A stretch of DNA of 64,000 nucleotides from assembly GCA_963712745.1 (NCBI GenBank), contig CAVQJC010000015.1:32001-96000 (forward strand). Reading direction: 5' to 3'. Every line of letters begins with the position of its first letter. Position 1 is the stretch's first letter. The position numbers were made by a program, and so were the translations under genes. Shown piece by piece: positions 1 to 64,000 of the stretch. Below the pieces are notes generated by a model that ran no database searches, was not told where the DNA came from, and saw nothing but the letters and a program-made list of their open reading frames with translations. Origin of the DNA: an uncultured Chloroflexia bacterium. Its GTDB lineage: Bacteria; Chloroflexota; Limnocylindria; Limnocylindrales; CSP1-4.

Positions 1-924
1 GAAGTCGTCGATGCCGGTGACGGTGTCGGCGCCGCTGAGGAAGCTGAGCAGGCCGGGGATAGCCAGGCCGATGGTCTCGCCCGAGGCCTCGTCGACCCAG
101 CCGAAGGCATAGGCAGGGGCGCTCTCCTCTGTCTGCCAGATGCCCTCCATCGCGGCCAGCTTGGTGGGCTGGTTCTCGGCCACGCTGCGGGCCGACTCGG
201 GCCCGAAGACGAAGGCGTTGGCCAGGGCGAAGACGATGAAGCACGGGAGCGCGATCGAGAGGGCGGCCCTGCCCAGATCGGCGAACTCGCGCTTCCTGAG
301 GATGTACCAGGCGCCGACGCTGGCCACGAAGGCGGCCCCCGCGGTCCAGGAGGCGAAGAACACGTGCAGGATCCGCGGCATGAACGAGGGTGTGAACACG
401 ACGTCCCAGAAGTCGGTCATGACCGCTCGCGCGGGCGCCGGTTCCGCCTGTAGCTCGAAGCCGGCCGGCGTCTGCATCCACGAGTTGGCCATCACGATCC
501 AGAGAGCGCTGAAGTGGGCCCCGAGCACGACCATGAGGCTGGCGGTGAACCACATCCTGGGGCCCAGGCGGTTGCCACCGAAGAGCATCAGGCCCAGGAA
601 GCCGCCCTCGAGGAAGAAGGCGAAGACGCCTTCAGCGGCGAGCAGCGAGCCGAAGATGTTGCCCACGAACCGGGAGTAGTTGGCCCAGTTCATGCCGAAC
701 TCGAACTCCATGACGACGCCGGTGGCGACGCCCATGGCGAACACGATTCCGTAGATCTTGACCCAGAAGAACGACAGTCGGCGCCACTTGGCATCCTTCG
801 TCCGCAGGTACATGCCACTGACGAAGAGCAGCATCAGGCCTAGCCCCATCGAAAGGGGCGGGAAGATGAAGTGATAGCTGGCGGTCAGCGTGAACTGCAG
901 TCTCGCCAGCAGTTCGGCGTCCAA
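1..924 (-). CDS. cydA: Cytochrome bd ubiquinol oxidase subunit I (5' part; runs off the window start)
   Basis: Manual translation from TTG at 924: MDAELLARLQFTLTASYHFIFPPLSMGLG...FAMGVATGVVMEFEFGMNWANYSRFVGNIFGSLLAAEGVFAFFLE..., later QPTKLAAMEG; these are typical CydA motifs. Confidence 0.95.
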   Translation of the reverse strand, partial: MDAELLARLQFTLTASYHFIFPPLSMGLGLMLLFVSGMYLRTKDAKWRRLSFFWVKIYGIVFAMGVATGVVMEFEFGMNWANYSRFVGNIFGSLLAAEGVFAFFLEGGFLGLMLFGGNRLGPRMWFTASLMVVLGAHFSALWIVMANSWMQTPAGFELQAEPAPARAVMTDFWDVVFTPSFMPRILHVFFASWTAGAAFVASVGAWYILRKREFADLGRAALSIALPCFIVFALANAFVFGPESARSVAENQPTKLAAMEGIWQTEESAPAYAFGWVDEASGETIGLAIPGLLSFLSGADTVTGIDDF

Positions 925-1173
925 GCTCGTCCCCCCGGTACGACTGTGGGCCCACGTCGGTGCCGCCGCGGTCTCGCTCCGCTGGGGCCGCCGTGCGCAC
1001 TGCTCGGGCCATCGTGCCCTCAGTCCGGGCCGGGCGGGGTGTGCCGTTCGGTCCATCCGAGGACGGGCCGTTGGTCGACGGTCGCCTCAAGCGCCCTTGA
1101 CGTTCAGGGCGTGTGGCGGCGGCTCTGTGCGTCTTGCACCAGCAGCTTGACCGAGCTGTCTTGGACGACCTCC

Positions 1174-1268
1174 TTGCACCGCCAGCGGCTTTGCACCACC
1201 AGCGGCTTTGCACCACCAGCGGCTTTGCACCACCAGCGGCTTTGCACCACCAGCGGCTTGCACCACCA
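1174..1268. repeat. Tandem ~17-bp repeat (TTGCACCACCAGCGGCT), about 5-6 copies; more copies at 1360-1409
   Basis: Read directly from the sequence. Confidence 0.9.
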
Positions 1269-1588
1269 GCGGCTTTGCACCGCGTGCACGAGAGCGACAT
1301 CACGGGCCACCTGCTCCAGCGGCCTTGCACCGCGTGCACGAGAGCGACACGACCGGCCGGCGGCTTTGCACCGCCAGCGGCTCTGCACCACCGGCGGCTT
1401 GCACCACCGGCGGCTTTGCACCGCGTGCACGAGAGCGACATCACGGGCCACCTGCTCCAGCGGCTTTGCACCGCGTGCACGAGAGCGACACGACCGGCCG
1501 GCGGCTTTGCACCGCGTGCACGAGAGCGACAACCTGCACCAGCGGCTTTGCACCGCGTGCACGAGAGCGACATCACGGGCCACCTGCT
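1269..1588. repeat. Array of six 31-bp repeats GCGGCTTTGCACCGCGTGCACGAGAGCGACA (palindromic core TGCAC-CGC-GTGCA) with short recurrent linkers
   Basis: Copies at 1269, 1319 (one mismatch), 1410, 1460, 1501 and 1542. Linkers: TCACGGGCCACCTGCTCCA (19 nt, twice plus a partial), CGACCGGCCG (10 nt, twice), ACCTGCACCA (10 nt). Confidence 0.92.
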
Positions 1589-1628
1589 GGCCGTTGGTTT
1601 GCACCGGGTGAACACCAACGGCAAGGGC

Positions 1629-1745
1629 GTGCACCCTGTGCAAGCAGCGGTGCTAGAGGGCGGCGGTTCGGAGACACCGGTGCACCCCGTGCAAGCAGAG
1701 TGGTGCACCCGGTGCAGACAAGACCGTGCACCCCGTGCAAGCAGA
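1629..1745. repeat. Four oppositely oriented palindromic units GTGCACCnnGTGCA(AGCAG)
   Basis: gtgcaccctgtgcaagcag, gtgcaccccgtgcaagcag (twice) and gtgcacccggtgcagac; these resemble the reverse complement of the array core TTGCACCGCGTGCAC. Confidence 0.8.
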
Positions 1746-1784
1746 CGGACAAGCAGGCTGCCAGCCCGACGCGGTCTAGGCCAT

Positions 1785-1828
1785 TCCCGACCGTCGGGCA
1801 GAGGCAGACGATCCCGACCGTCGGGCAG
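1785..1828. promoter_or_regulatory. Two copies of TCCCGACCGTCGGGCAG with palindrome CCCGAC-C-GTCGGG; candidate operator
   Basis: Copies at 1785-1801 and 1812-1828, just upstream of the XRE-HTH gene; operator function is inferred. Confidence 0.5.
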
Positions 1829-1883
1829 CGCCAGCTAAGAGCGTGTGCAAAGCGGACGAAGCGCAACTCGCCAGCATGGAGGC

Positions 1884-2537
1884 ATGGCAGGCCTAGAACG
1901 ACGAGACGACCAAGCCAGACGAAGAGCTCATCGAATGCTGGAGGAGCTGGGGCGGGATATCCGCCAGGCGCGCCTCAACCACGACTTGAGCCAGGCGACG
2001 TGTGGGAGTCGCATCGGGATATCGGGATCGACCTGGAGCCGGATGGAGCGCGGGCTCTTTCCGCGCGCATCGCTCATCCGACTGCTGCGAGCCGCTGCGG
2101 TCGTGGGGCTGGACCTCGGTGTGCGCGCCTATCCGGGGGGTGAGGCCGTCCGCGACAAGGCCCACCTCGGTCTGCTCGAGAAACTGAGGACACGCCTTGG
2201 GCCGAGCCTCAGATGGCGCACGGAGGTGCCTCTTCCAAACCCGGGGGACCGTCGAGCGTGGGACGCGCGCATCGACTCGGCCCAGGTACGCATCGGCGTC
2301 GAGGCAGAGACCCGGGCCCGCGACTCGCAGGACCTTCAGCGACGCGTCTCGCTCAAGCGACGGGACGGGGGCGTTGACCACGTCATCCTCCTGCTGGCTG
2401 ACACTCGCCACAACCGACGCTTCCTCCGTGTCGCCGGGCCCGGTTTCCACGCGGACTTCCCGGTTCCGGGCGCCGTCGCACTCGAGCGGCTTGCAGCGGG
2501 CGCGGATCCGGGTGGCAGCGCGATCATCCTCATCTGA
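1884..2537 (+). CDS. XRE-family HTH fused to a PD-(D/E)xK-like (restriction-endonuclease-fold) domain
   Basis: N-terminus LGRDIRQARLNHDLSQATCGSRIGISGSTWSRMERG is an XRE HTH; C-terminus WRTEVPL...RRAWDARI...IGVEAETR has an E...D...ExE acidic motif; GGAGG precedes the ATG. Confidence 0.75.
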   Translation: MAGLERRDDQARRRAHRMLEELGRDIRQARLNHDLSQATCGSRIGISGSTWSRMERGLFPRASLIRLLRAAAVVGLDLGVRAYPGGEAVRDKAHLGLLEKLRTRLGPSLRWRTEVPLPNPGDRRAWDARIDSAQVRIGVEAETRARDSQDLQRRVSLKRRDGGVDHVILLLADTRHNRRFLRVAGPGFHADFPVPGAVALERLAAGADPGGSAIILI

Positions 2538-2559
2538 TGCTCCTGCGGGTGCCGGGACC

Positions 2560-2712
2560 GACTTGCATGACAAGCACCAGCCCGACCCAGGAACGCCCGA
2601 AGTGAGTGTGGATCCGCGTCAGATGCACGGCGGTGACGCGGATCGGCGCGAGGTGCACAAGGACTGTCGCCGACGGCGTCTTGTGGCTGAACTCGTGCAC
2701 CTCGTGCAAGTC
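2560..2712. repeat. Structured element: 8-bp terminal inverted repeat GACTTGCA/TGCAAGTC, internal hairpins and an inverted copy of the upstream array repeat
   Basis: 11-bp stem GATCCGCGTCA (2611-2621) / TGACGCGGATC (2634-2644); CTCGTGCACCTCGTGCAA at 2692-2709 matches the reverse complement of the array repeat at 15/18. Confidence 0.65.
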
Positions 2713-2761
2713 AGGGAGGGAGTGATGCCGCCGATGGGCCGGGTGGCCACGCGCTGGCTCT

Positions 2762-2982
2762 GGCGGGGCACTGCGAGCCGGCTTCAGTCGACGGCGGGGC
2801 ACTGCGCGAGCCGGCGCTGGCCGAAGGTGGGCACGGCGGGGCACTGCGAGCCGGCTTCAGTCGACGGCGGGGCACTGCGGCAGCCGGCGCTAGCCGAAGG
2901 TGGGCACGGCGGGGCACTGCGAGCCGGCTCAGTCGACGGCGCGGGCACGGCGGCAGTCGGCGGCGCTAGCCGAAGGTGGCCG
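2762..2982. repeat. Higher-order tandem repeat of ~73 bp, 3 copies (core GGCGGGGCACTGCG..AGCCGGC with alternating short and long linkers)
   Basis: Units start at about 2762, 2835 and 2908; the third is degenerate and overlaps the feoC stop codon. Confidence 0.85.
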
Positions 2983-3244
2983 CGGCGGCAGATGAGGCGG
3001 TCGCGTTCGGGGACAGGGCGTAGGTCACTGCCACGCCGTCGTTCATGAGGAAGCAGCCACCCCTGACCGGGCAGGCCGTACAGCCGGCGTCGTCGAACAC
3101 GATGGCCCGCAGCCGCCCGCGCGCCACGAGCGTCTCGAGCATGCCCTCGAGCGCCGATTCGTCGATGCCCAGGTCGCGCGAGAGGTCGGCCAGGCACATC
3201 GGCTTGCCGGCTTCGCGGATGGCGGCGAGGATCGCCGACAGCAT
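2966..3244 (-). CDS. feoC: FeoC-like winged-helix protein with Cys motif
   Basis: MLSAILAAIREAGKPMCLADLSRDLGIDESALEGMLETLVARGRL...CTACPVRGGC; ATG overlaps the feoB stop (TGATG). Confidence 0.75.
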   Translation of the reverse strand: MLSAILAAIREAGKPMCLADLSRDLGIDESALEGMLETLVARGRLRAIVFDDAGCTACPVRGGCFLMNDGVAVTYALSPNATASSAAAATFG

Positions 3245-4954
3245 CAGCCATACCCCAGGAAGGTGCCCACCTGGAAGACCACCACCGCGAGTAGCCAGGC
3301 GAGGCCGAACTGGTACAGGCCGGAGAAGGCCGCCCAACGCCAGCCGAGCTCGCTCTTGATGGCCGAGAGCGTGGCCAGGCAGGGCGTGTAGATGAGCACG
3401 AACATGACGAAGGCCAGGCCCGCCAGCGGTGTGAAGTTCGAGGCCAGCGCGTTGCTCAGGGCCGTGTCCTGCGGTCGGGCCTGCTGCTCGGGCATGAGGT
3501 CCACGCCGGGCACGATGCTCAACGTCGAGCGCAGGGCGCCATCGGCCGCCGCCACGAGGGACGAGCCGATCTCGCGGATGTCCTCGCCGACCGACGGCAC
3601 GGACCCTGACGCCTGGGGCTCGGCCGCCTCGTCACCGAGATAGGTCTGCGCCATCGTGGCCACCACGACCTCCTTGGCGATGAAGCCTGTCACGAGCGCG
3701 CCAGATGCCTCCCATGTGCCGAATCCCGCCGGCTCGAAGATGGGCGCAGCAGCCGAGCTGACCTGCCCGAAGTAGCTGTCGCGCTCGATCCTCCACGCCC
3801 CAAGGCAGGCTCATCAGGAACCACAGGCCGACGGAGATGGCGAAGATGACGGTGCCGGCCTTGACCACGAACTCCCTGGTCTTCTGCCACGTGTGCGTCG
3901 TCAGCGCCTTCATCGTGGGCATGCGGTAGGGCGGCAGCTCCAGGGCGAAGACCGAGTCGTCGCGCTCGCGCAGGATCGTGCGTGAGAGCACGATGGCCAC
4001 GAGCCCGGCGATGAGGATGCCGACCACGTAGAGCCCCGTGATGACGGTCGCCGCTGCGGCCCCGAAGAAGGCCAGGCCGAACACGACATAGACCGGCAGC
4101 CGGGCCGAACACGACATCAGCGGCACCAGCAGGCTGGTCATGACACGCTGCGTGCGGTTCTCCAGGGTGCGCGTGGCGTAGATCGCTGGCACAGCGCAGC
4201 CGAACCCCAGCACCATGGGGATGAAGGACTTGCCGTGGAGCCCGGTGAAGCGCATGACGCGGTCCATCACGAAGGCCACTCGGGCCATGTAACCGCTGTC
4301 CTCGAGCAGGGTCAGGAACATGTACAGCACGATGAGCCCGGGTACGAACACGAGCACCGCGCCGACGCCCGCGATGACACCGTCGACCACGAGCGAGACG
4401 AACCATTCGGGCGCGTCGAACAAGGCCAGGATGCCGACGGCCCAGCGCGTGACCGGGCCGCCGATGACCGCGTCGACCCAGTCGAGGAAGTAGGCCGACA
4501 CTTCGACCACGAGCTTGAACACGACGAACATCACCGCGAAGAAGATGGGCAGTCCCAGCCAGCGGTTCGTGAGCACTCGGTCGAGCCGGTCGGTGACGGT
4601 GTAGCGGGACACGGCCGAGGTGTCCAACACCTCGAGTGCGACCCCGTGGACGTAGCCGTAGCGGGCATCGGCGATGGCGATGTCGGAGGTGTCGCCGTGC
4701 ATCGACTCGATCCGGCTGCGCCCTGCAGCGGCGGCTGCCAACAGGGTCTCGCCGACCTCGCTGGCGGCCACGCGCTCGATGAGGTCGGCCTCGCCTTCGA
4801 GCAGCTTGATGGCCAGCCAGCGGGCGGGGTAGGCCTGCGTCAGCTCAGGGTGCGCGCCGATGTGTTCGATGAGCGCACCGATCTCGGACTCCACCTCGGA
4901 GCCGTAGTCGATGCGGAAGGGCGGGCGGTCGATGGCCCCCGTGAACGTGGTCAT
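3244..4954 (-). CDS. feoB: Ferrous iron transport protein B, helical and membrane part (apparent +1 frameshift near 3787)
   Basis: Motifs LEDSGYMARVAFVMDR, GKSFIPMVLGFGC, MSCSARLPVY and ELPPYRMP; continues in ORF 3244..3693 with AKEVVV and YTPC. Confidence 0.92.
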
Positions 4955-4963
4955 GCCCGAGGT

Positions 4964-5494
4964 CTAGGCCACGAGCCGCAGCCGGGCACGAGAGGGATCG
5001 ACCAGGCCCATGGCGGCCTCGAGCAGGCCCTCGAGACCCTGTGCCCGGTGGCCGACCGTTTCGACGATGGGCGCGCGGCCGAACAACGCCGAGAGCCTCT
5101 CCCGGTCGATCTTGATGCCCTGCGCACGCGCGCTGTCACTGACGTTGAGCGCCAGCACCATGGGTACGCCCAGCTCCGCCAGCTGCGCCGTCAGGTAGAG
5201 GTTGCGCTCGAGGTTCGTGGCGTCGACGACATCGATGACCGCGTCGGCCTCACCGGTGAGCAGGTAGTCGCGGGCGATGACCTCTTCGGGGGAGAGGGCG
5301 CTCAGGCTGTAGGTCCCGGGCAGGTCGACCAGGCGACCCACGAGGTCACCATGGCGGAAGGTGCCCTCCATCTTGGCCACGGTCTTGCCGGGCCAGTTGC
5401 CCACGTGGTGCCGCGAGCCGGTGAGTGCGTTGAAGATGCTGGTCTTGCCGGCGTTGGGGTTACCGGCCAGGGCCAGCGTGAGGAGCCCGCTCAC
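4964..5494 (-). CDS. feoB: FeoB small GTPase (G) domain as a separate ORF
   Basis: G motifs GNPNAGKT, NWPGKTV and DLPGTYSL; DATNLERNLYL. Confidence 0.92.
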   Translation of the reverse strand: MSGLLTLALAGNPNAGKTSIFNALTGSRHHVGNWPGKTVAKMEGTFRHGDLVGRLVDLPGTYSLSALSPEEVIARDYLLTGEADAVIDVVDATNLERNLYLTAQLAELGVPMVLALNVSDSARAQGIKIDRERLSALFGRAPIVETVGHRAQGLEGLLEAAMGLVDPSRARLRLVA

Positions 5495-5871
5495 GCGGCG
5501 TCGGCTGCCTCAGCGGCAGCTTCAAGCGCCTCCACGGTGATGGTCGCGGCCTCACGCCTGCGGAGGGAGAGGTGATAGCCCTTGACCACGAACTCGAGCG
5601 GGTCGCCCAGGGGTGCGGCACGCTGCAACGTGATCGTCTCGCCGCGGACCACTCCCAGCTCCAGCAATCGGCGACGCGCTGCAGGTGGACCTCCGACCCG
5701 CAGGATCCGGCCAGCCTGACCGCGGCCGAGCTCGTCGAGACCCACGATCGACGCGGCTGCCGGGCAGAACTTGCGACAGCGCTTGGGCATCGGTCGTCCC
5801 AGCGCGAGGGCACGAGCGAGGAAGCGACAGGAGCGGTGCTCGCAATCCTGATAGGCCAAGTCGGATTTCAC
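5491..5871 (-). CDS. feoA: FeoA family protein with Cys-rich N-terminal extension
   Basis: RRRLLELGVVRG...APLGDPLEFVVKGYHLSLRRREA. Confidence 0.9.
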   Translation of the reverse strand: MKSDLAYQDCEHRSCRFLARALALGRPMPKRCRKFCPAAASIVGLDELGRGQAGRILRVGGPPAARRRLLELGVVRGETITLQRAAPLGDPLEFVVKGYHLSLRRREAATITVEALEAAAEAADAA

Positions 5872-5964
5872 GAATCAAGTACAGCCCACGCGCCCCGACG
5901 CCGAAAGTGACCAGCGGCCGTGACTCGATGGGCCTTGTGGCCCCAACACCGGATGCCTTGACTT

Positions 5965-5990
5965 CGAACATCAGGCGCGCCTGATGCTCG
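5965..5990. terminator. Hairpin downstream of the sensor kinase gene
   Basis: Inverted repeat CGAACATCAGGCG/CGCCTGATGCTCG. Confidence 0.45.
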
Positions 5991-6003
5991 GCACGCGCCC
6001 GGC

Positions 6004-7107
6004 TCAGGCGACCGGCAACAGGATCGCGAAACGGGCTCCGTGGGGCTCGACGTTGGACGCCTCGACACGGCCACCCTGCGCCTCGGCCAAGGCGCGCACG
6101 ATCGACAACCCCAGCCCGGAGGTACCGGATGCGCGCTGCCGCGACGGGTCGGCCCGATAGAACCGCTCGAATACGTGGGCCAGGTCCGCCGGCGGGATCC
6201 CGGAGCCCGTGTCGCGCACGGCCAGCTCGACGAGGCCGTCCCGCGCCCGGCCCTCGAGCACCACCTCGCCACCGGCCGGCGTGTACCGCAACGCGTTGTC
6301 CACGAATGCCCCCAGCATCTGCTGCAGGCGCTCCCGGTCGGCCCGTACCCGCAGCGGCGCGGTCGGACGCTCCAGGCGCACCTGCACTCCCACAGACTCG
6401 GCCGCGGGAGCGAAGCTCTGCGCCACCTCGACGAGGAGGTCGGCCGCAGCGACGCCGACCAGCTCCAGGGGCAGCTGCCCGGATTCGGCCAGGCTCACCG
6501 TACGCAGGTCATCGACGATGCGCGCGAGCAGCCGGGACTGCACGCGGATGGTTTCGAGGTGGCGGTCGTCGTGTTCGTACACACCGTCGAGGATGGCCGT
6601 GGTCGTGGCGTCGATGACCGTCAGCGGAGTGCGCAACTCGTGGGCGGCGTCCTGGAACATCCGGCGGCGCGCAGAGTCCGAGCGCTGGAGCGCCTGCGCC
6701 ATGGCATCGAACGAACGGCCCAGGTCGCCGATCTCGTCGCGGCGGTCGGCCACGTTGGAGCGGCGCTCGAGATCACCCGCAGCCACATCGGCCGCCGCGT
6801 CGCGCAGGGCACCGATGGGCCGGACGAGACGTCCGGCCACGAGGAAGCCCAGCACCGACGCGCCCGCTGCCGCGGCGATGCCGAGCAGCACGATGGCCGT
6901 CGTCGTCTCGCGCTGGGCTCGTCCGGGACCACGACCCTCGCGCGGGCCTGGACCCAGCCCCTGGCCTCCGCCCTGGCCGGGCCGCTCATCGTCCGCCAGC
7001 TGGGCGAAGCCCTGGTCGACGATGAGGGGGGTCACCACCGCGATGGCGCCGGCCGTCACGATGGCCACCAGCGCGAAGATGAGCGCGAGGCGGAGACGCA
7101 GGCTCAT
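6004..7107 (-). CDS. HAMP sensor histidine kinase (BaeS-like)
   Basis: Two TM segments, HAMP, H-box AAHELRTPL, N-box DNALRYT, DTGSGI, FERFYRAD, GLGLSI. Confidence 0.95.
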   Translation of the reverse strand: MSLRLRLALIFALVAIVTAGAIAVVTPLIVDQGFAQLADDERPGQGGGQGLGPGPREGRGPGRAQRETTTAIVLLGIAAAAGASVLGFLVAGRLVRPIGALRDAAADVAAGDLERRSNVADRRDEIGDLGRSFDAMAQALQRSDSARRRMFQDAAHELRTPLTVIDATTTAILDGVYEHDDRHLETIRVQSRLLARIVDDLRTVSLAESGQLPLELVGVAAADLLVEVAQSFAPAAESVGVQVRLERPTAPLRVRADRERLQQMLGAFVDNALRYTPAGGEVVLEGRARDGLVELAVRDTGSGIPPADLAHVFERFYRADPSRQRASGTSGLGLSIVRALAEAQGGRVEASNVEPHGARFAILLPVA

Positions 7108-7784
7108 CGACGTGTCGCGCGGTAGCCGACACCACGTACGGTCTCGATGTAGTCCCCTCCGCCTGGCGGTCGGCCAAGCTTGCGGCGCAGGTTCTTGACG
7201 TGGCTGTCGATGGTGCGGTCTTCGGCTTCGAAGTCCTCGTCGTAGATGCGCCGGCCCAGCTGCCCACGCCCGAGGACCGTGCCCGGACGCTCGCTGAGCA
7301 CGGCAAGCAGGTCGAACTCCACCCGCGTCAAGGTGATGGGCTGGTCCTCGCGAAGTACGTCACGGGCGGCGAGGTCGATGTCGAGGTCGAGCAAGTGGCG
7401 GACGTCGGAGGCCGGAGCCTCGGTCTTGCGGCGTAGGACGGCCCCGATGCGCGCGACCAGCTCGCGTGGCTCGAAGGGCTTGGTGACGTAGTCGTCGGCG
7501 CCCATCTCCAGGCCGGCCACACGGTCGACGAGATCATCTCGGGCGGTGAGCATGATGACCGCGCTGTCGAGGCCTTCCGCGCGCAAGTCCCGAAGCACGT
7601 CGAAGCCCGAGCGGCCGGGCAGCATCACATCGAGCACGAGCAGGTCGGGGCGGGATTCGCGGGCCAGCCGGAAGGCGGTGACTCCATCGGCGGCCGTGAC
7701 GACTTCGTGGCCCTCCCGCTCGAGGTATGCGCCGACGATATCGGTGATGTGGGGCTCGTCGTCGACGAGCAGGATGGTGGGCAT
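7104..7784 (-). CDS. OmpR/PhoB-family response regulator (BaeR-like)
   Basis: ILLVDDE, LDVMLPG, GADDYVTKPF, RTIDSHVKNLRRKL, ETVRGVGY. Confidence 0.95.
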   Translation of the reverse strand: MPTILLVDDEPHITDIVGAYLEREGHEVVTAADGVTAFRLARESRPDLLVLDVMLPGRSGFDVLRDLRAEGLDSAVIMLTARDDLVDRVAGLEMGADDYVTKPFEPRELVARIGAVLRRKTEAPASDVRHLLDLDIDLAARDVLREDQPITLTRVEFDLLAVLSERPGTVLGRGQLGRRIYDEDFEAEDRTIDSHVKNLRRKLGRPPGGGDYIETVRGVGYRATRR

Positions 7785-7850
7785 GGAAAGCCGATGGTAC
7801 GCCGACGGCCGGGTCAACCCGGCCGTCGGCTGCTGGTCGGCTCTGTCAGC

Positions 7851-8783
7851 CTAGAGCTGGCTCTCGAAAGCGGCCCGGTGGTAGCCGCTGGCGGTCTGCA
7901 ACTGCGAGTACAGCTGGAAGACGTCCGGTGCCATCTCCTCCTCGAGACCGGTCAGGTACTGCTCGAGATCGGCGATATCGGTCTGTTCGATCAGGACGGC
8001 GGCGGCCAGGGCGTCCTCGAGGCTGAGCAAACCCTGCTCCATCAGCTTCTCGTAGAGCTCGGCGATGGCGGGATCCGAGAACTCGCCGGCGAGCAGGTCG
8101 GCCGTGGTGTCCTCGATGCCGTAGCGCTCGAGCACGGTGCGCACTGCCAGCTGGTGCCGCGCTTCGGAGTCGGCGATGCGCTCGAAGGTGCGCAGGCCGT
8201 ACTTCTCGGCGAAGGCGGCGTACACGTCGTGGGCCATCTTCTCTTCGTTGGCCATGTAGACGAGACCGATCTCCTGCTCAGGGGTCAGCGTGCCCATCTC
8301 AGCAGTGCACTGAGGGCACTCCCCGGGATCCTGCTGCCACTCGCCGTCCGGTCCCCGCCCGAGTCCCTGGCCCGCGCCCGCGGCGGCGGCAGCGGTCCGG
8401 TTGGCATTCCGGTTGGCATTCCGGTTGTTCTTCTGGACGGCATTCCTGCCGCGGTCGTTCGTTGCGGCGCGGTTGCGCGCGACGTTTCCGCCACCGGCGG
8501 CACGAGCCTGGACCTGCTGGCCGCCACCGGCACGGGCCTGGGTCGCGGCCTGCTGGGCCGAACCGTCGCGGGCACGCGCCCGCTGCAGGACCTGGCCACC
8601 GGTCCCATCCTGGGCTTGTGCGCGCTGTTGGAGCTGGGCCTGGTCGTTGGGGCAGTCTGCGCCGCAGCTGCCGTCACCCGGGCCCGGGCCCTTGGCGAAG
8701 GCGGCCGTGGGGGCCAGGGCGGCCGCGCTGAGCGCGACGACGGCCGAGAGCGCGAGGATCGTTCGAGGGGAGCGGATGTGCAT
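7851..8783 (-). CDS. Secreted DUF2202 (ferritin-like) protein with a low-complexity Gln/Ala/Asn linker
   Basis: Signal peptide; MANEEKMAHDVY, FERIADSEARH, IEQTDIADL, ASGYHRAAF. Confidence 0.8.
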   Translation of the reverse strand: MHIRSPRTILALSAVVALSAAALAPTAAFAKGPGPGDGSCGADCPNDQAQLQQRAQAQDGTGGQVLQRARARDGSAQQAATQARAGGGQQVQARAAGGGNVARNRAATNDRGRNAVQKNNRNANRNANRTAAAAAGAGQGLGRGPDGEWQQDPGECPQCTAEMGTLTPEQEIGLVYMANEEKMAHDVYAAFAEKYGLRTFERIADSEARHQLAVRTVLERYGIEDTTADLLAGEFSDPAIAELYEKLMEQGLLSLEDALAAAVLIEQTDIADLEQYLTGLEEEMAPDVFQLYSQLQTASGYHRAAFESQL

Positions 8784-8878
8784 GTTCGTGACTCCTTTGT
8801 CGGTGCGCGGCCTGGGGGCAAGCGCTTTCGATGCCCACCACGATGACCGGCGCGCGCGCAGTCCCGATGGACCCGACA

Positions 8879-8896
8879 TGGAGATTGTGTGGAGAT
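8879..8896 (-). promoter_or_regulatory. OmpR/BaeR-type direct-repeat box ATCTCCA-N4-ATCTCCA
   Basis: Direct repeat with 11-bp period about 100 bp upstream of the DUF2202-RR-HK unit; resembles BaeR-type boxes. Confidence 0.6.
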
Positions 8897-8908
8897 GTGC
8901 GCCCGTCC

Positions 8909-10441
8909 TCAGGCGTGCGGCCAATCCCTCACGTAGCGCAGCTGGTCCGGCATCGTCAGCGTGTGACGGCGGGCAGCGTGAACACGGCCGATGGCCGTAT
9001 CGGCATCGAGTCCGGCCTCGCGCAGCAGGCAGGCGGAGGTCATGCCTGCGCGATCGAGCCCGCCGCGACAGGCGACGGCCAGGGTCTCCCCGTCTCGCAC
9101 ACGGTCCACGAGCGCGGCCAGGACACGCCGGTAGGCCCCATCGTCCGCTGGCGTCAGCGGATCGCGGATGGGGTGCCTGATGAGCTCGACGCCGTGCGCC
9201 GGCACGACCTCCTCGACGTGCTCCACCCGGCACCGACGCAGCTCCTTGTCCTCCACCAGCAGCAGGAGCACGTCCACGCCCTGCTGGCGCAGATGGGCTG
9301 CGTCGCTGTCGAGATCGCGCCAGTGCGGGCCGCTGTAGTAGCCGAGGTAGCGCTTGCCCGGCAGGAAGGTCATGCCGGCGCGACCACCCCGGTCACCGAG
9401 GTCGGAGCCGTCGAGGTCCATGAAGTCGACCCGCAGCGGCTTGCGGAACGAGGTCCGCCAGGGCGTGCCATCCCACTCGGACGTGTCGGTCTCGATGAGC
9501 CTGTCGATGAGCGCCTGCGGGATGCGTCGATCGCGCAGACCGCGATGCCAGGCCGCAGGCACGCTTCCGATGCCGAAGTGGATCCCGGCCAGGCCGCCGG
9601 CGATGGCCGCGGTGGTGTCGGTGTCGTTGCCGTAGCCCACCGCGGAGACGACTGCGGAGCGATAGTCGGCGGCACCGGCGAACGCGTCCCAGGCCGACCA
9701 GAAGCTGTCGACGACGCGGCCGCGACCGTCGCGCCCGGTCCAGGCCTCGAAGGCATCGAGCGCGGCCACGGCCTCCGTCGGCGTCGAGGCCTCCGGCGAA
9801 CCCGGCAGGCCATGTGCAGCGAGCGAGGTCCGAACGACGCCTCGGGCCTCGACGAGGACGCCCTGGCGGTCGGGGTCGTCGACGCCCCCGAGCAGGCGCC
9901 GCGCGACGAGCACATACAGCGCGCAGGCGATCTGCGCCTCGGCGCTGCCGTGGGTGACCCGCGAAGCGCGCACGGCCATGTCGACCAGGTCCGCGTCGTC
10001 GGCATCGCGGAAGACCAGGGCCAGCGGCAGGATGCGCATGAGCGAGCCGTTGCCCCTGGCATCGGCGGCGCCGGCCCCCTCTGCCGCCGTGCCCGAGCGC
10101 AACGCGGCGAGCGCTCGCCCGGTGGCAGCGCCGACGTCGAGCACGAGTCCGCCCGCGGCATACTCACCCTCATCCGACCAGCGCAGGGCCCGGCGCCCCT
10201 GGTCGGCCAGGTCGAAGGTCGGCGTCGGCATCTCGGTGTCCGGGCCCAGCAGCGAGTCGAGCAGCGCCAGCATGAGCGCGCCATCGTCACTCCAGGTGCC
10301 CGGCGGCTGGTCCCAGGTCCCGTACCCTCGCCATTCCACCTGGTCGCGCGGGAGAGCCGGCCCGAACTCGTAGGGCACACCCAGGGCATCACCGCAGAGG
10401 TGTCCGTAGACGGCGCCTTCGAGCCGCTCGGGCAGCGGCAT
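8909..10441 (-). CDS. ADP-ribosylglycohydrolase fused to a CDKN3-like/dual-specificity phosphatase
   Basis: ARH motifs GDALGVPYEF, WSDDGAL, GNGSLMR and DTDTTAAIAGGLAG; C-terminal PIRD loop and ACRGGLDRAG (CX5R). Start could instead be 10555. Confidence 0.9.
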   Translation of the reverse strand: MPLPERLEGAVYGHLCGDALGVPYEFGPALPRDQVEWRGYGTWDQPPGTWSDDGALMLALLDSLLGPDTEMPTPTFDLADQGRRALRWSDEGEYAAGGLVLDVGAATGRALAALRSGTAAEGAGAADARGNGSLMRILPLALVFRDADDADLVDMAVRASRVTHGSAEAQIACALYVLVARRLLGGVDDPDRQGVLVEARGVVRTSLAAHGLPGSPEASTPTEAVAALDAFEAWTGRDGRGRVVDSFWSAWDAFAGAADYRSAVVSAVGYGNDTDTTAAIAGGLAGIHFGIGSVPAAWHRGLRDRRIPQALIDRLIETDTSEWDGTPWRTSFRKPLRVDFMDLDGSDLGDRGGRAGMTFLPGKRYLGYYSGPHWRDLDSDAAHLRQQGVDVLLLLVEDKELRRCRVEHVEEVVPAHGVELIRHPIRDPLTPADDGAYRRVLAALVDRVRDGETLAVACRGGLDRAGMTSACLLREAGLDADTAIGRVHAARRHTLTMPDQLRYVRDWPHA

Positions 10442-10604
10442 GTGGTCTCCCCTCCCTCGCGAACGCCAGGCCTGGCGAACGGCACGGAGCCAGGGCGTGC
10501 GTCGCAGCCGCGACCAGAAGATGGCGCCGTCGGAGGGGCGTTCCGAATCGCTCACCTGATCAGCAGGCCCGCGGACAGGGAAGCCCGGCGCCCGGGAAGA
10601 TCAG

Positions 10605-11081
10605 CTAAAGCTCGCTGGGCACCTGACGCAGGACCCGGCAGGCGGCCCCGAAGAACCTGTGGAAGCCATCCTGCGTCTGGCCGTACCAGAGCGGGCAGCT
10701 CACCAGCGCCGTGATGCCGTTCTCGCGGCAGTAGTCATGGGCCTCTGTGGAGTAGCTACCGGAGCCGAAGTTCTTGTGGAACCAGACCTTGTCGACACCG
10801 GCTTCCTTGCACTCCTGCGCGACCGACAGCGACACCTTGGGGTTGGTGGCGATGACGACGGCATCGACGCCATCGGGGATGTCCTTGATGCTGTGGTAGC
10901 AGGTATCGCCCATCACGGTATCGGCATTGGGGTTGACGGGGAAGACCTCGTAGCCGCGCTCCTTGAAACGCGAGTAGATGCCGTTGCTCGCATGCGAGCC
11001 GCCCGCGTTACGCGAAACACCCGCCACGGCGATGCGCTTGCTTGACAGGAATTCGTCGATGGCCTGGTCGACAGTCGGCAT
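10605..11081 (-). CDS. CoA-binding protein (YccU-like)
   Basis: KRIAVAGVSR, GYEVFPVNP, CYHSIKDIPDGVDAVVI, GVDKVWF. Confidence 0.9.
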   Translation of the reverse strand: MPTVDQAIDEFLSSKRIAVAGVSRNAGGSHASNGIYSRFKERGYEVFPVNPNADTVMGDTCYHSIKDIPDGVDAVVIATNPKVSLSVAQECKEAGVDKVWFHKNFGSGSYSTEAHDYCRENGITALVSCPLWYGQTQDGFHRFFGAACRVLRQVPSEL

Positions 11082-11292
11082 GGTTCCCTCCTGGGCATGG
11101 CAACAGAGATGGTTCCAGGCATCCGTGGGGGACGCGGACAAGCCCGGGTCGAGCATCGACCGGCCAGTCCAGCCGTGACAGTGCCGTTCTGCCCGCATCG
11201 GACATGCCGATGGCCGAATGACCACGGTTCGCCCGGGTCGCTATGGTCAGCCACAGCCGCCGGCCCTGCCCGGTGAGAGGAGGAGGAGCCCA

Positions 11293-11754
11293 GTGCGCAC
11301 GCTGCTCAAGCTGCTGGCTTTCATCATCGGGAGCGCCGTCGTCGCGCGCCTGGGCGCCTTTGTCGTCGCGCGTCAGCTCGATGTGGGCACCGAGGTCAGC
11401 GACGAGTTGCGGCGTGTCGTCGTCTTCGATGGACTTGACTTCACAAGCCGGGCCCGCGGCCTGCGCCGCGCCGAAGTGAGCGTTTTCCTCGGCGGTGCCA
11501 AGGTGGACCTCCGCCACGCGGTCATCGACCCCGCCGGCGCGCGGGTCAGGGTACAGAACACGCTCGGCGGGCTCGTGGTCACCGTTCGCGACGACTGGGC
11601 CGTCACCGTCCACGAGGCGCTCGTGGGCGGAGGCGACCTTGAGGTCAAGGTGACCCCGCCCCAGGACCTGCCCGAGGATGCCCCCAGGCTCGAGATCGAT
11701 GTCATGACCCGCCTCGGCGGCACTGTCATCACGACGGAGAACGTCGACCTCTAG
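11293..11754 (+). CDS. LiaF/DUF1707-like beta-strand envelope-stress protein
   Basis: N-terminal TM segment; VFLGGAKVDLRHA and repeated xLGGxxV motifs; strong RBS. Confidence 0.6.
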   Translation: MRTLLKLLAFIIGSAVVARLGAFVVARQLDVGTEVSDELRRVVVFDGLDFTSRARGLRRAEVSVFLGGAKVDLRHAVIDPAGARVRVQNTLGGLVVTVRDDWAVTVHEALVGGGDLEVKVTPPQDLPEDAPRLEIDVMTRLGGTVITTENVDL

Positions 11755-12626
11755 CCGGCCGGGGCCAGGCTCACCCCCACCGGCTCAAGGCCGAGCTCGC
11801 GGGCGAAGGCCTCGGCCATGACCCTCGCTCCAAGGACGTTGGCGTGTCGGTCCGGGCCCAGCGGCGGCTCGTGGCAGAGCCAGGTCCGCTCGCACAGGAG
11901 AGCCAGGTTGCGGGGCACCAGCCCGTGCCCGGCCAGGGGCACGAGCGTGTCCCAGTCGCTGATGTCGAAGGCGGCCTCGACGTCAGCTACCCCCATGCCT
12001 GCCCGCTCAAAGACCCCTTCGAGCGCGGCGTTGACAAGCTGCACGGCCACGACCGACTGGCCCGACAGGCCTCGGGTTTCCTCATCGAACCACAAGACCA
12101 GCAACGGGTCGTAGACGTTCATGCCCACGATGGGCACACCCGGGGCCGCGGCCTGGAGCTCCTCAAGGATGGCGGGGAGGCGCTCCTGGACGCCGGCGAT
12201 GCCCGGCAGCAGACACTCCATCGAATCGCACTCGAAGTCCTTGAAGCCGATATCGATGGTGATGAAGGCGAGTTCTTTCCGGTGATCGTCGATGAACGCG
12301 AGCGCCTCGTCGAGCTGGCTGCCGCGGGGATATGAGCAGCGCTCGTAGTCGACGCGGATGGACTCGGTGGTGGTGCCCGGGCAGGCCAGGTTCATCAGCT
12401 GCAGGTTCGGGTAGGACCCGCGGGCCATCAGCCAGAGCTGGTCGGCGTAGCCCGCTCGGGTCTTGTGGTCGTGGTCGGGGTCCCCGACCGGCTGGTAGCC
12501 GGCGGCGAGGGAGTCGCCCAGGGCCAGGTACCAGCTTTGGCCCTCGACGTCGCCGGGCTCGGGATCGGCGGCCGTCGCGGGCGCGGCCAGGATGACCAGC
12601 AGCAGAGCTGCCAACAGGACTCGCAT
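11751..12626 (-). CDS. Secreted SGNH/GDSL hydrolase
   Basis: Signal peptide; YLALGDSLAAG, NLACPG, C-terminal DRHAN. Confidence 0.88.
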   Translation of the reverse strand: MRVLLAALLLVILAAPATAADPEPGDVEGQSWYLALGDSLAAGYQPVGDPDHDHKTRAGYADQLWLMARGSYPNLQLMNLACPGTTTESIRVDYERCSYPRGSQLDEALAFIDDHRKELAFITIDIGFKDFECDSMECLLPGIAGVQERLPAILEELQAAAPGVPIVGMNVYDPLLVLWFDEETRGLSGQSVVAVQLVNAALEGVFERAGMGVADVEAAFDISDWDTLVPLAGHGLVPRNLALLCERTWLCHEPPLGPDRHANVLGARVMAEAFARELGLEPVGVSLAPAG

Positions 12627-12727
12627 CTCGCACCTCCACGAAGGACGTTGAGCGCGGGCACAGGCCCCGGCAAGTGCCATCCGACCCGGCTGGTCGAGGG
12701 CAGAGCCAGCGGCAACCACGCGTCCAA

Positions 12728-12865
12728 CGCACATCTCGCGTCGGCGCACATCTCGCGTCGGCGCACATCTCGCGTCGGCGCACATCTCGCGTCGGCGCGC
12801 ATCTCGCGTCGGCGCGCATCTCGCGTCGGCGCGCATCTCGCGTCGGCGCGCATCTCGCGTCGGCG
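12728..12865. repeat. 17-bp tandem repeat CGC(A/G)CATCTCGCGTCGG, 8 copies
   Basis: Four A-variant copies followed by four G-variant copies. Confidence 0.95.
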
Positions 12866-12869
12866 AGAC

Positions 12870-12899
12870 GGAACTCACACGCCGCTTGCGGCGCACGTA
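12870..12899 (+). promoter_or_regulatory. Putative ECF promoter GGAACT-N16-CGCACGTA
   Basis: Same -35 and -10 elements and spacing as the motif upstream of the ECF sigma gene (13849-13878). Confidence 0.7.
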
Positions 12900-13039
12900 G
12901 TCGATAGAGGCGCCGACACCCATCGACGCCACGAACCATCGGGGCGACGCGTGGTGCATCGCGCGGAGCCCCGGACCCACGGTGTCGCCGGCCGACGTCA
13001 GCGGCGAGCACGTGGACCACGACAAGAAGGAGTCGCTCC

Positions 13040-13831
13040 ATGTCGTCCACCATCCACGCGATCGCCCGGCGCGCCCTGGTCCTCGCCGGCTCGGCCGCTC
13101 TCATCCTGTCCACGGTCCCCGCGGCCGGGGCCGCCTCGCTCGACGAGCTCATGGAACTCAGTCGGCGAGCGTGGGCGGGCGAGACCGAGCTGCTGGCCCA
13201 GGTCTACGCCCCGGACGCCGTGCACACGACCACCTTCTATGACCGCACCACCGAGTACGTCGGGCCGGAGCGGATGCCCGTGATGCCGGGGCACAGCTCA
13301 CTCAGAGCCGTCGCACCCCGCGTCGACATCCCCGCCCCCGAGGGCGAGTACCGCTGGGCCGAATTCATCAGCCTCGGTGGCGGCAGTGCCTGCCTGTGGC
13401 GGGCGGTCGACGGCCTCGTCACCCGACAGGACTGCCTGGTCCCCGAACGGTCGAACGAGGCCCGAGCGGGGGCCGGCCTGGCCGATGCCGAGACCTCGGC
13501 AGCCATCGACGCCCTGGTCGAGCGGCTGGACGGGACATGGGGTCCCGACAACACGGTCGAGAAGATGGCGGCGGTCTACGCGCCCGATGCGGTGCATTCG
13601 GCCCGCTTCCCGAACGTGACGCGGCAGTACGTCGGCCCCGAGGAGATCATCTCCGTCTCGCGCGCGGGCATCCCCATCGAACGGATCGGGCCGCGCATCG
13701 ACTTCGAGGCGCCGGAGGGTGAGCTCGCCTGGGCCCAGGTCAACAGCCTGGCCGGTGGCTCGCTCTGTCTCTTCCACGCCGTGGACGACATGATCACCCG
13801 GCATGACTGCGTCGTGCCCGTCAAGGGCTAG
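13040..13831 (+). CDS. Secreted protein with two tandem SnoaL/NTF2-like repeats
   Basis: Signal peptide (ARRALV...AAGA); two ~110-aa repeats with VYAPDAVH...YVGPE...GGSxCL...TRxDCxVP; RBS AAGGAG. The fold is inferred. Confidence 0.75.
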   Translation: MSSTIHAIARRALVLAGSAALILSTVPAAGAASLDELMELSRRAWAGETELLAQVYAPDAVHTTTFYDRTTEYVGPERMPVMPGHSSLRAVAPRVDIPAPEGEYRWAEFISLGGGSACLWRAVDGLVTRQDCLVPERSNEARAGAGLADAETSAAIDALVERLDGTWGPDNTVEKMAAVYAPDAVHSARFPNVTRQYVGPEEIISVSRAGIPIERIGPRIDFEAPEGELAWAQVNSLAGGSLCLFHAVDDMITRHDCVVPVKG

Positions 13832-13879
13832 GAGCCCTGGCCGATTTCGGAACCTTCCCGCGATGGACGGCGCACGTAC
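13108..13879 (+). repeat. 772-bp direct repeat, copy 1
   Basis: Identical to 14852-15623 (offset 1744); ORF translations match in several frames. Confidence 0.95.
13849..13878 (+). promoter_or_regulatory. Putative ECF promoter GGAACC-N16-CGCACGTA (duplicated at 15593-15622)
   Basis: Canonical GGAAC -35 directly upstream of the ECF sigma gene. Confidence 0.75.
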
Positions 13880-13926
13880 GATTCAGGGACGGTGCGACTC
13901 GCGCCGTCCGTCGCACGGGGGAGCGC

Positions 13927-14520
13927 GTGGACGAAGGGCTGGTGGTCCGGGCCCAAGGGGGCGATCGAGACGCCTTCGAGCAGATCGTGAACGTCTCGTT
14001 CGACCGCTGCCACGGCGTGGCCATGCGCCTCCTGCGCGACTCGCGACTGGCGGAGGACGCGGTGCAGCAGGCCATGGTCAACATCTGGCGCGACCTGCCC
14101 CGTCTGCGCGACCCGGCCCGCTATGACGCCTGGTCCTACAAGCTTCTGGTGCGCGCCTGCTATGCCGAATACAAGCGGGCACCCAGGTGGATGCCCGCCA
14201 TCGAGGAAGGGTCGCCCACCGAACCGCGCGCCAGGGATGACTTCGGTGCGGTCGTGGACCGTGACCAGCTGGAGCGTGGGTTCCGGCGGCTCTCCATGGA
14301 CCACCGCTCGGTGGTGGTCCTCCATCACTACCTCGACCTGCCGCTCGATGAGGTCGGGCGAGTGCTGGACGTGCCGGTCGGTACCGTGAAGTCCCGCCTC
14401 CATCGCGCCCTGGCCGAGATGCGCACCGCGCTCGAGGCCGACTCACGGCCAGTCGAACCGGAGACGACGATGGCCGGTGCCTACGACGTACCGACTCCCG
14501 GGGAGGAGGTCGCCCGATGA
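13927..14520 (+). CDS. ECF RNA polymerase sigma factor
   Basis: LVVRAQGGDRDAF, AEDAVQQ, LPRLRDP; region 4 VPVGTVKSRLHRA. Confidence 0.95.
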   Translation: MDEGLVVRAQGGDRDAFEQIVNVSFDRCHGVAMRLLRDSRLAEDAVQQAMVNIWRDLPRLRDPARYDAWSYKLLVRACYAEYKRAPRWMPAIEEGSPTEPRARDDFGAVVDRDQLERGFRRLSMDHRSVVVLHHYLDLPLDEVGRVLDVPVGTVKSRLHRALAEMRTALEADSRPVEPETTMAGAYDVPTPGEEVAR

Positions 14521-15575
14521 CCGCGCCGATCCGGGAGGACCGTGACATGGAGACCATCGTCCACAGTTGGCTGCACGATGCCGACGAGCCGACGGCCGAC
14601 CGCAACCGCCAGATCGGTCGCATCATCGGCCGCGTCGACGAGACCAGGCAGCGCCGCCGGCGGTGGCCAACGAACCCTTTCGCGCGTCGCGCGGTGCACA
14701 GCGCGGCAGGCGCTGAGAGGAGGGCCGGACAGCCACGTCGCACCGCCTCTGTGCGGGCCACGTCCGGTCTGCTGGCCACGGTCTCCGTGATGGTGCTGGT
14801 AGCCACAGCGCTCGTCCTGGTGTCGGTGCGCCCGGCCCCGATACCCCCGGCGTCCACGGTCCCCGCGGCCGGGGCCGCCTCGCTCGACGAGCTCATGGAA
14901 CTCAGTCGGCGAGCGTGGGCGGGCGAGACCGAGCTGCTGGCCCAGGTCTACGCCCCGGACGCCGTGCACACGACCACCTTCTATGACCGCACCACCGAGT
15001 ACGTCGGGCCGGAGCGGATGCCCGTGATGCCGGGGCACAGCTCACTCAGAGCCGTCGCACCCCGCGTCGACATCCCCGCCCCCGAGGGCGAGTACCGCTG
15101 GGCCGAATTCATCAGCCTCGGTGGCGGCAGTGCCTGCCTGTGGCGGGCGGTCGACGGCCTCGTCACCCGACAGGACTGCCTGGTCCCCGAACGGTCGAAC
15201 GAGGCCCGAGCGGGGGCCGGCCTGGCCGATGCCGAGACCTCGGCAGCCATCGACGCCCTGGTCGAGCGGCTGGACGGGACATGGGGTCCCGACAACACGG
15301 TCGAGAAGATGGCGGCGGTCTACGCGCCCGATGCGGTGCATTCGGCCCGCTTCCCGAACGTGACGCGGCAGTACGTCGGCCCCGAGGAGATCATCTCCGT
15401 CTCGCGCGCGGGCATCCCCATCGAACGGATCGGGCCGCGCATCGACTTCGAGGCGCCGGAGGGTGAGCTCGCCTGGGCCCAGGTCAACAGCCTGGCCGGT
15501 GGCTCGCTCTGTCTCTTCCACGCCGTGGACGACATGATCACCCGGCATGACTGCGTCGTGCCCGTCAAGGGCTAG
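14517..15575 (+). CDS. Putative anti-sigma factor (cytoplasmic N-domain, one TM, extracellular region identical to the 13040 protein)
   Basis: ATGA overlap with the sigma gene; N-terminal SWL...V.ETRQRR motif shared with the 31788 protein; TM LLATVSVMVLVATALVLV. Confidence 0.8.
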   Translation: MTAPIREDRDMETIVHSWLHDADEPTADRNRQIGRIIGRVDETRQRRRRWPTNPFARRAVHSAAGAERRAGQPRRTASVRATSGLLATVSVMVLVATALVLVSVRPAPIPPASTVPAAGAASLDELMELSRRAWAGETELLAQVYAPDAVHTTTFYDRTTEYVGPERMPVMPGHSSLRAVAPRVDIPAPEGEYRWAEFISLGGGSACLWRAVDGLVTRQDCLVPERSNEARAGAGLADAETSAAIDALVERLDGTWGPDNTVEKMAAVYAPDAVHSARFPNVTRQYVGPEEIISVSRAGIPIERIGPRIDFEAPEGELAWAQVNSLAGGSLCLFHAVDDMITRHDCVVPVKG

Positions 15576-15623
15576 GAGCCCTGGCCGATTTCGGAACCTT
15601 CCCGCGATGGACGGCGCACGTAC
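14852..15623 (+). repeat. 772-bp direct repeat, copy 2
   Basis: Identical to 13108-13879. Confidence 0.95.
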
Positions 15624-15769
15624 ACCCATGGCGCTTCGTTCGGGTCGACCGAGGCGCAGCACACAGCGCGCCCTGGCGACCTGGGTCAGATCGGCGTCCA
15701 GGCTCGACTGGGGCCGTCCACCCAGGGTTTCTTTTCCCCCTTACCCTTCCGCCCCGGTCGGGCCTAGCC

Positions 15770-16552
15770 CTATTCTTCGGAGGCCTCGCCCTCGCCTGTC
15801 TCAGCCGTATCTTCGTCGGCCGTATCTTCGTCGGCCATGTCGGTTTGGCGGGTGAAGTAGAGCTGCCACTCGAGATCGCCCTCGTTCTCCACGGAGACGA
15901 CGATGGGTGCGGTCGGCATTGTCACGTCGTACGAGGTGAAGTCCAAGGGCAGGGCGCCCACGACCACGACCGTGTCGCCCACACGCTGACCGTCGAGGTC
16001 GAGCGTGACGTCCTGGCTCACGTCGCGGATGGTGAGGCTGCCGGGGAGCGAGGCACTGAAGGGTTCCTCGCCCGGCACAGCGCCCAAGTCGACCGCTTCG
16101 GTCGAGGTGAAGGTGGCGGTGGGAAAGTCGCCCGTGCCGAGCGCACGCTGGATGGCCGGATCTCGCCGGGAGCGGTCGCTGGTGATGGCCGTCAGGTCGG
16201 CCTCGATGACGGCGCTCTCGATGACGGTGCCCGAGACCTCGAGCTGGCCGCTGACCGCCGGCGTACGACCGACCGCCTCGACCTCACCGCCGGGGCTCAG
16301 GACCTCGTTGACGCGGAAGCCGACCCACGAGCTGGTGAAGTCGTCGAAGCTGCCGATGGACGCATCGAGGACCCAGGTGCCATCGATACCCTCGTCCGCC
16401 GCCTCCGCGTCCTGGGCGTAGGTCGTTCCGGAGACGCCCACGAGCAGCGCGGCACCGAGGGAAAAGGCGGCAGCGGGAAGAAGGAGTCGGTGCAGTGGCG
16501 ACACCACGGGGCGGACTCGGGCTTCGGCAGTTCGGACTCGGACCATGCTCAC
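15770..16552 (-). CDS. YceI family protein (secreted)
   Basis: GTWVLD, VGFRVNE, SDRSRRD, FPTATF, GSLTIRDVSQ. Confidence 0.9.
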   Translation of the reverse strand: MSMVRVRTAEARVRPVVSPLHRLLLPAAAFSLGAALLVGVSGTTYAQDAEAADEGIDGTWVLDASIGSFDDFTSSWVGFRVNEVLSPGGEVEAVGRTPAVSGQLEVSGTVIESAVIEADLTAITSDRSRRDPAIQRALGTGDFPTATFTSTEAVDLGAVPGEEPFSASLPGSLTIRDVSQDVTLDLDGQRVGDTVVVVGALPLDFTSYDVTMPTAPIVVSVENEGDLEWQLYFTRQTDMADEDTADEDTAETGEGEASEE

Positions 16553-16693
16553 GTTCGGATCTCCTGTCAGGGGCGGTGGAGAGGCGGAGGATAGCGGCCA
16601 TCTGTGACGATGGCATCAACGCGGTGTAAGCAGGGCTGCTGCTGGTCGGTCGCCGCGCTCGACCCAACGACCCCGCGCTGCCAGACAGGCTGA

Positions 16694-17767
16694 TCAGCCC
16701 TCGCCCTGGGAGGGCAGCGGAGGCGGGACGCGCTCCAGCAGGTCGGACGACCATGGCGCAGGTGGCGGACTGATGAGACGGGCCATGCCGATGACGTGGG
16801 GCTCATAGGCCTTGCGCATCTTCACGAACTCCCGCCACGCTTCCTCGATATCGTCAACGACGGGGATGCCATCCGCCACCAGCCGCTCCACTTCGGTGTC
16901 GAAGTCCTCCCGCGTGAGAAGCGTGTAGCGCCCATCCCCACCGCTCGGCGCGACGTAGAAGAAGTGCCCGATCTCGGCAAGGGCCTCCAGGCCGGCCCGG
17001 TAGGTCATCTCTGCCCGCACCGAGAATGGTGCAGCCACAAGCGTGTTGCGGAGCACGGCTGCGTCGAGGATGGCCGTGGCCCCGGTCAGCCACGAGCGGT
17101 TGGCGCGAGGCGAGCGGAAGAAGTTGAGCGATGGTTCGGAGGTGTGAGTCTCGCCCAGCGTGATGAGCCAATGGCCCCATTCGACCCACATGTCATCGAG
17201 GCGCGTGGTATCGGCGATGCGCGTGAGATGGAGGACCAGGTCGGGGCCGTGCGCGACGCCGCCGCTCTTGATGCTGACGTCGGCGACGGTCACCTCACGA
17301 GTCGAGAAGAGGCCGTAGATCATGGGCAGGTACGAGATCAGCAGGGCCACCACGCCCAACCCCAGGATCGCAGCCAGGATGGCCAGTAGCGCGTGGACCC
17401 ATCCGAGCGGCGGCGCGAAGCCGAGGGTGGTGAACGATGAGCCCGCCAGCACGAACGATTCCCTGGCATCCAGGTCTCCGCTGGCCAGGAAGAGGAAGGT
17501 GAAGCCGCAGATGATGCCCGTGGCCCACGCGAGCGCCATGGCAAAGAGGCCCAGCGGCGCGTGCACGCTGAGCACGGTCTCGCGATCGAGGTGGGGCGTG
17601 TGCCTGGACAGCCAGAGCAGCAGTGATCGCAGGCCCAGGAAGATGGAGCGCGTCAGCGGGTCGAACGAGGCGCGCGGCAGGATGACGGTGCGGAAGGCCG
17701 AACCAAGCGAAACGACGATGAGCAGTACGCCGAGGAAGACTTCCGCGATCGCTACGACCAGGTCCAC
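16694..17767 (-). CDS. Membrane protein with a potassium-channel-like pore domain
   Basis: TM helices, SSFTTLGF pore-like motif, ALLISYLP...FSTRE. Confidence 0.7.
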   Translation of the reverse strand: MDLVVAIAEVFLGVLLIVVSLGSAFRTVILPRASFDPLTRSIFLGLRSLLLWLSRHTPHLDRETVLSVHAPLGLFAMALAWATGIICGFTFLFLASGDLDARESFVLAGSSFTTLGFAPPLGWVHALLAILAAILGLGVVALLISYLPMIYGLFSTREVTVADVSIKSGGVAHGPDLVLHLTRIADTTRLDDMWVEWGHWLITLGETHTSEPSLNFFRSPRANRSWLTGATAILDAAVLRNTLVAAPFSVRAEMTYRAGLEALAEIGHFFYVAPSGGDGRYTLLTREDFDTEVERLVADGIPVVDDIEEAWREFVKMRKAYEPHVIGMARLISPPPAPWSSDLLERVPPPLPSQGEG

Positions 17768-17845
17768 CGGGAGAAGCCTGCCACGTTCAGCGCGAGCGCG
17801 GAAGGCGATACCGTAGGGTCATCGACACCCACAGGAGGCCCGCCG

Positions 17846-18439
17846 ATGGCGCGACTGGAACCCCTCTCACTCGACCAGGTCGAGGGCCTCGAAGAGGTCG
17901 AACGCACGTACCAGCGGACGCTCGGCTTCGTACCCAACGGACTGCGCATCATGGCCCGGCGCCCGCAGATCGTGCGAGGCTTCATCGCCCTTCGGCGGGC
18001 GGTGCTCGACCCGTCTTCGGGCACGGTCCCGGCGGAGCTCAAGAACCTCGTGGCTCACATCGCCAGCCGCACCCACGGCTGCCTGTACTGCCAGGCCCAT
18101 GCTCTGCAGGGAGCCGGTCGAGCCGGGGCCCAGCAGGCTCGGCTGGAGGCAGTCTGGGAATATCAGACGAGCGAGCTCTTCAGCGAAGCCGAGCGGGCTG
18201 CCCTGGACTTCGCGGTCCACGCCGCGTCGGTGCCCAACGCCGTCACCGACGAGGACTTCGAACGGCTTGCCGAACACTGGGACGAGGGCCAGGTCGTGGA
18301 GATCCTGGCGGCAGTATCGCTCTACGGCTTCCTCAACCGCTGGAACGATTCCCTCGCGACCCCGTTGGAGGAAGGCTCAGCGGAGTTCGCCGACGCCGCC
18401 ATCGGCGACCGGGGCTGGACGCGCGGCAAGCACGCCTGA
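17846..18439 (+). CDS. Carboxymuconolactone decarboxylase / AhpD-like protein
   Basis: LGFVPN, GCLYCQAH, ERAALDFA, FLNRWND. Confidence 0.9.
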   Translation: MARLEPLSLDQVEGLEEVERTYQRTLGFVPNGLRIMARRPQIVRGFIALRRAVLDPSSGTVPAELKNLVAHIASRTHGCLYCQAHALQGAGRAGAQQARLEAVWEYQTSELFSEAERAALDFAVHAASVPNAVTDEDFERLAEHWDEGQVVEILAAVSLYGFLNRWNDSLATPLEEGSAEFADAAIGDRGWTRGKHA

Positions 18440-18458
18440 GCGAGAGGCAGCGCCTGAC

Positions 18459-19292
18459 TCAGGCTGGGATGGAGGGCGCCTCCGTCGGCTGCGCAGGACG
18501 GGCCATCTCCTCGGACGTCATATGCACCTCCATGGCACCGGTCATGATGGCCACCGCCTCCGCCATCGTGTGCGACTGCGGCGATACCACCGCGATACGC
18601 CTGCCCAGACGCTGGATGTGGATGCGGTCGGCCACCTCGAACACGTGCGGCATGTTGTGGCTGATAAGGATCACCGGCAGACCCCGGTCGCGCACATCGC
18701 GGATGAGCTGGAGGACCTTCTGCGATTCCTTGACGCCAAGCGCTGCGGTCGGCTCGTCCATGATCACCACGTGCTGGCCGAACGCGGCGGCGCGTGCCAC
18801 GGCCACGCCCTGGCGCTGGCCACCCGACAACGTCTCCACGGCCTGGCCCATGTCCTGGATGGTCAGCAGCCCCAGATTGCTGAGCTCCTTTTTGGCCGCG
18901 TCACGCATGCCGCCAAGGTCCAGCATCCGCAGGTACTTGCCTCGCCAGTCCGACTTTCGGATTTCGCGGCCGAGGAAGAGGTTGTTGGCGATGTCCAGGG
19001 CTGGGCAGACCGCGAGGTTCTGGTAGACGGTCTGGATGCCGGCTGCCTGGGCGTCGTTCGGCTCGGTGAAGTGGACGAGCTTGCCGTCCAGCCGGATCTC
19101 GCCGCTGTCGGGGATGACCGCGCCACTGAAGCACTTGATGAGCGTGGACTTGCCGGCGCCGTTGTCGCCGATGACACCGAGCACCTCGCCGGGATAGAGC
19201 TCGAAGTCGGAGTGATCGATGGCCACCACCTTGCCATAGGTCTTGACCAGGTTCTTCGCCTGCAGCACCGGCTGCGGGAACGCGTCGGTCAC
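18459..19292 (-). CDS. frcA: Sugar (fructose-type) ABC transporter ATP-binding protein
   Basis: GDNGAGKST, LSGGQRQ, IMDEPTAALG; GTG start overlaps the permease stop. Confidence 0.85.
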   Translation of the reverse strand: MTDAFPQPVLQAKNLVKTYGKVVAIDHSDFELYPGEVLGVIGDNGAGKSTLIKCFSGAVIPDSGEIRLDGKLVHFTEPNDAQAAGIQTVYQNLAVCPALDIANNLFLGREIRKSDWRGKYLRMLDLGGMRDAAKKELSNLGLLTIQDMGQAVETLSGGQRQGVAVARAAAFGQHVVIMDEPTAALGVKESQKVLQLIRDVRDRGLPVILISHNMPHVFEVADRIHIQRLGRRIAVVSPQSHTMAEAVAIMTGAMEVHMTSEEMARPAQPTEAPSIPA

Positions 19293-20372
19293 TTGCCTAC
19301 CCTCCGGATCCACTGGTCGAGCGCGACCGCGACGATGACAAGCACGCCGATGGAGAAGCGCTGCCACAAGGGGTCCAACCCCGCGATGGTCAGTCCATTC
19401 ACCGCCGTGCCCACGATGATGGCCCCGACGAGCGTCCCCAGCACGCCACCGCGTCCGCCGAACAGGCTGGTACCACCGATGACGACCGCGGTGATCGACT
19501 CGAGGTTCGCGAGCTGGAGGGCCTGGGGAGTCGCGGCACCCACGCGGCCGATCAGGAACCACGCGCCAAACGCGTAGATGAACCCGGCCGCCGCGTAGAC
19601 GCTGAGCAGGACGCGATCGACGCGAACGCCCGACAGGCGCGCCGAATTCGGGATCGTCACCGGTGGCATAGACGTGGCGTCCCCAGCCGGTGTACTTGAG
19701 GATGTACATCATGATCGCGTACATCACCAGCATCCCGATGGACCCGAGCGTGAAGCGGGTGCCCATGAACTCCAGCGGCTGGCCCGGCAAGGTCAGGACG
19801 TCGTGCATGTTGTTGCCCAGGACCGTCGCACTCCCCGACACGTAGAGATTGAGCGCGAAGAAGATGCTCAGCGTTCCCAGCGTGACGATGAAGGGCGGCA
19901 TCCGTAGCCTGGTGATGAGCAGGCCGTTCACCAGGCCACATGCGGTCCCGAACGCGAATCCGAAGGCCAGGGCCGCTATCCCCGCGAATGGCACATCGAG
20001 CAACTGGGTCGAGATATTGGCCATGACGGTCGCAGTGAAGACGGCGATGGCACCGACCGACAGGTCGATGCCGGCGGTCAGGATGATGATCGTCATACCG
20101 ATGGCCAGCGTGCCCACCACCGTCACCTGCGAGATGATCAGTGACATGTTGTACGGCTGGAGGAACCGTTCGGGCGCCACCAGACTGAAGCCGACCATCA
20201 TGGCGATGAGCACCATGAATGGGCCGAGGGCCGGGTACTTGTGAAGGGTGCGCTGGATGCGTTCGAGCAGGGTCGGCGGCCGGCGCTCCGCTTCGTCGAT
20301 CTCGCCCGACACCGCGGCGGCCGTGGCCTCCATCAGGGTCTCGTCCTGACCGCGGCGATCTGGCTCAGTCAT
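19289..20372 (-). CDS. frcC: Sugar ABC transporter permease (apparent +1 frameshift near 19646)
   Basis: ILTAGIDLSVG, PPFIVTLG, GRHVYATG, then in another frame SARLSGV...ITAVVIGGTSLFGGRG. Confidence 0.85.
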
Positions 20373-20416
20373 CGCAACTGTCCCTCACGCGTCTTGGAAC
20401 CTGAATGATAGGTAGT

Positions 20417-20446
20417 AAAACGGGGTGGCCGCTGGGCCACCCCGTT
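20417..20446 (-). terminator. Hairpin between the binding-protein and permease genes
   Basis: AACGGGGTGGCC-N4-GGCCACCCCGTT followed by T residues on the minus strand. Confidence 0.7.
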
Positions 20447-20472
20447 CGATGTTCTAGGCGACTAGGCTCCTC

Positions 20473-21543
20473 TTAGCCCCAGCACTCGCCCTGGGCCCAC
20501 GTGGAATCCTCGGAGCTGACACCCTCCTGGGGATCGTCCGTGATCAACTGGACGCCGGTGTTCACGAAGGGCAGACCCTCGGTCGGCTCGGGCAGGGCAC
20601 CGGTCTTCACGTAGTCGTAGACCGCCTGGACGCCCATGTCGGCCATACGCGCCGGGAACTGCATCGAAGTCGCGCCGATCTTGCCAGCGGCGACGTACTC
20701 GATGCCCGGGCTGCAGCCGCCGTCGACGGAGACGATGATCACGTCATCGGCCTTGCCGGCCGCGTCGAGCGCCTCATACGCGCCGGCAGCCGCCGGCTCG
20801 TTGATGGTGTACACGAGGTTGATGTCGGGGTTGGCGGCGAGCAGGTTCTCCATGGCCGTGCGACCCAGGAGCTGGTCGCCCTGCGACGCGCCGAAGCCGG
20901 CGATCCGCGGATCGTCCTCGTCACCGATGAAGGTGTTGTCCACGGGGTCGATGCCGAAGCCTTCCATGAAGCCCTGGTTGCGCTGGACCTCTGTGGTGAC
21001 CTGCAGCCCCTCGGATGAATCCAGGAAGGCGATGACGGCGTTCTCCGCGTCGTCGCCCATCTTGGCCTTGGCCCACTCGCCGATGAACAGGCCGGCCTGG
21101 TAGTTGTCGGTCGCGAGCGTCGCGTCGACCGCGTCAGGCGGGTTCGTCTGGGTGTCGAGGGCGATGGTCAGCATGCCCGCTTCCTTGGCCCGCTCGATGG
21201 TAGGCACGATAGCGTCGGGCACCGAGGGCGTGATCAGCAGACCGCTGGCGCCAGCGGCGATCAGGTTGTCGATACAGGCGACCTGGCCCTCGTTATCGGT
21301 GTCGATAGCTCCGGCGCATGCCGTGAAGTCGATCCCGAGCTCATCAGCCTTGACCTGGGCCCGGTCCCGCATCATCACGAAGAAGGGGTTGGTCTCGGTC
21401 TTGGTGATGAGGCCGACGAGGATGTCCTCGTCCGCCATCTCGTCCTGAGCGACCGCAGCAGTACCAGCGACCGAACTCATAGCCAGAGCCATTGCGCCAG
21501 CCAGAACGGTAAGCCGCGTTGCGCGGCGTCGATCAAAGGTCAT
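20473..21543 (-). CDS. frcB: Sugar ABC transporter substrate-binding protein (FrcB-like)
   Basis: Signal peptide; GLITKTETNPFF, ATDNYQAG, VYTINEPAAAG, SVDGGC. Confidence 0.85.
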   Translation of the reverse strand: MTFDRRRATRLTVLAGAMALAMSSVAGTAAVAQDEMADEDILVGLITKTETNPFFVMMRDRAQVKADELGIDFTACAGAIDTDNEGQVACIDNLIAAGASGLLITPSVPDAIVPTIERAKEAGMLTIALDTQTNPPDAVDATLATDNYQAGLFIGEWAKAKMGDDAENAVIAFLDSSEGLQVTTEVQRNQGFMEGFGIDPVDNTFIGDEDDPRIAGFGASQGDQLLGRTAMENLLAANPDINLVYTINEPAAAGAYEALDAAGKADDVIIVSVDGGCSPGIEYVAAGKIGATSMQFPARMADMGVQAVYDYVKTGALPEPTEGLPFVNTGVQLITDDPQEGVSSEDSTWAQGECWG

Positions 21544-21585
21544 CGCGTCAGCGTGCCTCCTCAATTGCCTCCTACGCTGCCTGTC

Positions 21586-21599
21586 TGACAACGTTGTCT
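21586..21599. promoter_or_regulatory. LacI-type operator palindrome GACAACGTTGTC
   Basis: Perfect 12-bp palindrome with central CG upstream of the ABC operon. Confidence 0.6.
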
Positions 21600-21723
21600 G
21601 CGAGCCTAGACCTTGGTGGAGACCCAACTCATCGCCCGTGGTTCGGGAGAAATCAGGCCCCGCGATGCGAGCTAGGCGCGGGGTCGTACGGCGATATCAG
21701 ACCATGGAGACACGGGTACAAGC

Positions 21724-22209
21724 ATGCTGATCGGGATCGATTGGGGTGGCACGAAGATCGAGGGCATCGCGATGTCCCCGGACGGCCAGGAGCTTCTTCG
21801 GATCCGCACCGACACACCCCGTGGGGACTACCGCGGCTGTCTGGACGCCATCGTGGATCTCGTCGCTCGACTCGAGCGCGAGACCGGAGTGACCGGCAGC
21901 ATCGGCATCGGCATCCCCGGATCACTCGAGCCTGACACCCGGCTCGGCAAGGGCGCGAGCTCGACCTGGCTCCTGGGGCGCCCGGTCGAAAAGGACCTGA
22001 CCGAGGCTCTTGGCCGCGAGCTCCGCGTCGAGAACGATGCTGACTGTCTCGCGGCCTCAGAGGCTCGCGATGGCGCCGGCGCCGGCTACAACGTCGTGTT
22101 CGCGGTCATCCTCGGGAGTGGCATCGGGGGTGGGGCCGGGAGGCTCGCGTACATCGCGAATCCCATAGCGGTGCGACTAGCTACCGGACATCATGGATCG
22201 AGGGACTAG
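21724..22209 (+). pseudogene. Truncated ROK-family sugar kinase (fructokinase/Mak-like), N-terminal half only
   Basis: IGIDWGGTKIE, GIGIPG, RVENDADC, VILGSGIGGG; similarity then stops. No GExGH or CxCG Zn motif; 161 aa against the usual ~300. Confidence 0.75.
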
Positions 22210-22222
22210 GAAGGCGGCACGA

Positions 22223-23017
22223 GTGACCAACGAGAACGTCGAAGCGCGACTCGAGTTCGGCCAGGATCTGATCGAGGAGGCGGCAGCCCTCGCGCTGCAG
22301 CATTTCTCCCGGGTCGGCTCGTTGACCATCACCAGGAAGGGCCAGCAGGACATGGCCAGCGAAGCAGATCTGGAGACCGAGGCGCTCATCCGCGACAGCC
22401 TGTCGCGACGATTCCCCGACGACGGCTTCCTGGGGGAAGAGTCCGGGAGAGCATCTGTCAGCGGCAACGCGGGAATCTGGGTCGTCGATCCGATCGATGG
22501 GACGCAGCCGTTCATCAACGGCATGGGCTCATGGTGCGTTTCCATCGCGCTCGTTTGGAACGGGATCGCTGAGCTGGGGTTCGTGGCAGCTCCGGCACTT
22601 GGAGAGCTGTACGTGGGCCGCCGTGGCCAGGGCGCCACGCTCAATGGCGAGCCGATCAGTGTCAGCACAGCCACGAGGCTCGATGCCGGTATCACGTACA
22701 CCGGCTACTCGCCGAGGATCGGACCCGACGATATCTTGCCCGTGTTCGACAGACTCCTGCGCCAGGGTGGCATGTTCTATCGCGACGGCTCGGGCACCCT
22801 CGACCTCTGCTACGTCGCGTGCGGACGGCTCATCGGGGCCGTAGAGCGCCACATGAACTCGTGGGATGCGCTCGCGGCGCTTACGATCATCGAGGCCGCC
22901 GGCGGCAAGATCAACGATTTCATGGCTAACGAGGGCCTCTGGGTAGGGAACCGTGTCGTGGCGGGCCCACCGGCCCTGTACCCCGCCCTGGAGGCCGTGC
23001 TCGAGGGTACCGTCTGA
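22223..23017 (+). CDS. Inositol monophosphatase family protein
   Basis: FLGEE, WVVDPIDGT, YVACGR, WDALA. Confidence 0.92.
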   Translation: MTNENVEARLEFGQDLIEEAAALALQHFSRVGSLTITRKGQQDMASEADLETEALIRDSLSRRFPDDGFLGEESGRASVSGNAGIWVVDPIDGTQPFINGMGSWCVSIALVWNGIAELGFVAAPALGELYVGRRGQGATLNGEPISVSTATRLDAGITYTGYSPRIGPDDILPVFDRLLRQGGMFYRDGSGTLDLCYVACGRLIGAVERHMNSWDALAALTIIEAAGGKINDFMANEGLWVGNRVVAGPPALYPALEAVLEGTV

Positions 23018-23098
23018 CCGACATCGCTACGGCCGCCGAAGGCCCCCTCCGGATGCCTGACCGGCCGGGACCGAACGCCGCCTGCTGACAAGCGTGTC

Positions 23099-23515
23099 CT
23101 ATGCGGTGATGCGCACGCCTTCGGCACTTGCGGCCCTGATGAGCGCCTTGTCCTCGGTGGCGAGCTCCCCGTCGATATCGAGCGCCAGGCTCAGGTAGGC
23201 CGCGTCGTACACGGTCAGGCGGTGGCGGTCTGCCAGCTCGACAGCGTCAAAGGCTCCAGAAAGACCCCTGTCGGCGACATCCACCCCAGCGGCAAAGAGC
23301 AGTCGTACCCGCGCGATTGCGTCCGCCGGCTCAAGCCCCACGCCGCGCAACAGTGCATTGGCGATCTCAACGCGGAAATGGGCCGGCGCCAGGATGACGG
23401 CGCCCGCGGCCTGCCAATCTGCCAGCCGATCTTGCCACCGCTCGTTGCCGATCAGCACCTCCACCATCGCAGAGGCGTCGACGACGACCGCGACTTGCCC
23501 CGAGGTCAGAGTCAT
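23099..23515 (-). CDS. vapC: PIN-domain toxin (VapC family)
   Basis: VVVDASA, EIANAL, LTVYDAAYLSLA, LATEDKAL. Confidence 0.9.
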   Translation of the reverse strand: MTLTSGQVAVVVDASAMVEVLIGNERWQDRLADWQAAGAVILAPAHFRVEIANALLRGVGLEPADAIARVRLLFAAGVDVADRGLSGAFDAVELADRHRLTVYDAAYLSLALDIDGELATEDKALIRAASAEGVRITA

Positions 23516-23523
23516 CGCGCCGA

Positions 23524-23826
23524 TCAGCCCGAGCCGCGCTGGCGACCGACGAGCGCGGAGCGACCGTCGCGCATCTCACGGACGACGGCACCGACGTCGA
23601 GGCCCGGCGGTACTGGCCGCAGCCGTGCCATACGCCGTATCTCGTCGAGCGCGGTGGCGCGGCGCAGGCGCTCCTGCTCCGGGTCCAGCGCACGCAAATC
23701 CTCGAGCGATACCAGGGCGGCGCGGGGTTGTCCCGCTCGTTCGATGACGATGCGCTCGCCCGCAGCCGCTTCATCGAGCAGTTCACCGAAGTGCTTGCGA
23801 ACGTCCAGCGCGGTCACGGTCTTCAC
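23524..23826 (-). CDS. Phd/YefM family antitoxin
   Basis: MKTVTALDVRKHFGELLDEAAAGERIVIERAGQPRAALV. Confidence 0.9.
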   Translation of the reverse strand: MKTVTALDVRKHFGELLDEAAAGERIVIERAGQPRAALVSLEDLRALDPEQERLRRATALDEIRRMARLRPVPPGLDVGAVVREMRDGRSALVGRQRGSG

Positions 23827-23842
23827 TCGACCATGATAGTCC

Positions 23843-23896
23843 TATGAGAGTCATATGACAACGAAAGCGATGTGGATGACAACGAAAGCGATGTGG
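23843..23896. promoter_or_regulatory. TA promoter region: TATGA-N3-TCATA palindrome plus 21-bp direct repeat ATGACAACGAAAGCGATGTGG (2 copies)
   Basis: Repeats at 23855-23875 and 23876-23896; AT-rich patch upstream of the antitoxin. Confidence 0.55.
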
Positions 23897-23912
23897 CCGC
23901 GTGCAGACCGGT

Positions 23913-24101
23913 TCAGCGAACGGTGACCACGATCCACATGAGGGTGGCAAGCACGAAGGCGACGGCGGACGCACCCCGCAGCAGGGCACGGTTCGACCAC
24001 GGCCGGTCGCTGAAGCCACGAAACACGTAGAGCACGAACCCGACGGCGGCCAGGAGGCCGAGGTAGGCGACCAGCCACACCAGCAGTGTCTGTGCGATCA
24101 C
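23913..24101 (-). CDS. Small two-TM membrane protein
   Basis: VIAQTLLVWLVAYLGLLAAVGFVLYVF...ASAVAFVLATLMWIVV; start at 24101 or 24119. Confidence 0.5.
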   Translation of the reverse strand: MIAQTLLVWLVAYLGLLAAVGFVLYVFRGFSDRPWSNRALLRGASAVAFVLATLMWIVVTVR

Positions 24102-24359
24102 GCCCCGATCGTGGCCCATCCGCGCCCGGGGCGCAGGTCGGGTCGGGGCTTCGACAAAGAACATCCCGGGCGTAGCCTCGTTTCGTCCCGCCCGACAGGC
24201 ACAGACGTTCTGGCGCCAGGACCCGGACACGAAGATCGAAGAGAACGTGATGCTCCCCTCCCCAGGTGCGCAAAGGCCAGGGCATGATCTGGCCCGGTGC
24301 GCCGCCAGAGGTCCCGGATGCGGCACTACAGGAGGCCGACCCACTGGACCGATTCCCGA

Positions 24360-27300
24360 CTACGGCGCCTTCGCCCCGTCCCGGGCGGAGGCGCCAGCTG
24401 AGTCGGTGGAGGTGGCCACGAGGCCCTGATCGAGCGCCACCCGGGCAGCCTCGGTGCGGGTCGAGACGCCCAGCTTGCCCAGGATGTTGCTGACGTGGAC
24501 CCCGGCCGTGGACTCGCTGATGAAGAGGTTCCCGGCGATCTCGCGGTTGGTGCGGCCGCTGGCCACCTCGGCCAGCACTTCCAGCTCACGCGGCGTGAGC
24601 CCGTAGGCCCGCTCGGGCTCGGGGGCCTCGGACTTGGCCGTGCCGCCCACCCGAGTGCGCATGCGCCGAGCCATGGCCTCGAGATGGTCGAGCAGGGGCA
24701 TCGCACCGAGATCGGTCGCGAGGCGGTGGGCTTCGCGCAACGCGGCCACGGCCGAGTCTCTATCGCCACCAGCCTCGGCGGCCTCGGCCTGGCGCCAGCG
24801 AGCCATGGCGACCCGGAACGGCCGTTCCAGCCCCGCCCAGGCGTCCGCCAGCCGCGACCATTCGGCCACGCTGGCGGTTCCCTCCATGCGGGCGCGCTCA
24901 GCCCGCAGCTGGTCGACCCCGAGGGCCAGCACCTGGCTCAACCGCGCGCCCGGCGTCGAGATCTGGGTGAGCCATCTGGTCGCGATCGCCTCCAGGCGGT
25001 CCATGTCGGCGCGCGCGGTCGCGAGCGCCTCGGTGTCTCCGGCCAGCCGGGCTGTCTTGCCCAGCTCGGCCAGGGGCCACGCGGCCACGCGCGCGACCTC
25101 GAGGAGGCGGATGCTCGCATCCACGTCGCGCAGCAGCTCGATGACCTCCCAGGCGTATTCGAGCGCCTGCGCGTGGTCGCCCCCGAACGCGGCGTGCTCG
25201 ATGCCGCCGATATAGGTCTGGCCATGATTGTCAGTCGGTGGACGCTCAAGGACGAGCTTGCGAGCACGCTCCCACAGCGGCTCGAAGGCCTCGTCTCCGC
25301 GGCAGGCCATCAATTCGAGGACGTACGAGGCTCGGTAGACGTAGGTGCCGTCGGTGTGCCCGGCCAGGCGGTCCGCGCGGGCCAGGATGTCGAGGGCCTC
25401 GCCCCAACGACCGACCTCGAACCCGTAGCTGACCGCCCCGTAGCCGATGTAGGGCCCGTAGCTGTTGGCGACACCCCACTCGGCGGCGACGCGCATGCCC
25501 AGGAGCGCGGTCTCCAGCGCCCGCTCGGGATAGCCGCTGAAGTACTCGATCTCCGGCTTGTTGACATAGGCACGGCCGATGTCGTCGGGGATGCCCAGCT
25601 CGAGCGCGATGTCGATGGCAGCGTCGATGGAGGCGAGGCCCGCCGATGTCTCGCCGAGGCCGGTGAGGACCACGCCGAGTGTGTTGCGGCCATGCCCTTC
25701 GAGGTCGCGGGCGCCGATGGCGACGGCCGCCTCGATGGCCTCCTCGCAGAGTGGCCGGGCCTCCTGCAATCGTTGGTGCAGCATATATACCTGACCCAGT
25801 CCGGCCAGCGCCCTGATGCGCACGGTGGGAGGCTCGGCGGGAGCCGTCTCCAGGGCCTGCTCGTAGGTGCTGATGCTGCCGCCCCAGTCACCCGACACCC
25901 ACTGCGACCTGGCCAACAGGATGAGCAGGCCGGTGCGTCGAGCCGGGTCGGAGTCGCCCAGCTCGCTGATGGCCTCGCGACAAGCGGCCACGCCACGGCG
26001 GAAGTCAGACGCGAGGTAGGCCGCGCGAGCACTGCGCTCGAGGAGTTCCGCGTGATCGATGCCCGATCGCTCGGGCCCGTGGTCGTCCCAGAGCAGGATG
26101 GCCTCGCTGTACTCGTCCGAGGCGATGCCGTAGGAGAACGAGGCCATGGCCGCGTCCCCGGCCGCGATGCAGGCGCCAAGCGCGCGCTGGTCGCGTGCCT
26201 CGCGCCAGTGGAAGGCCGTCCGCACCAGCCAGCCCGCGTCCCCGTCGTCATCGACCGCATGGGCACTCATGTACTCGCCCCAGCTGCGGTGCAGGCGACG
26301 ACGTTCGGTGGGCAGCATGGCGTCGTAGACGACCTCCTGCAGGAGTGCGTGACGGAAGCTGTAGGCATCGTCCCCGTCGACAGCTCGCGTGGTCAACAGG
26401 AGGCCGGCATCAACCAGGACACGGAGGTCCGCGGACGCCCCCTCCTCGTCGCCGGCGATGGCCACCAGGATGTCATGCTCGACCTCGCGACCTCCAACGG
26501 CAGCCACCCCCAGCAGGCGCTGGGCGCTATCGGGGATGGCATCGATGCGTGAGAGAAGCACGTCTCGAAGGGAGGCCGGGAGGGTCTCGTCATATTCAGT
26601 CCGGCAGCACAGCAGCTCCTCCACGAAGAAGGGGTTACCGTCCGCACGCTCGTAGATCTGCGCGACCTCGCGGTCCTGGAGCTCCTCGCCCAGGATGTGG
26701 CTGATGAGCGAGGCCACGTCATCCTCGGCCAGCGGCTCCAGCTCGATACGCTCGACGTTGGCGTCGCGGACGACCTCGGCCAGCCAGCCACGCACGGGGT
26801 GTCTGCGCGTGACCTCGTCGGCCCGGAACGTGGCCACGATGGTGATCGGCTCGTCGTCGATGGCGCGCAGCAGGTACGAGGCTGCCGCCAGCGTGCCGGC
26901 GTCAGCCCAGTGCAGGTCCTCGAGCTGGATGACCAGCGGGCCAGCCTGGGCCAGGCGGCGAAAGAGATCCAGCAGCGCTTCGTAGAGGCGTGTCTGCGCC
27001 CACAGCTCCTGCTCGGGTGCCGCAGCTCCAGAGTCCAGCGCGGGCACCAGCCGGGCGAGGTCGGGAGCTGCCCGGCCCGCCGCCGCGATGACCGCGGCGG
27101 CTCCTTCCTCCGCCACGAGCGCGCGGATGATCTGGGTGAAGGGCGCGAACGGCAGCCCCTCGGTGCCCACGGCCACGCAACCGCCGAGGAGCACGCGCGC
27201 GCCTTGCGCCTCGGCGAGCCGGCGGTTCTCCGCGAGCAGGCGGGTCTTGCCCACGCCGGCCTCACCGCCGATGACGGCATGGCGGGGCTGACCCCGGCCG

Positions 27301-27380
27301 GCTGAAGCGAGTGAGGCCTCGAGCTGTGCCAGGACACCCGATCGGCCGACCAGCACGGGACTGCTCACCCTACGCACCAT
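24360..27380 (-). CDS. STAND AAA ATPase-TPR-LuxR HTH transcriptional regulator
   Basis: GEAGVGKTRL, EDLHWAD, GNPFFVEEL; C-terminal LTPRELEVL...TNREIA..LFISEST..VHVSNILGKL. Confidence 0.95.
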   Translation of the reverse strand: MVRRVSSPVLVGRSGVLAQLEASLASAGRGQPRHAVIGGEAGVGKTRLLAENRRLAEAQGARVLLGGCVAVGTEGLPFAPFTQIIRALVAEEGAAAVIAAAGRAAPDLARLVPALDSGAAAPEQELWAQTRLYEALLDLFRRLAQAGPLVIQLEDLHWADAGTLAAASYLLRAIDDEPITIVATFRADEVTRRHPVRGWLAEVVRDANVERIELEPLAEDDVASLISHILGEELQDREVAQIYERADGNPFFVEELLCCRTEYDETLPASLRDVLLSRIDAIPDSAQRLLGVAAVGGREVEHDILVAIAGDEEGASADLRVLVDAGLLLTTRAVDGDDAYSFRHALLQEVVYDAMLPTERRRLHRSWGEYMSAHAVDDDGDAGWLVRTAFHWREARDQRALGACIAAGDAAMASFSYGIASDEYSEAILLWDDHGPERSGIDHAELLERSARAAYLASDFRRGVAACREAISELGDSDPARRTGLLILLARSQWVSGDWGGSISTYEQALETAPAEPPTVRIRALAGLGQVYMLHQRLQEARPLCEEAIEAAVAIGARDLEGHGRNTLGVVLTGLGETSAGLASIDAAIDIALELGIPDDIGRAYVNKPEIEYFSGYPERALETALLGMRVAAEWGVANSYGPYIGYGAVSYGFEVGRWGEALDILARADRLAGHTDGTYVYRASYVLELMACRGDEAFEPLWERARKLVLERPPTDNHGQTYIGGIEHAAFGGDHAQALEYAWEVIELLRDVDASIRLLEVARVAAWPLAELGKTARLAGDTEALATARADMDRLEAIATRWLTQISTPGARLSQVLALGVDQLRAERARMEGTASVAEWSRLADAWAGLERPFRVAMARWRQAEAAEAGGDRDSAVAALREAHRLATDLGAMPLLDHLEAMARRMRTRVGGTAKSEAPEPERAYGLTPRELEVLAEVASGRTNREIAGNLFISESTAGVHVSNILGKLGVSTRTEAARVALDQGLVATSTDSAGASARDGAKAP

Positions 27381-27450
27381 GGCACCGATCATAAGGGTCA
27401 TCTGCGGACGAACGTGAGGTGGTCGATCTGGACGGTACGAACGGGTATTG

Positions 27451-27636
27451 CTAGGAGACGGCCACGCGACCGCGGAGCAGGCCGAGGCCGAGGCCGAGCC
27501 ACGTGCGTCGCGGCCTGGCGCTGCGCGAACGAGTGCGAGCCTGGTCGGCGGCGCGAGCCGTGCGATGGCGGTCGGCCTCGGCCCGCAGAGCGGCCTGGCG
27601 GTCGTTGGCGAGGAAGCTCATCTGGAAGTCGTTCAT
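27451..27636 (-). CDS. Small basic protein upstream of the STAND-LuxR regulator
   Basis: MNDFQMSFLANDRQAALRAEADRHRTAR...; RBS CAGGA. Confidence 0.65.
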   Translation of the reverse strand: MNDFQMSFLANDRQAALRAEADRHRTARAADQARTRSRSARPRRTWLGLGLGLLRGRVAVS

Positions 27637-27694
27637 CGGTCCGTCCTGTCGGCTGCTCCGCGGCTGGGTCGTCGCGTCTGGACCAGACGATGCG

Positions 27695-27733
27695 TCTAAA
27701 GGGTCGGCCCGCACATCAGCAGAACCCTTTAGA
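27695..27733. promoter_or_regulatory. 10-bp inverted repeat TCTAAAGGGT-N19-ACCCTTTAGA
   Basis: Read directly; upstream of the small ORF/LuxR unit and downstream of the amidase gene. Confidence 0.5.
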
Positions 27734-27782
27734 TAGGCCGCTGCAGGCCTTCATTTCGGACTGGCACAGCCTTGGGCCGCGC

Positions 27783-29315
27783 TCAGGGATCGACAGGGGA
27801 CTCGGGCTCGCGGCTCGTCGACGGGCCCGGGCTGTCGGTCGGCTCCGGGCTGTCGGTCGGCTCCGGGCTTGGCGAAGGCTGGGGCGGGTCCTCGGTCGTC
27901 AAGACAGCCTGTAGCATCGGGCTGCCCAGGCGCGAGGCGCGTTTGCCATCCGGGTCCCGTGCGTCGAACAGGAGCGCCCACTCCCCTCCCGGCGCCGGGG
28001 CCGGGACATCGATACTGAGCACCGCGCTCTTTCCCGGCGGCAGCCGCGGGATGAGGACCGAACCCGCCGGGGTGCCCTTGTCGATCCGCCCCACGTACCA
28101 GTCCTCGGCCGGCTGGGTCCACACGCCGAGCCTCCAGTCGCGGAGTGCCGCGTTGCCCTGGTTTCGCACCTCGACCTGGAAGGTCGCCGTCTCTCCGGCC
28201 ACGATGGGACCGTCGGGAGCCGCCACGAGCTGGTAGCCCGGGTGCACGGCGCGGCGTTCGAGGTACTTGCCGATGGCGTCGTAGTAGGCGTCGGCCATGG
28301 CCGCGCGCACATTCGGGCGGCGCAGGAGCCTGAGCTCCCGCTCGTTCGAGAGGAACATGCCCTCGCTGAGCACGGCCGGCATCTGGGTCGGTCGTCGCAG
28401 GCGGGGCGGGTCGAAGCCTCGCAGCACGAAGTAGGGATAGATGAGCACACCGTGGTCGTGCGGCTCCCAAGTGCCCGGCACGGCCGCCCTCAGGGCCTTG
28501 ACCATGGCGCCCTGGATGATGCCCGCGAGTCGGGCTGAGCGGGCACTGAACGGGCGCTCGTCGTAGTAGAACGTGGAAGGCCCGCCCACCGAGGGGTTCA
28601 CCGCGATGTTGTTGTGGATCGAGATGTACAGGTCCGCCCTTGCCGGATTGGCCAGGTCCGGTCGAGCTGCCAGCTCGTCGGTCGAATCGACGATGCCGTC
28701 GCCGCTGCGGTCCTGGGGCGGCTCGTTGACGTGGTCGTCGGTGGTGCGGGTGATGACCACGTTGACCCCCGCACCCTCGAGCATGCGCGCCAGGCGCAGG
28801 CCGATGTCGAGGTTGATGTCGGCCTCGCGCGTGCCGTCGGCGCCGACCGCCCCGTCGTACGTGCCACCGTGGCCGGGATCGACCGCGACCGTGATGAAGT
28901 CGGGGCGCCGGGGGTAGATGGCACGGTCGGCGACGGTGACCCAGGCCTCGGAGCGCTCGGTGATGTCGCCCGCAGTCGCGCTGGCGACGATGCGATAGGC
29001 GCCGTCGGGAACCCGATCCCCGGACTTGTCACGCGCATGCCAGGAACGCTCGACCGCGCCGGCCGCGCGGCGGCCCTCGAACAGCTCCCGGACCAGGCGA
29101 CCGTCGAAGTCGGTCACCCGCAGGCGCAGGTCGGCCGGCTCGCGCAGTGTGACCACAGCTTCGATGGGATCGCCTTCACCGACCACGTACGGCGAGCCTC
29201 GCACCGTCAGGTCCACCAGGGGCCCGTCCTGGGCGGAGGACGTGACGACGGCCAGGGGCACGAGCAGAAGCCCGACGAACGCGGCGACCGTGAGACGGGG
29301 GGCGAGGGTGCGCAT
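27783..29315 (-). CDS. N-acetylmuramoyl-L-alanine amidase (Amidase_3) with FlgD-like and Ig-like accessory domains
   Basis: Signal peptide; VAVDPGHGG, EADINL, ISIHNN, PAVLSE; GDRVPDGAY FlgD-like motif. Confidence 0.9.
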   Translation of the reverse strand: MRTLAPRLTVAAFVGLLLVPLAVVTSSAQDGPLVDLTVRGSPYVVGEGDPIEAVVTLREPADLRLRVTDFDGRLVRELFEGRRAAGAVERSWHARDKSGDRVPDGAYRIVASATAGDITERSEAWVTVADRAIYPRRPDFITVAVDPGHGGTYDGAVGADGTREADINLDIGLRLARMLEGAGVNVVITRTTDDHVNEPPQDRSGDGIVDSTDELAARPDLANPARADLYISIHNNIAVNPSVGGPSTFYYDERPFSARSARLAGIIQGAMVKALRAAVPGTWEPHDHGVLIYPYFVLRGFDPPRLRRPTQMPAVLSEGMFLSNERELRLLRRPNVRAAMADAYYDAIGKYLERRAVHPGYQLVAAPDGPIVAGETATFQVEVRNQGNAALRDWRLGVWTQPAEDWYVGRIDKGTPAGSVLIPRLPPGKSAVLSIDVPAPAPGGEWALLFDARDPDGKRASRLGSPMLQAVLTTEDPPQPSPSPEPTDSPEPTDSPGPSTSREPESPVDP

Positions 29316-29420
29316 GCGTACAGGATGCCAGCGATCGCGGTGCCGGATGGCCCTACCGGCCCAAGGGCCTCGTGTCTATCATCAAGGCCTCGACTGCCGA
29401 GTACGACAGAGGAGGGTTCG

Positions 29421-29624
29421 ATGACCACCGCGACCGTTGGCGACCGCATCACCGTGGACTCGCAGAAGGCCGGCGAACCGCCGCGCCAGGGCACAGTCCT
29501 GGAGATCATCGAGCACGAGTACGGCACCAGCTACCGCGTAGCCTGGGATGACGGACACGAGTCGACCTTCCGGCCGACCGCCGGCACGCTTCACACCGAC
29601 GAAGCAGGCGAGGAGTCCGAATAG
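29421..29624 (+). CDS. DUF1918 domain protein
   Basis: ATVGDRITV...PPRQGTVLEI...YRVAWDDGHESTFRP; RBS GAGGAGG. Confidence 0.85.
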   Translation: MTTATVGDRITVDSQKAGEPPRQGTVLEIIEHEYGTSYRVAWDDGHESTFRPTAGTLHTDEAGEESE

Positions 29625-29631
29625 CCCATCT

Positions 29632-29692
29632 CGCCACGGGCTGGGGGCCGCGCCACGGGCTGGGGGCCGCGCCACGGGCTGGGGGCCGCGCC
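29632..29692. repeat. 19-bp tandem repeat CGCCACGGGCTGGGGGCCG, 3 copies
   Basis: Read directly from the sequence. Confidence 0.92.
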
Positions 29693-29922
29693 GGGCATAG
29701 GTCCGCGCCGCTCTGGTCTACTTGCCCGGTGACGAGATCGACGGCTCCGTCCTGCAGGACACCGTCGAGAGCACGTAACTGGTCTTCCACTCGCGCCTGC
29801 GCAACATCCAGCAAGCCTCCGCCTGTGAGTGCGATGCGTGCCAGCGAATCCCCTCACAGCCGGTCGGACGCTGATCCGGACGCTACGATCGAGGCAAGCG
29901 CACACCTGAGGAGGTTCGAGCT

Positions 29923-31116
29923 GTGAAGCAGCACAAGGTTTCCCTGCTGGGCACCGGGCTCATCGGTGACTTCTACACGATGACGCTGCACGGTCAGCGC
30001 AGTCGCGACCGAGTCCAGGTCGTCTACTCCCGCTCCGATGAGCGCGGCCAGGCCTTCAAGGCCCGCCACGGTGTGCCCGAGTCCACGACCGACATGATGG
30101 CCGCCATCGAGCACCCCGACACCGACACGGTCATCGTGGCCCTGCCCAACTTCCTGCATGAGGAAGCGGTGACGGCGGCGGCGAAAGCAGGCAAGGCCGT
30201 GCTCGTGACCAAGCCGCTCGGGCGCAATGCGGGCGAGGCCAAGCGCATGCTCCACGCGGTCGAGAAGGCCGGTGTCTTCCACGGCTACCTCGAGGATCTC
30301 GTGTACTCGCCCAAGTCGCTCAAGGCCATGAAGTCGGCGCAGGACGGGGCCCTCGGCGACGTCACCTGGGTCCGCGCACGCGAGGCACACCCCGGCCCGC
30401 ACTCGGCCTGGTTCTGGGACCACCGACTCACCGGCGGCGGCGCCATCATCGACCTCGGCTGCCACTGCATCGAGATCGGTCGTGTCTTCGTGGGCAAGGA
30501 CAACCGTCCGCTGGAGGTCATGTGCCAGACGGATACGCTGGTCCACCCCATCGATGCCGAGGACAACGCCATCGCCTTGGTGCGCTACGAGTCGGGTGCC
30601 ATCGGCCAGTTCGAGGTGAGCTGGACGTTCCGTGGCGGCATGGATCTGCGGACCGAGGTGGCCGGCACCGGGGGGACCGTCTGGATCAACAACTTCCTGC
30701 GCACCGGCTTCGAGATGTTCACGGCCGGTGAGGGCGAGAAGGGCTACGTGGCCGAGAAGGCCGAGACCGACGCAGGCTGGCTGTTCCCAGTCGGGGACGA
30801 GGTGTCCGAGCTGGGTTACACCGACATGTTCAGCGACATGTTCGACGCCATGGACGAGGGCCGCGAGCCGATGGAGACCTTGTACGACGGCTACGTCGTC
30901 AACGCCATCATGGACGCCTGCTACCGCTCCGCGGGAAGCCGGGCCTGGGAGCCGGTCGAACTCGACTGGCGCGGCGGCAAGACCGAGCCGATCGCCAAGG
31001 AGCCCGAGATGTACGAGGGCCTCGTGGTCATCAAGCGCGAGCTGCTGCCCGACGGGCGCTCCAAGCTCATCCTCAAGGACCCCAAGAGCGGCGACTTCAG
31101 CGACCGCGTGGCGTAG
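29923..31116 (+). CDS. Gfo/Idh/MocA family oxidoreductase
   Basis: [32 protein letters not shown]. Confidence 0.92.
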
Positions 31117-31146
31117 GTCCTCGTCCCGGCCGTCGTGCCACTCCAT

Positions 31147-31177
31147 GGAACCATCTGGGCCCTAGGTCGGGGTCATA
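31147..31177 (+). promoter_or_regulatory. Putative ECF promoter GGAACC-N16-GGGGTCATA
   Basis: Upstream of the second ECF gene; similar motif at 33164-33194. Confidence 0.6.
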
Positions 31178-31239
31178 CCCTATAGAGGCACCCCATCCGA
31201 TGGTGCCTGCGCCGCAGGCCACGGGCGGCGGTGAGGGTG

Positions 31240-31791
31240 ATGGACGCAGAGCTGGTCGTTCGCGCGCAGGAAGGTGACGAGGCAGCGTTCGCTGCCATCA
31301 CCTCAGCCGTGTACGGGCATCTCCAGCAGGTCGCCTACCGTGTGTTGCGTGACCCACAGCTGGCCGAGGATGCAACCCAGCTGGCGCTCGTGCGCATCTG
31401 GCGCAAGCTGCCGCGGCTGCGCGATCCAGCCAGCTTCGAGGCATGGTGCTATCGCTTCCTCGTCAACGCCTGTGCGGACGAGGCCCGGCAGTCCCACCGG
31501 CAGCTGCCGCACTCGCTGACGACGGTGGAGCCCACGACACCCGACGAGATGGGGCGGATCGACGACCGGGATCTCCTGGAGCGGGCCTTCGGACGGCTCT
31601 CGGTCGACCACCGGGCAGTCATCGTGCTACATCACTACCTCGACCTCACGCTCGAGTCCACGGCCGAGGCACTGGGCATCTCCGTGGGCACGGCCAAGTC
31701 CCGTCTCAACCGCGGCATGAGCAGGCTTCGCATGGCCATGGGCGTGGACGTCCCCGACCGCACTCGCGCTCCGGAGGGAGTGACGAGATGA
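31240..31791 (+). CDS. ECF RNA polymerase sigma factor (paralog of 13927)
   Basis: LVVRAQEGDEAAF, AEDATQ, LPRLRDP, ISVGTAKSRLNRG. Confidence 0.95.
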   Translation: MDAELVVRAQEGDEAAFAAITSAVYGHLQQVAYRVLRDPQLAEDATQLALVRIWRKLPRLRDPASFEAWCYRFLVNACADEARQSHRQLPHSLTTVEPTTPDEMGRIDDRDLLERAFGRLSVDHRAVIVLHHYLDLTLESTAEALGISVGTAKSRLNRGMSRLRMAMGVDVPDRTRAPEGVTR

Positions 31792-33134
31792 ACGGCTCGA
31801 ACGACATCACGCCGAAGCTGCGCTCCTGGCTCAAGGAGCCGGTGACACTGCGCGAGGACGGCGTGGACAAGGTTCTCGAGCTGGTGCACGAGACACGACA
31901 GCGGCGCGGCTGGTTGTCCCCGCTTCCGGAGGGCCGGCTGGGGCGTGTGCTGGTCTTCGCAGGAGGCGCCGCCACCGGGCTGGTCGCGGTCCTCCTCGGC
32001 GGGCTGCTGCTGCTGGCGCTCAGCACCAGTCCCGAGCCAGGGCAGGCACCAGGTGTCGCACCCTCCTCGCCCTCGCCCTCGGTCGAACCGTCGCGGGCGC
32101 CGCCGGACTGGCCCGGTGTAGCCTTCGAACCCGTGGCCGACGCGTGCGCCGACCGCTGCGACTGGGTCGACGGCGGAGTCTGGGAGGTCAGCGCCGACCA
32201 TCACGGCGACTTCGGCAGCACCCAGGCCATCGCCTTCGGCCCCGATGGTGCGCCATGGTTCCTGAGCGACGACACGCTGTGGCAGCTCGGCGTACCCGAG
32301 GTGAGCGCACTGCCCGGGACCTCGCGGGAAGACGACCAGGTCAGCGATCTGGCGGTCGCTGACGACGGCACCCTGTGGGTCGCCAGCGACTTCGGGCTCC
32401 ACTCGTTCGACGGCAGGACATGGACGGAGCACTGGACCGGTGCAAGGCTCACGGATGTCGATGTCACCTCCAACGGCGAGGTCATCGCCGTGGGTGGTGG
32501 GCGGGTCTCCGGCCTCGAAGAGGCCGAGACACATCCCATCGTCGCCATACGCTTCGACGGGGAAGAGGCGGGCATCCTTGGGGTAGACGTCCTGCCCGAA
32601 CGGGTCTGGCCGATGAGTGTCGCGGCCACATCCGACGGTCAGCTGTGGGTGAGCGCGGTCGAGTCTGGCTACGTACCTACGGCTGAGGGAGAGAGCCTCG
32701 TCGCCCACTTCGACGGCCAGGTCTGGGAGACGGTGCGACCGCTGGGACCGGACGTGGACGTCGCTGCCTGGTCGCTGGCACCCGGACCCGATGGCACGCT
32801 CTGGGCATCCCTCTTGGGCCTCCCCGCCGGTGGCCGGTTCGAGTCGTACCTGGCCAACAACGACGGCGGGGACTGGACGCTGCATGAGACCGAGGAGTTG
32901 GACGCGCTGAACCTGCGCGTCGGGCCTGGCGGCGAGGTCTGGTTCGCCGGCGGCGACACGGAAGACGGCGCCCCGGGAGGGGTCGTGGTCTTCGATGGGC
33001 AGGCCTGGACGCGATACCTCGAAGGCGAGTGGATCGGCCCGCTGGCCGTCGCCCCGGATGGCACGGCCTTCGTGGCCACGATCCCCGGCTTCGACGAGGA
33101 CGGGCGACTCTTCGCCATCCGTCCATCGGGCTAG
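31788..33134 (+). CDS. Putative anti-sigma factor with extracellular beta-propeller repeats
   Basis: ATGA overlap with the sigma gene; LRSWL...VHETRQRR; one TM; repeated AVAxDGTLWV / FDGxxW units. Confidence 0.8.
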   Translation: MNGSNDITPKLRSWLKEPVTLREDGVDKVLELVHETRQRRGWLSPLPEGRLGRVLVFAGGAATGLVAVLLGGLLLLALSTSPEPGQAPGVAPSSPSPSVEPSRAPPDWPGVAFEPVADACADRCDWVDGGVWEVSADHHGDFGSTQAIAFGPDGAPWFLSDDTLWQLGVPEVSALPGTSREDDQVSDLAVADDGTLWVASDFGLHSFDGRTWTEHWTGARLTDVDVTSNGEVIAVGGGRVSGLEEAETHPIVAIRFDGEEAGILGVDVLPERVWPMSVAATSDGQLWVSAVESGYVPTAEGESLVAHFDGQVWETVRPLGPDVDVAAWSLAPGPDGTLWASLLGLPAGGRFESYLANNDGGDWTLHETEELDALNLRVGPGGEVWFAGGDTEDGAPGGVVVFDGQAWTRYLEGEWIGPLAVAPDGTAFVATIPGFDEDGRLFAIRPSG

Positions 33135-33163
33135 CCGATCCTGGGAGCCCGCCGCCGAATGCG

Positions 33164-33194
33164 GGAACCATTCGACACCTGCCGGGCGGTCTAC
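33164..33194 (+). promoter_or_regulatory. Putative ECF promoter GGAACC-N16-GCGGTCTAC
   Basis: Matches the 31147 motif (GGAACCAT...GSGGTC). Confidence 0.55.
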
Positions 33195-33292
33195 ATGGGT
33201 GCGGGGGGCGATGAGGCGCGGCCCGAGTACGTTGGCCGCCTGGGACGTGCCGAGCCACTGGCGGACCCGACCCGCACCTTGGGAGAGGAGCC

Positions 33293-33829
33293 ATGCACAG
33301 GTTTCGGATGTTCCTGACCACCATCGTGGCGTCGGTGCTGTTCGGCGCCGCGACCGCGTCGGGCGCCATGGCCCAGGAGGAGGGGCCGCCGATGCCGCCA
33401 CCGGGCGACCCGTTCGCCGGGGTCCTGAGCGGCAGTGCGTCGTTCACACCGAACGACGAATGCCCGCTCGGTGTGAAGACGGTCGTCGACTCGGCCGGCG
33501 TGACGACGATCGGTGAAGTCAGCATGCACGCTGAGCACTGCGCGACGCTCGGCGCCCCGACGGTATCCGACGGCGAGGTGACCCTGACCGTCGATGGTGA
33601 TGACCAGATCAGCGGGTCCTACTTCATCGACTGCGACCCGCCGCTACCGACCGTCCCGGAAGGCGAGCTCATCACCTGCCCGGGCCGCTTCGTGTTCACC
33701 GCGGGCACAGGCGTCTTCAGCGAGGTAGCAGGCACCGCCCATACCAGCAGCTACGTATGGTTCCCCGGGACGCTCGAAGCGCAGGAGTGGCCCTGGATCG
33801 CGGAGCTGCACGGCAGCATCAGCTACTGA
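33293..33829 (+). CDS. Secreted beta-rich hypothetical protein (dirigent/allene-oxide-cyclase-like GTGxF motif)
   Basis: Signal peptide, RBS GAGGAG, FTAGTGVFSEVAG, four Cys. Confidence 0.7.
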   Translation: MHRFRMFLTTIVASVLFGAATASGAMAQEEGPPMPPPGDPFAGVLSGSASFTPNDECPLGVKTVVDSAGVTTIGEVSMHAEHCATLGAPTVSDGEVTLTVDGDDQISGSYFIDCDPPLPTVPEGELITCPGRFVFTAGTGVFSEVAGTAHTSSYVWFPGTLEAQEWPWIAELHGSISY

Positions 33830-33906
33830 GGAAGCGTCAAGGACCGACCCCGTGAGCCAGTCGTCACAGGCCCGTCGCAGTCGTTAATGGCGGTCCGGTG
33901 GGTGGT

Positions 33907-35022
33907 CTAGGGCAGGCTGGTGACGATCGGCTCCACGTCATCGATGGTGGTGATCACGAACCAGACGACATCGCCGCTGGAGAAGATCCAGGCCGCCCGG
34001 TCGTCACCGAGGTCCAGGCGCATGACCTGGCGGTCGCCGACTGTCTGCTCGGCCGTCGCGGAGGTCTCGGCCATCGGCAGGAGAAGCCGGGTGAGGGCGT
34101 CGCGCGCCTGCTCGCCCGGCACGCCCGGGATCGACGCGGCCACGACGTTCACGAAGTCGCTGCTATCGCCACCGCTGCCCTGGGCGACGGTGAGCAGCTC
34201 CAGGTCGGCCTCGTTGGCCTCGGCCAGGTCCTGCAGCTCGGCCAGGATGTCCCGGTCGAGCTGGCCCCCGACCTGCTCCAATGTGAAGGTCGCCTTCTGC
34301 AGGTCGTAGCCGGCAGCGGTGTCGGGCAAGAGGGCGCCGAGCTCTTCGGCCGCCAGCTCGGCCGGGCTGGGCGGCGGTGGTGTGGGCTCAGGGGGTAGCT
34401 CGACCTGCTCCACAGACGTCTCGAGGATGAGGATCGGGTCGTCGATCCGGTCGGAAGGTTCGCGGGCCTCGACGATGGCATCCACGACGTCCATGCCCTC
34501 GACGACACGCCCGAAGATGGTGTACGTGCGATACGCCTCAAGCGCTCGCTCGGCTTCGTCGTCACGGATGATGAAGAACTGGCTGCCCGCCGAGTCCGGC
34601 GCCTGGCTGCGGGCCATGGCCACGACGCCGCGGCCGTACCGCCCCACGACCTCTTCGTCCTTGATGGTGTAGCCGGGGCCGCCGGTACCGTTGCCCTCGG
34701 GGTCGCCCCCCTGGAGCACGAAGCCCGGCAAGGATGCGACGCGATGAAAGCCGAGGCCGTCGTAGAAGCCCTCGTCGGCAAGGTTGAGGAAGTTCTCCGA
34801 GGCCACCGGGGCTGACTCGTTGAAGAGGCCGATGACCACGTCACCGAGCTCGGTCGTCAAACGCACGGCCGTACCGTCGCCGGCCGGCGTATCGAGGGGC
34901 ACAGGATTGGGAGTGGCGTCAGGCGGGCCGTGCGGGCGCTCGTCCTGGGCCAGGACCGGCAGCGCGGTGGCAATGACCATGGCGATGGCAGCCGCAGCAG
35001 CCAGCAGGCGATGTCGAGGCAT
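33907..35022 (-). CDS. Secreted cyclophilin-type peptidyl-prolyl isomerase with a C-terminal extra domain
   Basis: GFYDGLGFHRV, LQGGDPEGNGTGGPGY, AMAR, SAGSQFFI, YTIFGRV. Confidence 0.93.
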   Translation of the reverse strand: MPRHRLLAAAAAIAMVIATALPVLAQDERPHGPPDATPNPVPLDTPAGDGTAVRLTTELGDVVIGLFNESAPVASENFLNLADEGFYDGLGFHRVASLPGFVLQGGDPEGNGTGGPGYTIKDEEVVGRYGRGVVAMARSQAPDSAGSQFFIIRDDEAERALEAYRTYTIFGRVVEGMDVVDAIVEAREPSDRIDDPILILETSVEQVELPPEPTPPPPSPAELAAEELGALLPDTAAGYDLQKATFTLEQVGGQLDRDILAELQDLAEANEADLELLTVAQGSGGDSSDFVNVVAASIPGVPGEQARDALTRLLLPMAETSATAEQTVGDRQVMRLDLGDDRAAWIFSSGDVVWFVITTIDDVEPIVTSLP

Positions 35023-35155
35023 GAGGCTCCTTGGAAGGTCGATGGTGCGACCCCTGTGGGTCCGAGTGAGCATAGGCCAGCCTCGCATTCAGGGCCGTGA
35101 GCGGGCTCCCTCGGTAGGGCATGCTTGGCCGACCGCGAGGACGTGAGGGACTGTC

Positions 35156-36013
35156 ATGACAGATGCGCTGACGCTGCGCCTGATGAACCGAGATGAGGCT
35201 GCCCGGCTGGTGGACTGGGCCGCTGACGAGGGCTGGAACCCCGGCCTCGGCGATGCCGACCTCTTCTGGCAGACCGACCCCGAGGCGTTCGTCGCGGGGG
35301 AGGTCGGCGGTGAGCTGGTCGGCGGCGGCGCCATCACCAGCTACGAGGGCAGGTTCGGGTTCATGGGTCTCTTCATCGTGCGTCCTGAGTTCCGTATGCG
35401 GGGTCTTGGCAGCCGCCTGTGGAAGGCGCGCGTGCGACTGCTGCAGGGACGGCTGGAGCCGGGCGCGGCCATCGGCATGGATGGCGTGTTCGAGATGCAG
35501 GACTGGTACGCGAAGGGAGGGTTCGCGTTCTCACATCGCTCCCTCCGCTACGAGGGCCGGGGCGAAGGGGTCCAGCGTGCGGCCGGGATCGTGGCCGCGG
35601 GTGAGGTGCCGTTCGAGAAGCTCGCGGCGTACGACCGGCGCTGTTTCCCGGCACGTCGCGAGCGCTTCCTGCGTGCCTGGATCGAACAGCCAGACGGCCT
35701 GGCCCTGGCGGCCACCGAGGACGGGCTGCTTCGCGGTTTCGGAGTCATCCGTCGCTGCAGAGTGGGTGCGAAGATAGGGCCGCTCTTCGCCGACGACCCC
35801 GCCACCGCGGAGTCGCTGTATGCCTCGCTGGCAGCATTCGTGCCGGACGAGCCTGTCTTCATCGATGTGCCCGAGGTCAATGCCTGGGCCATGGCGCTGG
35901 CACGGAGGCACCAGATGCGGGAGGTCTTCGGTTGCGCGCGCATGTACCTGGGCCCGGCACCACGGCCGGAGGAGTCGCGCATCTACGGCAGCACCACGTT
36001 CGAGCTGGGATAG
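35156..36013 (+). CDS. GNAT N-acetyltransferase (YitH-like two-domain)
   Basis: EGWNPG, FIVRPEFRMRGLG, KIGPLFAD, FIDVPEVN, TTFELG. Confidence 0.9.
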   Translation: MTDALTLRLMNRDEAARLVDWAADEGWNPGLGDADLFWQTDPEAFVAGEVGGELVGGGAITSYEGRFGFMGLFIVRPEFRMRGLGSRLWKARVRLLQGRLEPGAAIGMDGVFEMQDWYAKGGFAFSHRSLRYEGRGEGVQRAAGIVAAGEVPFEKLAAYDRRCFPARRERFLRAWIEQPDGLALAATEDGLLRGFGVIRRCRVGAKIGPLFADDPATAESLYASLAAFVPDEPVFIDVPEVNAWAMALARRHQMREVFGCARMYLGPAPRPEESRIYGSTTFELG

Positions 36014-36145
36014 CAGTCGGCGGGTCAGTCGAGGATCCGGACGGCCACGCCCTGCCTTGTCGATGGTCGTCCTCCTACCACGACCCTGCCATCGCCACGG
36101 TAGTTCTCCTGGGCCGGCTACCGTCCTTTGTTGGCTGGTCGGCCT

Positions 36146-36170
36146 ACTTTGGCAGTTGACGGACTAAAGT
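36146..36170. promoter_or_regulatory. ROK/XylR-type 25-bp operator ACTTT-N15-AAAGT adjoining a -10 TATGCT
   Basis: TACTTT...AAAGTA inverted ends directly upstream of the ROK repressor gene. Confidence 0.6.
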
Positions 36171-36181
36171 ATGCTGTGGGC

Positions 36182-37442
36182 GTGCCAAAGCATCGCCCGG
36201 TTCCCGGAGAGTCGCTTGACGCCATCGTGGCCATCCTTGAGCTGGTCCGCCGTGGCCGGGCCCACTCGCGGTCCGAGCTCGTGGAGCGCTCCGGGCTGAC
36301 ACGCGCGATCGTCGCTCAGCGGGTGAACGAGCTACTGGCACGTGGCTTCCTCGTCGAGACGGTCGCGCCCAGCACCGGCGGTCGACCGCCGCGCCGGCTC
36401 GAGTTCAGGGCCGCCGCAGGCCATCTGCTGGTTGCCGACGTCGGCGCCACCAGCATCGATGTGGCACTGGCCGACGCAGCCGGGCGGATCCTGGCGCGGC
36501 TCGGCGAAACCGCAGACGTTGGGGCGGGCCCTGACGTCATCCTCGGCCGCATCGACACCATGTTCGAGCAGGTGCTCGTCGACCACCAGCCCCCGGGCGA
36601 GCTGTGGGGCATCGGCATCGGCGTGCCGGGCCCGGTGGAGTTCCGCACGGGTCACCCCATCTCGCCGCCCATCATGCCCGGCTGGGAAGGCTTTCCGGTG
36701 CGCGACCACTTCGTCGAGCGCTACAGCGTCCCGGTCTGGGTCGACAACGACGTGAACATCATGGCCCTGGGCGAGTGGCGCGAAGGGGTGGCCCGAGGCC
36801 ATGACAACTTCATCTTCGTGAAGGTCGGCACGGGCATCGGTTCGGGCATCGTCAGCAACGGCCACATCCACCGTGGGGCCCAGGGCAGCGCAGGCGATAT
36901 CGGTCATATCCAGGTCCTGGGCGAGACGCGCCAGGTCTGCCGCTGCGGCAAGGTCGGCTGCCTGGAGGCACTCGCCGGTGGTGCAGCCCTGGCCCGGGAA
37001 GGCACGGACCTGGCCACGAGCGGATCGAGCGAGCGTCTTGGGTCCATCGTCGCCGAGCACGGCCGGGTCACCGCGCAGGACGTCGTCCGTGCCGCCCGCA
37101 TCGGGGACGCAGCGGCATTGAAGCTGATCGACCAGAGCGCCACGCTCGTCGGCCAGGTCCTCGCAGGCGTTGCCAACTTCTTCAACCCATCGCTCATCGT
37201 CATCGGCGGCGGCGTGGCCCATGCGGGCGACGCCTACCTCGCCACCATCCGCCAGGTCGATCTACGCCCGCAGCACCGCCCTGGCCACGCGCGAGCTGTT
37301 GGTACAGCTCTCGCGTACGGGCAGTCGCGCCGGCGTCATCGGGGCCGCCAGCATGGTCCTCGACGAACTCTTCCGCGAGGAGGAGCTGGCACGCTGGATC
37401 GACAGTGGCCGGCCCATACCCATGGACGGAGCGGCAGCGTGA
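36182..37442 (+). CDS. ROK family transcriptional repressor (apparent +1 frameshift near 37259)
   Basis: N-terminal HTH, STGGRPP, GIGVPGPV, DNDVN, GDIGH, CRCGKVGCLEA; the tail AGVIGAA is in the next frame. Confidence 0.9.
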
Positions 37443-37535
37443 CCTCGTTTGACCGCATCGGTCTGCATCAGTACATTGGACGGAGGTCATCTAGCCGTCT
37501 AGATGGCCTCGTCGTTTCCTGAGGAGGAGGGATCA

Positions 37536-38690
37536 GTGGAACGCTTCAGCGAGATCGGCGCGGCCGTCATCGGCAGCGGGTTCATCGGCACCGTGCACAT
37601 CGAGGCCCTGCGCCGATTGGGCGTGAACGTGCGCGGCGTCATCGACGCCACGCCGGAGCTGGCCCAGGGTGCGGCCGACCGGCTGGGCCTGCCCGTGGCC
37701 TACCCCGACCTCGACACGGCCCTGGCCGATGCGGACGTCGACATCATCCACGTCACCTCCCCCAACCAGTTCCACTACCCCCAGGTCAAGGCCATCCTGG
37801 CCGCCGGCAAGCACGTTGTCTGCGAGAAGCCGCTGGCCGTCACCTCCGACGAGTCACGCGAGCTGGTGGGCCTGGCCAAGGCGTCCGATCGCATCAGCGC
37901 GGTCAACTTCAACATCCGCTTCTACCCCTTGAACCAGCACGCGCGGCGCATGCTCGCGAACGGCGAGCTGGGAGACGTCCGACTCATCACCGGCCACTAC
38001 TTCCAGGATTGGCTGCTGCTTGACACGGACTGGAACTGGCGCCTGGAGCCCGACAAGGGCGGCACCCTGCGCGCGGTCGGCGACATCGGCAGCCACTGGA
38101 TCGATCTCACCAACTTCATCACCGGCCTCCGTGTGCAGTCGGTCATGGCCGACCTGTCCACCTTCGTGAAGGTGCGTCAGAAGCCGGTCGGCGAGGTCCA
38201 GACCTTCAGCCAGGAGCGCGCGGCCGATACCGAGCCGGTGGAGATGACCACCGACGACGCCGCGGTCATCCTGCTGCGCTACGCGAACGGCGCCCGCGGC
38301 ACTGTCGCCATCAGCCAGGTCAGCGCCGGACGCAAGAACTCCGTGCAGTGGGAGGTCGACGGCGCGGCCGCGGCCGCGGCCTGGGACTCGGAGACCCCCG
38401 ACCATCTCTGGATCGGCCACCGCGGCCGTCCCAACGAGATCCTGCAGCGCGGCGCGGAGCTCATGAACGAGACCGGCATCGCCGCCACGGCTCTGCCCGG
38501 TGGCCACGTCGAGGGCTTCGCCGACAGCATGCTCTCGCACTTCCGCGAGATCTATCGCACCGTCCTGGCCGGGGCCGTCCCGCCCGATCCGCTCTACGCC
38601 ACGTTCGAAGCCGGCCACCACGAGATGACGGTCGGCGACGCGGTGATGCGCAGCGCTGCCGAGGAGCGCTGGGTGGACGTCGCAGACTGA
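37536..38690 (+). CDS. Gfo/Idh/MocA family oxidoreductase
   Basis: VIGSGFIG, GKHVVCEKPLA, DIGSHWID. Confidence 0.93.
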   Translation: MERFSEIGAAVIGSGFIGTVHIEALRRLGVNVRGVIDATPELAQGAADRLGLPVAYPDLDTALADADVDIIHVTSPNQFHYPQVKAILAAGKHVVCEKPLAVTSDESRELVGLAKASDRISAVNFNIRFYPLNQHARRMLANGELGDVRLITGHYFQDWLLLDTDWNWRLEPDKGGTLRAVGDIGSHWIDLTNFITGLRVQSVMADLSTFVKVRQKPVGEVQTFSQERAADTEPVEMTTDDAAVILLRYANGARGTVAISQVSAGRKNSVQWEVDGAAAAAAWDSETPDHLWIGHRGRPNEILQRGAELMNETGIAATALPGGHVEGFADSMLSHFREIYRTVLAGAVPPDPLYATFEAGHHEMTVGDAVMRSAAEERWVDVAD

Positions 38691-38736
38691 GACCGACCAG
38701 CAACTTCGTTAGCACAGCCACACACGAGGAGGAGAC

Positions 38737-39651
38737 GTGAAGCTCGGCTTCCTGACCGCACCGTTCCCGGAGACGCCCCTGATGGAGGTGGCCGACTGGG
38801 CTGCATCGGTGGACTTCGAGGTGCTGGAGATCGCCTGCTGGCCACAGAGCAGCGGTGCCACGCGCAAGTACGCCGGCACCTCGCACATCGACGTGGCCAA
38901 CCTGTCCGACGCCCAGGCGGGCGAGATCAAGGCGCAGATCGCCGCGAAGGGCCTGGACATCTCCGGCCTGGGCTTCTACCCCAACCCGCTGCATCCCGAC
39001 CCCGAGGCCAGGGCCGCGGCCATCGACCATCTGAAGAAGGTCATCGTGGCCACGGGCAAGATGGGTCTGCCGGTGACCAATACGTTCTGTGGTGGCGACG
39101 CCGGCAAGAACGTCGACCAGAACTGGGACGAGGCTCTCAAGGTCTGGCCGGACATCGTCCGGTTCGCGCAGGACAACGGCGTGAAGATCACCTTCGAGAA
39201 CTGCCCCATGATCTTCAGCTACGACGAGTGGCCGGGCGGCCACAACATCGCCTACTCGCCCTACATCTGGCGCCGTATCCTCGAGCAGTGGGGTGGCACC
39301 GTGGGCTTGAACTTCGACCCCAGTCACCTCGTCTGGCTGATGATCGACCAGGGCCGCTTCATCCGCGAGTTCGGCGACCACATCCTCCACTTCCAGGCCA
39401 AGGACGTGATGATCGACCGCGATGGCCTGTACGAGCGCGGCTCGATCTCGGCCGGCATGGGCTGGCAGATCCCACGCATCCCGGGACTCGGTGATGCCCC
39501 CTGGGCGGAGATCTTCAGCGCCCTCTACCGCACCGGCTACGACGGACCCATCATCATCGAGCACGAGGACAAGGTCTTCGAGGGTACCGATGAGAAGGTC
39601 AAGCGCGGGTTCCTGGTGGCGCGTGACATCCTCCGGCCATTCGTGAAGTAA
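38737..39651 (+). CDS. Sugar phosphate isomerase/epimerase (xylose-isomerase-like TIM barrel)
   Basis: FENCPM, LNFDPSH, HFQAKD, IEHED. Confidence 0.9.
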   Translation: MKLGFLTAPFPETPLMEVADWAASVDFEVLEIACWPQSSGATRKYAGTSHIDVANLSDAQAGEIKAQIAAKGLDISGLGFYPNPLHPDPEARAAAIDHLKKVIVATGKMGLPVTNTFCGGDAGKNVDQNWDEALKVWPDIVRFAQDNGVKITFENCPMIFSYDEWPGGHNIAYSPYIWRRILEQWGGTVGLNFDPSHLVWLMIDQGRFIREFGDHILHFQAKDVMIDRDGLYERGSISAGMGWQIPRIPGLGDAPWAEIFSALYRTGYDGPIIIEHEDKVFEGTDEKVKRGFLVARDILRPFVK

Positions 39652-39673
39652 GCGAGGCTAACGACCACCCCTG

Positions 39674-40486
39674 ATGACAGAGTTCAACGGCGTCCGCGCC
39701 TGGTTCGAGGAGGCGGAGACACTGCTCGAGGACATCGTCTCCAGCCAGGCGGAGGTGCTGGAGGAGACCGCCCAGCTGTGCGCCGCGACCATCGCGTCGG
39801 AGGGCCTGGTACACCTCTTCGGTTCGGGCCACTCCCGCATCCCGGTGGAGGAGATGTTCCCGCGCTACGGCAGCTTCCCGGGTTTCCATCCCATCGTCGA
39901 GCTGTCGATGACGTATCACACCGACGTGGTCGGCTCCAACGGCCAGCGCCAGGCCATGTTCATCGAGAAGGTGCCAGGCCTGGCGGAGGTCATCCTCAGC
40001 AACTTCAGCTTCAAGACCAACGACGTGATGATGGTCTTCAGCGCCAACGGACTCAACGCGGTGCCCGTCGAGATGGCCCGTGGCGCGCGCCGGCGTGGCT
40101 GCAAGGTCGTAGCCGTCACAGGCGTGAAGCAGTCACTCGGGGGCGAGCCGGACCCTGCGGTCGGTAGCCGCCTGCTCGACGAGGCCGACATCGTCATCGA
40201 CCTGTGCACGCACGAGGCCGACGCCATGGTCCTCGTGCCCGGCCTGGATACGCCGGTCGGTCCCGGCTCGACGCTGGCCTACGTGGCCATCGTCAATTCC
40301 CTGAAGGTGCGCATCGCCCAGCTCCTGGTTGAGTCGGGCGCGACGCCACCTGTCATCACGCGCGCGTCCGTCGTGGGCGCGGAGCGCTCGCGAGCACTGT
40401 TCGACAGTGCCTACCGGGAACACGCGCGACGTGTCGCGCGGACCATCGTCCGCGAGCCCGATGACGAACCAGGCAGTCAGGCGTAG
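39674..40486 (+). CDS. SIS domain protein
   Basis: HLFGSGHS, VFSANG, ADIVID, PGST. Confidence 0.88.
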   Translation: MTEFNGVRAWFEEAETLLEDIVSSQAEVLEETAQLCAATIASEGLVHLFGSGHSRIPVEEMFPRYGSFPGFHPIVELSMTYHTDVVGSNGQRQAMFIEKVPGLAEVILSNFSFKTNDVMMVFSANGLNAVPVEMARGARRRGCKVVAVTGVKQSLGGEPDPAVGSRLLDEADIVIDLCTHEADAMVLVPGLDTPVGPGSTLAYVAIVNSLKVRIAQLLVESGATPPVITRASVVGAERSRALFDSAYREHARRVARTIVREPDDEPGSQA

Positions 40487-40596
40487 CGAGGAGGTGTGAT
40501 CGAGACGCGATAACCGGCTGTTCCACGCAGGCCCAGGGCGCGCCGCGCCTGACGAGCCACCCATCCAACCCTCATGTGAGGAGGACAAGGAGTCAC

Positions 40597-41686
40597 ATGG
40601 ATCACAAGCTTCGCCAAGCTGTTCGCCGCCGGTGCCGCCATGGCACTCGCGGTCTCAAGTGTCGGCATCGCTGCCGCCCAGGACGAGAGCATGGCGCCAG
40701 AGGAGTCTATGGCTGGCGGTGACGGCTATGTCATCGGCATGACGAACTGGCTCGCCGGCAACGGGTGGCGCGAGGAGATGCGCTGCTCGATTCGGGCGGA
40801 GGCGCTGAACTCCGGTCAGGTCAGCCAGGTCATCGAGGCGCACCGCACGACGGACGCCGCCGGCCAGCTCGAGGACATCAACACTCTCATCAACGCCGGC
40901 GTCGACGCCATCATCATCAACCCCATCAGCCCCGACGCGTTCAACGACGTCATCGCTCAGGCGACCAGCCAGGATATCCCGGTCGTGGCCGTTGACCTGG
41001 CCGTCACCGCTCCGGACACATACCTGTTCTCGAACGACCAGGAGGAGTACGGCTACCTCGGCGCCAAGTGGCTGTTCGAGCAGCTCGGTGGCGAGGGTGC
41101 CGTCTTCTACATGCGCGGCGCCGCCGGTACCTCGGCCGACACCGACCGTGACAACGGCTTCAAGCGCGCCATGGATGAGTACCCCGGCATCACCATCGCC
41201 CAGGAGGTCTTCACCAACTGGGACCAGCCGACCGGTACGCAGCAGATGCTTGACATGCTGGCCACGGGCATCCCGTTCGATGGCATCTGGACGTCGGGCA
41301 TCGATAGCGTCGTTGTCGACGCGCTCAAGCAGCAGGGTGCGTCGTTCGTTCCGATCGTGGGCGCGGACAACTCCGGATTCGTCGAGCAGCTGCTCACCGA
41401 GGAGGGCCTCGTCGGCGCCGCGGTGACCAACTCCGGAGCTGTCGGCGGTGCCGGCCTCGGCCTGGCTCTCGACATCCTCAACGGGGAGGAGCCCGCGGAT
41501 CCCCAGGTCAAGACGACTCCCGAGGTCTGGGACAACCAGAGCGAGGAGGGCCTGGCGGCTCTCGAGACCGGGTTCGACCAGGACATCGTCAACAAGGACC
41601 CGTTCTGGCCGCTGGTGTACGCGCTACCGCCGCACACGACGTACAGCAAGGAGCAGATCCTGGCCTGCGAAGAGGTCGGCGCCTAG
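40597..41686 (+). CDS. Sugar ABC transporter substrate-binding protein (apparent +1 frameshift just after the ATG at 40597)
   Basis: GNGWREEM, GVDAIIINP; the RBS AAGGAG + ATG at 40597 is one base out of frame with the signal peptide FAKLFAAGAAMALAV. Confidence 0.88.
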
Positions 41687-41701
41687 TCGCTCCGCCATAT
41701 C

Positions 41702-41726
41702 GGGGTGCCGGTCCGTCCGGCACCCC
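41702..41726. terminator. Intercistronic hairpin GGGGTGCCGG-N5-CCGGCACCCC
   Basis: Perfect 10-bp stem after the binding-protein gene. Confidence 0.6.
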
Positions 41727-41750
41727 AACGCGACCCCTCGGGGTGACTGC

Positions 41751-43280
41751 ATGACTGAACCCCTGCTCCACGCCACCGGCGTCGCCAAGCGCTACGGCGC
41801 GGTGACGGCACTGCGGGACGCATCGCTATCGGTGCTGCCCGGTGAGGTGCACGCGCTGCTAGGCGCCAACGGCGCGGGCAAATCGACGCTGGTCAAGATC
41901 CTCACCGGTACGGTGCACCCGGATGCCGGTCGAATCATGATTCGCGGACAAGAGCGCGAGGTCCACTCACCGTCGGAGGCACGCCGGACCGGCCTCGTCT
42001 CCGTCTATCAGGAGCCATCTCTGGTCCCGGACTTGGATGTGGCATCGAATCTGCGCCTCTCCCGCACTCCGATGGAGCCGGTGCGGGAATGGCTCTCGAG
42101 GTTGGGCATCAAGAAGCTCGACCCCGCCGAAACGACGCGCGACCTGCCGCTCGCGACATTGCGCATCCTGGACCTTGCGCGCGCGCTCGCCATCGAGCCG
42201 GACGTGCTGCTACTGGACGAGATTACCGCGGCACTTCCCGCCGACCTCACCGAGAAGGTCCTGGAGGTCGTAGGTGACATCCGGTCCACCGGTCGATCTG
42301 TCATCTTCATCTCGCACCGGATGCTCGAGATCGGCGAGCTGTGCGACCGTGCGACTGTGCTCCGCGACGGCGAGACCGTGGGCGTCGTCGACGTGACAGA
42401 GGGGGCCGCCGAGGAGATCGTCCAGCTGATGCTCGGGCCGGGGGGCATCGCTCGGCCCGAGGTGGCCACGCCTGCTGCAGAGGAGGCAGCGGCGGGCGAA
42501 GACGATCGTCCAGTCCGTCTGGCCGTGCGCTCGGTGCGGGCCGGGACCCGGCTCCACGATGTGTCGCTGGAGCTTCGCGCCGGAGAGGTACTGGGCCTGG
42601 TGGCCCTGGAGGGGCAGGGCCAGGACGAGCTGTACGGGGTGCTCTCTGGGTCACGGCGACCTGATGCGGGAGAGCTGGCAGTCGACGACCGCGTCGTACA
42701 GTTCAGGCACCCGGCGGACGCCATCCGCGAGGGCCTCGTGTACGTGCCGGCGAACCGGGTGGATGCGCTGCTCCCGCAGCGGTCCGTGCGTGAGAACATC
42801 GCGCTGCCCTTCTCCGCCGCGCTGAGGCGATGGGGCCCGATCGACGTCTCGGGCGAGGCCGGCAAGGTCGACGGGGCGGTGGATCGATTGCAGATCGACA
42901 CTCGCGCCCAGTCGGAGGTCCGACGGCTCTCGGGTGGCAACCAGCAGAAGGTGACCATCGCCCGCTGGGTGGCACACGGGATCCGCACACTGCTGTGCTT
43001 CGACCCCACGCGTGGTATCGATATCCGCACCAAGCACGAGATCTATCGGCTCGTGCGTGAGCTGGCTGCTGCCGGCGCCGCCGTCCTCTTGTACACCTCC
43101 GAGCTCGAGGAGGTCCAGCTCGCCTGCGACCGCGTGGTCGTCATCTTCGGCGGGCGCGTCGTGGACGAGATGCCGGCGAGCCTGGCCGATGAGCCCACGC
43201 TCATGCGGGCCGCCTACGGGCTGTCTCAGGAGACATCCTCGGATGCCGACGCCGCCAAGGGCATGGCGGCGTCGGCATGA
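41751..43280 (+). CDS. Sugar ABC transporter ATP-binding protein (two NBDs, RbsA-like)
   Basis: GANGAGKST, LLDEITA, LSGGNQQK, DPTRGID. Confidence 0.95.
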   Translation: MTEPLLHATGVAKRYGAVTALRDASLSVLPGEVHALLGANGAGKSTLVKILTGTVHPDAGRIMIRGQEREVHSPSEARRTGLVSVYQEPSLVPDLDVASNLRLSRTPMEPVREWLSRLGIKKLDPAETTRDLPLATLRILDLARALAIEPDVLLLDEITAALPADLTEKVLEVVGDIRSTGRSVIFISHRMLEIGELCDRATVLRDGETVGVVDVTEGAAEEIVQLMLGPGGIARPEVATPAAEEAAAGEDDRPVRLAVRSVRAGTRLHDVSLELRAGEVLGLVALEGQGQDELYGVLSGSRRPDAGELAVDDRVVQFRHPADAIREGLVYVPANRVDALLPQRSVRENIALPFSAALRRWGPIDVSGEAGKVDGAVDRLQIDTRAQSEVRRLSGGNQQKVTIARWVAHGIRTLLCFDPTRGIDIRTKHEIYRLVRELAAAGAAVLLYTSELEEVQLACDRVVVIFGGRVVDEMPASLADEPTLMRAAYGLSQETSSDADAAKGMAASA

Positions 43281-44280
43281 GCGCAGTCGTGGGCGCCCGC
43301 GGGGGGAATTGGTCGGAGCCGCTGCGCGGCGCGTCGCGCGCCCTCCGGCGCAACGCGTGGACGCTTGGGCTGCTCGGACTGCTGGTCGTGCTGCTGGGGT
43401 TAACGCGCGCCATCCAGCCCTCCTACGGCAGCGCAGGGATCGAGTCGCTGGCCAAGGCGGCGCTGCCCATCGCACTCGTGGCCATCGGCCAGGCCATCGT
43501 GGTCATCGCGGGCGGCATCGATCTGTCGGTGGCCTCGATGATGGCCCTCACCAACGTGACGGCGGCGACACTGATGGGGGACAGCAGCGAGGAGGCAGCC
43601 GTCCTCGTCGTGCTGCTCGTCATCCTCCTGGGGCTGGTTCTGGGTGTGGTCAACGGTGCACTCGTGGTCCTGACACGCGTCCCCGACATCGTGGTCACCT
43701 TGGCCATGTCGTTCGTATGGGCCGGCGCAGCACTGCTCGTGCTGAGCACACCCGGCGGCTCCGCGGCCCAGTGGCTGAGGATCTCTACAACGGCACGTTC
43801 GCGTCGGAGTGGCTGCCCAAAACCCTGGTCATCGTCGTCGTCGCAGCGGCGCTTGCCTGGATCCCGCTCCGCCGGACGCGCTGGGGCCTCGCGCTCTACG
43901 CCGTCGGTTCTGACAAGCAGGCCGCATTCCGAAGCGGGGTGGACATCCGGAGGACCAAGATCACGTCGTACGCCCTATGCGGCCTGTTCGCGGCCCTCGG
44001 CGGCCTGGCAATCACGATGGCCACGGGCACCGGCATCCCCGTACCCGGTCCGTACACACTCGCGAGCGTTGCAGCGGTCGTGCTCGGAGGCGTCAGCCTG
44101 GCAGGCGGACGAGGCGGCCTTGTGGGCGTCGTGCTGGCGGTGTTCGTACTCCGGCTCGTGCGGGCAGACCTCGTCTTCCTTGGCATCGACCCCAACTTCA
44201 CGACCGTCATCGAGGGACTCACCATGGTCATCGTGGTCATGGTCGGTGCCCTGCTAGCGATGCGCAGGAGGAGAGCATGA
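43277..44280 (+). CDS. Sugar ABC permease (apparent -1 frameshift near 43780)
   Basis: GGIDLSV, PDIVVTL, then in another frame LYAVGSD..AAFRSG and AAVVLGGVSLAGGRG. Confidence 0.88.
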
Positions 44281-45279
44281 CCGCCACGAGCGCGACCACC
44301 GGCGGCAGCGGCCCTCGCTGGGCCTCCGTCGCGGGGTTGCGCCGCGTCGTGCGGGACCAGCCGGTCGATCCCCTTGCTGGGACTCCTTGTCGTGCTCATC
44401 GTGACGATCCAGCTGGTCCAGCCGGGCACCGTCAGCGCGTCCTGGCTGGGTACCGCCACCAAGCTGGCCATCCCATTGGCCATCCTGGCGGCGTGCCAGA
44501 CACTCACCATGCTGACGGGCGGCATCGACCTGTCGGTCGCGTTCGTGGCCTCGATGTCTGCCTACCTGATGGCCAGTCAGGCGCCGGTCCACGGGCCTGT
44601 CATCGGCGTCGCGCTGGCCCTGCTCGCCTGTGCTGCTGCCGGGCTGGCCAATGGCATCGGCGTGGGCGTCTTCCGAGTGCACCCGCTCATCATGACCCTC
44701 GGCACCGGCCTGGTCGTCGTCGGCCTCATGACCGTCTACCAGGTCGAGGTCGTCAGCCAGGGCGCCAAGGTCCCTGCAGAGATCGCCTGGGTCGGTGGCT
44801 CCAACAGCTTCGGCGTCGTGCCCAACTCTCTGCTGCTCTTCGTGCCGCTAGCGGCGCTCATCCTGTGGATGCTGCGTAGATGGGGCTTCGGACGGCTGCT
44901 CTACGCCATCGGAGACAACGAGGGCGCGGCCCGCCTGGCAGGCGTCCGTGTCTGGTCCGTGCACGTGACCCTTTACATCGTCTCCGGGGTGCTTGCCGGC
45001 ATCGCCGGCTTGGTCGTGGCGGGGATGACCAACGTTGCCACCGTCACCCTGGCTGAGAGGTACCTGCTGCCCTCGGTCGCTGCGGCGGTGATCGGTGGGA
45101 CATCCATCTTCGGCGGGCGCGGCGGATATGCCGGCAGCATCGTGGGCGCGCTCATCCTCACCGTGCTCACGAGCCTGCTGACGGTGATGCGCATGCCCGA
45201 GGGCGTCCGACTGGCTCTGTTCGGGGCCATGATCGTGGCCGTCGCCGCCGCCTACACGCGCATCACCGAGGAACATTGA
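44277..45279 (+). CDS. Sugar ABC permease (apparent +1 frameshift near 44367)
   Basis: ATGA overlap at 44277; TGGIDLSV, LYAIGDN..AARLAG, AAAVIGGTSIFGGRG. Confidence 0.88.
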
Positions 45280-45289
45280 GCGGGGTCCT

Positions 45290-46294
45290 ATGAACCGCGC
45301 CTCCCGACACATCGGGCTCGACCTCGGCGGCACCAACATCAAGTGGGTCGTCGTCGAGCAGTCGGGGCCGGACGGCTGGCACACGCTGGACCGGGGCCAG
45401 GTCCCGACCGATACCTCGCGCGAGGAGGAGAGCGTGGTCGCCCAGCTGGCCGCGCTGGCCAGGGAGATCCGCGACGGCGTCGGCGACGGACCGGTGGTGA
45501 GCTTGGGCGTCGCAGTGCCCGGGCTGTACATCCCCGAGACCGGCGTGGTCACCTTCCTGACGAATGTGCCCGGTGACTGGTCGGCCACGCCGACCGGCGA
45601 GCCTGTGGCGCAGGCGACCGGCCTGCCCACCGCGCTCATCAACGACGCCCGGGCATTCGGGCTGGCTGAGCTGCGCTTCGGCGCCGGACGCGATGTCGAC
45701 TCGTTCATCGGCTTCACCCTGGGCACCGGGATCGGCGGCGTCTTCGCCATCGGCAACCAGGTCATCCAGGGCTACCGCGGGCAGGCCGGCGAGCTGGGCC
45801 ACCAGACGATCGATCCCGACGGACCCTGGTGCGGCTGCGGCAACCGTGGCTGCGTGGAGGCCTACTGCCGGGCCGACCAGGTGGCCAGGGTGTGCGGCAC
45901 GAGGGATCCCCGCGAGGCCATCGAGAAGGCGCGAGCGGGGGACGAGCGGGCGATCGCCGGCCTGGCCGAGATCGGCCGCTACCTGGGCATCGGCATCAGC
46001 AATGCCATCACGGTCATCACGCCGGACCTGGTCATCCTCGGCGGCGGCTGGTCCAGCGCCGGAGACCTGCTCATCGAACCCATCAAGACTGAGATGCAAC
46101 GGCGCGTCATCACCACGCCGGTCGATCGCGTCGACGTCGTGCTCGCAGAGCTGGGCACCTGGGCGGGCGCCATCGGAGCCGCCGTTCACGGCGCCGAACA
46201 GGCCGGCGCAGTCGCCGGAGCCACGGGAACGACGGGGGCGGCTGGGGCCACGGGAACGACGGGGGCGGCCGAGGCGGCCGGGGCCGCCGGATGA
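45290..46294 (+). CDS. ROK family sugar kinase
   Basis: GLDLGGTNIK, INDA, GTGIGG, GELGH, CGCGNRGCVE; C-terminal 27-bp tandem repeat tail. Confidence 0.92.
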   Translation: MNRASRHIGLDLGGTNIKWVVVEQSGPDGWHTLDRGQVPTDTSREEESVVAQLAALAREIRDGVGDGPVVSLGVAVPGLYIPETGVVTFLTNVPGDWSATPTGEPVAQATGLPTALINDARAFGLAELRFGAGRDVDSFIGFTLGTGIGGVFAIGNQVIQGYRGQAGELGHQTIDPDGPWCGCGNRGCVEAYCRADQVARVCGTRDPREAIEKARAGDERAIAGLAEIGRYLGIGISNAITVITPDLVILGGGWSSAGDLLIEPIKTEMQRRVITTPVDRVDVVLAELGTWAGAIGAAVHGAEQAGAVAGATGTTGAAGATGTTGAAEAAGAAG

Positions 46295-47037
46295 GCATCA
46301 GCTACGCCCCCCGCTATCGCGAGATCGAGCAGGCACTGCGCGCCCGCATCGCCAGCCTGCGACCGGGCCAGCGATTGCCGTCCGACGCGGACATCTGCGC
46401 CGAGTTCGGGGTCAGCCGCATGACCGCGCGCCACGCCATGGCCCAGCTGGCCGATGAGGGGCTGGTGCGCCGCGACCCCGGCCGGGGCACGTTCGTGGCC
46501 GAGCCCCCGACGCATCGCCGCGCCAACTTCCTCATGACCTTCAGCCACGAGATGCGCCGCCAGGGCCGGGTGCCCAGCTCACGCATCGTCGAACGAGTCG
46601 TGCGGGCACCGACCGACGCCGAGCGCACCGACCTGCGCGTCGGACGCGACAGCGAGGTCGTGGACCTCCACCGTGTCCGACTGGCCGACCACGAGCCGGT
46701 GGCCGTTGAGCGAGCAGTCCTGGCGCCCCGCTGCATCCCGGCGGTGGTGGCCGCCGACCTGGTGACAGGATCGCTCCACGAAGCGCTCATCACCGACGGC
46801 ATCGTGCCCTCCCGCGGCAAGTCCTCGATCCGCGCAGAGGCTGCTGGGGCGGACGATGCTGTGCTGCTGGGGGTCGACGTGGGCCAGCCCATGCTTGTCG
46901 AGCGCCGGCTCATCTTCGACCAGCGCGGCCGGCCCATCGAGCGGACCGAATCGAGATACGCAGCTGACCGCTACGGACTCAACGTCGGCTTCTCGGTGGA
47001 GGACAACGGCGCCATCACCGTCGCACCAGATGCCTGA
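46291..47037 (+). CDS. GntR/HutC (NagR/DasR-like) regulator
   Basis: LPSD..ICAEFGVSRMTAR..GRGTFV; UTRA domain. Confidence 0.92.
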   Translation: MSISYAPRYREIEQALRARIASLRPGQRLPSDADICAEFGVSRMTARHAMAQLADEGLVRRDPGRGTFVAEPPTHRRANFLMTFSHEMRRQGRVPSSRIVERVVRAPTDAERTDLRVGRDSEVVDLHRVRLADHEPVAVERAVLAPRCIPAVVAADLVTGSLHEALITDGIVPSRGKSSIRAEAAGADDAVLLGVDVGQPMLVERRLIFDQRGRPIERTESRYAADRYGLNVGFSVEDNGAITVAPDA

Positions 47038-47102
47038 CTCGAACACCCCGCGGGCCCGCTAGAGTTCGCGTCAGAGGGCCCATCCGAGGCCGGGGAGAAC
47101 CG

Positions 47103-48251
47103 ATGGAACCACGTGAACGCGTCCTTGCCGCGCTCGACCACCAGGAGGCGGACCGCGTGCCCCGCGACCTCGCCGGCACCCGTTACAGCAGCATCCACGC
47201 CGAGGCCTACGGGCGGCTGCGTCCGGCGCTGGGACTGCCCGAGGCGGACATCCGCATCGTGGACACGACCCAGGGGCTGGCCCACGTCCACGAGGACACG
47301 CTCGAGCGCTTCGGAGCGGATGTGGCGCTGGTCTCGGCGGGCTCACCGCACGGCTTCAGCAAGGAAGTCAGCGACGACGGCGAGTACGAGCGCTTCCTCG
47401 ACGAGTTCGGTGTCCTTCGCGCGCGGCCGCACGGCGGGCTCTACTACGAGTCGACCACCTCGCCGCTGGCCGGCGACATCAGCCTGGCCGACATCGAGGC
47501 CTACCCCTGGCCCGATCCCGGGGACCCTGGCCGCTTCGAGGGCATGAAGGAGCGTGCCACGCACATCCGCGATGTCGAGAAGCGGGCAGTCTTCGTGGGC
47601 TCGCTCTGTGCGGGCGTGACCGAGATGCACTTCCGCATGCGCGGCTACGAGCACGGCTACATGGACATGGCCCTGAACCCCGACCTGGCGCGTGCGCTCA
47701 TGCGCAAGATCACCGACCTCAAGCTGGCCTACTGGGAGAAGGTGCTCGACGAGATCGGCCCCTGCATCGACATCGCGGCCGAGGCTGACGACCTGGGCGC
47801 GCAGCACGCCCCCCTGTTCAGCCCGGGGGCGTATCGCGAGATCGTCAAGCCCTTGCACAGGGAGATCATCGACTACATCAAGGGTCGCTCCAACGCCCGC
47901 TTCTTTCTCCATTCGTGCGGTGCCATCAAGGAGCTCATCCCCGATCTCATCGACATCGGCGTGGACGCGCTCAACCCGGTGCAGGTCTCGGCGGAAGGCA
48001 TGGAGACCGCCGCCCTCAAGGCCGAGTTCGGCCAGGAGATCACCTTCTGGGGTGGCACCGTCGATCCCCAGAAGACGCTCGCCCGGGGCACGCCGGAGGA
48101 GGTCAAGGCGGAGGCCATCCGCCGCATCGAGGAGCTCAAGCCGGGAGGCGGCTTCGTCATCGCCAGCATCCACAACATGCAGGCCCAGGTACCGGTCGAG
48201 AACATCCTCGCCTTCTGGGAGGCCGTCGAGGAGGCCGGGCGCTATGACTGA
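47103..48251 (+). CDS. Uroporphyrinogen decarboxylase-like (URO-D/MtaA-CmuA family) protein
   Basis: RERVLAALDHQEADRVP, ADDLG, FLHSCG, LNPVQ, FWGG, PGGGFV..SIHNMQ. Confidence 0.88.
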   Translation: MEPRERVLAALDHQEADRVPRDLAGTRYSSIHAEAYGRLRPALGLPEADIRIVDTTQGLAHVHEDTLERFGADVALVSAGSPHGFSKEVSDDGEYERFLDEFGVLRARPHGGLYYESTTSPLAGDISLADIEAYPWPDPGDPGRFEGMKERATHIRDVEKRAVFVGSLCAGVTEMHFRMRGYEHGYMDMALNPDLARALMRKITDLKLAYWEKVLDEIGPCIDIAAEADDLGAQHAPLFSPGAYREIVKPLHREIIDYIKGRSNARFFLHSCGAIKELIPDLIDIGVDALNPVQVSAEGMETAALKAEFGQEITFWGGTVDPQKTLARGTPEEVKAEAIRRIEELKPGGGFVIASIHNMQAQVPVENILAFWEAVEEAGRYD

Positions 48252-49365
48252 GGCCACATCGGGCCGGCTGGTGCTATCGGAGGGCGAGATCAGCGGGCGC
48301 CTCACGGTCGAGAACGGTCGCATCGCCTCCGTCGAGCGAGACGCGAGCGTACGGGCGGACGTCATCGTCGTCCCCGGCTTCATCGACGTCCACGTCCACG
48401 GCTGGGGCGGCCACGACGCCATGGGCGGCCCCCAGGCGCTGACCGGCATGGCCCGCGCGCTGGCCGGCCGCGGTGTCACCTCGTTCCTGCCGACCTCGGT
48501 CACAGCCTCGTTCGAGAAGCTCACGACCTTCGCCGATTCGGTACGCGAGTGGATGCCCGTGGCACCCGCGGATGGTGCGGAGCCACTTGGTTTCAACATG
48601 GAGGGGCCGTTCCTCGCCGAGCAGAAGAAGGGGGCCCATCCGGCCGAGCTCCTGCGTCACCCCGCTGATCTCGACGAGGCGAGGCTGGGCACCTTCATCG
48701 AGGGGCTGCGCATCATCACCATCGCGCCGGAGCTGCGTGGCGCCCCCGAGCTGATCCGCCGCCTGGCGGCCGCCGGTGTGCGGGTCTCGCTGGGACACTC
48801 CGCGGCCACCGTGGCCGAATCACGAGCGGGCTATGCCGCAGGGGCCGTGACCACGACCCATCTCTTCAACGCCATGGTCGGCCTGGTCCATCGTCAGCCC
48901 GGGCTGGCGCTGGAGGCGCTGATGGACGACGACGTGTGGGTCGAGCTCATCGCCGACACGCTCCACGTCGAGCCCGAGATGTGGCCCCTCATCTGGGCCC
49001 TCAAGCCGGCCCAGCGAGTGCTGCTGGTGAGCGACGCCATCGCTCTCGCCGACAGCGGCCAGAGCCGCGGCATGCTCGGCGAGCTGGAGATCCGCGTCGA
49101 CGGCGAGATGGTCACGCTCGTCGACGGCGGCAACCTCGCGGGCTCGGTCACGGCCCTCGATCGCGAGCTGCGAAACGTGGTGCGTGCCGGCATCCCGCTG
49201 GTCGAGGCGGTGCGAGCGACGTCGGCCAACCCGGCCGCGCTGCTGGGCCTGGAGGACCGCGGGCGCCTGGAGGTGGGCCTGCGCGCGGACCTGGTCGAGC
49301 TGGAGGCCTCGTCTTTCGACGTCCGTCGTGTGATGCGCGCCGGGGAGTGGATCGCCGGCACCTGA
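48244..49365 (+). CDS. nagA: N-acetylglucosamine-6-phosphate deacetylase
   Basis: PGFIDVHVHG, EGPF..KKGAH, TIAPE, GHS, THLFNAM, LAGS, NPA. Confidence 0.93.
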   Translation: MTEATSGRLVLSEGEISGRLTVENGRIASVERDASVRADVIVVPGFIDVHVHGWGGHDAMGGPQALTGMARALAGRGVTSFLPTSVTASFEKLTTFADSVREWMPVAPADGAEPLGFNMEGPFLAEQKKGAHPAELLRHPADLDEARLGTFIEGLRIITIAPELRGAPELIRRLAAAGVRVSLGHSAATVAESRAGYAAGAVTTTHLFNAMVGLVHRQPGLALEALMDDDVWVELIADTLHVEPEMWPLIWALKPAQRVLLVSDAIALADSGQSRGMLGELEIRVDGEMVTLVDGGNLAGSVTALDRELRNVVRAGIPLVEAVRATSANPAALLGLEDRGRLEVGLRADLVELEASSFDVRRVMRAGEWIAGT

Positions 49366-49526
49366 TCGCGGGGTCGCAGGTACCTGATCGCGGGACCGAG
49401 CATGGGTGAGCGGTCCTGTCCCACGGGGCACCGATGGTCCGCCTTGCCCGTTCTTCCCGATAAGGGTACGGTCCAAACCTCACAGAACCGCACACCTGTC
49501 GATTCCCCGCAAACGAGGAACGTCCC

Positions 49527-52418
49527 ATGTCGTCTGGGGCCTGCCGCGCCCTCGTCGCGCTGCTGCTCACGCTCGTCGCCACGGTGGTGATGGCTATGCC
49601 TGTCGCCGCCAAGGTCGATGCACTCGACGAAGAGTCCGCCGTGACCTACCGGGTCCGCCCCGACAAGGGCAGCATCGACGTGAGCGTCGTGCTCACCCTC
49701 GAGACGCTCGGCCAGAACCGATTCCCGGCGCAGGAGTGGGGACCGCTCGTGATCGAGAACCGGCCCGTGCGGCCGGAGGTCGGCCCGGGCTTCAAGCGCA
49801 TCGAAGGTCCCGCCCTGCCCGGGCCGTGGAAGGAGACCTGGCTCGAGACCCCCAAGATCGAGGGCGGCGGCAACAGCAGGAACACCGTCCTGCGGTACAG
49901 GATCAACGCGCGGCCAAACCTCGACGAGACCCGCAAGGCCGATACGCCGGCACGTGTCGACGAGAGCTATGTCTACTTCTGCGTGGTCGGCCAGGACACC
50001 GACCGCGGCTCGGTGACCGTCAGGATCGACGATGCCAAGCAGTGGCGGCTGACCCAGTCGGGCACCAGGCTGGAGGCCACCAGTAGCGGCTTCAAGTCGG
50101 GCCCAAGCCGCGTTCCCCGCGAGATCTTCACCTGCTTCGAGGGCACCCGCGACGACGAGCTCGCGACCGACACGTTCGTGGGCCCGGCCGATCGACCGGT
50201 CAGCCTGCAGGCCTGGGCCAAGGACCCCCCCTGGCTCGTAGCTGCCGACAACCTCTCCAAGCCGGTGCTCGACGAGATCCATCGCTTCCTCGGACACGAC
50301 ATCCCCGGCAGCGGCCCCGTCGTCATCCGTGAGGCGCCCGATCGCGTCATCGGCGGTTACGCCAGCGCCCACGACACCCCCGGCGTCGTGCAGCTCGACG
50401 AACGCGGCGGCACCGAGGACGCCGAACACCAGCTGGCCCACGCCTGGTTCGGCACGGACAACTTCAACGAGCTCTGGCTGCGCGAGGCCATGGCCGAGTG
50501 GACCGCGACCGCCATGCCCAGCGGCCCCACCTCCGGCGAGGTCTGTGCGGCGGTCGGCCCCAACACGCTCGGGCTCGATCTGTCCGACTGGCAGGTCGTG
50601 CAACCCACATCGGGCGCCGACTACGAGGAGATCATCGCCGCCCAGGAGTTGGCGGCGTGCGGCATCGTCAGCGCCGTGGCCGAGCGCATGCCCGAGGAGC
50701 TGTGGCTCGAGGTCATCGGCTCGATGCTCGCGGGCGAGACCAAGTACATCGGCAGCGCCGGACCGGAGATCGGCGTCAGCGCCGTGGTCGACTACCGTGA
50801 ATGGCTCGACGCGGTCGATGAGCGCGGTCTCATCCCGGCCGCGGCCGATCCGGCCTACAGCGCCAACCTCGAAGACCTGGACTTCGCCCAGGACCTGCTC
50901 GACGAGTACGGTATCCCCAGCAGCGCACCCGAGCTGGCCGCGCGCGCGGAAGCCCGCGCCTACTACCACCAGTTCCTGGCCGATGCCCCCATCGGAGCGC
51001 CCCACGTCGTGCGCAAGGCCATGGACGACTGGCGTTTCGCAGACGCCACGGCCGCGCTCGACACCGCCTACGAGGTGTACCAGGCGCTGACCGAGGCCGA
51101 CGAGCTGCTGCCGACCACCAACCTCATCCCCATCATCCAGCCCCGCTTCGAAGCCGCTCGCAGCGAGGACGAGCTCGAAGCGGTGGGCAAGGAGACATTC
51201 GACCTGCTCGAAGGCGCGACCAGCGTCTTCGGCCCGCTGGGCGACCTCCAGTCGGCACTACCGCTCGGCTGGCAGATGCCCGCGGCCGTGCGCACCGCCA
51301 TCGCCGACCAGCGCTTCGACGACATCATGACCGCCATCACGCCGGCCATCGAGGGGGCCCAGGAAGTGGCCGCGGCGGACGCAGCCTTGCCTGAGGCCGG
51401 GCTGCTCGAGAAGTACAAGGTCCGCTACGAGAACACCACCACGGCCAACAAGCTCGCCGAGCTGGCCGGTGTCGCCGCCAAGGAGCGCGAGGACGCAGAG
51501 CGAGCTGGACGCGCCTACGGCTTCCTGCGCAACGAGGTCGGCGACTGGCAGATCCCGCCGGCGGTAACGAGCGCCGTGGAGAAGGGCCAGATCCGACCGG
51601 CCACGCTGATCATCGAGGATGCGCGGGCCGTGGTCAGCGCGGCGAAGGCAGCCGATCTGGCGCTGGAAGACGCCAACCTGCGGAGCGAGATGCAGCCGCG
51701 CTTCGAGGCCATCGAGACGGGCGCCGACATGGCCGCCCTGCGCCTGGAGGCCGAGACGCGACGCGACGAGGCCGTGGCCGTGGGCAACGCCCTGAGCACG
51801 CTCAACACGCTGGTGCCCACGTGGCAGCTGCCCTCGGTGGTCGCAGACCCCGTCGACGCCGGCGACTTCGCCACCGCCGCGCTGACGGCCGCGGCCGCTC
51901 AGAAGTGGATCAAGGCCGCATATCAGGCGGACCAGGACCTGCCCGAGCTCAAGGCCATGGAGAGGACCAAGCCGAGCTACGAAAGCGCCTCCAGCCTGCC
52001 GGACCTCGAGCAGGGAGCTGAGCTGGCCGAGGACTGGGCCCAGGCCGCCTTCCGCGTGAACCAGGCCATGACCGAGGCCGCCAAGGACCGGGACCTGCTC
52101 ACGAGCTTCGGCCTCTGGGGCGTGGACGTCCAACCGACCCTCGACGCCGCCCTGCAAGCGGCCATCGCGGGCGACGTGCCGGAGGCACTCGCCCTCTCGG
52201 GCGAAGTCCTGTCAGTGCTCGAGGGCGGATCGGCGAGCGGCTCGCTGCGCCTGGCCGGCCTCGTCTTCTTCGGGATCGCCGTGCTCGGCGTGCTCGGCCT
52301 GTGGATCATCCTGCGCCGACAGGCCGGTCCATCGTGGGCCCGCTCGTCGAAGCCGCACTGGATGGAAGGAGGCGGCAAGCGCGGCTTGCTGGGCCGGGGC
52401 AAGAAGAAGGACGACTGA
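49527..52418 (+). CDS. Large surface protein: signal peptide, gluzincin/M1-like domain with HQLAH, four ~92-aa helical repeats, C-terminal TM anchor
   Basis: EHQLAHAWF...ELWLREAMAEW; repeats W.(M/I/L)P..V......F....AD..L.....(F/Y)E; TM then basic tail. Confidence 0.75.
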   Translation: MSSGACRALVALLLTLVATVVMAMPVAAKVDALDEESAVTYRVRPDKGSIDVSVVLTLETLGQNRFPAQEWGPLVIENRPVRPEVGPGFKRIEGPALPGPWKETWLETPKIEGGGNSRNTVLRYRINARPNLDETRKADTPARVDESYVYFCVVGQDTDRGSVTVRIDDAKQWRLTQSGTRLEATSSGFKSGPSRVPREIFTCFEGTRDDELATDTFVGPADRPVSLQAWAKDPPWLVAADNLSKPVLDEIHRFLGHDIPGSGPVVIREAPDRVIGGYASAHDTPGVVQLDERGGTEDAEHQLAHAWFGTDNFNELWLREAMAEWTATAMPSGPTSGEVCAAVGPNTLGLDLSDWQVVQPTSGADYEEIIAAQELAACGIVSAVAERMPEELWLEVIGSMLAGETKYIGSAGPEIGVSAVVDYREWLDAVDERGLIPAAADPAYSANLEDLDFAQDLLDEYGIPSSAPELAARAEARAYYHQFLADAPIGAPHVVRKAMDDWRFADATAALDTAYEVYQALTEADELLPTTNLIPIIQPRFEAARSEDELEAVGKETFDLLEGATSVFGPLGDLQSALPLGWQMPAAVRTAIADQRFDDIMTAITPAIEGAQEVAAADAALPEAGLLEKYKVRYENTTTANKLAELAGVAAKEREDAERAGRAYGFLRNEVGDWQIPPAVTSAVEKGQIRPATLIIEDARAVVSAAKAADLALEDANLRSEMQPRFEAIETGADMAALRLEAETRRDEAVAVGNALSTLNTLVPTWQLPSVVADPVDAGDFATAALTAAAAQKWIKAAYQADQDLPELKAMERTKPSYESASSLPDLEQGAELAEDWAQAAFRVNQAMTEAAKDRDLLTSFGLWGVDVQPTLDAALQAAIAGDVPEALALSGEVLSVLEGGSASGSLRLAGLVFFGIAVLGVLGLWIILRRQAGPSWARSSKPHWMEGGGKRGLLGRGKKKDD

Positions 52419-52545
52419 CCGCCGGCCCCGCGCAACCGACGCGGCGGCCTCCGTCAGGTTCCGCCGGGCACGTCCTGACGACGGAGCGGACATCAGGCGA
52501 CTGGCGCTGCGCGCCAAGCGCCACTGGGAGATCCGGCCGCCCCGT

Positions 52546-54444
52546 TCAGCGGTCGAGGCTGGCGAAGCCTTCGATGACGACGCCCGTGCCTGAGGAGGCC
52601 GGGTCACTGCTGTCGGTGGGTTCGATCTCGATGGTGTGCTCCCCGCCTCCGAGGTCCAGCACGAGGATGACCTCGGGCTCACCCACCTCGGGTGCATAGA
52701 GGTCGATGAGCGCCACCGCGTCGCCGTCGAGCAGTACCGCCGCGCGACCTAGGTCGGGACCGCGACGGGCGATGATGCCAGCCTGATCGGCGTTGACCAT
52801 CGTGGTCGGCTGGTCACCGTTCGCAGGCACGTCGGAGACCGTGACGCTGTCAGAGGTGGCGCGAGCAGTGTTGCCGGCACCGTCCGCGGCGATGGCGGTG
52901 ACGGTGCAGTCGCCGCCAGGCGTGATGAACGCTTCGGCCTCCCAGCTCGCCTGCTGACCGGGCTCGGCGGAACCGGGCGCCTCCGTCCGCCTCACGCGGT
53001 CGTCACCACAGCCGACCGCGACCGTGGCATCGGACAGGCCGGCCATGGCATCGCGCGCGTCCCAGCGAACCGCCACGGGGATGCCGCCGTCGAGGCTGCC
53101 CTCACGCAGCGCGACCGTGAGCCCGGAGAGATCCGGCGGGGTCTGGTCCACGATGATGCTGTCGCTGACCACCGCAGAGCGAAGCCCGGGACCGTTGCGG
53201 AACTGGGCGAAGACCGCGTGCTCCCCTTCCGTGGCGGGGATGGGCGCGGTCGGAGTGCCGCGGATCTGACTCCATTTCGACCAAGTCTCACCGTCTGGCG
53301 AAGTGCGGATGTGGCTGGCATCGCGACCGCCCAGGTCGAGCTCGACGTCGCCGCCCGCGGTGGCCACGGCTCCACCGGCGATGGAGAACGGCCGCAGCTT
53401 GAGCTGGCGCAAGTCCCGCTTGGTGCCACCGAAGAAGTTGCCGTCAAGACGCCCGACCCCGGGGATGCGCGACAAGCCCGTCTGCCAGAACGTCCAGCCG
53501 TCCCAGCCTGGCGCGAGGTCCGGCGGTGCGTCGCAGCCCCAGCAAGCGGCCCACAGCGGCTGCTGCTCGAAGCCCTCGGCGTTACCTACCACCTCGCGCC
53601 ACATATGCACGGAGGTGTAGATCACCGGCATGCGACCGATGCGCTCGTAGACGCGCGCAACGAAGTCGCGCAGCCGCGTGGCGGAGACGGCGTGGATAGA
53701 CGCGCCGATGGGCTTCCAGCATTCCACGTCCACGACCGGAGGGAGCGCATCCACGATGCCTCCTGCGGCCTCGACGCGGTCGAGGAAGTGATCGGCTTGC
53801 TCTCGACCGTCGAGCGTGTAGTCGAAGAAGTGGTAAGCGCCCGCGGCCAGGCCGGCTGCACGTGCCCGGGCCAGGTTGGTCGGGAACATGGGGTCGACGA
53901 AGTCGTTGTCCTGGGTAGCCTTGATGTAGACGAAGCGATGGCCGGCTGCCTTGACCTTGCCGTAGTCGATGTCGCCGTTGTGGTGGCTGACGTCGATGCC
54001 CGTGATGAACGTGGACTTCGCGGTCGGGGCCGAGACCGGCGCCGCGCCCGACTCGATCTGAGAGACAGGCACGTCGGTGGCCGCTACCAGGGCGAACGCG
54101 CCGGCCTCGGGCACAGGTGAGGCGTCGGGGCCGACCGATGGTTCCTCGGTCGTATCCGTCGAGGCGGCTTCGGCGGCCGGGCCCTCGGAGGGCACCGGTG
54201 ACGGGGTCGGTTCTGCGCCCGGTGGCCAGGGCGGATCCTTTGGCAGCCCCGGGCCCTTGTACTTGCGGGTACCGGCCTGGCAGCCGATGCCCTTGCCGGC
54301 CGCGTCGTAGACCGTCTCGGGATCGGGCTCGGCCGGCTGCAGGGCAGCACGAACCGGCGAAGGGCCGACCAAGAGAGGCCCAGGCAGAAGCAGCAGGATC
54401 ATCGTCAACGCCTGGGCGAGCGCGACGACACGGCGAAACGTCAT
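52546..54444 (-). CDS. GH25 lysozyme/muramidase with C-terminal beta domains
   Basis: GIDVSHHNG, YIKATQ, GAYHF, PPVVDVE, WTFWQ, LDGN. Confidence 0.9.
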   Translation of the reverse strand: MTFRRVVALAQALTMILLLLPGPLLVGPSPVRAALQPAEPDPETVYDAAGKGIGCQAGTRKYKGPGLPKDPPWPPGAEPTPSPVPSEGPAAEAASTDTTEEPSVGPDASPVPEAGAFALVAATDVPVSQIESGAAPVSAPTAKSTFITGIDVSHHNGDIDYGKVKAAGHRFVYIKATQDNDFVDPMFPTNLARARAAGLAAGAYHFFDYTLDGREQADHFLDRVEAAGGIVDALPPVVDVECWKPIGASIHAVSATRLRDFVARVYERIGRMPVIYTSVHMWREVVGNAEGFEQQPLWAACWGCDAPPDLAPGWDGWTFWQTGLSRIPGVGRLDGNFFGGTKRDLRQLKLRPFSIAGGAVATAGGDVELDLGGRDASHIRTSPDGETWSKWSQIRGTPTAPIPATEGEHAVFAQFRNGPGLRSAVVSDSIIVDQTPPDLSGLTVALREGSLDGGIPVAVRWDARDAMAGLSDATVAVGCGDDRVRRTEAPGSAEPGQQASWEAEAFITPGGDCTVTAIAADGAGNTARATSDSVTVSDVPANGDQPTTMVNADQAGIIARRGPDLGRAAVLLDGDAVALIDLYAPEVGEPEVILVLDLGGGEHTIEIEPTDSSDPASSGTGVVIEGFASLDR

Positions 54445-54492
54445 GTCAGGCGACTGAGCCTACCGGCAGCGCCCGAATCGCGCAGGCGGACG

Positions 54493-57400
54493 CTAGCGCG
54501 CGCGGATCCCCAGGGCATCGGCGGCGGCGGACGAAGCACCACCGGAGGACCGGGCCGCCAGCACCTCATCGAGGCGTTCCAGCAGCACTGGCGACTTGAT
54601 GACCTCGAAACGCTCCCGGACCTCATCCGCCCAGCCATCGATCGAGTGCTCATCAGGCAAGAGCCCCAGCGCGTCCAGCTGGGTGAGGGCCACGTACATG
54701 CGTGAGCCGTTGAGCCCGAAACGCTCGACCGCGCCCTCGAATCCCGCAAGAGCATCCTCGCTCCGGCCCTCGAGGGCCGCGATCCCGGCGCGGCCGAGGG
54801 AGGTGGCACCCTCGACGTAGTTACCCGCGTAGAACTCGTACTCCATCTCGGCGAGACCCTGGCGAGCCGCCTCCAGGTCGCGCGCGAAGTGAGAGGCCAG
54901 CATCAGTCCGATACGGCCCTCGGTCGTGTTCTGCGACTGCACGCTGATGGCCTCGCGATAGGTGCGCACGGCCTCAGCCGGACGTCCCGCGGCCAGTGCC
55001 TCGTGGCCCGGCAGGAGGCGATGCCAGAACAACATGTCCGGGTCCGTGGTCTCCACTTCCAGGCCGGTACGCCGCTCTCGTATCTCGGTCGCGTCTTCGC
55101 CACGCCACACCTGGAACAACTCGATATTGAGCATCAGTCGCTCGCGGTCGATGTTCGACAGGCTGCCCGAGAGCTCGGCCTCCACGTCGCGAATGGCGGT
55201 GTCCCAGTCGAGTCCCTCGAAGAACGCGCCCACGCCGATGGCTCCCGCCAGCCACGTCGACATCTGGCGGATGCCCAGCCGGGTCGCCAGCTGGTACGTC
55301 TCCCGCGCCACTCGGATCGAGGCTATGCCATCTTCATTGAACTGGGTGGCAGCGAGGTTGTTGCGGGCCCGCAGCTCGAGTGCGATGTCCCCCGCCTCAT
55401 GCGCCAGCTCGATGGCAGCGGCCATGAGCACGACGGGCTCCTTGAGCCGCCTCATCCCGCCGAGTGCGGCTGCCTTGTTGACGAAGGCCTCGGCGATGAT
55501 GCGTGTGAGCTTGCGTGGCTCGGCGATGGCGAGGGCCTCGTCAGCGGTCGCCACCGCCGCCTCCATCTGGATCAGCCGCATGTGCGCTCGTGACAGGCGG
55601 GCCAGCATGTGCGCGCGGTACTCGTCGTCCTCGGAACGGTCGGCCTTCTCGATGGCTGTGCGCAGGAACTCGACCGTCTCCTCCAGTCGCGAGGCATCGG
55701 CCAGGATGCCACCCATGAGTGCCGAGGTACGGGCGGCGCCCGTCCGGTCACCAGCCTCCTCGTACCTGGCGATGGCGTCATAGCCCAGCTCGATGGCCTC
55801 CTCGTAGCGGCCCTCGAGATCGGCGGCGGTCGCAGCCCGCTCGAGGAGATCGGCGCGCTCGCCGGCATCGTCGGTGATGCCCAGCGCCTGCTCCAGCAGC
55901 ACGATGGCCTGGTCGGTGGCCCCCAGGTCGGCCGCACGCTCGGCCGCACCCTTGAGCGCGAGGCGCGCCTGGATCCGCAGCGCGTCCGCCTCGGGGCCCG
56001 GATCGGATGCCTCGAAGGCGGCAAGGTAGTGCGTTGACAGGACCCCGGCAAGCTCGTCGTCACCGAGGCCCTCGAAGTAGCGCGCGGCCGCGAGATGCCT
56101 GGCCCGGCGATCGCGACGGCTGAGCGTGTCGTAGGCCACCTCGCGGATGACCGACTGGACGAAGCCGTACTGGCCGCGCTCGGGCGAACGGGGATCGACC
56201 GAGATCTCGAGGAGCTCGCGCTTAGCCAATGAGCGCAGACGAGGCTCGAGCACCGACTCCTCCTGGCCGTAGATGGCGGCGATCGCTTCGGCAGCGAAGG
56301 TCTTGCCCAGCACCGCGGCGTCCTGGAGCAGGACCCGGTCGGAGCCCTCGAGTGCATCGAGACGCGAGGCGATGAGCGCCCGCAACGAGTCGGGCATGGC
56401 CAACTCGCCCAGGTCGCCGGAGGGACGGAACGTGCCGTCGTCGTTGGCCAGCAGCCGCCCATCGGCCACGAGCATGCGCACGGTCTCGACCGCGTACATC
56501 GGGATGCCGTCGGCGCGGGCGAGGATGGTCTCGATCGTTTCGCCTGGCAGATCCGGCACCAGGCCGCGCAACAGGTCGCGCATGTTGGCATCGGTCAGCG
56601 GTTCCAGTCCGATGGTGTTGAACGAACGCGCGCTCGTGCCCCATCCGGGCCGGCGCTCGAGCAGGTCCGGCCGCGCCAGCGTCACCACCAGCAGGGGCAC
56701 GCCCTTGGCCCACTCCATGACGTGGTCGATGAAGTCGAGCTGCCCCCCGTCGGCCCACTGCAGGTCTTCGAACAGCAGGACCGTGATGCCGCGAGTGGCG
56801 ATGCGCTCGAAGAAGATGCGCCAGGCCGCGAAGAGCACCTCGCGACCACCGGCCGGTGGTGGCTCGAGGCCGAGCAGCGTGAGCAGCGCCGGCTCGACCC
56901 AGTCGCGGTCCTTGTCGTCCGGCACCCACTCGTCGACGGTCTCATGGATGCGGCGCCGGGTCGTCTCCTCGTCGTCGCCCTCGAGCAGACCCGCTCGCTT
57001 GCGCACCATCTCGCCCAGCGCCCAGAAGGTGACACCCTCGCCGTAGCTGGGGGCGCGCCCACGATGCCAGTAGACCTCCTCCACGAGCCCGTCGACGTAC
57101 TTCTCGAACTCCCAGGCGAGCCGGCTCTTACCGATGCCGGCTGGGCCGGTGATGGAGATGAGACGAGGCCGCTGCTCGTCACCGATGGCGTGCAGCACGT
57201 CCTTGAGCAGGCGCAACTCGACCTCACGACCGACGAAGGGCGGCTCCAGGCCCTCTCCCCGGCTGCGGCCACCGCGTTCGCCGACGACGCGCAGCGCGCG
57301 CCAGGCGGGAACCGGGGCGGCCTTGCCCTTGAGCAGCTGCTCGCCGGCCACCTCGAAGGCGATGGCGCCCGAGGCGGCCTGCATCGTGGCCTCTCCGACC

Positions 57401-58050
57401 AGCACCGTGCCAGGCGGCGCCGCTCCCTGGAGGCGGGCAGCAGTGTTGACCAAATCGCCCGCGACCATGCCCTGGTCGGTCGCGCCGACGGTGACGGCGG
57501 CTTGGCCGGTGAGCACGGCCACGCGCGCCTCAAGGCCCTCGCCCAGGTTGCGCACAGCCTCGGCTACCTCCAGCGCGGCGCGGACCGCTCGCTCAGCATC
57601 GTCTTCATTGGCGCGCGGCGCGCCCCAGGCGGCCATCACGGCATCGCCGATGAACTTCTCCACGTGGCCACCGTGGTGCTCGATGGTGTGGCGCGTGGCC
57701 TCGAAGTAGCGCGTCAACGTCTCCCGGACGAGCTCGGGATCGCGGCCCTCGGAGTACTGGGTGAAGGCCACCAGGTCTGCGAAGAGGACCGAGACCAGGC
57801 GACGCTCTGCGATGGCGCCAGCAGCCGGCGTGGGGGTGGGCCGGTATCGCGCGGGCGAAGGCCACGCCGACGGACTCAGTGCCTGGCCGCAGTCACCACA
57901 GAAGCGAGCGCCAGGTCGGTTCTCAGCGCCGCAGTCGGGGCAGCCTGGGGCCAGGCTGGCGCCGCACTGGTCGCAGAAGCGGCGGCCAGCCGTGTTCTCG
58001 GCGGAGCATTTCGCGCAGGTGATGATGACCGGGCTCTCCCCTTCCCCCAC
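54493..58050 (-). CDS. Double zinc ribbon-adenylate/guanylate cyclase-STAND ATPase-TPR protein
   Basis: Four CxxC; ERRLVSVLFADLV, KFIGDAVMA, VNTAARLQ; GPAGIGKSRL, EDLQWAD. Confidence 0.93.
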   Translation of the reverse strand: MGEGESPVIITCAKCSAENTAGRRFCDQCGASLAPGCPDCGAENRPGARFCGDCGQALSPSAWPSPARYRPTPTPAAGAIAERRLVSVLFADLVAFTQYSEGRDPELVRETLTRYFEATRHTIEHHGGHVEKFIGDAVMAAWGAPRANEDDAERAVRAALEVAEAVRNLGEGLEARVAVLTGQAAVTVGATDQGMVAGDLVNTAARLQGAAPPGTVLVGEATMQAASGAIAFEVAGEQLLKGKAAPVPAWRALRVVGERGGRSRGEGLEPPFVGREVELRLLKDVLHAIGDEQRPRLISITGPAGIGKSRLAWEFEKYVDGLVEEVYWHRGRAPSYGEGVTFWALGEMVRKRAGLLEGDDEETTRRRIHETVDEWVPDDKDRDWVEPALLTLLGLEPPPAGGREVLFAAWRIFFERIATRGITVLLFEDLQWADGGQLDFIDHVMEWAKGVPLLVVTLARPDLLERRPGWGTSARSFNTIGLEPLTDANMRDLLRGLVPDLPGETIETILARADGIPMYAVETVRMLVADGRLLANDDGTFRPSGDLGELAMPDSLRALIASRLDALEGSDRVLLQDAAVLGKTFAAEAIAAIYGQEESVLEPRLRSLAKRELLEISVDPRSPERGQYGFVQSVIREVAYDTLSRRDRRARHLAAARYFEGLGDDELAGVLSTHYLAAFEASDPGPEADALRIQARLALKGAAERAADLGATDQAIVLLEQALGITDDAGERADLLERAATAADLEGRYEEAIELGYDAIARYEEAGDRTGAARTSALMGGILADASRLEETVEFLRTAIEKADRSEDDEYRAHMLARLSRAHMRLIQMEAAVATADEALAIAEPRKLTRIIAEAFVNKAAALGGMRRLKEPVVLMAAAIELAHEAGDIALELRARNNLAATQFNEDGIASIRVARETYQLATRLGIRQMSTWLAGAIGVGAFFEGLDWDTAIRDVEAELSGSLSNIDRERLMLNIELFQVWRGEDATEIRERRTGLEVETTDPDMLFWHRLLPGHEALAAGRPAEAVRTYREAISVQSQNTTEGRIGLMLASHFARDLEAARQGLAEMEYEFYAGNYVEGATSLGRAGIAALEGRSEDALAGFEGAVERFGLNGSRMYVALTQLDALGLLPDEHSIDGWADEVRERFEVIKSPVLLERLDEVLAARSSGGASSAAADALGIRAR

Positions 58051-58208
58051 TCAGGTCGGGCAGGGTACCCGAAACGCGGCCACAAGGACCAGCAGGCGGG
58101 TCAGCGTTCCTGCAGTCCGCGCAGGAGCATCGAGACCACAGACGCGCGCGGATCCGGCTCCACCAGCCAGCCGGATGGCTGAGCCGGGTTCGATGATGCC
58201 CTCGAGTG

Positions 58209-59009
58209 CTACTCGTCCGCTTCGGGGTCGCGTGGAGGTGGTGGCGGTGCGCCCGGAGGAGGTGCGCCCGGAGGAGGTGGGCCCGGAGGAGGTGGCACGT
58301 TCGAGGCCGGGGGCCTGGGTAGATGGCCCGGGGCACCCGCGGCCGGGGGCCTGGGTAGATGGCCCGGTGGACCCGATACCGCTCCGGGCGGAGCGGGCGC
58401 ATAGCCCGGTGGTGGGGGGCCCACTGGCGGCGGAGCCATCGGCCGGGCGGGCGGTGGAGGAGCGGGTGGCGCAGCGCCCGCTGGAGGAGCAACTCCTGGC
58501 GGTGGGGGCGCAGACCCGGGTGGGACGGGCGGAGGCCCAGCAGGTGGCATGGCCTGCCCGGTCGGATCAGCGCCCGGAAGCAGCTCGTCCCACGAATCCT
58601 CGGTCAGACGCCGGCCTCCGACGGCAGAGATGCCGCGCCGCTCGGGCTCACGGATGGGATGCACAGACGGCGTAGAGGCACCGGACTGCGCTCCGGGGAC
58701 GGGCGGCGGTGCCGGGGGCGCACCGGAGGGCACGTCGTCGTAGATGTCATCCCGCGCCTCCACATCGAAGCGCTCCATGATGCTGGGCGCGTCTTCGGTC
58801 TCGATGGGGTCGGGCTTGGTGATATCGCCGAGCTGCGAGAGGTCGACCGTGATGCCGACGCGCTGCTGGCCACCTGCGACCTGGCTGTACTGATCGTCGA
58901 ACAGTCGCGCGCTCGCTGACTTCGCCTCTCGACACTTGTAGCACTTGTTGGCCGGCAGGTCGTTCAGACTGCTGCAGCCTTCGCAGATCCACCACTTGGC
59001 CCTTCCCAT
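58209..59009 (-). CDS. RanBP2-type zinc finger protein with a Pro-rich tail
   Basis: WICEGCSSLNDLPANKCYKC fits W-x-C-x2-C-x3-N-x6-C-x2-C. Confidence 0.7.
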   Translation of the reverse strand: MGRAKWWICEGCSSLNDLPANKCYKCREAKSASARLFDDQYSQVAGGQQRVGITVDLSQLGDITKPDPIETEDAPSIMERFDVEARDDIYDDVPSGAPPAPPPVPGAQSGASTPSVHPIREPERRGISAVGGRRLTEDSWDELLPGADPTGQAMPPAGPPPVPPGSAPPPPGVAPPAGAAPPAPPPPARPMAPPPVGPPPPGYAPAPPGAVSGPPGHLPRPPAAGAPGHLPRPPASNVPPPPGPPPPGAPPPGAPPPPPRDPEADE

Positions 59010-59084
59010 GGGTACAGGATAGCGAGCCCACAGCCACCTTCACCGCACCACACGACAACGCGCTCCCACCCGAAAGGCACCGCC

Positions 59085-60326
59085 CTACGGGCAGGTGGCG
59101 AGGCTAGAGCTGTCAGACATGCGTGAGACGAGCCGAAGATCGGTCCAGAGCAGATGGGAGGCCGACTGGTCGCGCTTGGTGTCGGTCACGCGCAACTCGA
59201 GTGGTTCATCGGTCAGGGCGCCGGCTACCGTCCAGAACGAACCACTCACGTCGCAGGCGTCGATGATCTCGACGTAGGCATCACCCGAGCGGTACTCCCA
59301 GAGGTCACCCTCGGTGTCACTGCCCACGAGCGGACCGACCAGCGGCACGGGCGTGGCCTCACCGTCGGCGCGGACCAGCTCGACGCTGAACCGCTCGTCC
59401 ACGATCTGGGGCGGACGGATGGCGCGGTCGTCCTTGATCCAGCCGGATTCGGCGAGGTAGTAGTCCGTACCGAGCGTCTCGAACTCGAAGTCAAGGTGGT
59501 GCACGTTGCCGACCTTGCGCAGCCCGAGGTCCTCGATGATGCCCTGGGGCACGCGGCCGTTCTTGGCCGTCTCGAACGCCCGGCGCACGCGCGCGGTGGT
59601 GACGCTCTTGAGGCGCTTGTCGAGCTTGTCGCGGGGCGGGATCATGCCCTCCTCCCCGGAGAAGACGACGCCCTCCACGCGCCGGGGCGTGCGACCCTCG
59701 GCGATGAGGTACAGCTGGTCATATTCATCGCTATCGTCGATGGCCACGACCGGGGAGCCCTTGCTGATGACCTGCGCCTCGAAATCGGATGCTCTCAGCC
59801 GGCGATAGGCATCCTTGCGCCCAAGCGAGCTCAGGTCGACATCGTCGGTGAAGTCGCCGCCGCGCGCTCCGGCCGCCGTGAAGGTCACGAACCCGGAAAG
59901 GCGGGGAAGACCACCGGTCGGTCCGTCGTCGCAGATGGGCAGAGCCTCAGGCGCCAGGACCGTGCCGACGGGATTGCCCGGCTCGAATGGTGGCAGCACG
60001 ATGTGTTCGGTCCGGCCACTGACGAGCTCGGTGATCCTGAGCGGGACCGCGGCACCGGACAAGCCGGCACCGAAGACCCACATGCGGTCGTTCAAGGCAC
60101 AGCCGTCGATGACCTGGATGGCGAACGGCGCGTCCTCCTCGTCGTAGAAGTGCAGCGTGCCCGGCTCGATGGGATAGAGCAGGTCACCATCAGGCAGCTC
60201 CAGCGTGGCCAGCAGGTCCGGCTCGCCCGAGGCCGCGCCCACAGGAAGAACTACCAGCGCGCACGTCAACACGGCCGAGACGCCGGCTACGAACAGGCGC
60301 TGGAACGCGTGGGACGGTGACTTCAT
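59085..60326 (-). CDS. Secreted hypothetical protein with two copies of an IDxC..N..(M/F)WxxxxxL module
   Basis: QVIDGCALNDRMWVFGAGLS and EIIDACDVSGSFWTVAGALT; signal peptide. Confidence 0.7.
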   Translation of the reverse strand: MKSPSHAFQRLFVAGVSAVLTCALVVLPVGAASGEPDLLATLELPDGDLLYPIEPGTLHFYDEEDAPFAIQVIDGCALNDRMWVFGAGLSGAAVPLRITELVSGRTEHIVLPPFEPGNPVGTVLAPEALPICDDGPTGGLPRLSGFVTFTAAGARGGDFTDDVDLSSLGRKDAYRRLRASDFEAQVISKGSPVVAIDDSDEYDQLYLIAEGRTPRRVEGVVFSGEEGMIPPRDKLDKRLKSVTTARVRRAFETAKNGRVPQGIIEDLGLRKVGNVHHLDFEFETLGTDYYLAESGWIKDDRAIRPPQIVDERFSVELVRADGEATPVPLVGPLVGSDTEGDLWEYRSGDAYVEIIDACDVSGSFWTVAGALTDEPLELRVTDTKRDQSASHLLWTDLRLVSRMSDSSSLATCP

Positions 60327-60594
60327 ATGGAGAGGCTATCCATCCTCGTCAACCGGCGCTCGGTATTCGAGATGGAGCGTGCGCCACGACGTGGGGCTCG
60401 TTACGCTTCTCCTCCACATCAGCACACTCCGTCGGTGGTACGGCCGGCGGGGGGACCCGGCGTCGAGATCGATTACCGGCCGAGCCTAGCACCGACCGGC
60501 ACCACGCCGTGGCTCAGTCCTCTGCGGTCACCTGCCGACCCGTCGTGACAGGATAAAGCGCCACTTCGCTCGTCTCGCGCCCTCGGACCCGCGA

Positions 60595-60834
60595 TCAGTC
60601 GGTCGCCGGATCGGCCTGCGGGCGGCTCGACTGTCGTACGCATTCGGCCAGGGCCTCCTCGACGGCCGCGATAGGCTCGATCAGCGTGGCTCGGACATCC
60701 GAGTCGATGGCCAGGCTTGCCAGCCAGGACCGAGCGGCGCGCGCACCCGCCAGCGCCTGCTCCACGTCGACGCCATCGGCCCCTCGATAGCCTTCCCGAA
60801 CGGCTGTCGTGACCCATTGCTGGACCATGTACAT
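60595..60834 (-). CDS. Small helical hypothetical protein
   Basis: ATG overlaps the upstream TGA (TGATG), suggesting translational coupling. Confidence 0.5.
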   Translation of the reverse strand: MYMVQQWVTTAVREGYRGADGVDVEQALAGARAARSWLASLAIDSDVRATLIEPIAAVEEALAECVRQSSRPQADPATD

Positions 60835-61634
60835 CAGGCTTGCTCACCCAGCCCAGCCGCGATGCGCTCGAGCCTCCGCTTCTGGAAGACTGCGTTGTCC
60901 TCGTAACACCAGATCCAGCCCTCGTCCATGCGGATCGAGCGCATGAGCGGGTGCCCGACCTGCTCCCAGTGGGCCTTGGCGTGCTTGTTGGTGGAGGTGT
61001 CGCAGCAACCCACGTGGCCACAGGAGAGGCACATGCGCAAGGCCGGCCAGATCTCCCCTGGGCCGCAGTCGTCACATGTCGTGGCTGCGGTGCTGACCAC
61101 GCGGATATCGCCGAGATGCGAACAGGGCTTGTCCGCGACCTGGCCGGTGAACAGGACCTTGACCAGGAAGTCATCGAAGACCACGGGGTGTGGCGTCGGC
61201 AGGTGCATCTGGTCGGGCGGGTTGACCAGGCCCAGCGAACGCAGGATGGCCAGGGCCCCGGGCGTATCGATGGCCGCCTCGAACGCGAAGCGATCGTCGA
61301 CCGAACGGATGCGCACCGGGATGCGGAACTCGTGGGACTCGCCTGAAGGCGCGGCACCCCAGAGCTCGCCTGTCCACGTGCCACCGATGACGACCTCGCC
61401 TTCGATGACGTCGTCGTGCAAGACCCGCGGCCCGACCAGGGCCACACGCAGGTCGGGAGCGGCAACTTTGAGCTCGGCAGCGAAGCCGCGGTAGACCTCG
61501 GTCGCGGTCGGCTCGTCGTCGACCGGGACGTGGACGTAGAACTGCGGAGCGACCAACTCATCGATCGCGCCCAGGTCTCCATCCCCGTAGCGCGTCAGCA
61601 ATCCTCCGATGCGTGCGATCCGTTCGTCGGTCAT
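60834..61634 (-). CDS. SnoaL-like ester cyclase domain fused to a UBP-type zinc finger
   Basis: GDLGAIDELVAP..APDL..GTWTGELWGAAPSG; C-terminal CSHL..CDDC..LRMCLSCGHVGCCDTS.NKHAKAH..HP..W.WCYED. Confidence 0.85.
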   Translation of the reverse strand: MTDERIARIGGLLTRYGDGDLGAIDELVAPQFYVHVPVDDEPTATEVYRGFAAELKVAAPDLRVALVGPRVLHDDVIEGEVVIGGTWTGELWGAAPSGESHEFRIPVRIRSVDDRFAFEAAIDTPGALAILRSLGLVNPPDQMHLPTPHPVVFDDFLVKVLFTGQVADKPCSHLGDIRVVSTAATTCDDCGPGEIWPALRMCLSCGHVGCCDTSTNKHAKAHWEQVGHPLMRSIRMDEGWIWCYEDNAVFQKRRLERIAAGLGEQA

Positions 61635-61668
61635 GCGTCCCTCCTCTGTCTCGGTCGGCCCCGCTCGT

Positions 61669-63279
61669 TCAGGACAGCGCCGATGTGATGGCTGATGAGG
61701 ACTTGCGGCCACGCAGGAACCAGGTGTGCGTGGGCCCCATGCCCTTGAGGTCGACCACGCCCCGCGGCTCGAACTCGAAGCGGTCGGCAAGCCGGCTCTG
61801 CACCGAGTCGGTGACCTGGATGCGCTCGGGCAGGCCGTGGGCCTCGAGGCGGCTGGCCGTGTTGACGGTGTCCCCCCAGACGTCGTAGATGAACTTCTTG
61901 GCGCCGATGACCCCGGCCACGGCCGGGCCGGCGTGGAGGCCGATGCGCATACGGATGGGATGCGACTCCGTACGCGCCTCGAGGATGTCGTTCAGGTCGA
62001 GTGCCAGCGAGGCCACGCGCGCAAGGTGGTCGTCGGCGTGAGGCGGCAGTCCGCCCACCAACATGTAGGCATCGCCGATGGTCTTGATCTTCTCGAGCTC
62101 GTAACGCTCGACCAGCTCATCGAGGTGGCGGAACAGTTCGTCGAGCAGGTCGATGACGCGCTCCGGCGGCAGGTCGCTCGACATCTGCGTGAACCCGACG
62201 ATATCGGCGAACAGGAGCGAGAGGTCCTCGTGGCGGTCGGCGATGACGGTCTCGCCGTCGCGCAGTCGCTTTGCGATGGGCGCGGGGAGGATGTTGAGCA
62301 GGAGCTTCTCGTTCTCCGCGTGGGCAGCCTCTACCTGTCGGGCCGCGGTGATGTCGGTGGCATAGAGGTTGATGAAGCCGAACTCGAACGCGGCCACGGC
62401 GGTCATGCGATAGAGACGTCCGCCGGTCTCGATCTCGAAGCAACACTGGCCCTGCGCGATCTCTGAGCGGATGGGATCCATCAGGACGGGCGGCACCGGC
62501 TCGCCCTCCACCAGCCCGAAGCCCTCGCTGATGTGTTCGCTGGCTGGATTGGCGAAGAGCAGGACTCCGTCGCGCGACACGCGGATGACCGGGTTGGGGT
62601 TCTGCATCGGGAACCGACGTAGGGCTCGAAGTGCCGTCACGTCGGTGGCGTAGATGTTGACGAAGCCCATCTCCGGGATGACCACGCAGGTCAGCTCGAA
62701 CCAGCGGCCGTCGCCCTGGACCGCGACCTTGTGGGCGACACCCGGCTCCTCGGCAGCCTGCAGGTCCGTCCATAGCTGGATCGGCAACGGCTCATCCTGG
62801 CGCAGATCGAGAGCAGTCACGATGGGCGCGCTGGCGGCGTTGGCATAGAGCAGCACGCCCTCTGTCGAGACCCGCAGGACCGGGCTCGGATTGCGCTCCG
62901 GAAATCGCTCGACGGCCTTGGCAGCCGTGACGTCGGTGGCGTAGACGTTGACGAAACCGAACTCGGGCGATGCCACTGACTTGAAGCGGAAGGTGCGGTG
63001 ACCGATCTCGACCTCGGCGAGCGGGTTCTGGGCGTCACCAAGAGCCTCGCGGAGCGGGCGGAGCAGGGTATCGGGCAGCACCTGGCCCTCGGACACACCG
63101 AGGGCACCGACGAGCGCCGCACTGGCCGGGTTGGCGTAGATGAGCGTGCCCGCCTCATCCGTACGCAGCACCGGGTTGGGGTTCTGGTCGGGAAAGTGCT
63201 CGGCCGCCTCCAGTCGTCTGCGCACGCGCTCGTCGTGGGCGGCGTGATGGTCGTGGTCTTCCCGCGTCTGGTCGGCCAT
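61669..63279 (-). CDS. Triple PAS-like repeat class III adenylate/guanylate cyclase
   Basis: Three FPxxNPxPVxR...ANxAS repeats; LLLNILP, FADIVGFT, KIKTIGDAY, YDVWGDTVNTASRLE. Confidence 0.93.
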   Translation of the reverse strand: MADQTREDHDHHAAHDERVRRRLEAAEHFPDQNPNPVLRTDEAGTLIYANPASAALVGALGVSEGQVLPDTLLRPLREALGDAQNPLAEVEIGHRTFRFKSVASPEFGFVNVYATDVTAAKAVERFPERNPSPVLRVSTEGVLLYANAASAPIVTALDLRQDEPLPIQLWTDLQAAEEPGVAHKVAVQGDGRWFELTCVVIPEMGFVNIYATDVTALRALRRFPMQNPNPVIRVSRDGVLLFANPASEHISEGFGLVEGEPVPPVLMDPIRSEIAQGQCCFEIETGGRLYRMTAVAAFEFGFINLYATDITAARQVEAAHAENEKLLLNILPAPIAKRLRDGETVIADRHEDLSLLFADIVGFTQMSSDLPPERVIDLLDELFRHLDELVERYELEKIKTIGDAYMLVGGLPPHADDHLARVASLALDLNDILEARTESHPIRMRIGLHAGPAVAGVIGAKKFIYDVWGDTVNTASRLEAHGLPERIQVTDSVQSRLADRFEFEPRGVVDLKGMGPTHTWFLRGRKSSSAITSALS

Positions 63280-63471
63280 GGGCCTGGGTCCCTCTGCCTG
63301 CGCCCCCCGCGTCGGCAGCAAGTGTGCGGCCCTGCCCGGCGTGGGTCAACCGCCTCCGAGGAAGTCGACGAGCGCGAGCGTCACGACGGACTCCTGGCAT
63401 GGACGTCCGCTGGGAACCCTTGGCTGATCGCACCCGACCCGGCATTTGACCCACCCGCCTACCATGCGCCG

Positions 63472-64000
63472 ATGGATGCAGTCATCGTGGGGGCGGGACA
63501 TGCGGGGTTGGCCGCGAGCCATCAGCTCGCCGGACGAGGAGTGGAGCACGTCGTGCTGGAGCGCGACAGGATCGGCGGGTCGTGGCTGGGGCAGCGCTGG
63601 GACTCATTCACCCTGAACACGCCTTCATGGATGAATCGCCTGCCGGGAGAGGGCGATGGGGAACTGGCCGAGCCACTCGACGGGTTCATCGGCCACGGCG
63701 AGCTCGTCGACCGCCTTGAGCGCTACGCGCGAGACTGGGAGCTGCCGGTGCGCGAAGGCGTGGAAGTCGCACGCATCGAGCAGGTCGACACCACCGGCCG
63801 CTTCCGGGTCCACACGTCCGGCGACGCGGAGCCGTTCATCGACTGCCGCTCGGTGGTCGTGGCCTCAGGCATCCAGAACGTACCCAGGATACCGCCGGTC
63901 AGCGAGGCTCTGCCGCGATCGGTGCTGCAGCTTGCCGCGCTCGAATATCGGCGCGCTGCCGACCTCCCGCCGGGCACCATCCTGGTCGTGGGTGCGGGTC
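63472..64000 (+). CDS. Flavin-containing monooxygenase-like FAD/NAD(P) oxidoreductase (5' part; runs off the window end)
   Basis: Manual translation: MDAVIVGAGHAGLAAS...VVLERDRIGGSW..QRWDSFTLNTP...VVVASG...ILVVGAG. Confidence 0.88.
   Translation, partial: MDAVIVGAGHAGLAASHQLAGRGVEHVVLERDRIGGSWLGQRWDSFTLNTPSWMNRLPGEGDGELAEPLDGFIGHGELVDRLERYARDWELPVREGVEVARIEQVDTTGRFRVHTSGDAEPFIDCRSVVVASGIQNVPRIPPVSEALPRSVLQLAALEYRRAADLPPGTILVVGAG

Follow-up and report, generated by a model that had tools for sequence, protein, structure and literature searches.

The window analyzed here is a 64-kb stretch of DNA that carries, near its start, a gene for an XRE-type helix-turn-helix (HTH) protein with a predicted PD-(D/E)xK-fold domain, surrounded by arrays of short palindromes. 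The features of this locus, in window coordinates, are the following.

1..1056, minus strand: divergent upstream neighbor cydA (5' portion; cytochrome bd oxidase subunit I)
1134..1281, plus strand: run of TTGCACC half-sites that takes in a 17-bp tandem array (TRF; 6.4 copies at 1174-1281)
1219..1588, plus strand: tandem array with 141-bp and 41-bp periods, six full units (TRF)
1574..1638, no strand assigned: inverted repeat with arms at 1574-1605 and 1607-1638 (32 nt, 72% complementary), center 1606
1629..1745, plus strand: four opposite-orientation units GTGCAC-NNN-GTGCA(A/G)-GCAGA, with palindromes starting at 1630, 1681, 1704, and 1727
1785..1826, plus strand: TCCCGACCGTCGGGC in two copies, 99 and 72 bp ahead of the start codon
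1884..2537, plus strand: gene for the XRE-HTH and PD-(D/E)xK-fold protein, 217 aa
2611..2644, plus strand: perfect 11-nt inverted repeat GATCCGCGTCA / TGACGCGGATC with a 12-nt loop, 74 bp past the stop codon
2686..2711, plus strand: downstream unit GCTGAACTCG-TGCAC-CTC-GTGCA-AG, in the orientation of the 1629-1745 units
2762..2988, plus strand: second tandem array, 73 bp x 3.1 (TRF)
2966..3247, minus strand: feoC-like gene, convergent downstream neighbor (Pfam FeoC 27.4 bits, HTH_IclR 28.4 bits)

Pfam matches place the gene between unrelated neighbors, as the preliminary description had it, with cydA diverging upstream and feoC converging downstream. The cydA match (Cyt_bd_oxida_I, 365.7 bits) begins at residue 50 of the open reading frame; the true start probably lies near 924, where a codon-usage gene call ends. 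For the nuclease-like gene, a start at 1884 is supported by the first 17 residues, which are conserved in homologs. The inverted repeat at 2611-2644 may be a terminator hairpin; it has no T tract, and a terminator scan made no call there.

Palindrome arrays in the window

The motif TGCACNNNGTGCA has 11 matches in the window versus 0.11 expected from shuffled sequences. All 11 TGCAC-N3-GTGCA sites of the window surround the gene, within 1276-2708 (ten are 5' of it and one is at 2696-2708), so the motif is indeed clustered nowhere else in the window, as first reported. GTGCA-N5-TGCAC is the same palindrome (15 bp). The half-site TTGCACC occurs 17 times versus 5.0 expected, and 16 of these matches fall within 1134-1605. 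The six left units (1275-1572) read TTGCAC-CGC-GTGCAC-GAGAGCGAC, with palindromes starting at 1276, 1326, 1417, 1467, 1508, and 1549. The flip of orientation placed earlier at a hairpin near 1590-1621 is found at the inverted repeat centered on 1606, the core of which is a 9-bp stem (1590-1598 / 1614-1622). Among the opposite-orientation units, TRF reports a 23-bp tandem array at 1678-1745. The two TCCCGACCGTCGGGC copies closer to the gene nearly match TCCCG-N5-CGGGA, which is the second palindrome family in the host genome (G000).

Downstream of the gene, an inverted copy of the motif and a second array had been described. Both are present. The second array carries no TGCAC motif; the inverted copy (2686-2711) matches the tagged unit GTCG(A/G)ACT(C/G)G-TGCAC-N3-GTGCA-AGC of other loci. 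In the second array, GCTAGCCGAAGGTGG occurs three times (2816, 2889, and 2965). Each 73-bp unit repeats the last codons and stop of feoC; thus, this array arose by in-place tandem duplication.

A predicted HTH-nuclease protein

The N-terminal domain is assigned to the XRE-family HTH proteins, with a modeled five-helix fold: residues 21-81 match Pfam HTH_31 (PF13560) at 34.2 bits, above the cut-off of 27, and the best structural matches of residues 10-84 are ClgR, C.BclI, C.AhdI, and HipB (Z of 9-10). No Pfam family covers residues 90-217, and the protein matches HTH families only. According to AlphaFold2 (pLDDT 83.3 for the whole protein and 90.7 for the C-terminal domain by itself), residues ~91-217 adopt the alpha-beta-beta-beta-alpha-beta core of PD-(D/E)xK nucleases, with helices at 92-102 and 148-162 and strands at 110-112, 128-131, 136-142, and 166-171. 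The best 50 structural matches listed for this domain are nearly all PD-(D/E)xK nucleases, including AF1548 (1y88; Z 8.0, rmsd 3.6, 97 aligned residues), NucS (2vld, Z 7.5), Hjc (1gef, Z 6.9), restriction enzymes, Card1/Can2, and Vsr, with the Z of 7-8 being only moderate on the search tool's own calibration. An XisH-like protein (2okf) is matched in structure only, with no sequence match, at Z 8.2 for the whole model and 7.3 for the domain model. Foldseek returned similar proteins with weak E-values (best 0.011, for EcoT38I) and BamHI at 21-22% identity; the protein has no sequence-level match to any solved chain. The C-terminal nuclease domain proposed earlier is therefore backed by the structural matches of the model. 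In the best 150 representative clusters (out of 1111), proteins of ~217 aa in which this domain spans residues ~91-217 predominate.

The presumed active-site residues are E114, D127, E140, E142, Q149, and K158. E114, D127, and E140-x-E142 are invariant in 35 of 35 aligned homologs; in the family at large, E114, R124, W126, Q149, R153, K158, and D161 are kept by 84 of 84 members, and D122, D127, E140, E142, and D147 by 83 of 84. In the motif D127...E140-A-E142, as read from the sequence and model, a glutamate stands where lysine is expected, and the invariant K158 lies on the next helix. An ExE variant of the PD-(D/E)xK catalytic motif is known, and the motif would fit it. The layout resembles that of BamHI (active site E77/D94/E111/E113), Hjc, NucS, and XisH-like proteins in having an acidic residue in the first helix, an aspartate opening strand 2, and E-x-E in strand 3.

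The protein is probably a dimer. Homodimer prediction gave an ipSAE of 0.58 (best control, 0.00), with a partner pLDDT of at least 82 and runs agreeing in at least 65% of contacts; solved homodimers reach this ipSAE mark in 20 of 30 cases and monomers in 1 of 23. Since XRE dimers are common among solved structures, this pass may reflect likeness to them.

Inheritance, flanking palindromes, and dispersal

The gene family is restricted to two families of Limnocylindria-type Chloroflexota, with 0-11 copies per genome and paralogs that are 44-67% identical within a genome. Its members occupy positions of fixed synteny (cydA/feoC, rpoD, M16 peptidase, and others). Other genomes share the cydA-gene-feoC layout, and the branches of the family tree correspond to the synteny groups, which indicates vertical inheritance and speaks against a lone selfish insertion, one of the readings first suggested. 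Members are often lost or truncated, with frequent fragments and pseudogenes. In 11 of the 23 congeners whose two flanks share a contig, 136-584 bp separate the cydA and feoC matches, and the nuclease-like gene has no match. In G173 and G178, the gene is reduced to a ~44-codon remnant with TCCCG units kept alongside, including a perfect TCCCG-N5-CGGGA unit ~55-70 bp ahead of the ATG of the truncated gene.

Palindromes flank homologs beyond this locus, as the preliminary description predicted. At least five same-family sites, counted with mismatches tolerated, were found in the flanks of 13 of 64 homolog loci (on both sides in nine) compared with 20 of 1033 G000 genes (on both sides in two, both being paralogs of the nuclease-like gene); with perfect sites only, the counts are 11/64 and 24/1033. 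Depending on the threshold, recognizable flanking palindromes accompany 13 to 33 of the 64 family loci, i.e., about a fifth to half. Along the same lines, among the 488 G000 genes that have 150 bp or more of intergenic DNA on each side, three have a palindrome family common to both sides, and two of these three are paralogs of the nuclease-like gene. The G000 paralog on contig C1 has no flanking palindromes. Several loci have proximal palindromes some 55-100 bp ahead of the start codon. Tandem repeats are also concentrated here: at 80 homolog loci, they occur in 35 of the 70 intergenic regions downstream of the gene and 17 of the 69 upstream of it, versus 20 of 212 other intergenic regions of the same loci. 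Similarly, five of the eight intergenic regions flanking the four G000 paralogs hold repeats of 173-483 bp, compared with ~20% at matched length.

The palindromes differ between family members. G000 paralogs carry TGCAC on C15 and TCCCG on C2, and other homolog loci have TGCCG, TTGCC, ACCCA, GCACG, or GTGCG palindromes, all with an N5 spacer. Residue 46, directly before the recognition helix of the HTH, tracks one of these types: five of the ten proteins with K/R at this position have at least two perfect TCCCG-N5-CGGGA sites within 600 bp, compared with none of the other 74 proteins. These five proteins occupy two separate tree positions and three synteny groups. That palindrome type follows an HTH residue suggests direct recognition. 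Thus, the co-variation with protein type expected from the first reading holds for the paralogs and for residue 46, but only in part. If palindrome and protein type go together, a TCCCG-N5-CGGGA-rich genome should contain a K/R-type copy; this prediction had a mixed outcome. It fits G160, where an additional K-type copy has eight perfect sites. In contrast, G153 has 55 sites (control, 4) and zero family members (all 57 candidates scored; genome 93% complete); in G192, the 47 sites are accompanied by three partial matches plus a single weak one (E 3.6e-11) and by nothing full-length; G196, with 48 sites, lacks a K/R copy; and G179 has a K-type copy without TCCCG sites.

Genome-wide mapping in G000 revealed a motif dispersed in the manner of REP sequences, chiefly between genes. 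Eleven of the 31 perfect TGCAC-N3-GTGCA sites lie at this locus, where the motif is therefore clustered without being unique to it; further clusters are found at C11:335413-335743, C20:550092-550247, C17:107852-107903, C17:281793-281813, and C20:632082-632282. Intergenic DNA, ~15% of the genome, holds 24 of the 31 TGCAC-N3 sites and 25 of the 30 TCCCG-N5 sites. The units, GTCG-N5-palindrome, carry an asymmetric tag and form inverted pairs with conserved spacing. Around the gene, units are inverted with distal tags in loci L008 and L057, and direct in L080 and this window. The flanking palindromes of L057 and L080 occur 35 and 45 times in their genomes, respectively, versus two for the control pattern in each, with many sites in regularly spaced triplets. 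Species of the genus differ by gain or loss of repeat clusters, as seen from presence and absence at orthologous sites. Both G000 clusters examined are absent from the orthologous sites of congeners: the first gap measures 0-28 bp in G173/G178 and 122 bp in G189 versus ~430 bp in G000, and the second 100-136 bp in congeners versus 374 bp in G000. No target-site duplication was seen at the single insertion junction aligned.

Tandem repetition is common in this lineage. G000 has 268 tandem arrays affecting 185 of 3065 intergenic regions, and ~20% of its intergenic regions of 400-1000 bp hold a tandem repeat. Array density does not track gene presence in the sampled relatives, with 18 arrays in 400 kb of G124 and 26 in 308 kb of G016, both gene-free, and 10, 13, and 5 arrays per 400 kb in the gene-bearing G052, G070, and G008 (6, 7, and 5 copies, respectively). 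Palindrome clusters in the same five samples offer no clear contrast by gene presence. Together with the TCCCG-rich congeners that have no intact cognate, the array densities speak against repeats that simply depend on the gene.

A candidate repeat-protein partnership and its alternatives

REPtrons, in which REP/REPIN sequences flank their RAYT gene (PMC3733652, Di Nocera et al. 2013; also Bertels and Rainey), offer a close parallel. REPs are described as 20-40-nt imperfect hairpins with a terminal GTAG or CGTC tag and high copy number (PMC3733652). The likeness extends to a gene bracketed by its own palindrome, which is also dispersed in intergenic clusters, often as inverted pairs; to repeat families that are species- and paralog-specific, with several gene-repeat pairs per genome; and to a gene that is inherited vertically rather than hopping. 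The differences are that the units here are 15-bp near-perfect palindromes with 5-bp arms and a GTCG tag five bases off, present in tens of copies (30-50 perfect sites per genome) instead of hundreds. CGTC-tagged REPs are palindromes that are not associated with a tyrosine transposase and have no known enzyme (PMC3733652); compared with those, the tag and host phyla differ, and the stem is 5 bp here instead of 8-9 bp. At the present loci, a candidate dedicated protein is flanked by the repeats. There are up to 11 paralogs per genome, and the enzyme, as known from sequence and models, would be an XRE-HTH with a PD-(D/E)xK fold rather than a HUH/Y1 transposase. Y1_Tnp (PF01797) has no match in G000 (84.5% complete), and control genomes were matched. 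Mycobacterial MIRU/VNTR minisatellites are likewise intergenic tandem arrays with units of tens of bases at many loci, variable between relatives, and they share array layout, unit size, multi-locus distribution, and variation with the arrays described here. MIRUs are not known to have a cognate protein, whereas here the palindrome within the adjacent arrays is linked to the HTH that the gene encodes.

We tentatively favor a REP/RAYT-like arrangement with a non-HUH enzyme, in which a dimer binds the palindromes and its nuclease domain may cut nearby. Binding of the palindromes by the protein appears well supported by association; that it also cuts at them and spreads them is what we infer. The HTH dimer would bind its own palindrome, as association and covariation suggest, and would regulate its own gene through sites ~50-100 bp 5' of the start and 40-90 bp past the stop. 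Speculatively, the nuclease domain could nick or cut at or beside bound units, and repair of the breaks could yield local tandem duplication and occasional copying into new intergenic sites. The layout would then be the counterpart of a REPtron, with a double-strand-type HTH-nuclease in place of the HUH tyrosine transposase. A stronger version is doubtful: that this is an undescribed repeat-enzyme partnership, in which an HTH-guided PD-(D/E)xK endonuclease family co-evolves with double-strand palindromes tagged as GTCG-N5-15-mers, amplifies them in place into arrays like minisatellites, and spreads them to further intergenic sites, as a functional analogue of RAYT/REPIN with other catalytic chemistry and several specificity pairs per genome. 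To our knowledge, HUH transposases (RAYTs) are the only dedicated partners of bacterial REP-type repeats. If the stronger version were true, a second, unrelated enzyme family would be paired with its own palindromes and would shift specificity along with them, and such partnership would have arisen more than once. It would also suggest how intergenic minisatellites may form in a soil and freshwater lineage that is abundant but uncultured, and make available small HTH-nuclease proteins that differ naturally in their 15-bp specificities. Since each protein's presumed target adjoins its gene, specificity is directly testable in vitro.

XRE repressors and the C proteins of restriction-modification systems bind palindromic operators as dimers and autoregulate, and the HTH_31 domain and its best structural matches resemble them. 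The protein could thus be an autoregulated transcription factor, with palindromes that are operators amplified by the lineage's common tandem duplication, a nuclease fold serving only as a sensor or oligomerization module, and other clusters that form a small regulon or are incidental. We consider this somewhat unlikely, despite the HTH_31 score, the predicted homodimer, the proximal sites before several start codons, and the arrays throughout G000 and in relatives without the gene. The 5-N5-5 double-strand palindromes suit HTH dimers; near-perfect with 5-bp arms, they would make poor hairpins and hence suit repressor operators as well as a mobile element. Nevertheless, the fusion to a nuclease-fold domain is permanent, the sites form arrays on both sides of the gene, and the putative catalytic residues are the best conserved ones, which is unusual in a degenerate domain. 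Moreover, 7 of 16 intergenic regions with at least two TCCCG-N5-CGGGA-like sites (at most one mismatch) lie between convergent genes, where a promoter is unexpected (baseline, 111 of 512 long intergenic regions). The asymmetric tag in inverted pairs of conserved spacing and the presence or absence of clusters among congeners as 260-430 bp blocks also count against this reading. Even as a repressor only, the family would remain a clear case of operator-protein co-variation among paralogs.

It is less probable still that the palindromes are independent REP/MITE-like elements moved by another host or element function and accumulating around these genes, or that the protein is a host factor that binds or cuts them in order to restrain rather than propagate them. 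The palindrome-rich G153, G192, and G196, the units that outlast the gene in G173 and G178, and the cydA-feoC intervals without a match to the gene would all agree with such independence, but no transposase candidate was found (Y1_Tnp being absent from G000), the both-sides association is specific to the gene family in the one genome surveyed, and palindrome type tracks the HTH residue. An ancient, now immobile IS transposase, with flanking units as decayed terminal inverted repeats and other clusters as MITEs, would explain the multi-copy gene, the inverted units with distal tags in L008 and L057, and the frequent pseudogenes; it is improbable given the divergence of intragenomic paralogs, their loci conserved across genera, the junction without target-site duplication, and the direct units in L080 and this window. 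An IS/MITE pair, marked by near-identical gene copies, terminal inverted repeats, and target-site duplications, was rejected on these same grounds. Chance placement of the gene in long, repeat-prone intergenic regions is very improbable: a tandem repeat is not rare in such regions of G000, yet those flanking the paralogs exceed the matched-length rate, homolog loci exceed their own other regions, and the palindrome counts point the same way.

A type II restriction-modification system was also considered and, judged by gene neighborhoods and site frequencies, rejected. The neighbors here are cydA and feoC, homolog loci have rpoD, rhodanese, M16 peptidase, and other neighbors with no recurrent methyltransferase, and, unlike the sites of restriction enzymes, the palindromes are enriched in the host genome rather than depleted.

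Palindromic repeats around the gene and its relatives

The palindrome TGCACNNNGTGCA occurs 11 times in the 64 kb, against 0.11 copies expected, and all 11 copies are confined to 1276-2708, which bears out the preliminary description of 1130-2990 as a gene embedded in palindromic repeats. The half-site TTGCACC occurs 17 times in the window, 16 of them at 1134-1605. Six left units read TTGCAC-CGC-GTGCAC-GAGAGCGAC, while four right units and the unit 3' of the gene (2696) have the opposite orientation, GTGCAC-NNN-GTGCA(A/G); the flip in orientation reported at the outset is thereby confirmed, with the switch marked by an inverted repeat of 32 nt whose centre is at 1606. A second palindrome type is present as two near-copies, TCCCGACCGTCGGGC, at 99 and 72 bp 5' of the start codon. 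Tandem Repeats Finder identified the following arrays:

1174-1281, 17-bp tandem array
1219-1588, 141-bp tandem array
1678-1745, 23-bp tandem array
2762-2988, 73-bp tandem array, unrelated to the others

The 73-bp array contains the last codons and stop of feoC three times and is therefore a duplication in place. Between 900 and 3100, an Rfam search (E up to 1) returned just two chance-level rows, mir-124 and Twister-sister, at 19.7 bits each and far under gathering, and an RNA gene from any described family is rejected here; in the same interval, a promoter scan found no promoter-like site, and a terminator scan found one terminator-like site that did not rise above shuffles. Beyond feoC, the FeoB gene (3244-5494, minus strand) is read as three consecutive ORFs, suggesting either frameshifts or indels of the assembly, or a pseudogene:

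4964-5494, minus strand, FeoB ORF with the G domain
3632-4954, minus strand, FeoB ORF
3244-3693, minus strand, FeoB ORF overlapping the 3632-4954 ORF

Repeats beside the gene characterise the family as a whole. At homolog loci, tandem repeats cover ~12% of the first 500 bp 3' of the gene and 4-7% of the 5' side, compared with 0.5-3.6% at 1-3 kb. When intergenic regions were delimited by codon-usage gene calling (six loci without a gene call dropped), a tandem repeat was found in 35/70 regions downstream and 17/69 upstream of the family gene, versus 20/212 other intergenic regions of these loci. In G000, the genome holding the window, the figure is 185 of 3065 intergenic regions (~20% among those of 400-1000 bp), and five of the eight regions flanking its four paralogs (100, 67, 62, and 44% identical to the window gene) hold 173-483 bp of repeats. 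Among the 488 G000 genes whose flanking regions are both at least 150 bp, only three have a palindrome family common to the two sides, and two of these three are the paralogs on contigs C15 (the window gene) and C2.

Table. Genes with several sites of one palindrome in their flanks.
Detection; sites; homolog loci; G000 genes
Perfect; at least 3; 11/64; 24/1033
Mismatch-tolerant; at least 3; 33/64; 98/1033
Mismatch-tolerant; at least 4; 20/64; 44/1033
Mismatch-tolerant; at least 5; 13/64; 20/1033

At the threshold of five with sites on both sides, nine homolog loci compare with two G000 genes, both of them paralogs. The expectation that homologs would be flanked by palindromes was borne out in part: such flanks are commoner than at G000 genes, but at least half of the members of the family have no clear flanking palindrome. 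A generic detector (GTCG + N5 + any 5-N5-5 palindrome) gave 244 hits across the genome, including 51 in intergenic regions versus 23-39 for control tags, and was dropped as too noisy.

Domain structure, distribution, and inheritance of the family

The 217-residue protein, encoded at 1884-2537, matches HTH_31 above the cut-off at residues 21-81, and residues ~90-217 have no match in Pfam, NCBIfam, PADLOC, PHROGs, or PDB sequences. The HTH part alone matches in NCBIfam, PADLOC, and PHROGs, with every NCBIfam row far under its cut-off, and the whole protein matches PDB sequences only via the HTH; a mevalonate kinase row (E 0.85) in this search is due to chance. A profile of the C-terminal domain found no PDB sequence at E up to 10, and residues 88-217 retrieved only unnamed Chloroflexota clusters from the ESM Atlas, where a Replic_Relax row (0.76) was under the level worth following.

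An AlphaFold2 model (pLDDT 83.3 for the whole protein, 90.7 for the domain alone) has a predicted alpha-beta-beta-beta-alpha-beta core in the C-terminal domain. The nuclease fold proposed from the sequence was upheld, as a structure search with the domain alone returns PD-(D/E)xK nucleases almost exclusively: AF1548 (1y88, Z 8.0), NucS (2vld, Z 7.5), an XisH-like protein (2okf, Z 7.3), and Hjc (1gef, Z 6.9), followed by several restriction enzymes, Card1/Can2, and Vsr. Z-scores are moderate and the list is uniform; Foldseek agrees on matches of this type, with weak E-values. E114, R124, W126, Q149, R153, K158, and D161 are invariant in 84/84 family members, and D122, D127, E140, E142, and D147 are each kept in 83/84, so that conservation at these positions exceeds that of the HTH. 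The invariance of the acidic site speaks for an active nuclease fold. We take the D...E-x-E arrangement of the domain to resemble that of BamHI. The protein is also predicted to form a homodimer, in which contact is made by the N-terminal helix together with the end of the HTH domain, with an ipSAE of 0.58 (best control 0.00; the mark applied is reached by 20/30 solved homodimers and 1/23 monomers), a partner pLDDT of at least 82, and contact agreement among runs of at least 65%; this pass may stem from similarity to XRE dimers of known structure.

A word-based search found 789 relatives, mostly of 217 aa and many on contigs of 1-3 kb, and an exhaustive profile search with the C-terminal domain found 1111 representative clusters. 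The fusion of HTH and nuclease fold is fixed, because in the best 150 of the 1111 clusters the domain mostly occupies residues ~91-217 of a ~217-aa protein. Relatives are encoded on 107 stretches of species-representative genomes, and the best 80 of the 107, nearly all titled Limnocylindria-type Chloroflexota, form our set of homolog loci. Two loci on contigs titled Verrucomicrobiia (L033) and Candidatus Sulfotelmatobacter (L037) carry family members and are probably mis-binned, because the tree places both within Chloroflexota clades and L033 has the usual sigma-factor neighbour. Within the class, 82/151 sampled genomes (the tally includes the unpublished genome G098) have the gene, with 1-11 matches each; by family, it is found in 39/44 genomes of f1 (G000 not counted), 42/50 of f4, 0/6 of f2, 0/49 of f3, and 0/1 of f5.

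Pfam annotation of 118 proteins next to homologs at loci L001-L070 revealed recurrent neighbourhoods.

Table. Gene contexts of family members.
cydA upstream and feoC downstream: window, L002, L008, L011, L017, L018
Convergent primary-sigma-like gene downstream: 27 loci
M16 peptidase: L001, L005, L022, and the G000 C2 paralog (from reading of the DNA)
Pair of amidohydrolases
GAF-PAS kinase with transglutaminase
BipA

In a quick maximum-likelihood phylogeny covering 79 rows (L012, L063, L071, L072, and L079 were dropped for internal stops in a crude extraction), synteny groups cluster, with 8 label changes compared to 20.1 in shuffles. Because of this clustering, the paralogs are taken as old and inherited in place. 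The idea of a lone selfish insertion fared poorly, since contexts recur and the tree follows synteny groups; the gene is not a fresh insertion.

Empty cydA-feoC sites were sought in the 23 congeners with both flank matches on one contig, and the outcome was mixed. In eleven the flanks are 136-584 bp apart and the gene has no match there, one has a 1.7-kb gap with no match, and nine, two of them partial, do have a DNA match to the gene. In the remaining two (L198 in G173, contig C24; L199 in G178, contig C2), the first ~44 codons alone are left, the deletion runs nearly to feoC, and two TCCCG-type units are retained upstream of the remnant. To judge from these intervals, the gene is dispensable. 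Where present, it has 68-75% DNA identity in congeners, compared with 81-89% for cydA and 77-85% for the feoC side. The congener G194 has ten family matches, several of which are fragments or contain stop codons, which suggests ongoing decay of its paralogs.

Palindrome type and the recognition helix

Different family members are flanked by different palindromes.

Table. Palindromes flanking family members.
GTGCA-N5-TGCAC: window gene
TCCCG-N5-CGGGA: C2 paralog, L008, L015, L016, L022
TGCCG-N5-CGGCA: L011, L073
TTGCC-N5-GGCAA: L031
ACCCA-N5-TGGGT: L057, L061
GCACG-N5-CGTGC: L080
GTGCG-N5-CGCAC: L045

Of the 84 proteins, 10 have K or R at residue 46, immediately ahead of the recognition helix. 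At least two perfect TCCCG-N5-CGGGA sites lie within 600 bp of five of these ten K/R proteins, versus none of the 74 others, and the five represent three synteny groups and two places on the tree. In a later sample, a K-type copy in G160 has eight perfect sites of this type. In that sample, a copy in G196 (L223, C14:153041-156688) with the helix GLGQSSISRAELA has 12 ACCCG-N5-CGGGT sites within 600 bp; its GLGQSSI helix and ACCCG sites come near those of L057 (GLSQSTI helix, ACCCA type).

The gene content of four high-count and five low-count congeners qualifies this picture. Across 49 genomes of the genus, TCCCG-N5-CGGGA counts range from 1 to 55 (controls 2-21). Of the high-count genomes, G160 has the matching K-type copy, G196 has no K/R copy, and G192 lacks a full-length copy, its matches being three partial ones and a weak one (E 3.6e-11). 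G153 has no family member (57/57 candidates scored; genome 93% complete) and 55 sites versus 4 for the control; these are mostly single, with spacers such as GGTGAT or GGCGTT, and could represent either another palindrome family or a relic population. None of the five low-count congeners has a TCCCG-flanked copy, but in one of them, G179, a K-type copy (GKSASSW) is present that has no such sites. Having K or R at residue 46 is thus not enough, and a genome may be rich in the palindrome while lacking an intact cognate gene. The predicted co-variation of palindrome and protein is hence partial.

Dispersal and turnover of the palindromes

Mapping the TGCAC motif across G000 upheld its clustering at the gene but revealed clusters at other loci too. 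TGCAC-N3 sites are intergenic in 24/31 cases and TCCCG-N5 sites in 25/30, in a genome that is ~15% intergenic. With one mismatch allowed, seven intergenic regions have at least two TGCAC-type sites and 16 have at least two TCCCG-type sites; 7/16 of the latter lie between convergent genes, versus 111/512 long intergenic regions overall. There are 35 copies of the flanking palindrome in the L057 genome and 45 in that of L080, versus 2 of the control pattern. Printed sequences inspected by eye show units that vary from locus to locus outside the palindrome, except for a one-sided extension: GTCGCGTTG before TCCCG..., GTCG(A/G)ACT(C/G)G before TGCAC..., and GTCGGACTG before ACCCA... in another genome. 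Inverted pairs and triplets of units, likewise read by eye, are common, with recurring spacings of 82 and 51 bp in G000 and of 72-82 and 61-73 bp in the L080 genome.

Clusters also turn over between species. The G000 cluster C15:146853-147353 (~400 bp), whose insertion point has a stop codon on one side and a conserved hairpin on the other, is missing from G173 and G178 (0-28 bp between flank matches) and from the orthologous site of G189 (122 bp). C5:43270-43627 spans 374 bp in G000 versus 100-136 bp in three congeners, and its unit sequences have 91-96% matches at other places in G173. The TGCAC-N3-GTGCA family is amplified in G000 alone among the congeners examined, being at background in G193, G194, and G170 (counts 8/12, 8/8, and 4/5), whose DNA matched part of the window array.

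Tandem-array density does not follow the gene.

Table. Gene copies and tandem arrays in sampled genomes.
G124: 0 gene copies, 18 arrays, 400 kb
G016: 0 gene copies, 26 arrays, 308 kb
G018 (family f3): 0 gene copies, 7 arrays, 400 kb
G052: 6 gene copies, 10 arrays, 400 kb
G070: 7 gene copies, 13 arrays, 400 kb
G008: 5 gene copies, 5 arrays, 400 kb

Palindrome clusters, likewise, did not separate groups with and without the gene in these six 300-400-kb samples.

Because of the association, the within-genome specificity, and the partial co-variation with the HTH, it is quite likely that the protein directly recognises the palindromes. A serious rival explanation for the locus is an autoregulated repressor with amplified operators. 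The dispersed, tagged units turning over between species, together with the bracketed gene, would by analogy be the layout of a REPtron as outlined in PMC3733652, from which the present system differs in its enzyme class and in sites of double-strand type; G000 has no Y1_Tnp match. In this REPtron-like arrangement, cutting or spreading of the units would be a candidate role of the protein. A literature search found no account of such a gene-palindrome system, and nothing joining Limnocylindria with tandem repeats or restriction endonuclease-like with helix-turn-helix and extragenic palindromic; the closest was PMC3733652, which notes that CGTC-tagged REPs have no dedicated transposase.

The second largest TGCAC-N3-GTGCA cluster of G000 (C11:335413-335766; 92-bp unit x 3.8, eight sites) is located within 1 kb of intergenic DNA between divergent genes, and no family gene adjoins it. 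The hexamer GTGCAC is mildly under-represented in this genome (980 versus 1439 expected from base composition) and clusters at the loci described. Of the 138 arrays of at least 100 bp in G000, ~25 are concentrated in a ~70-kb stretch of contig C5 (~207,000-276,000).
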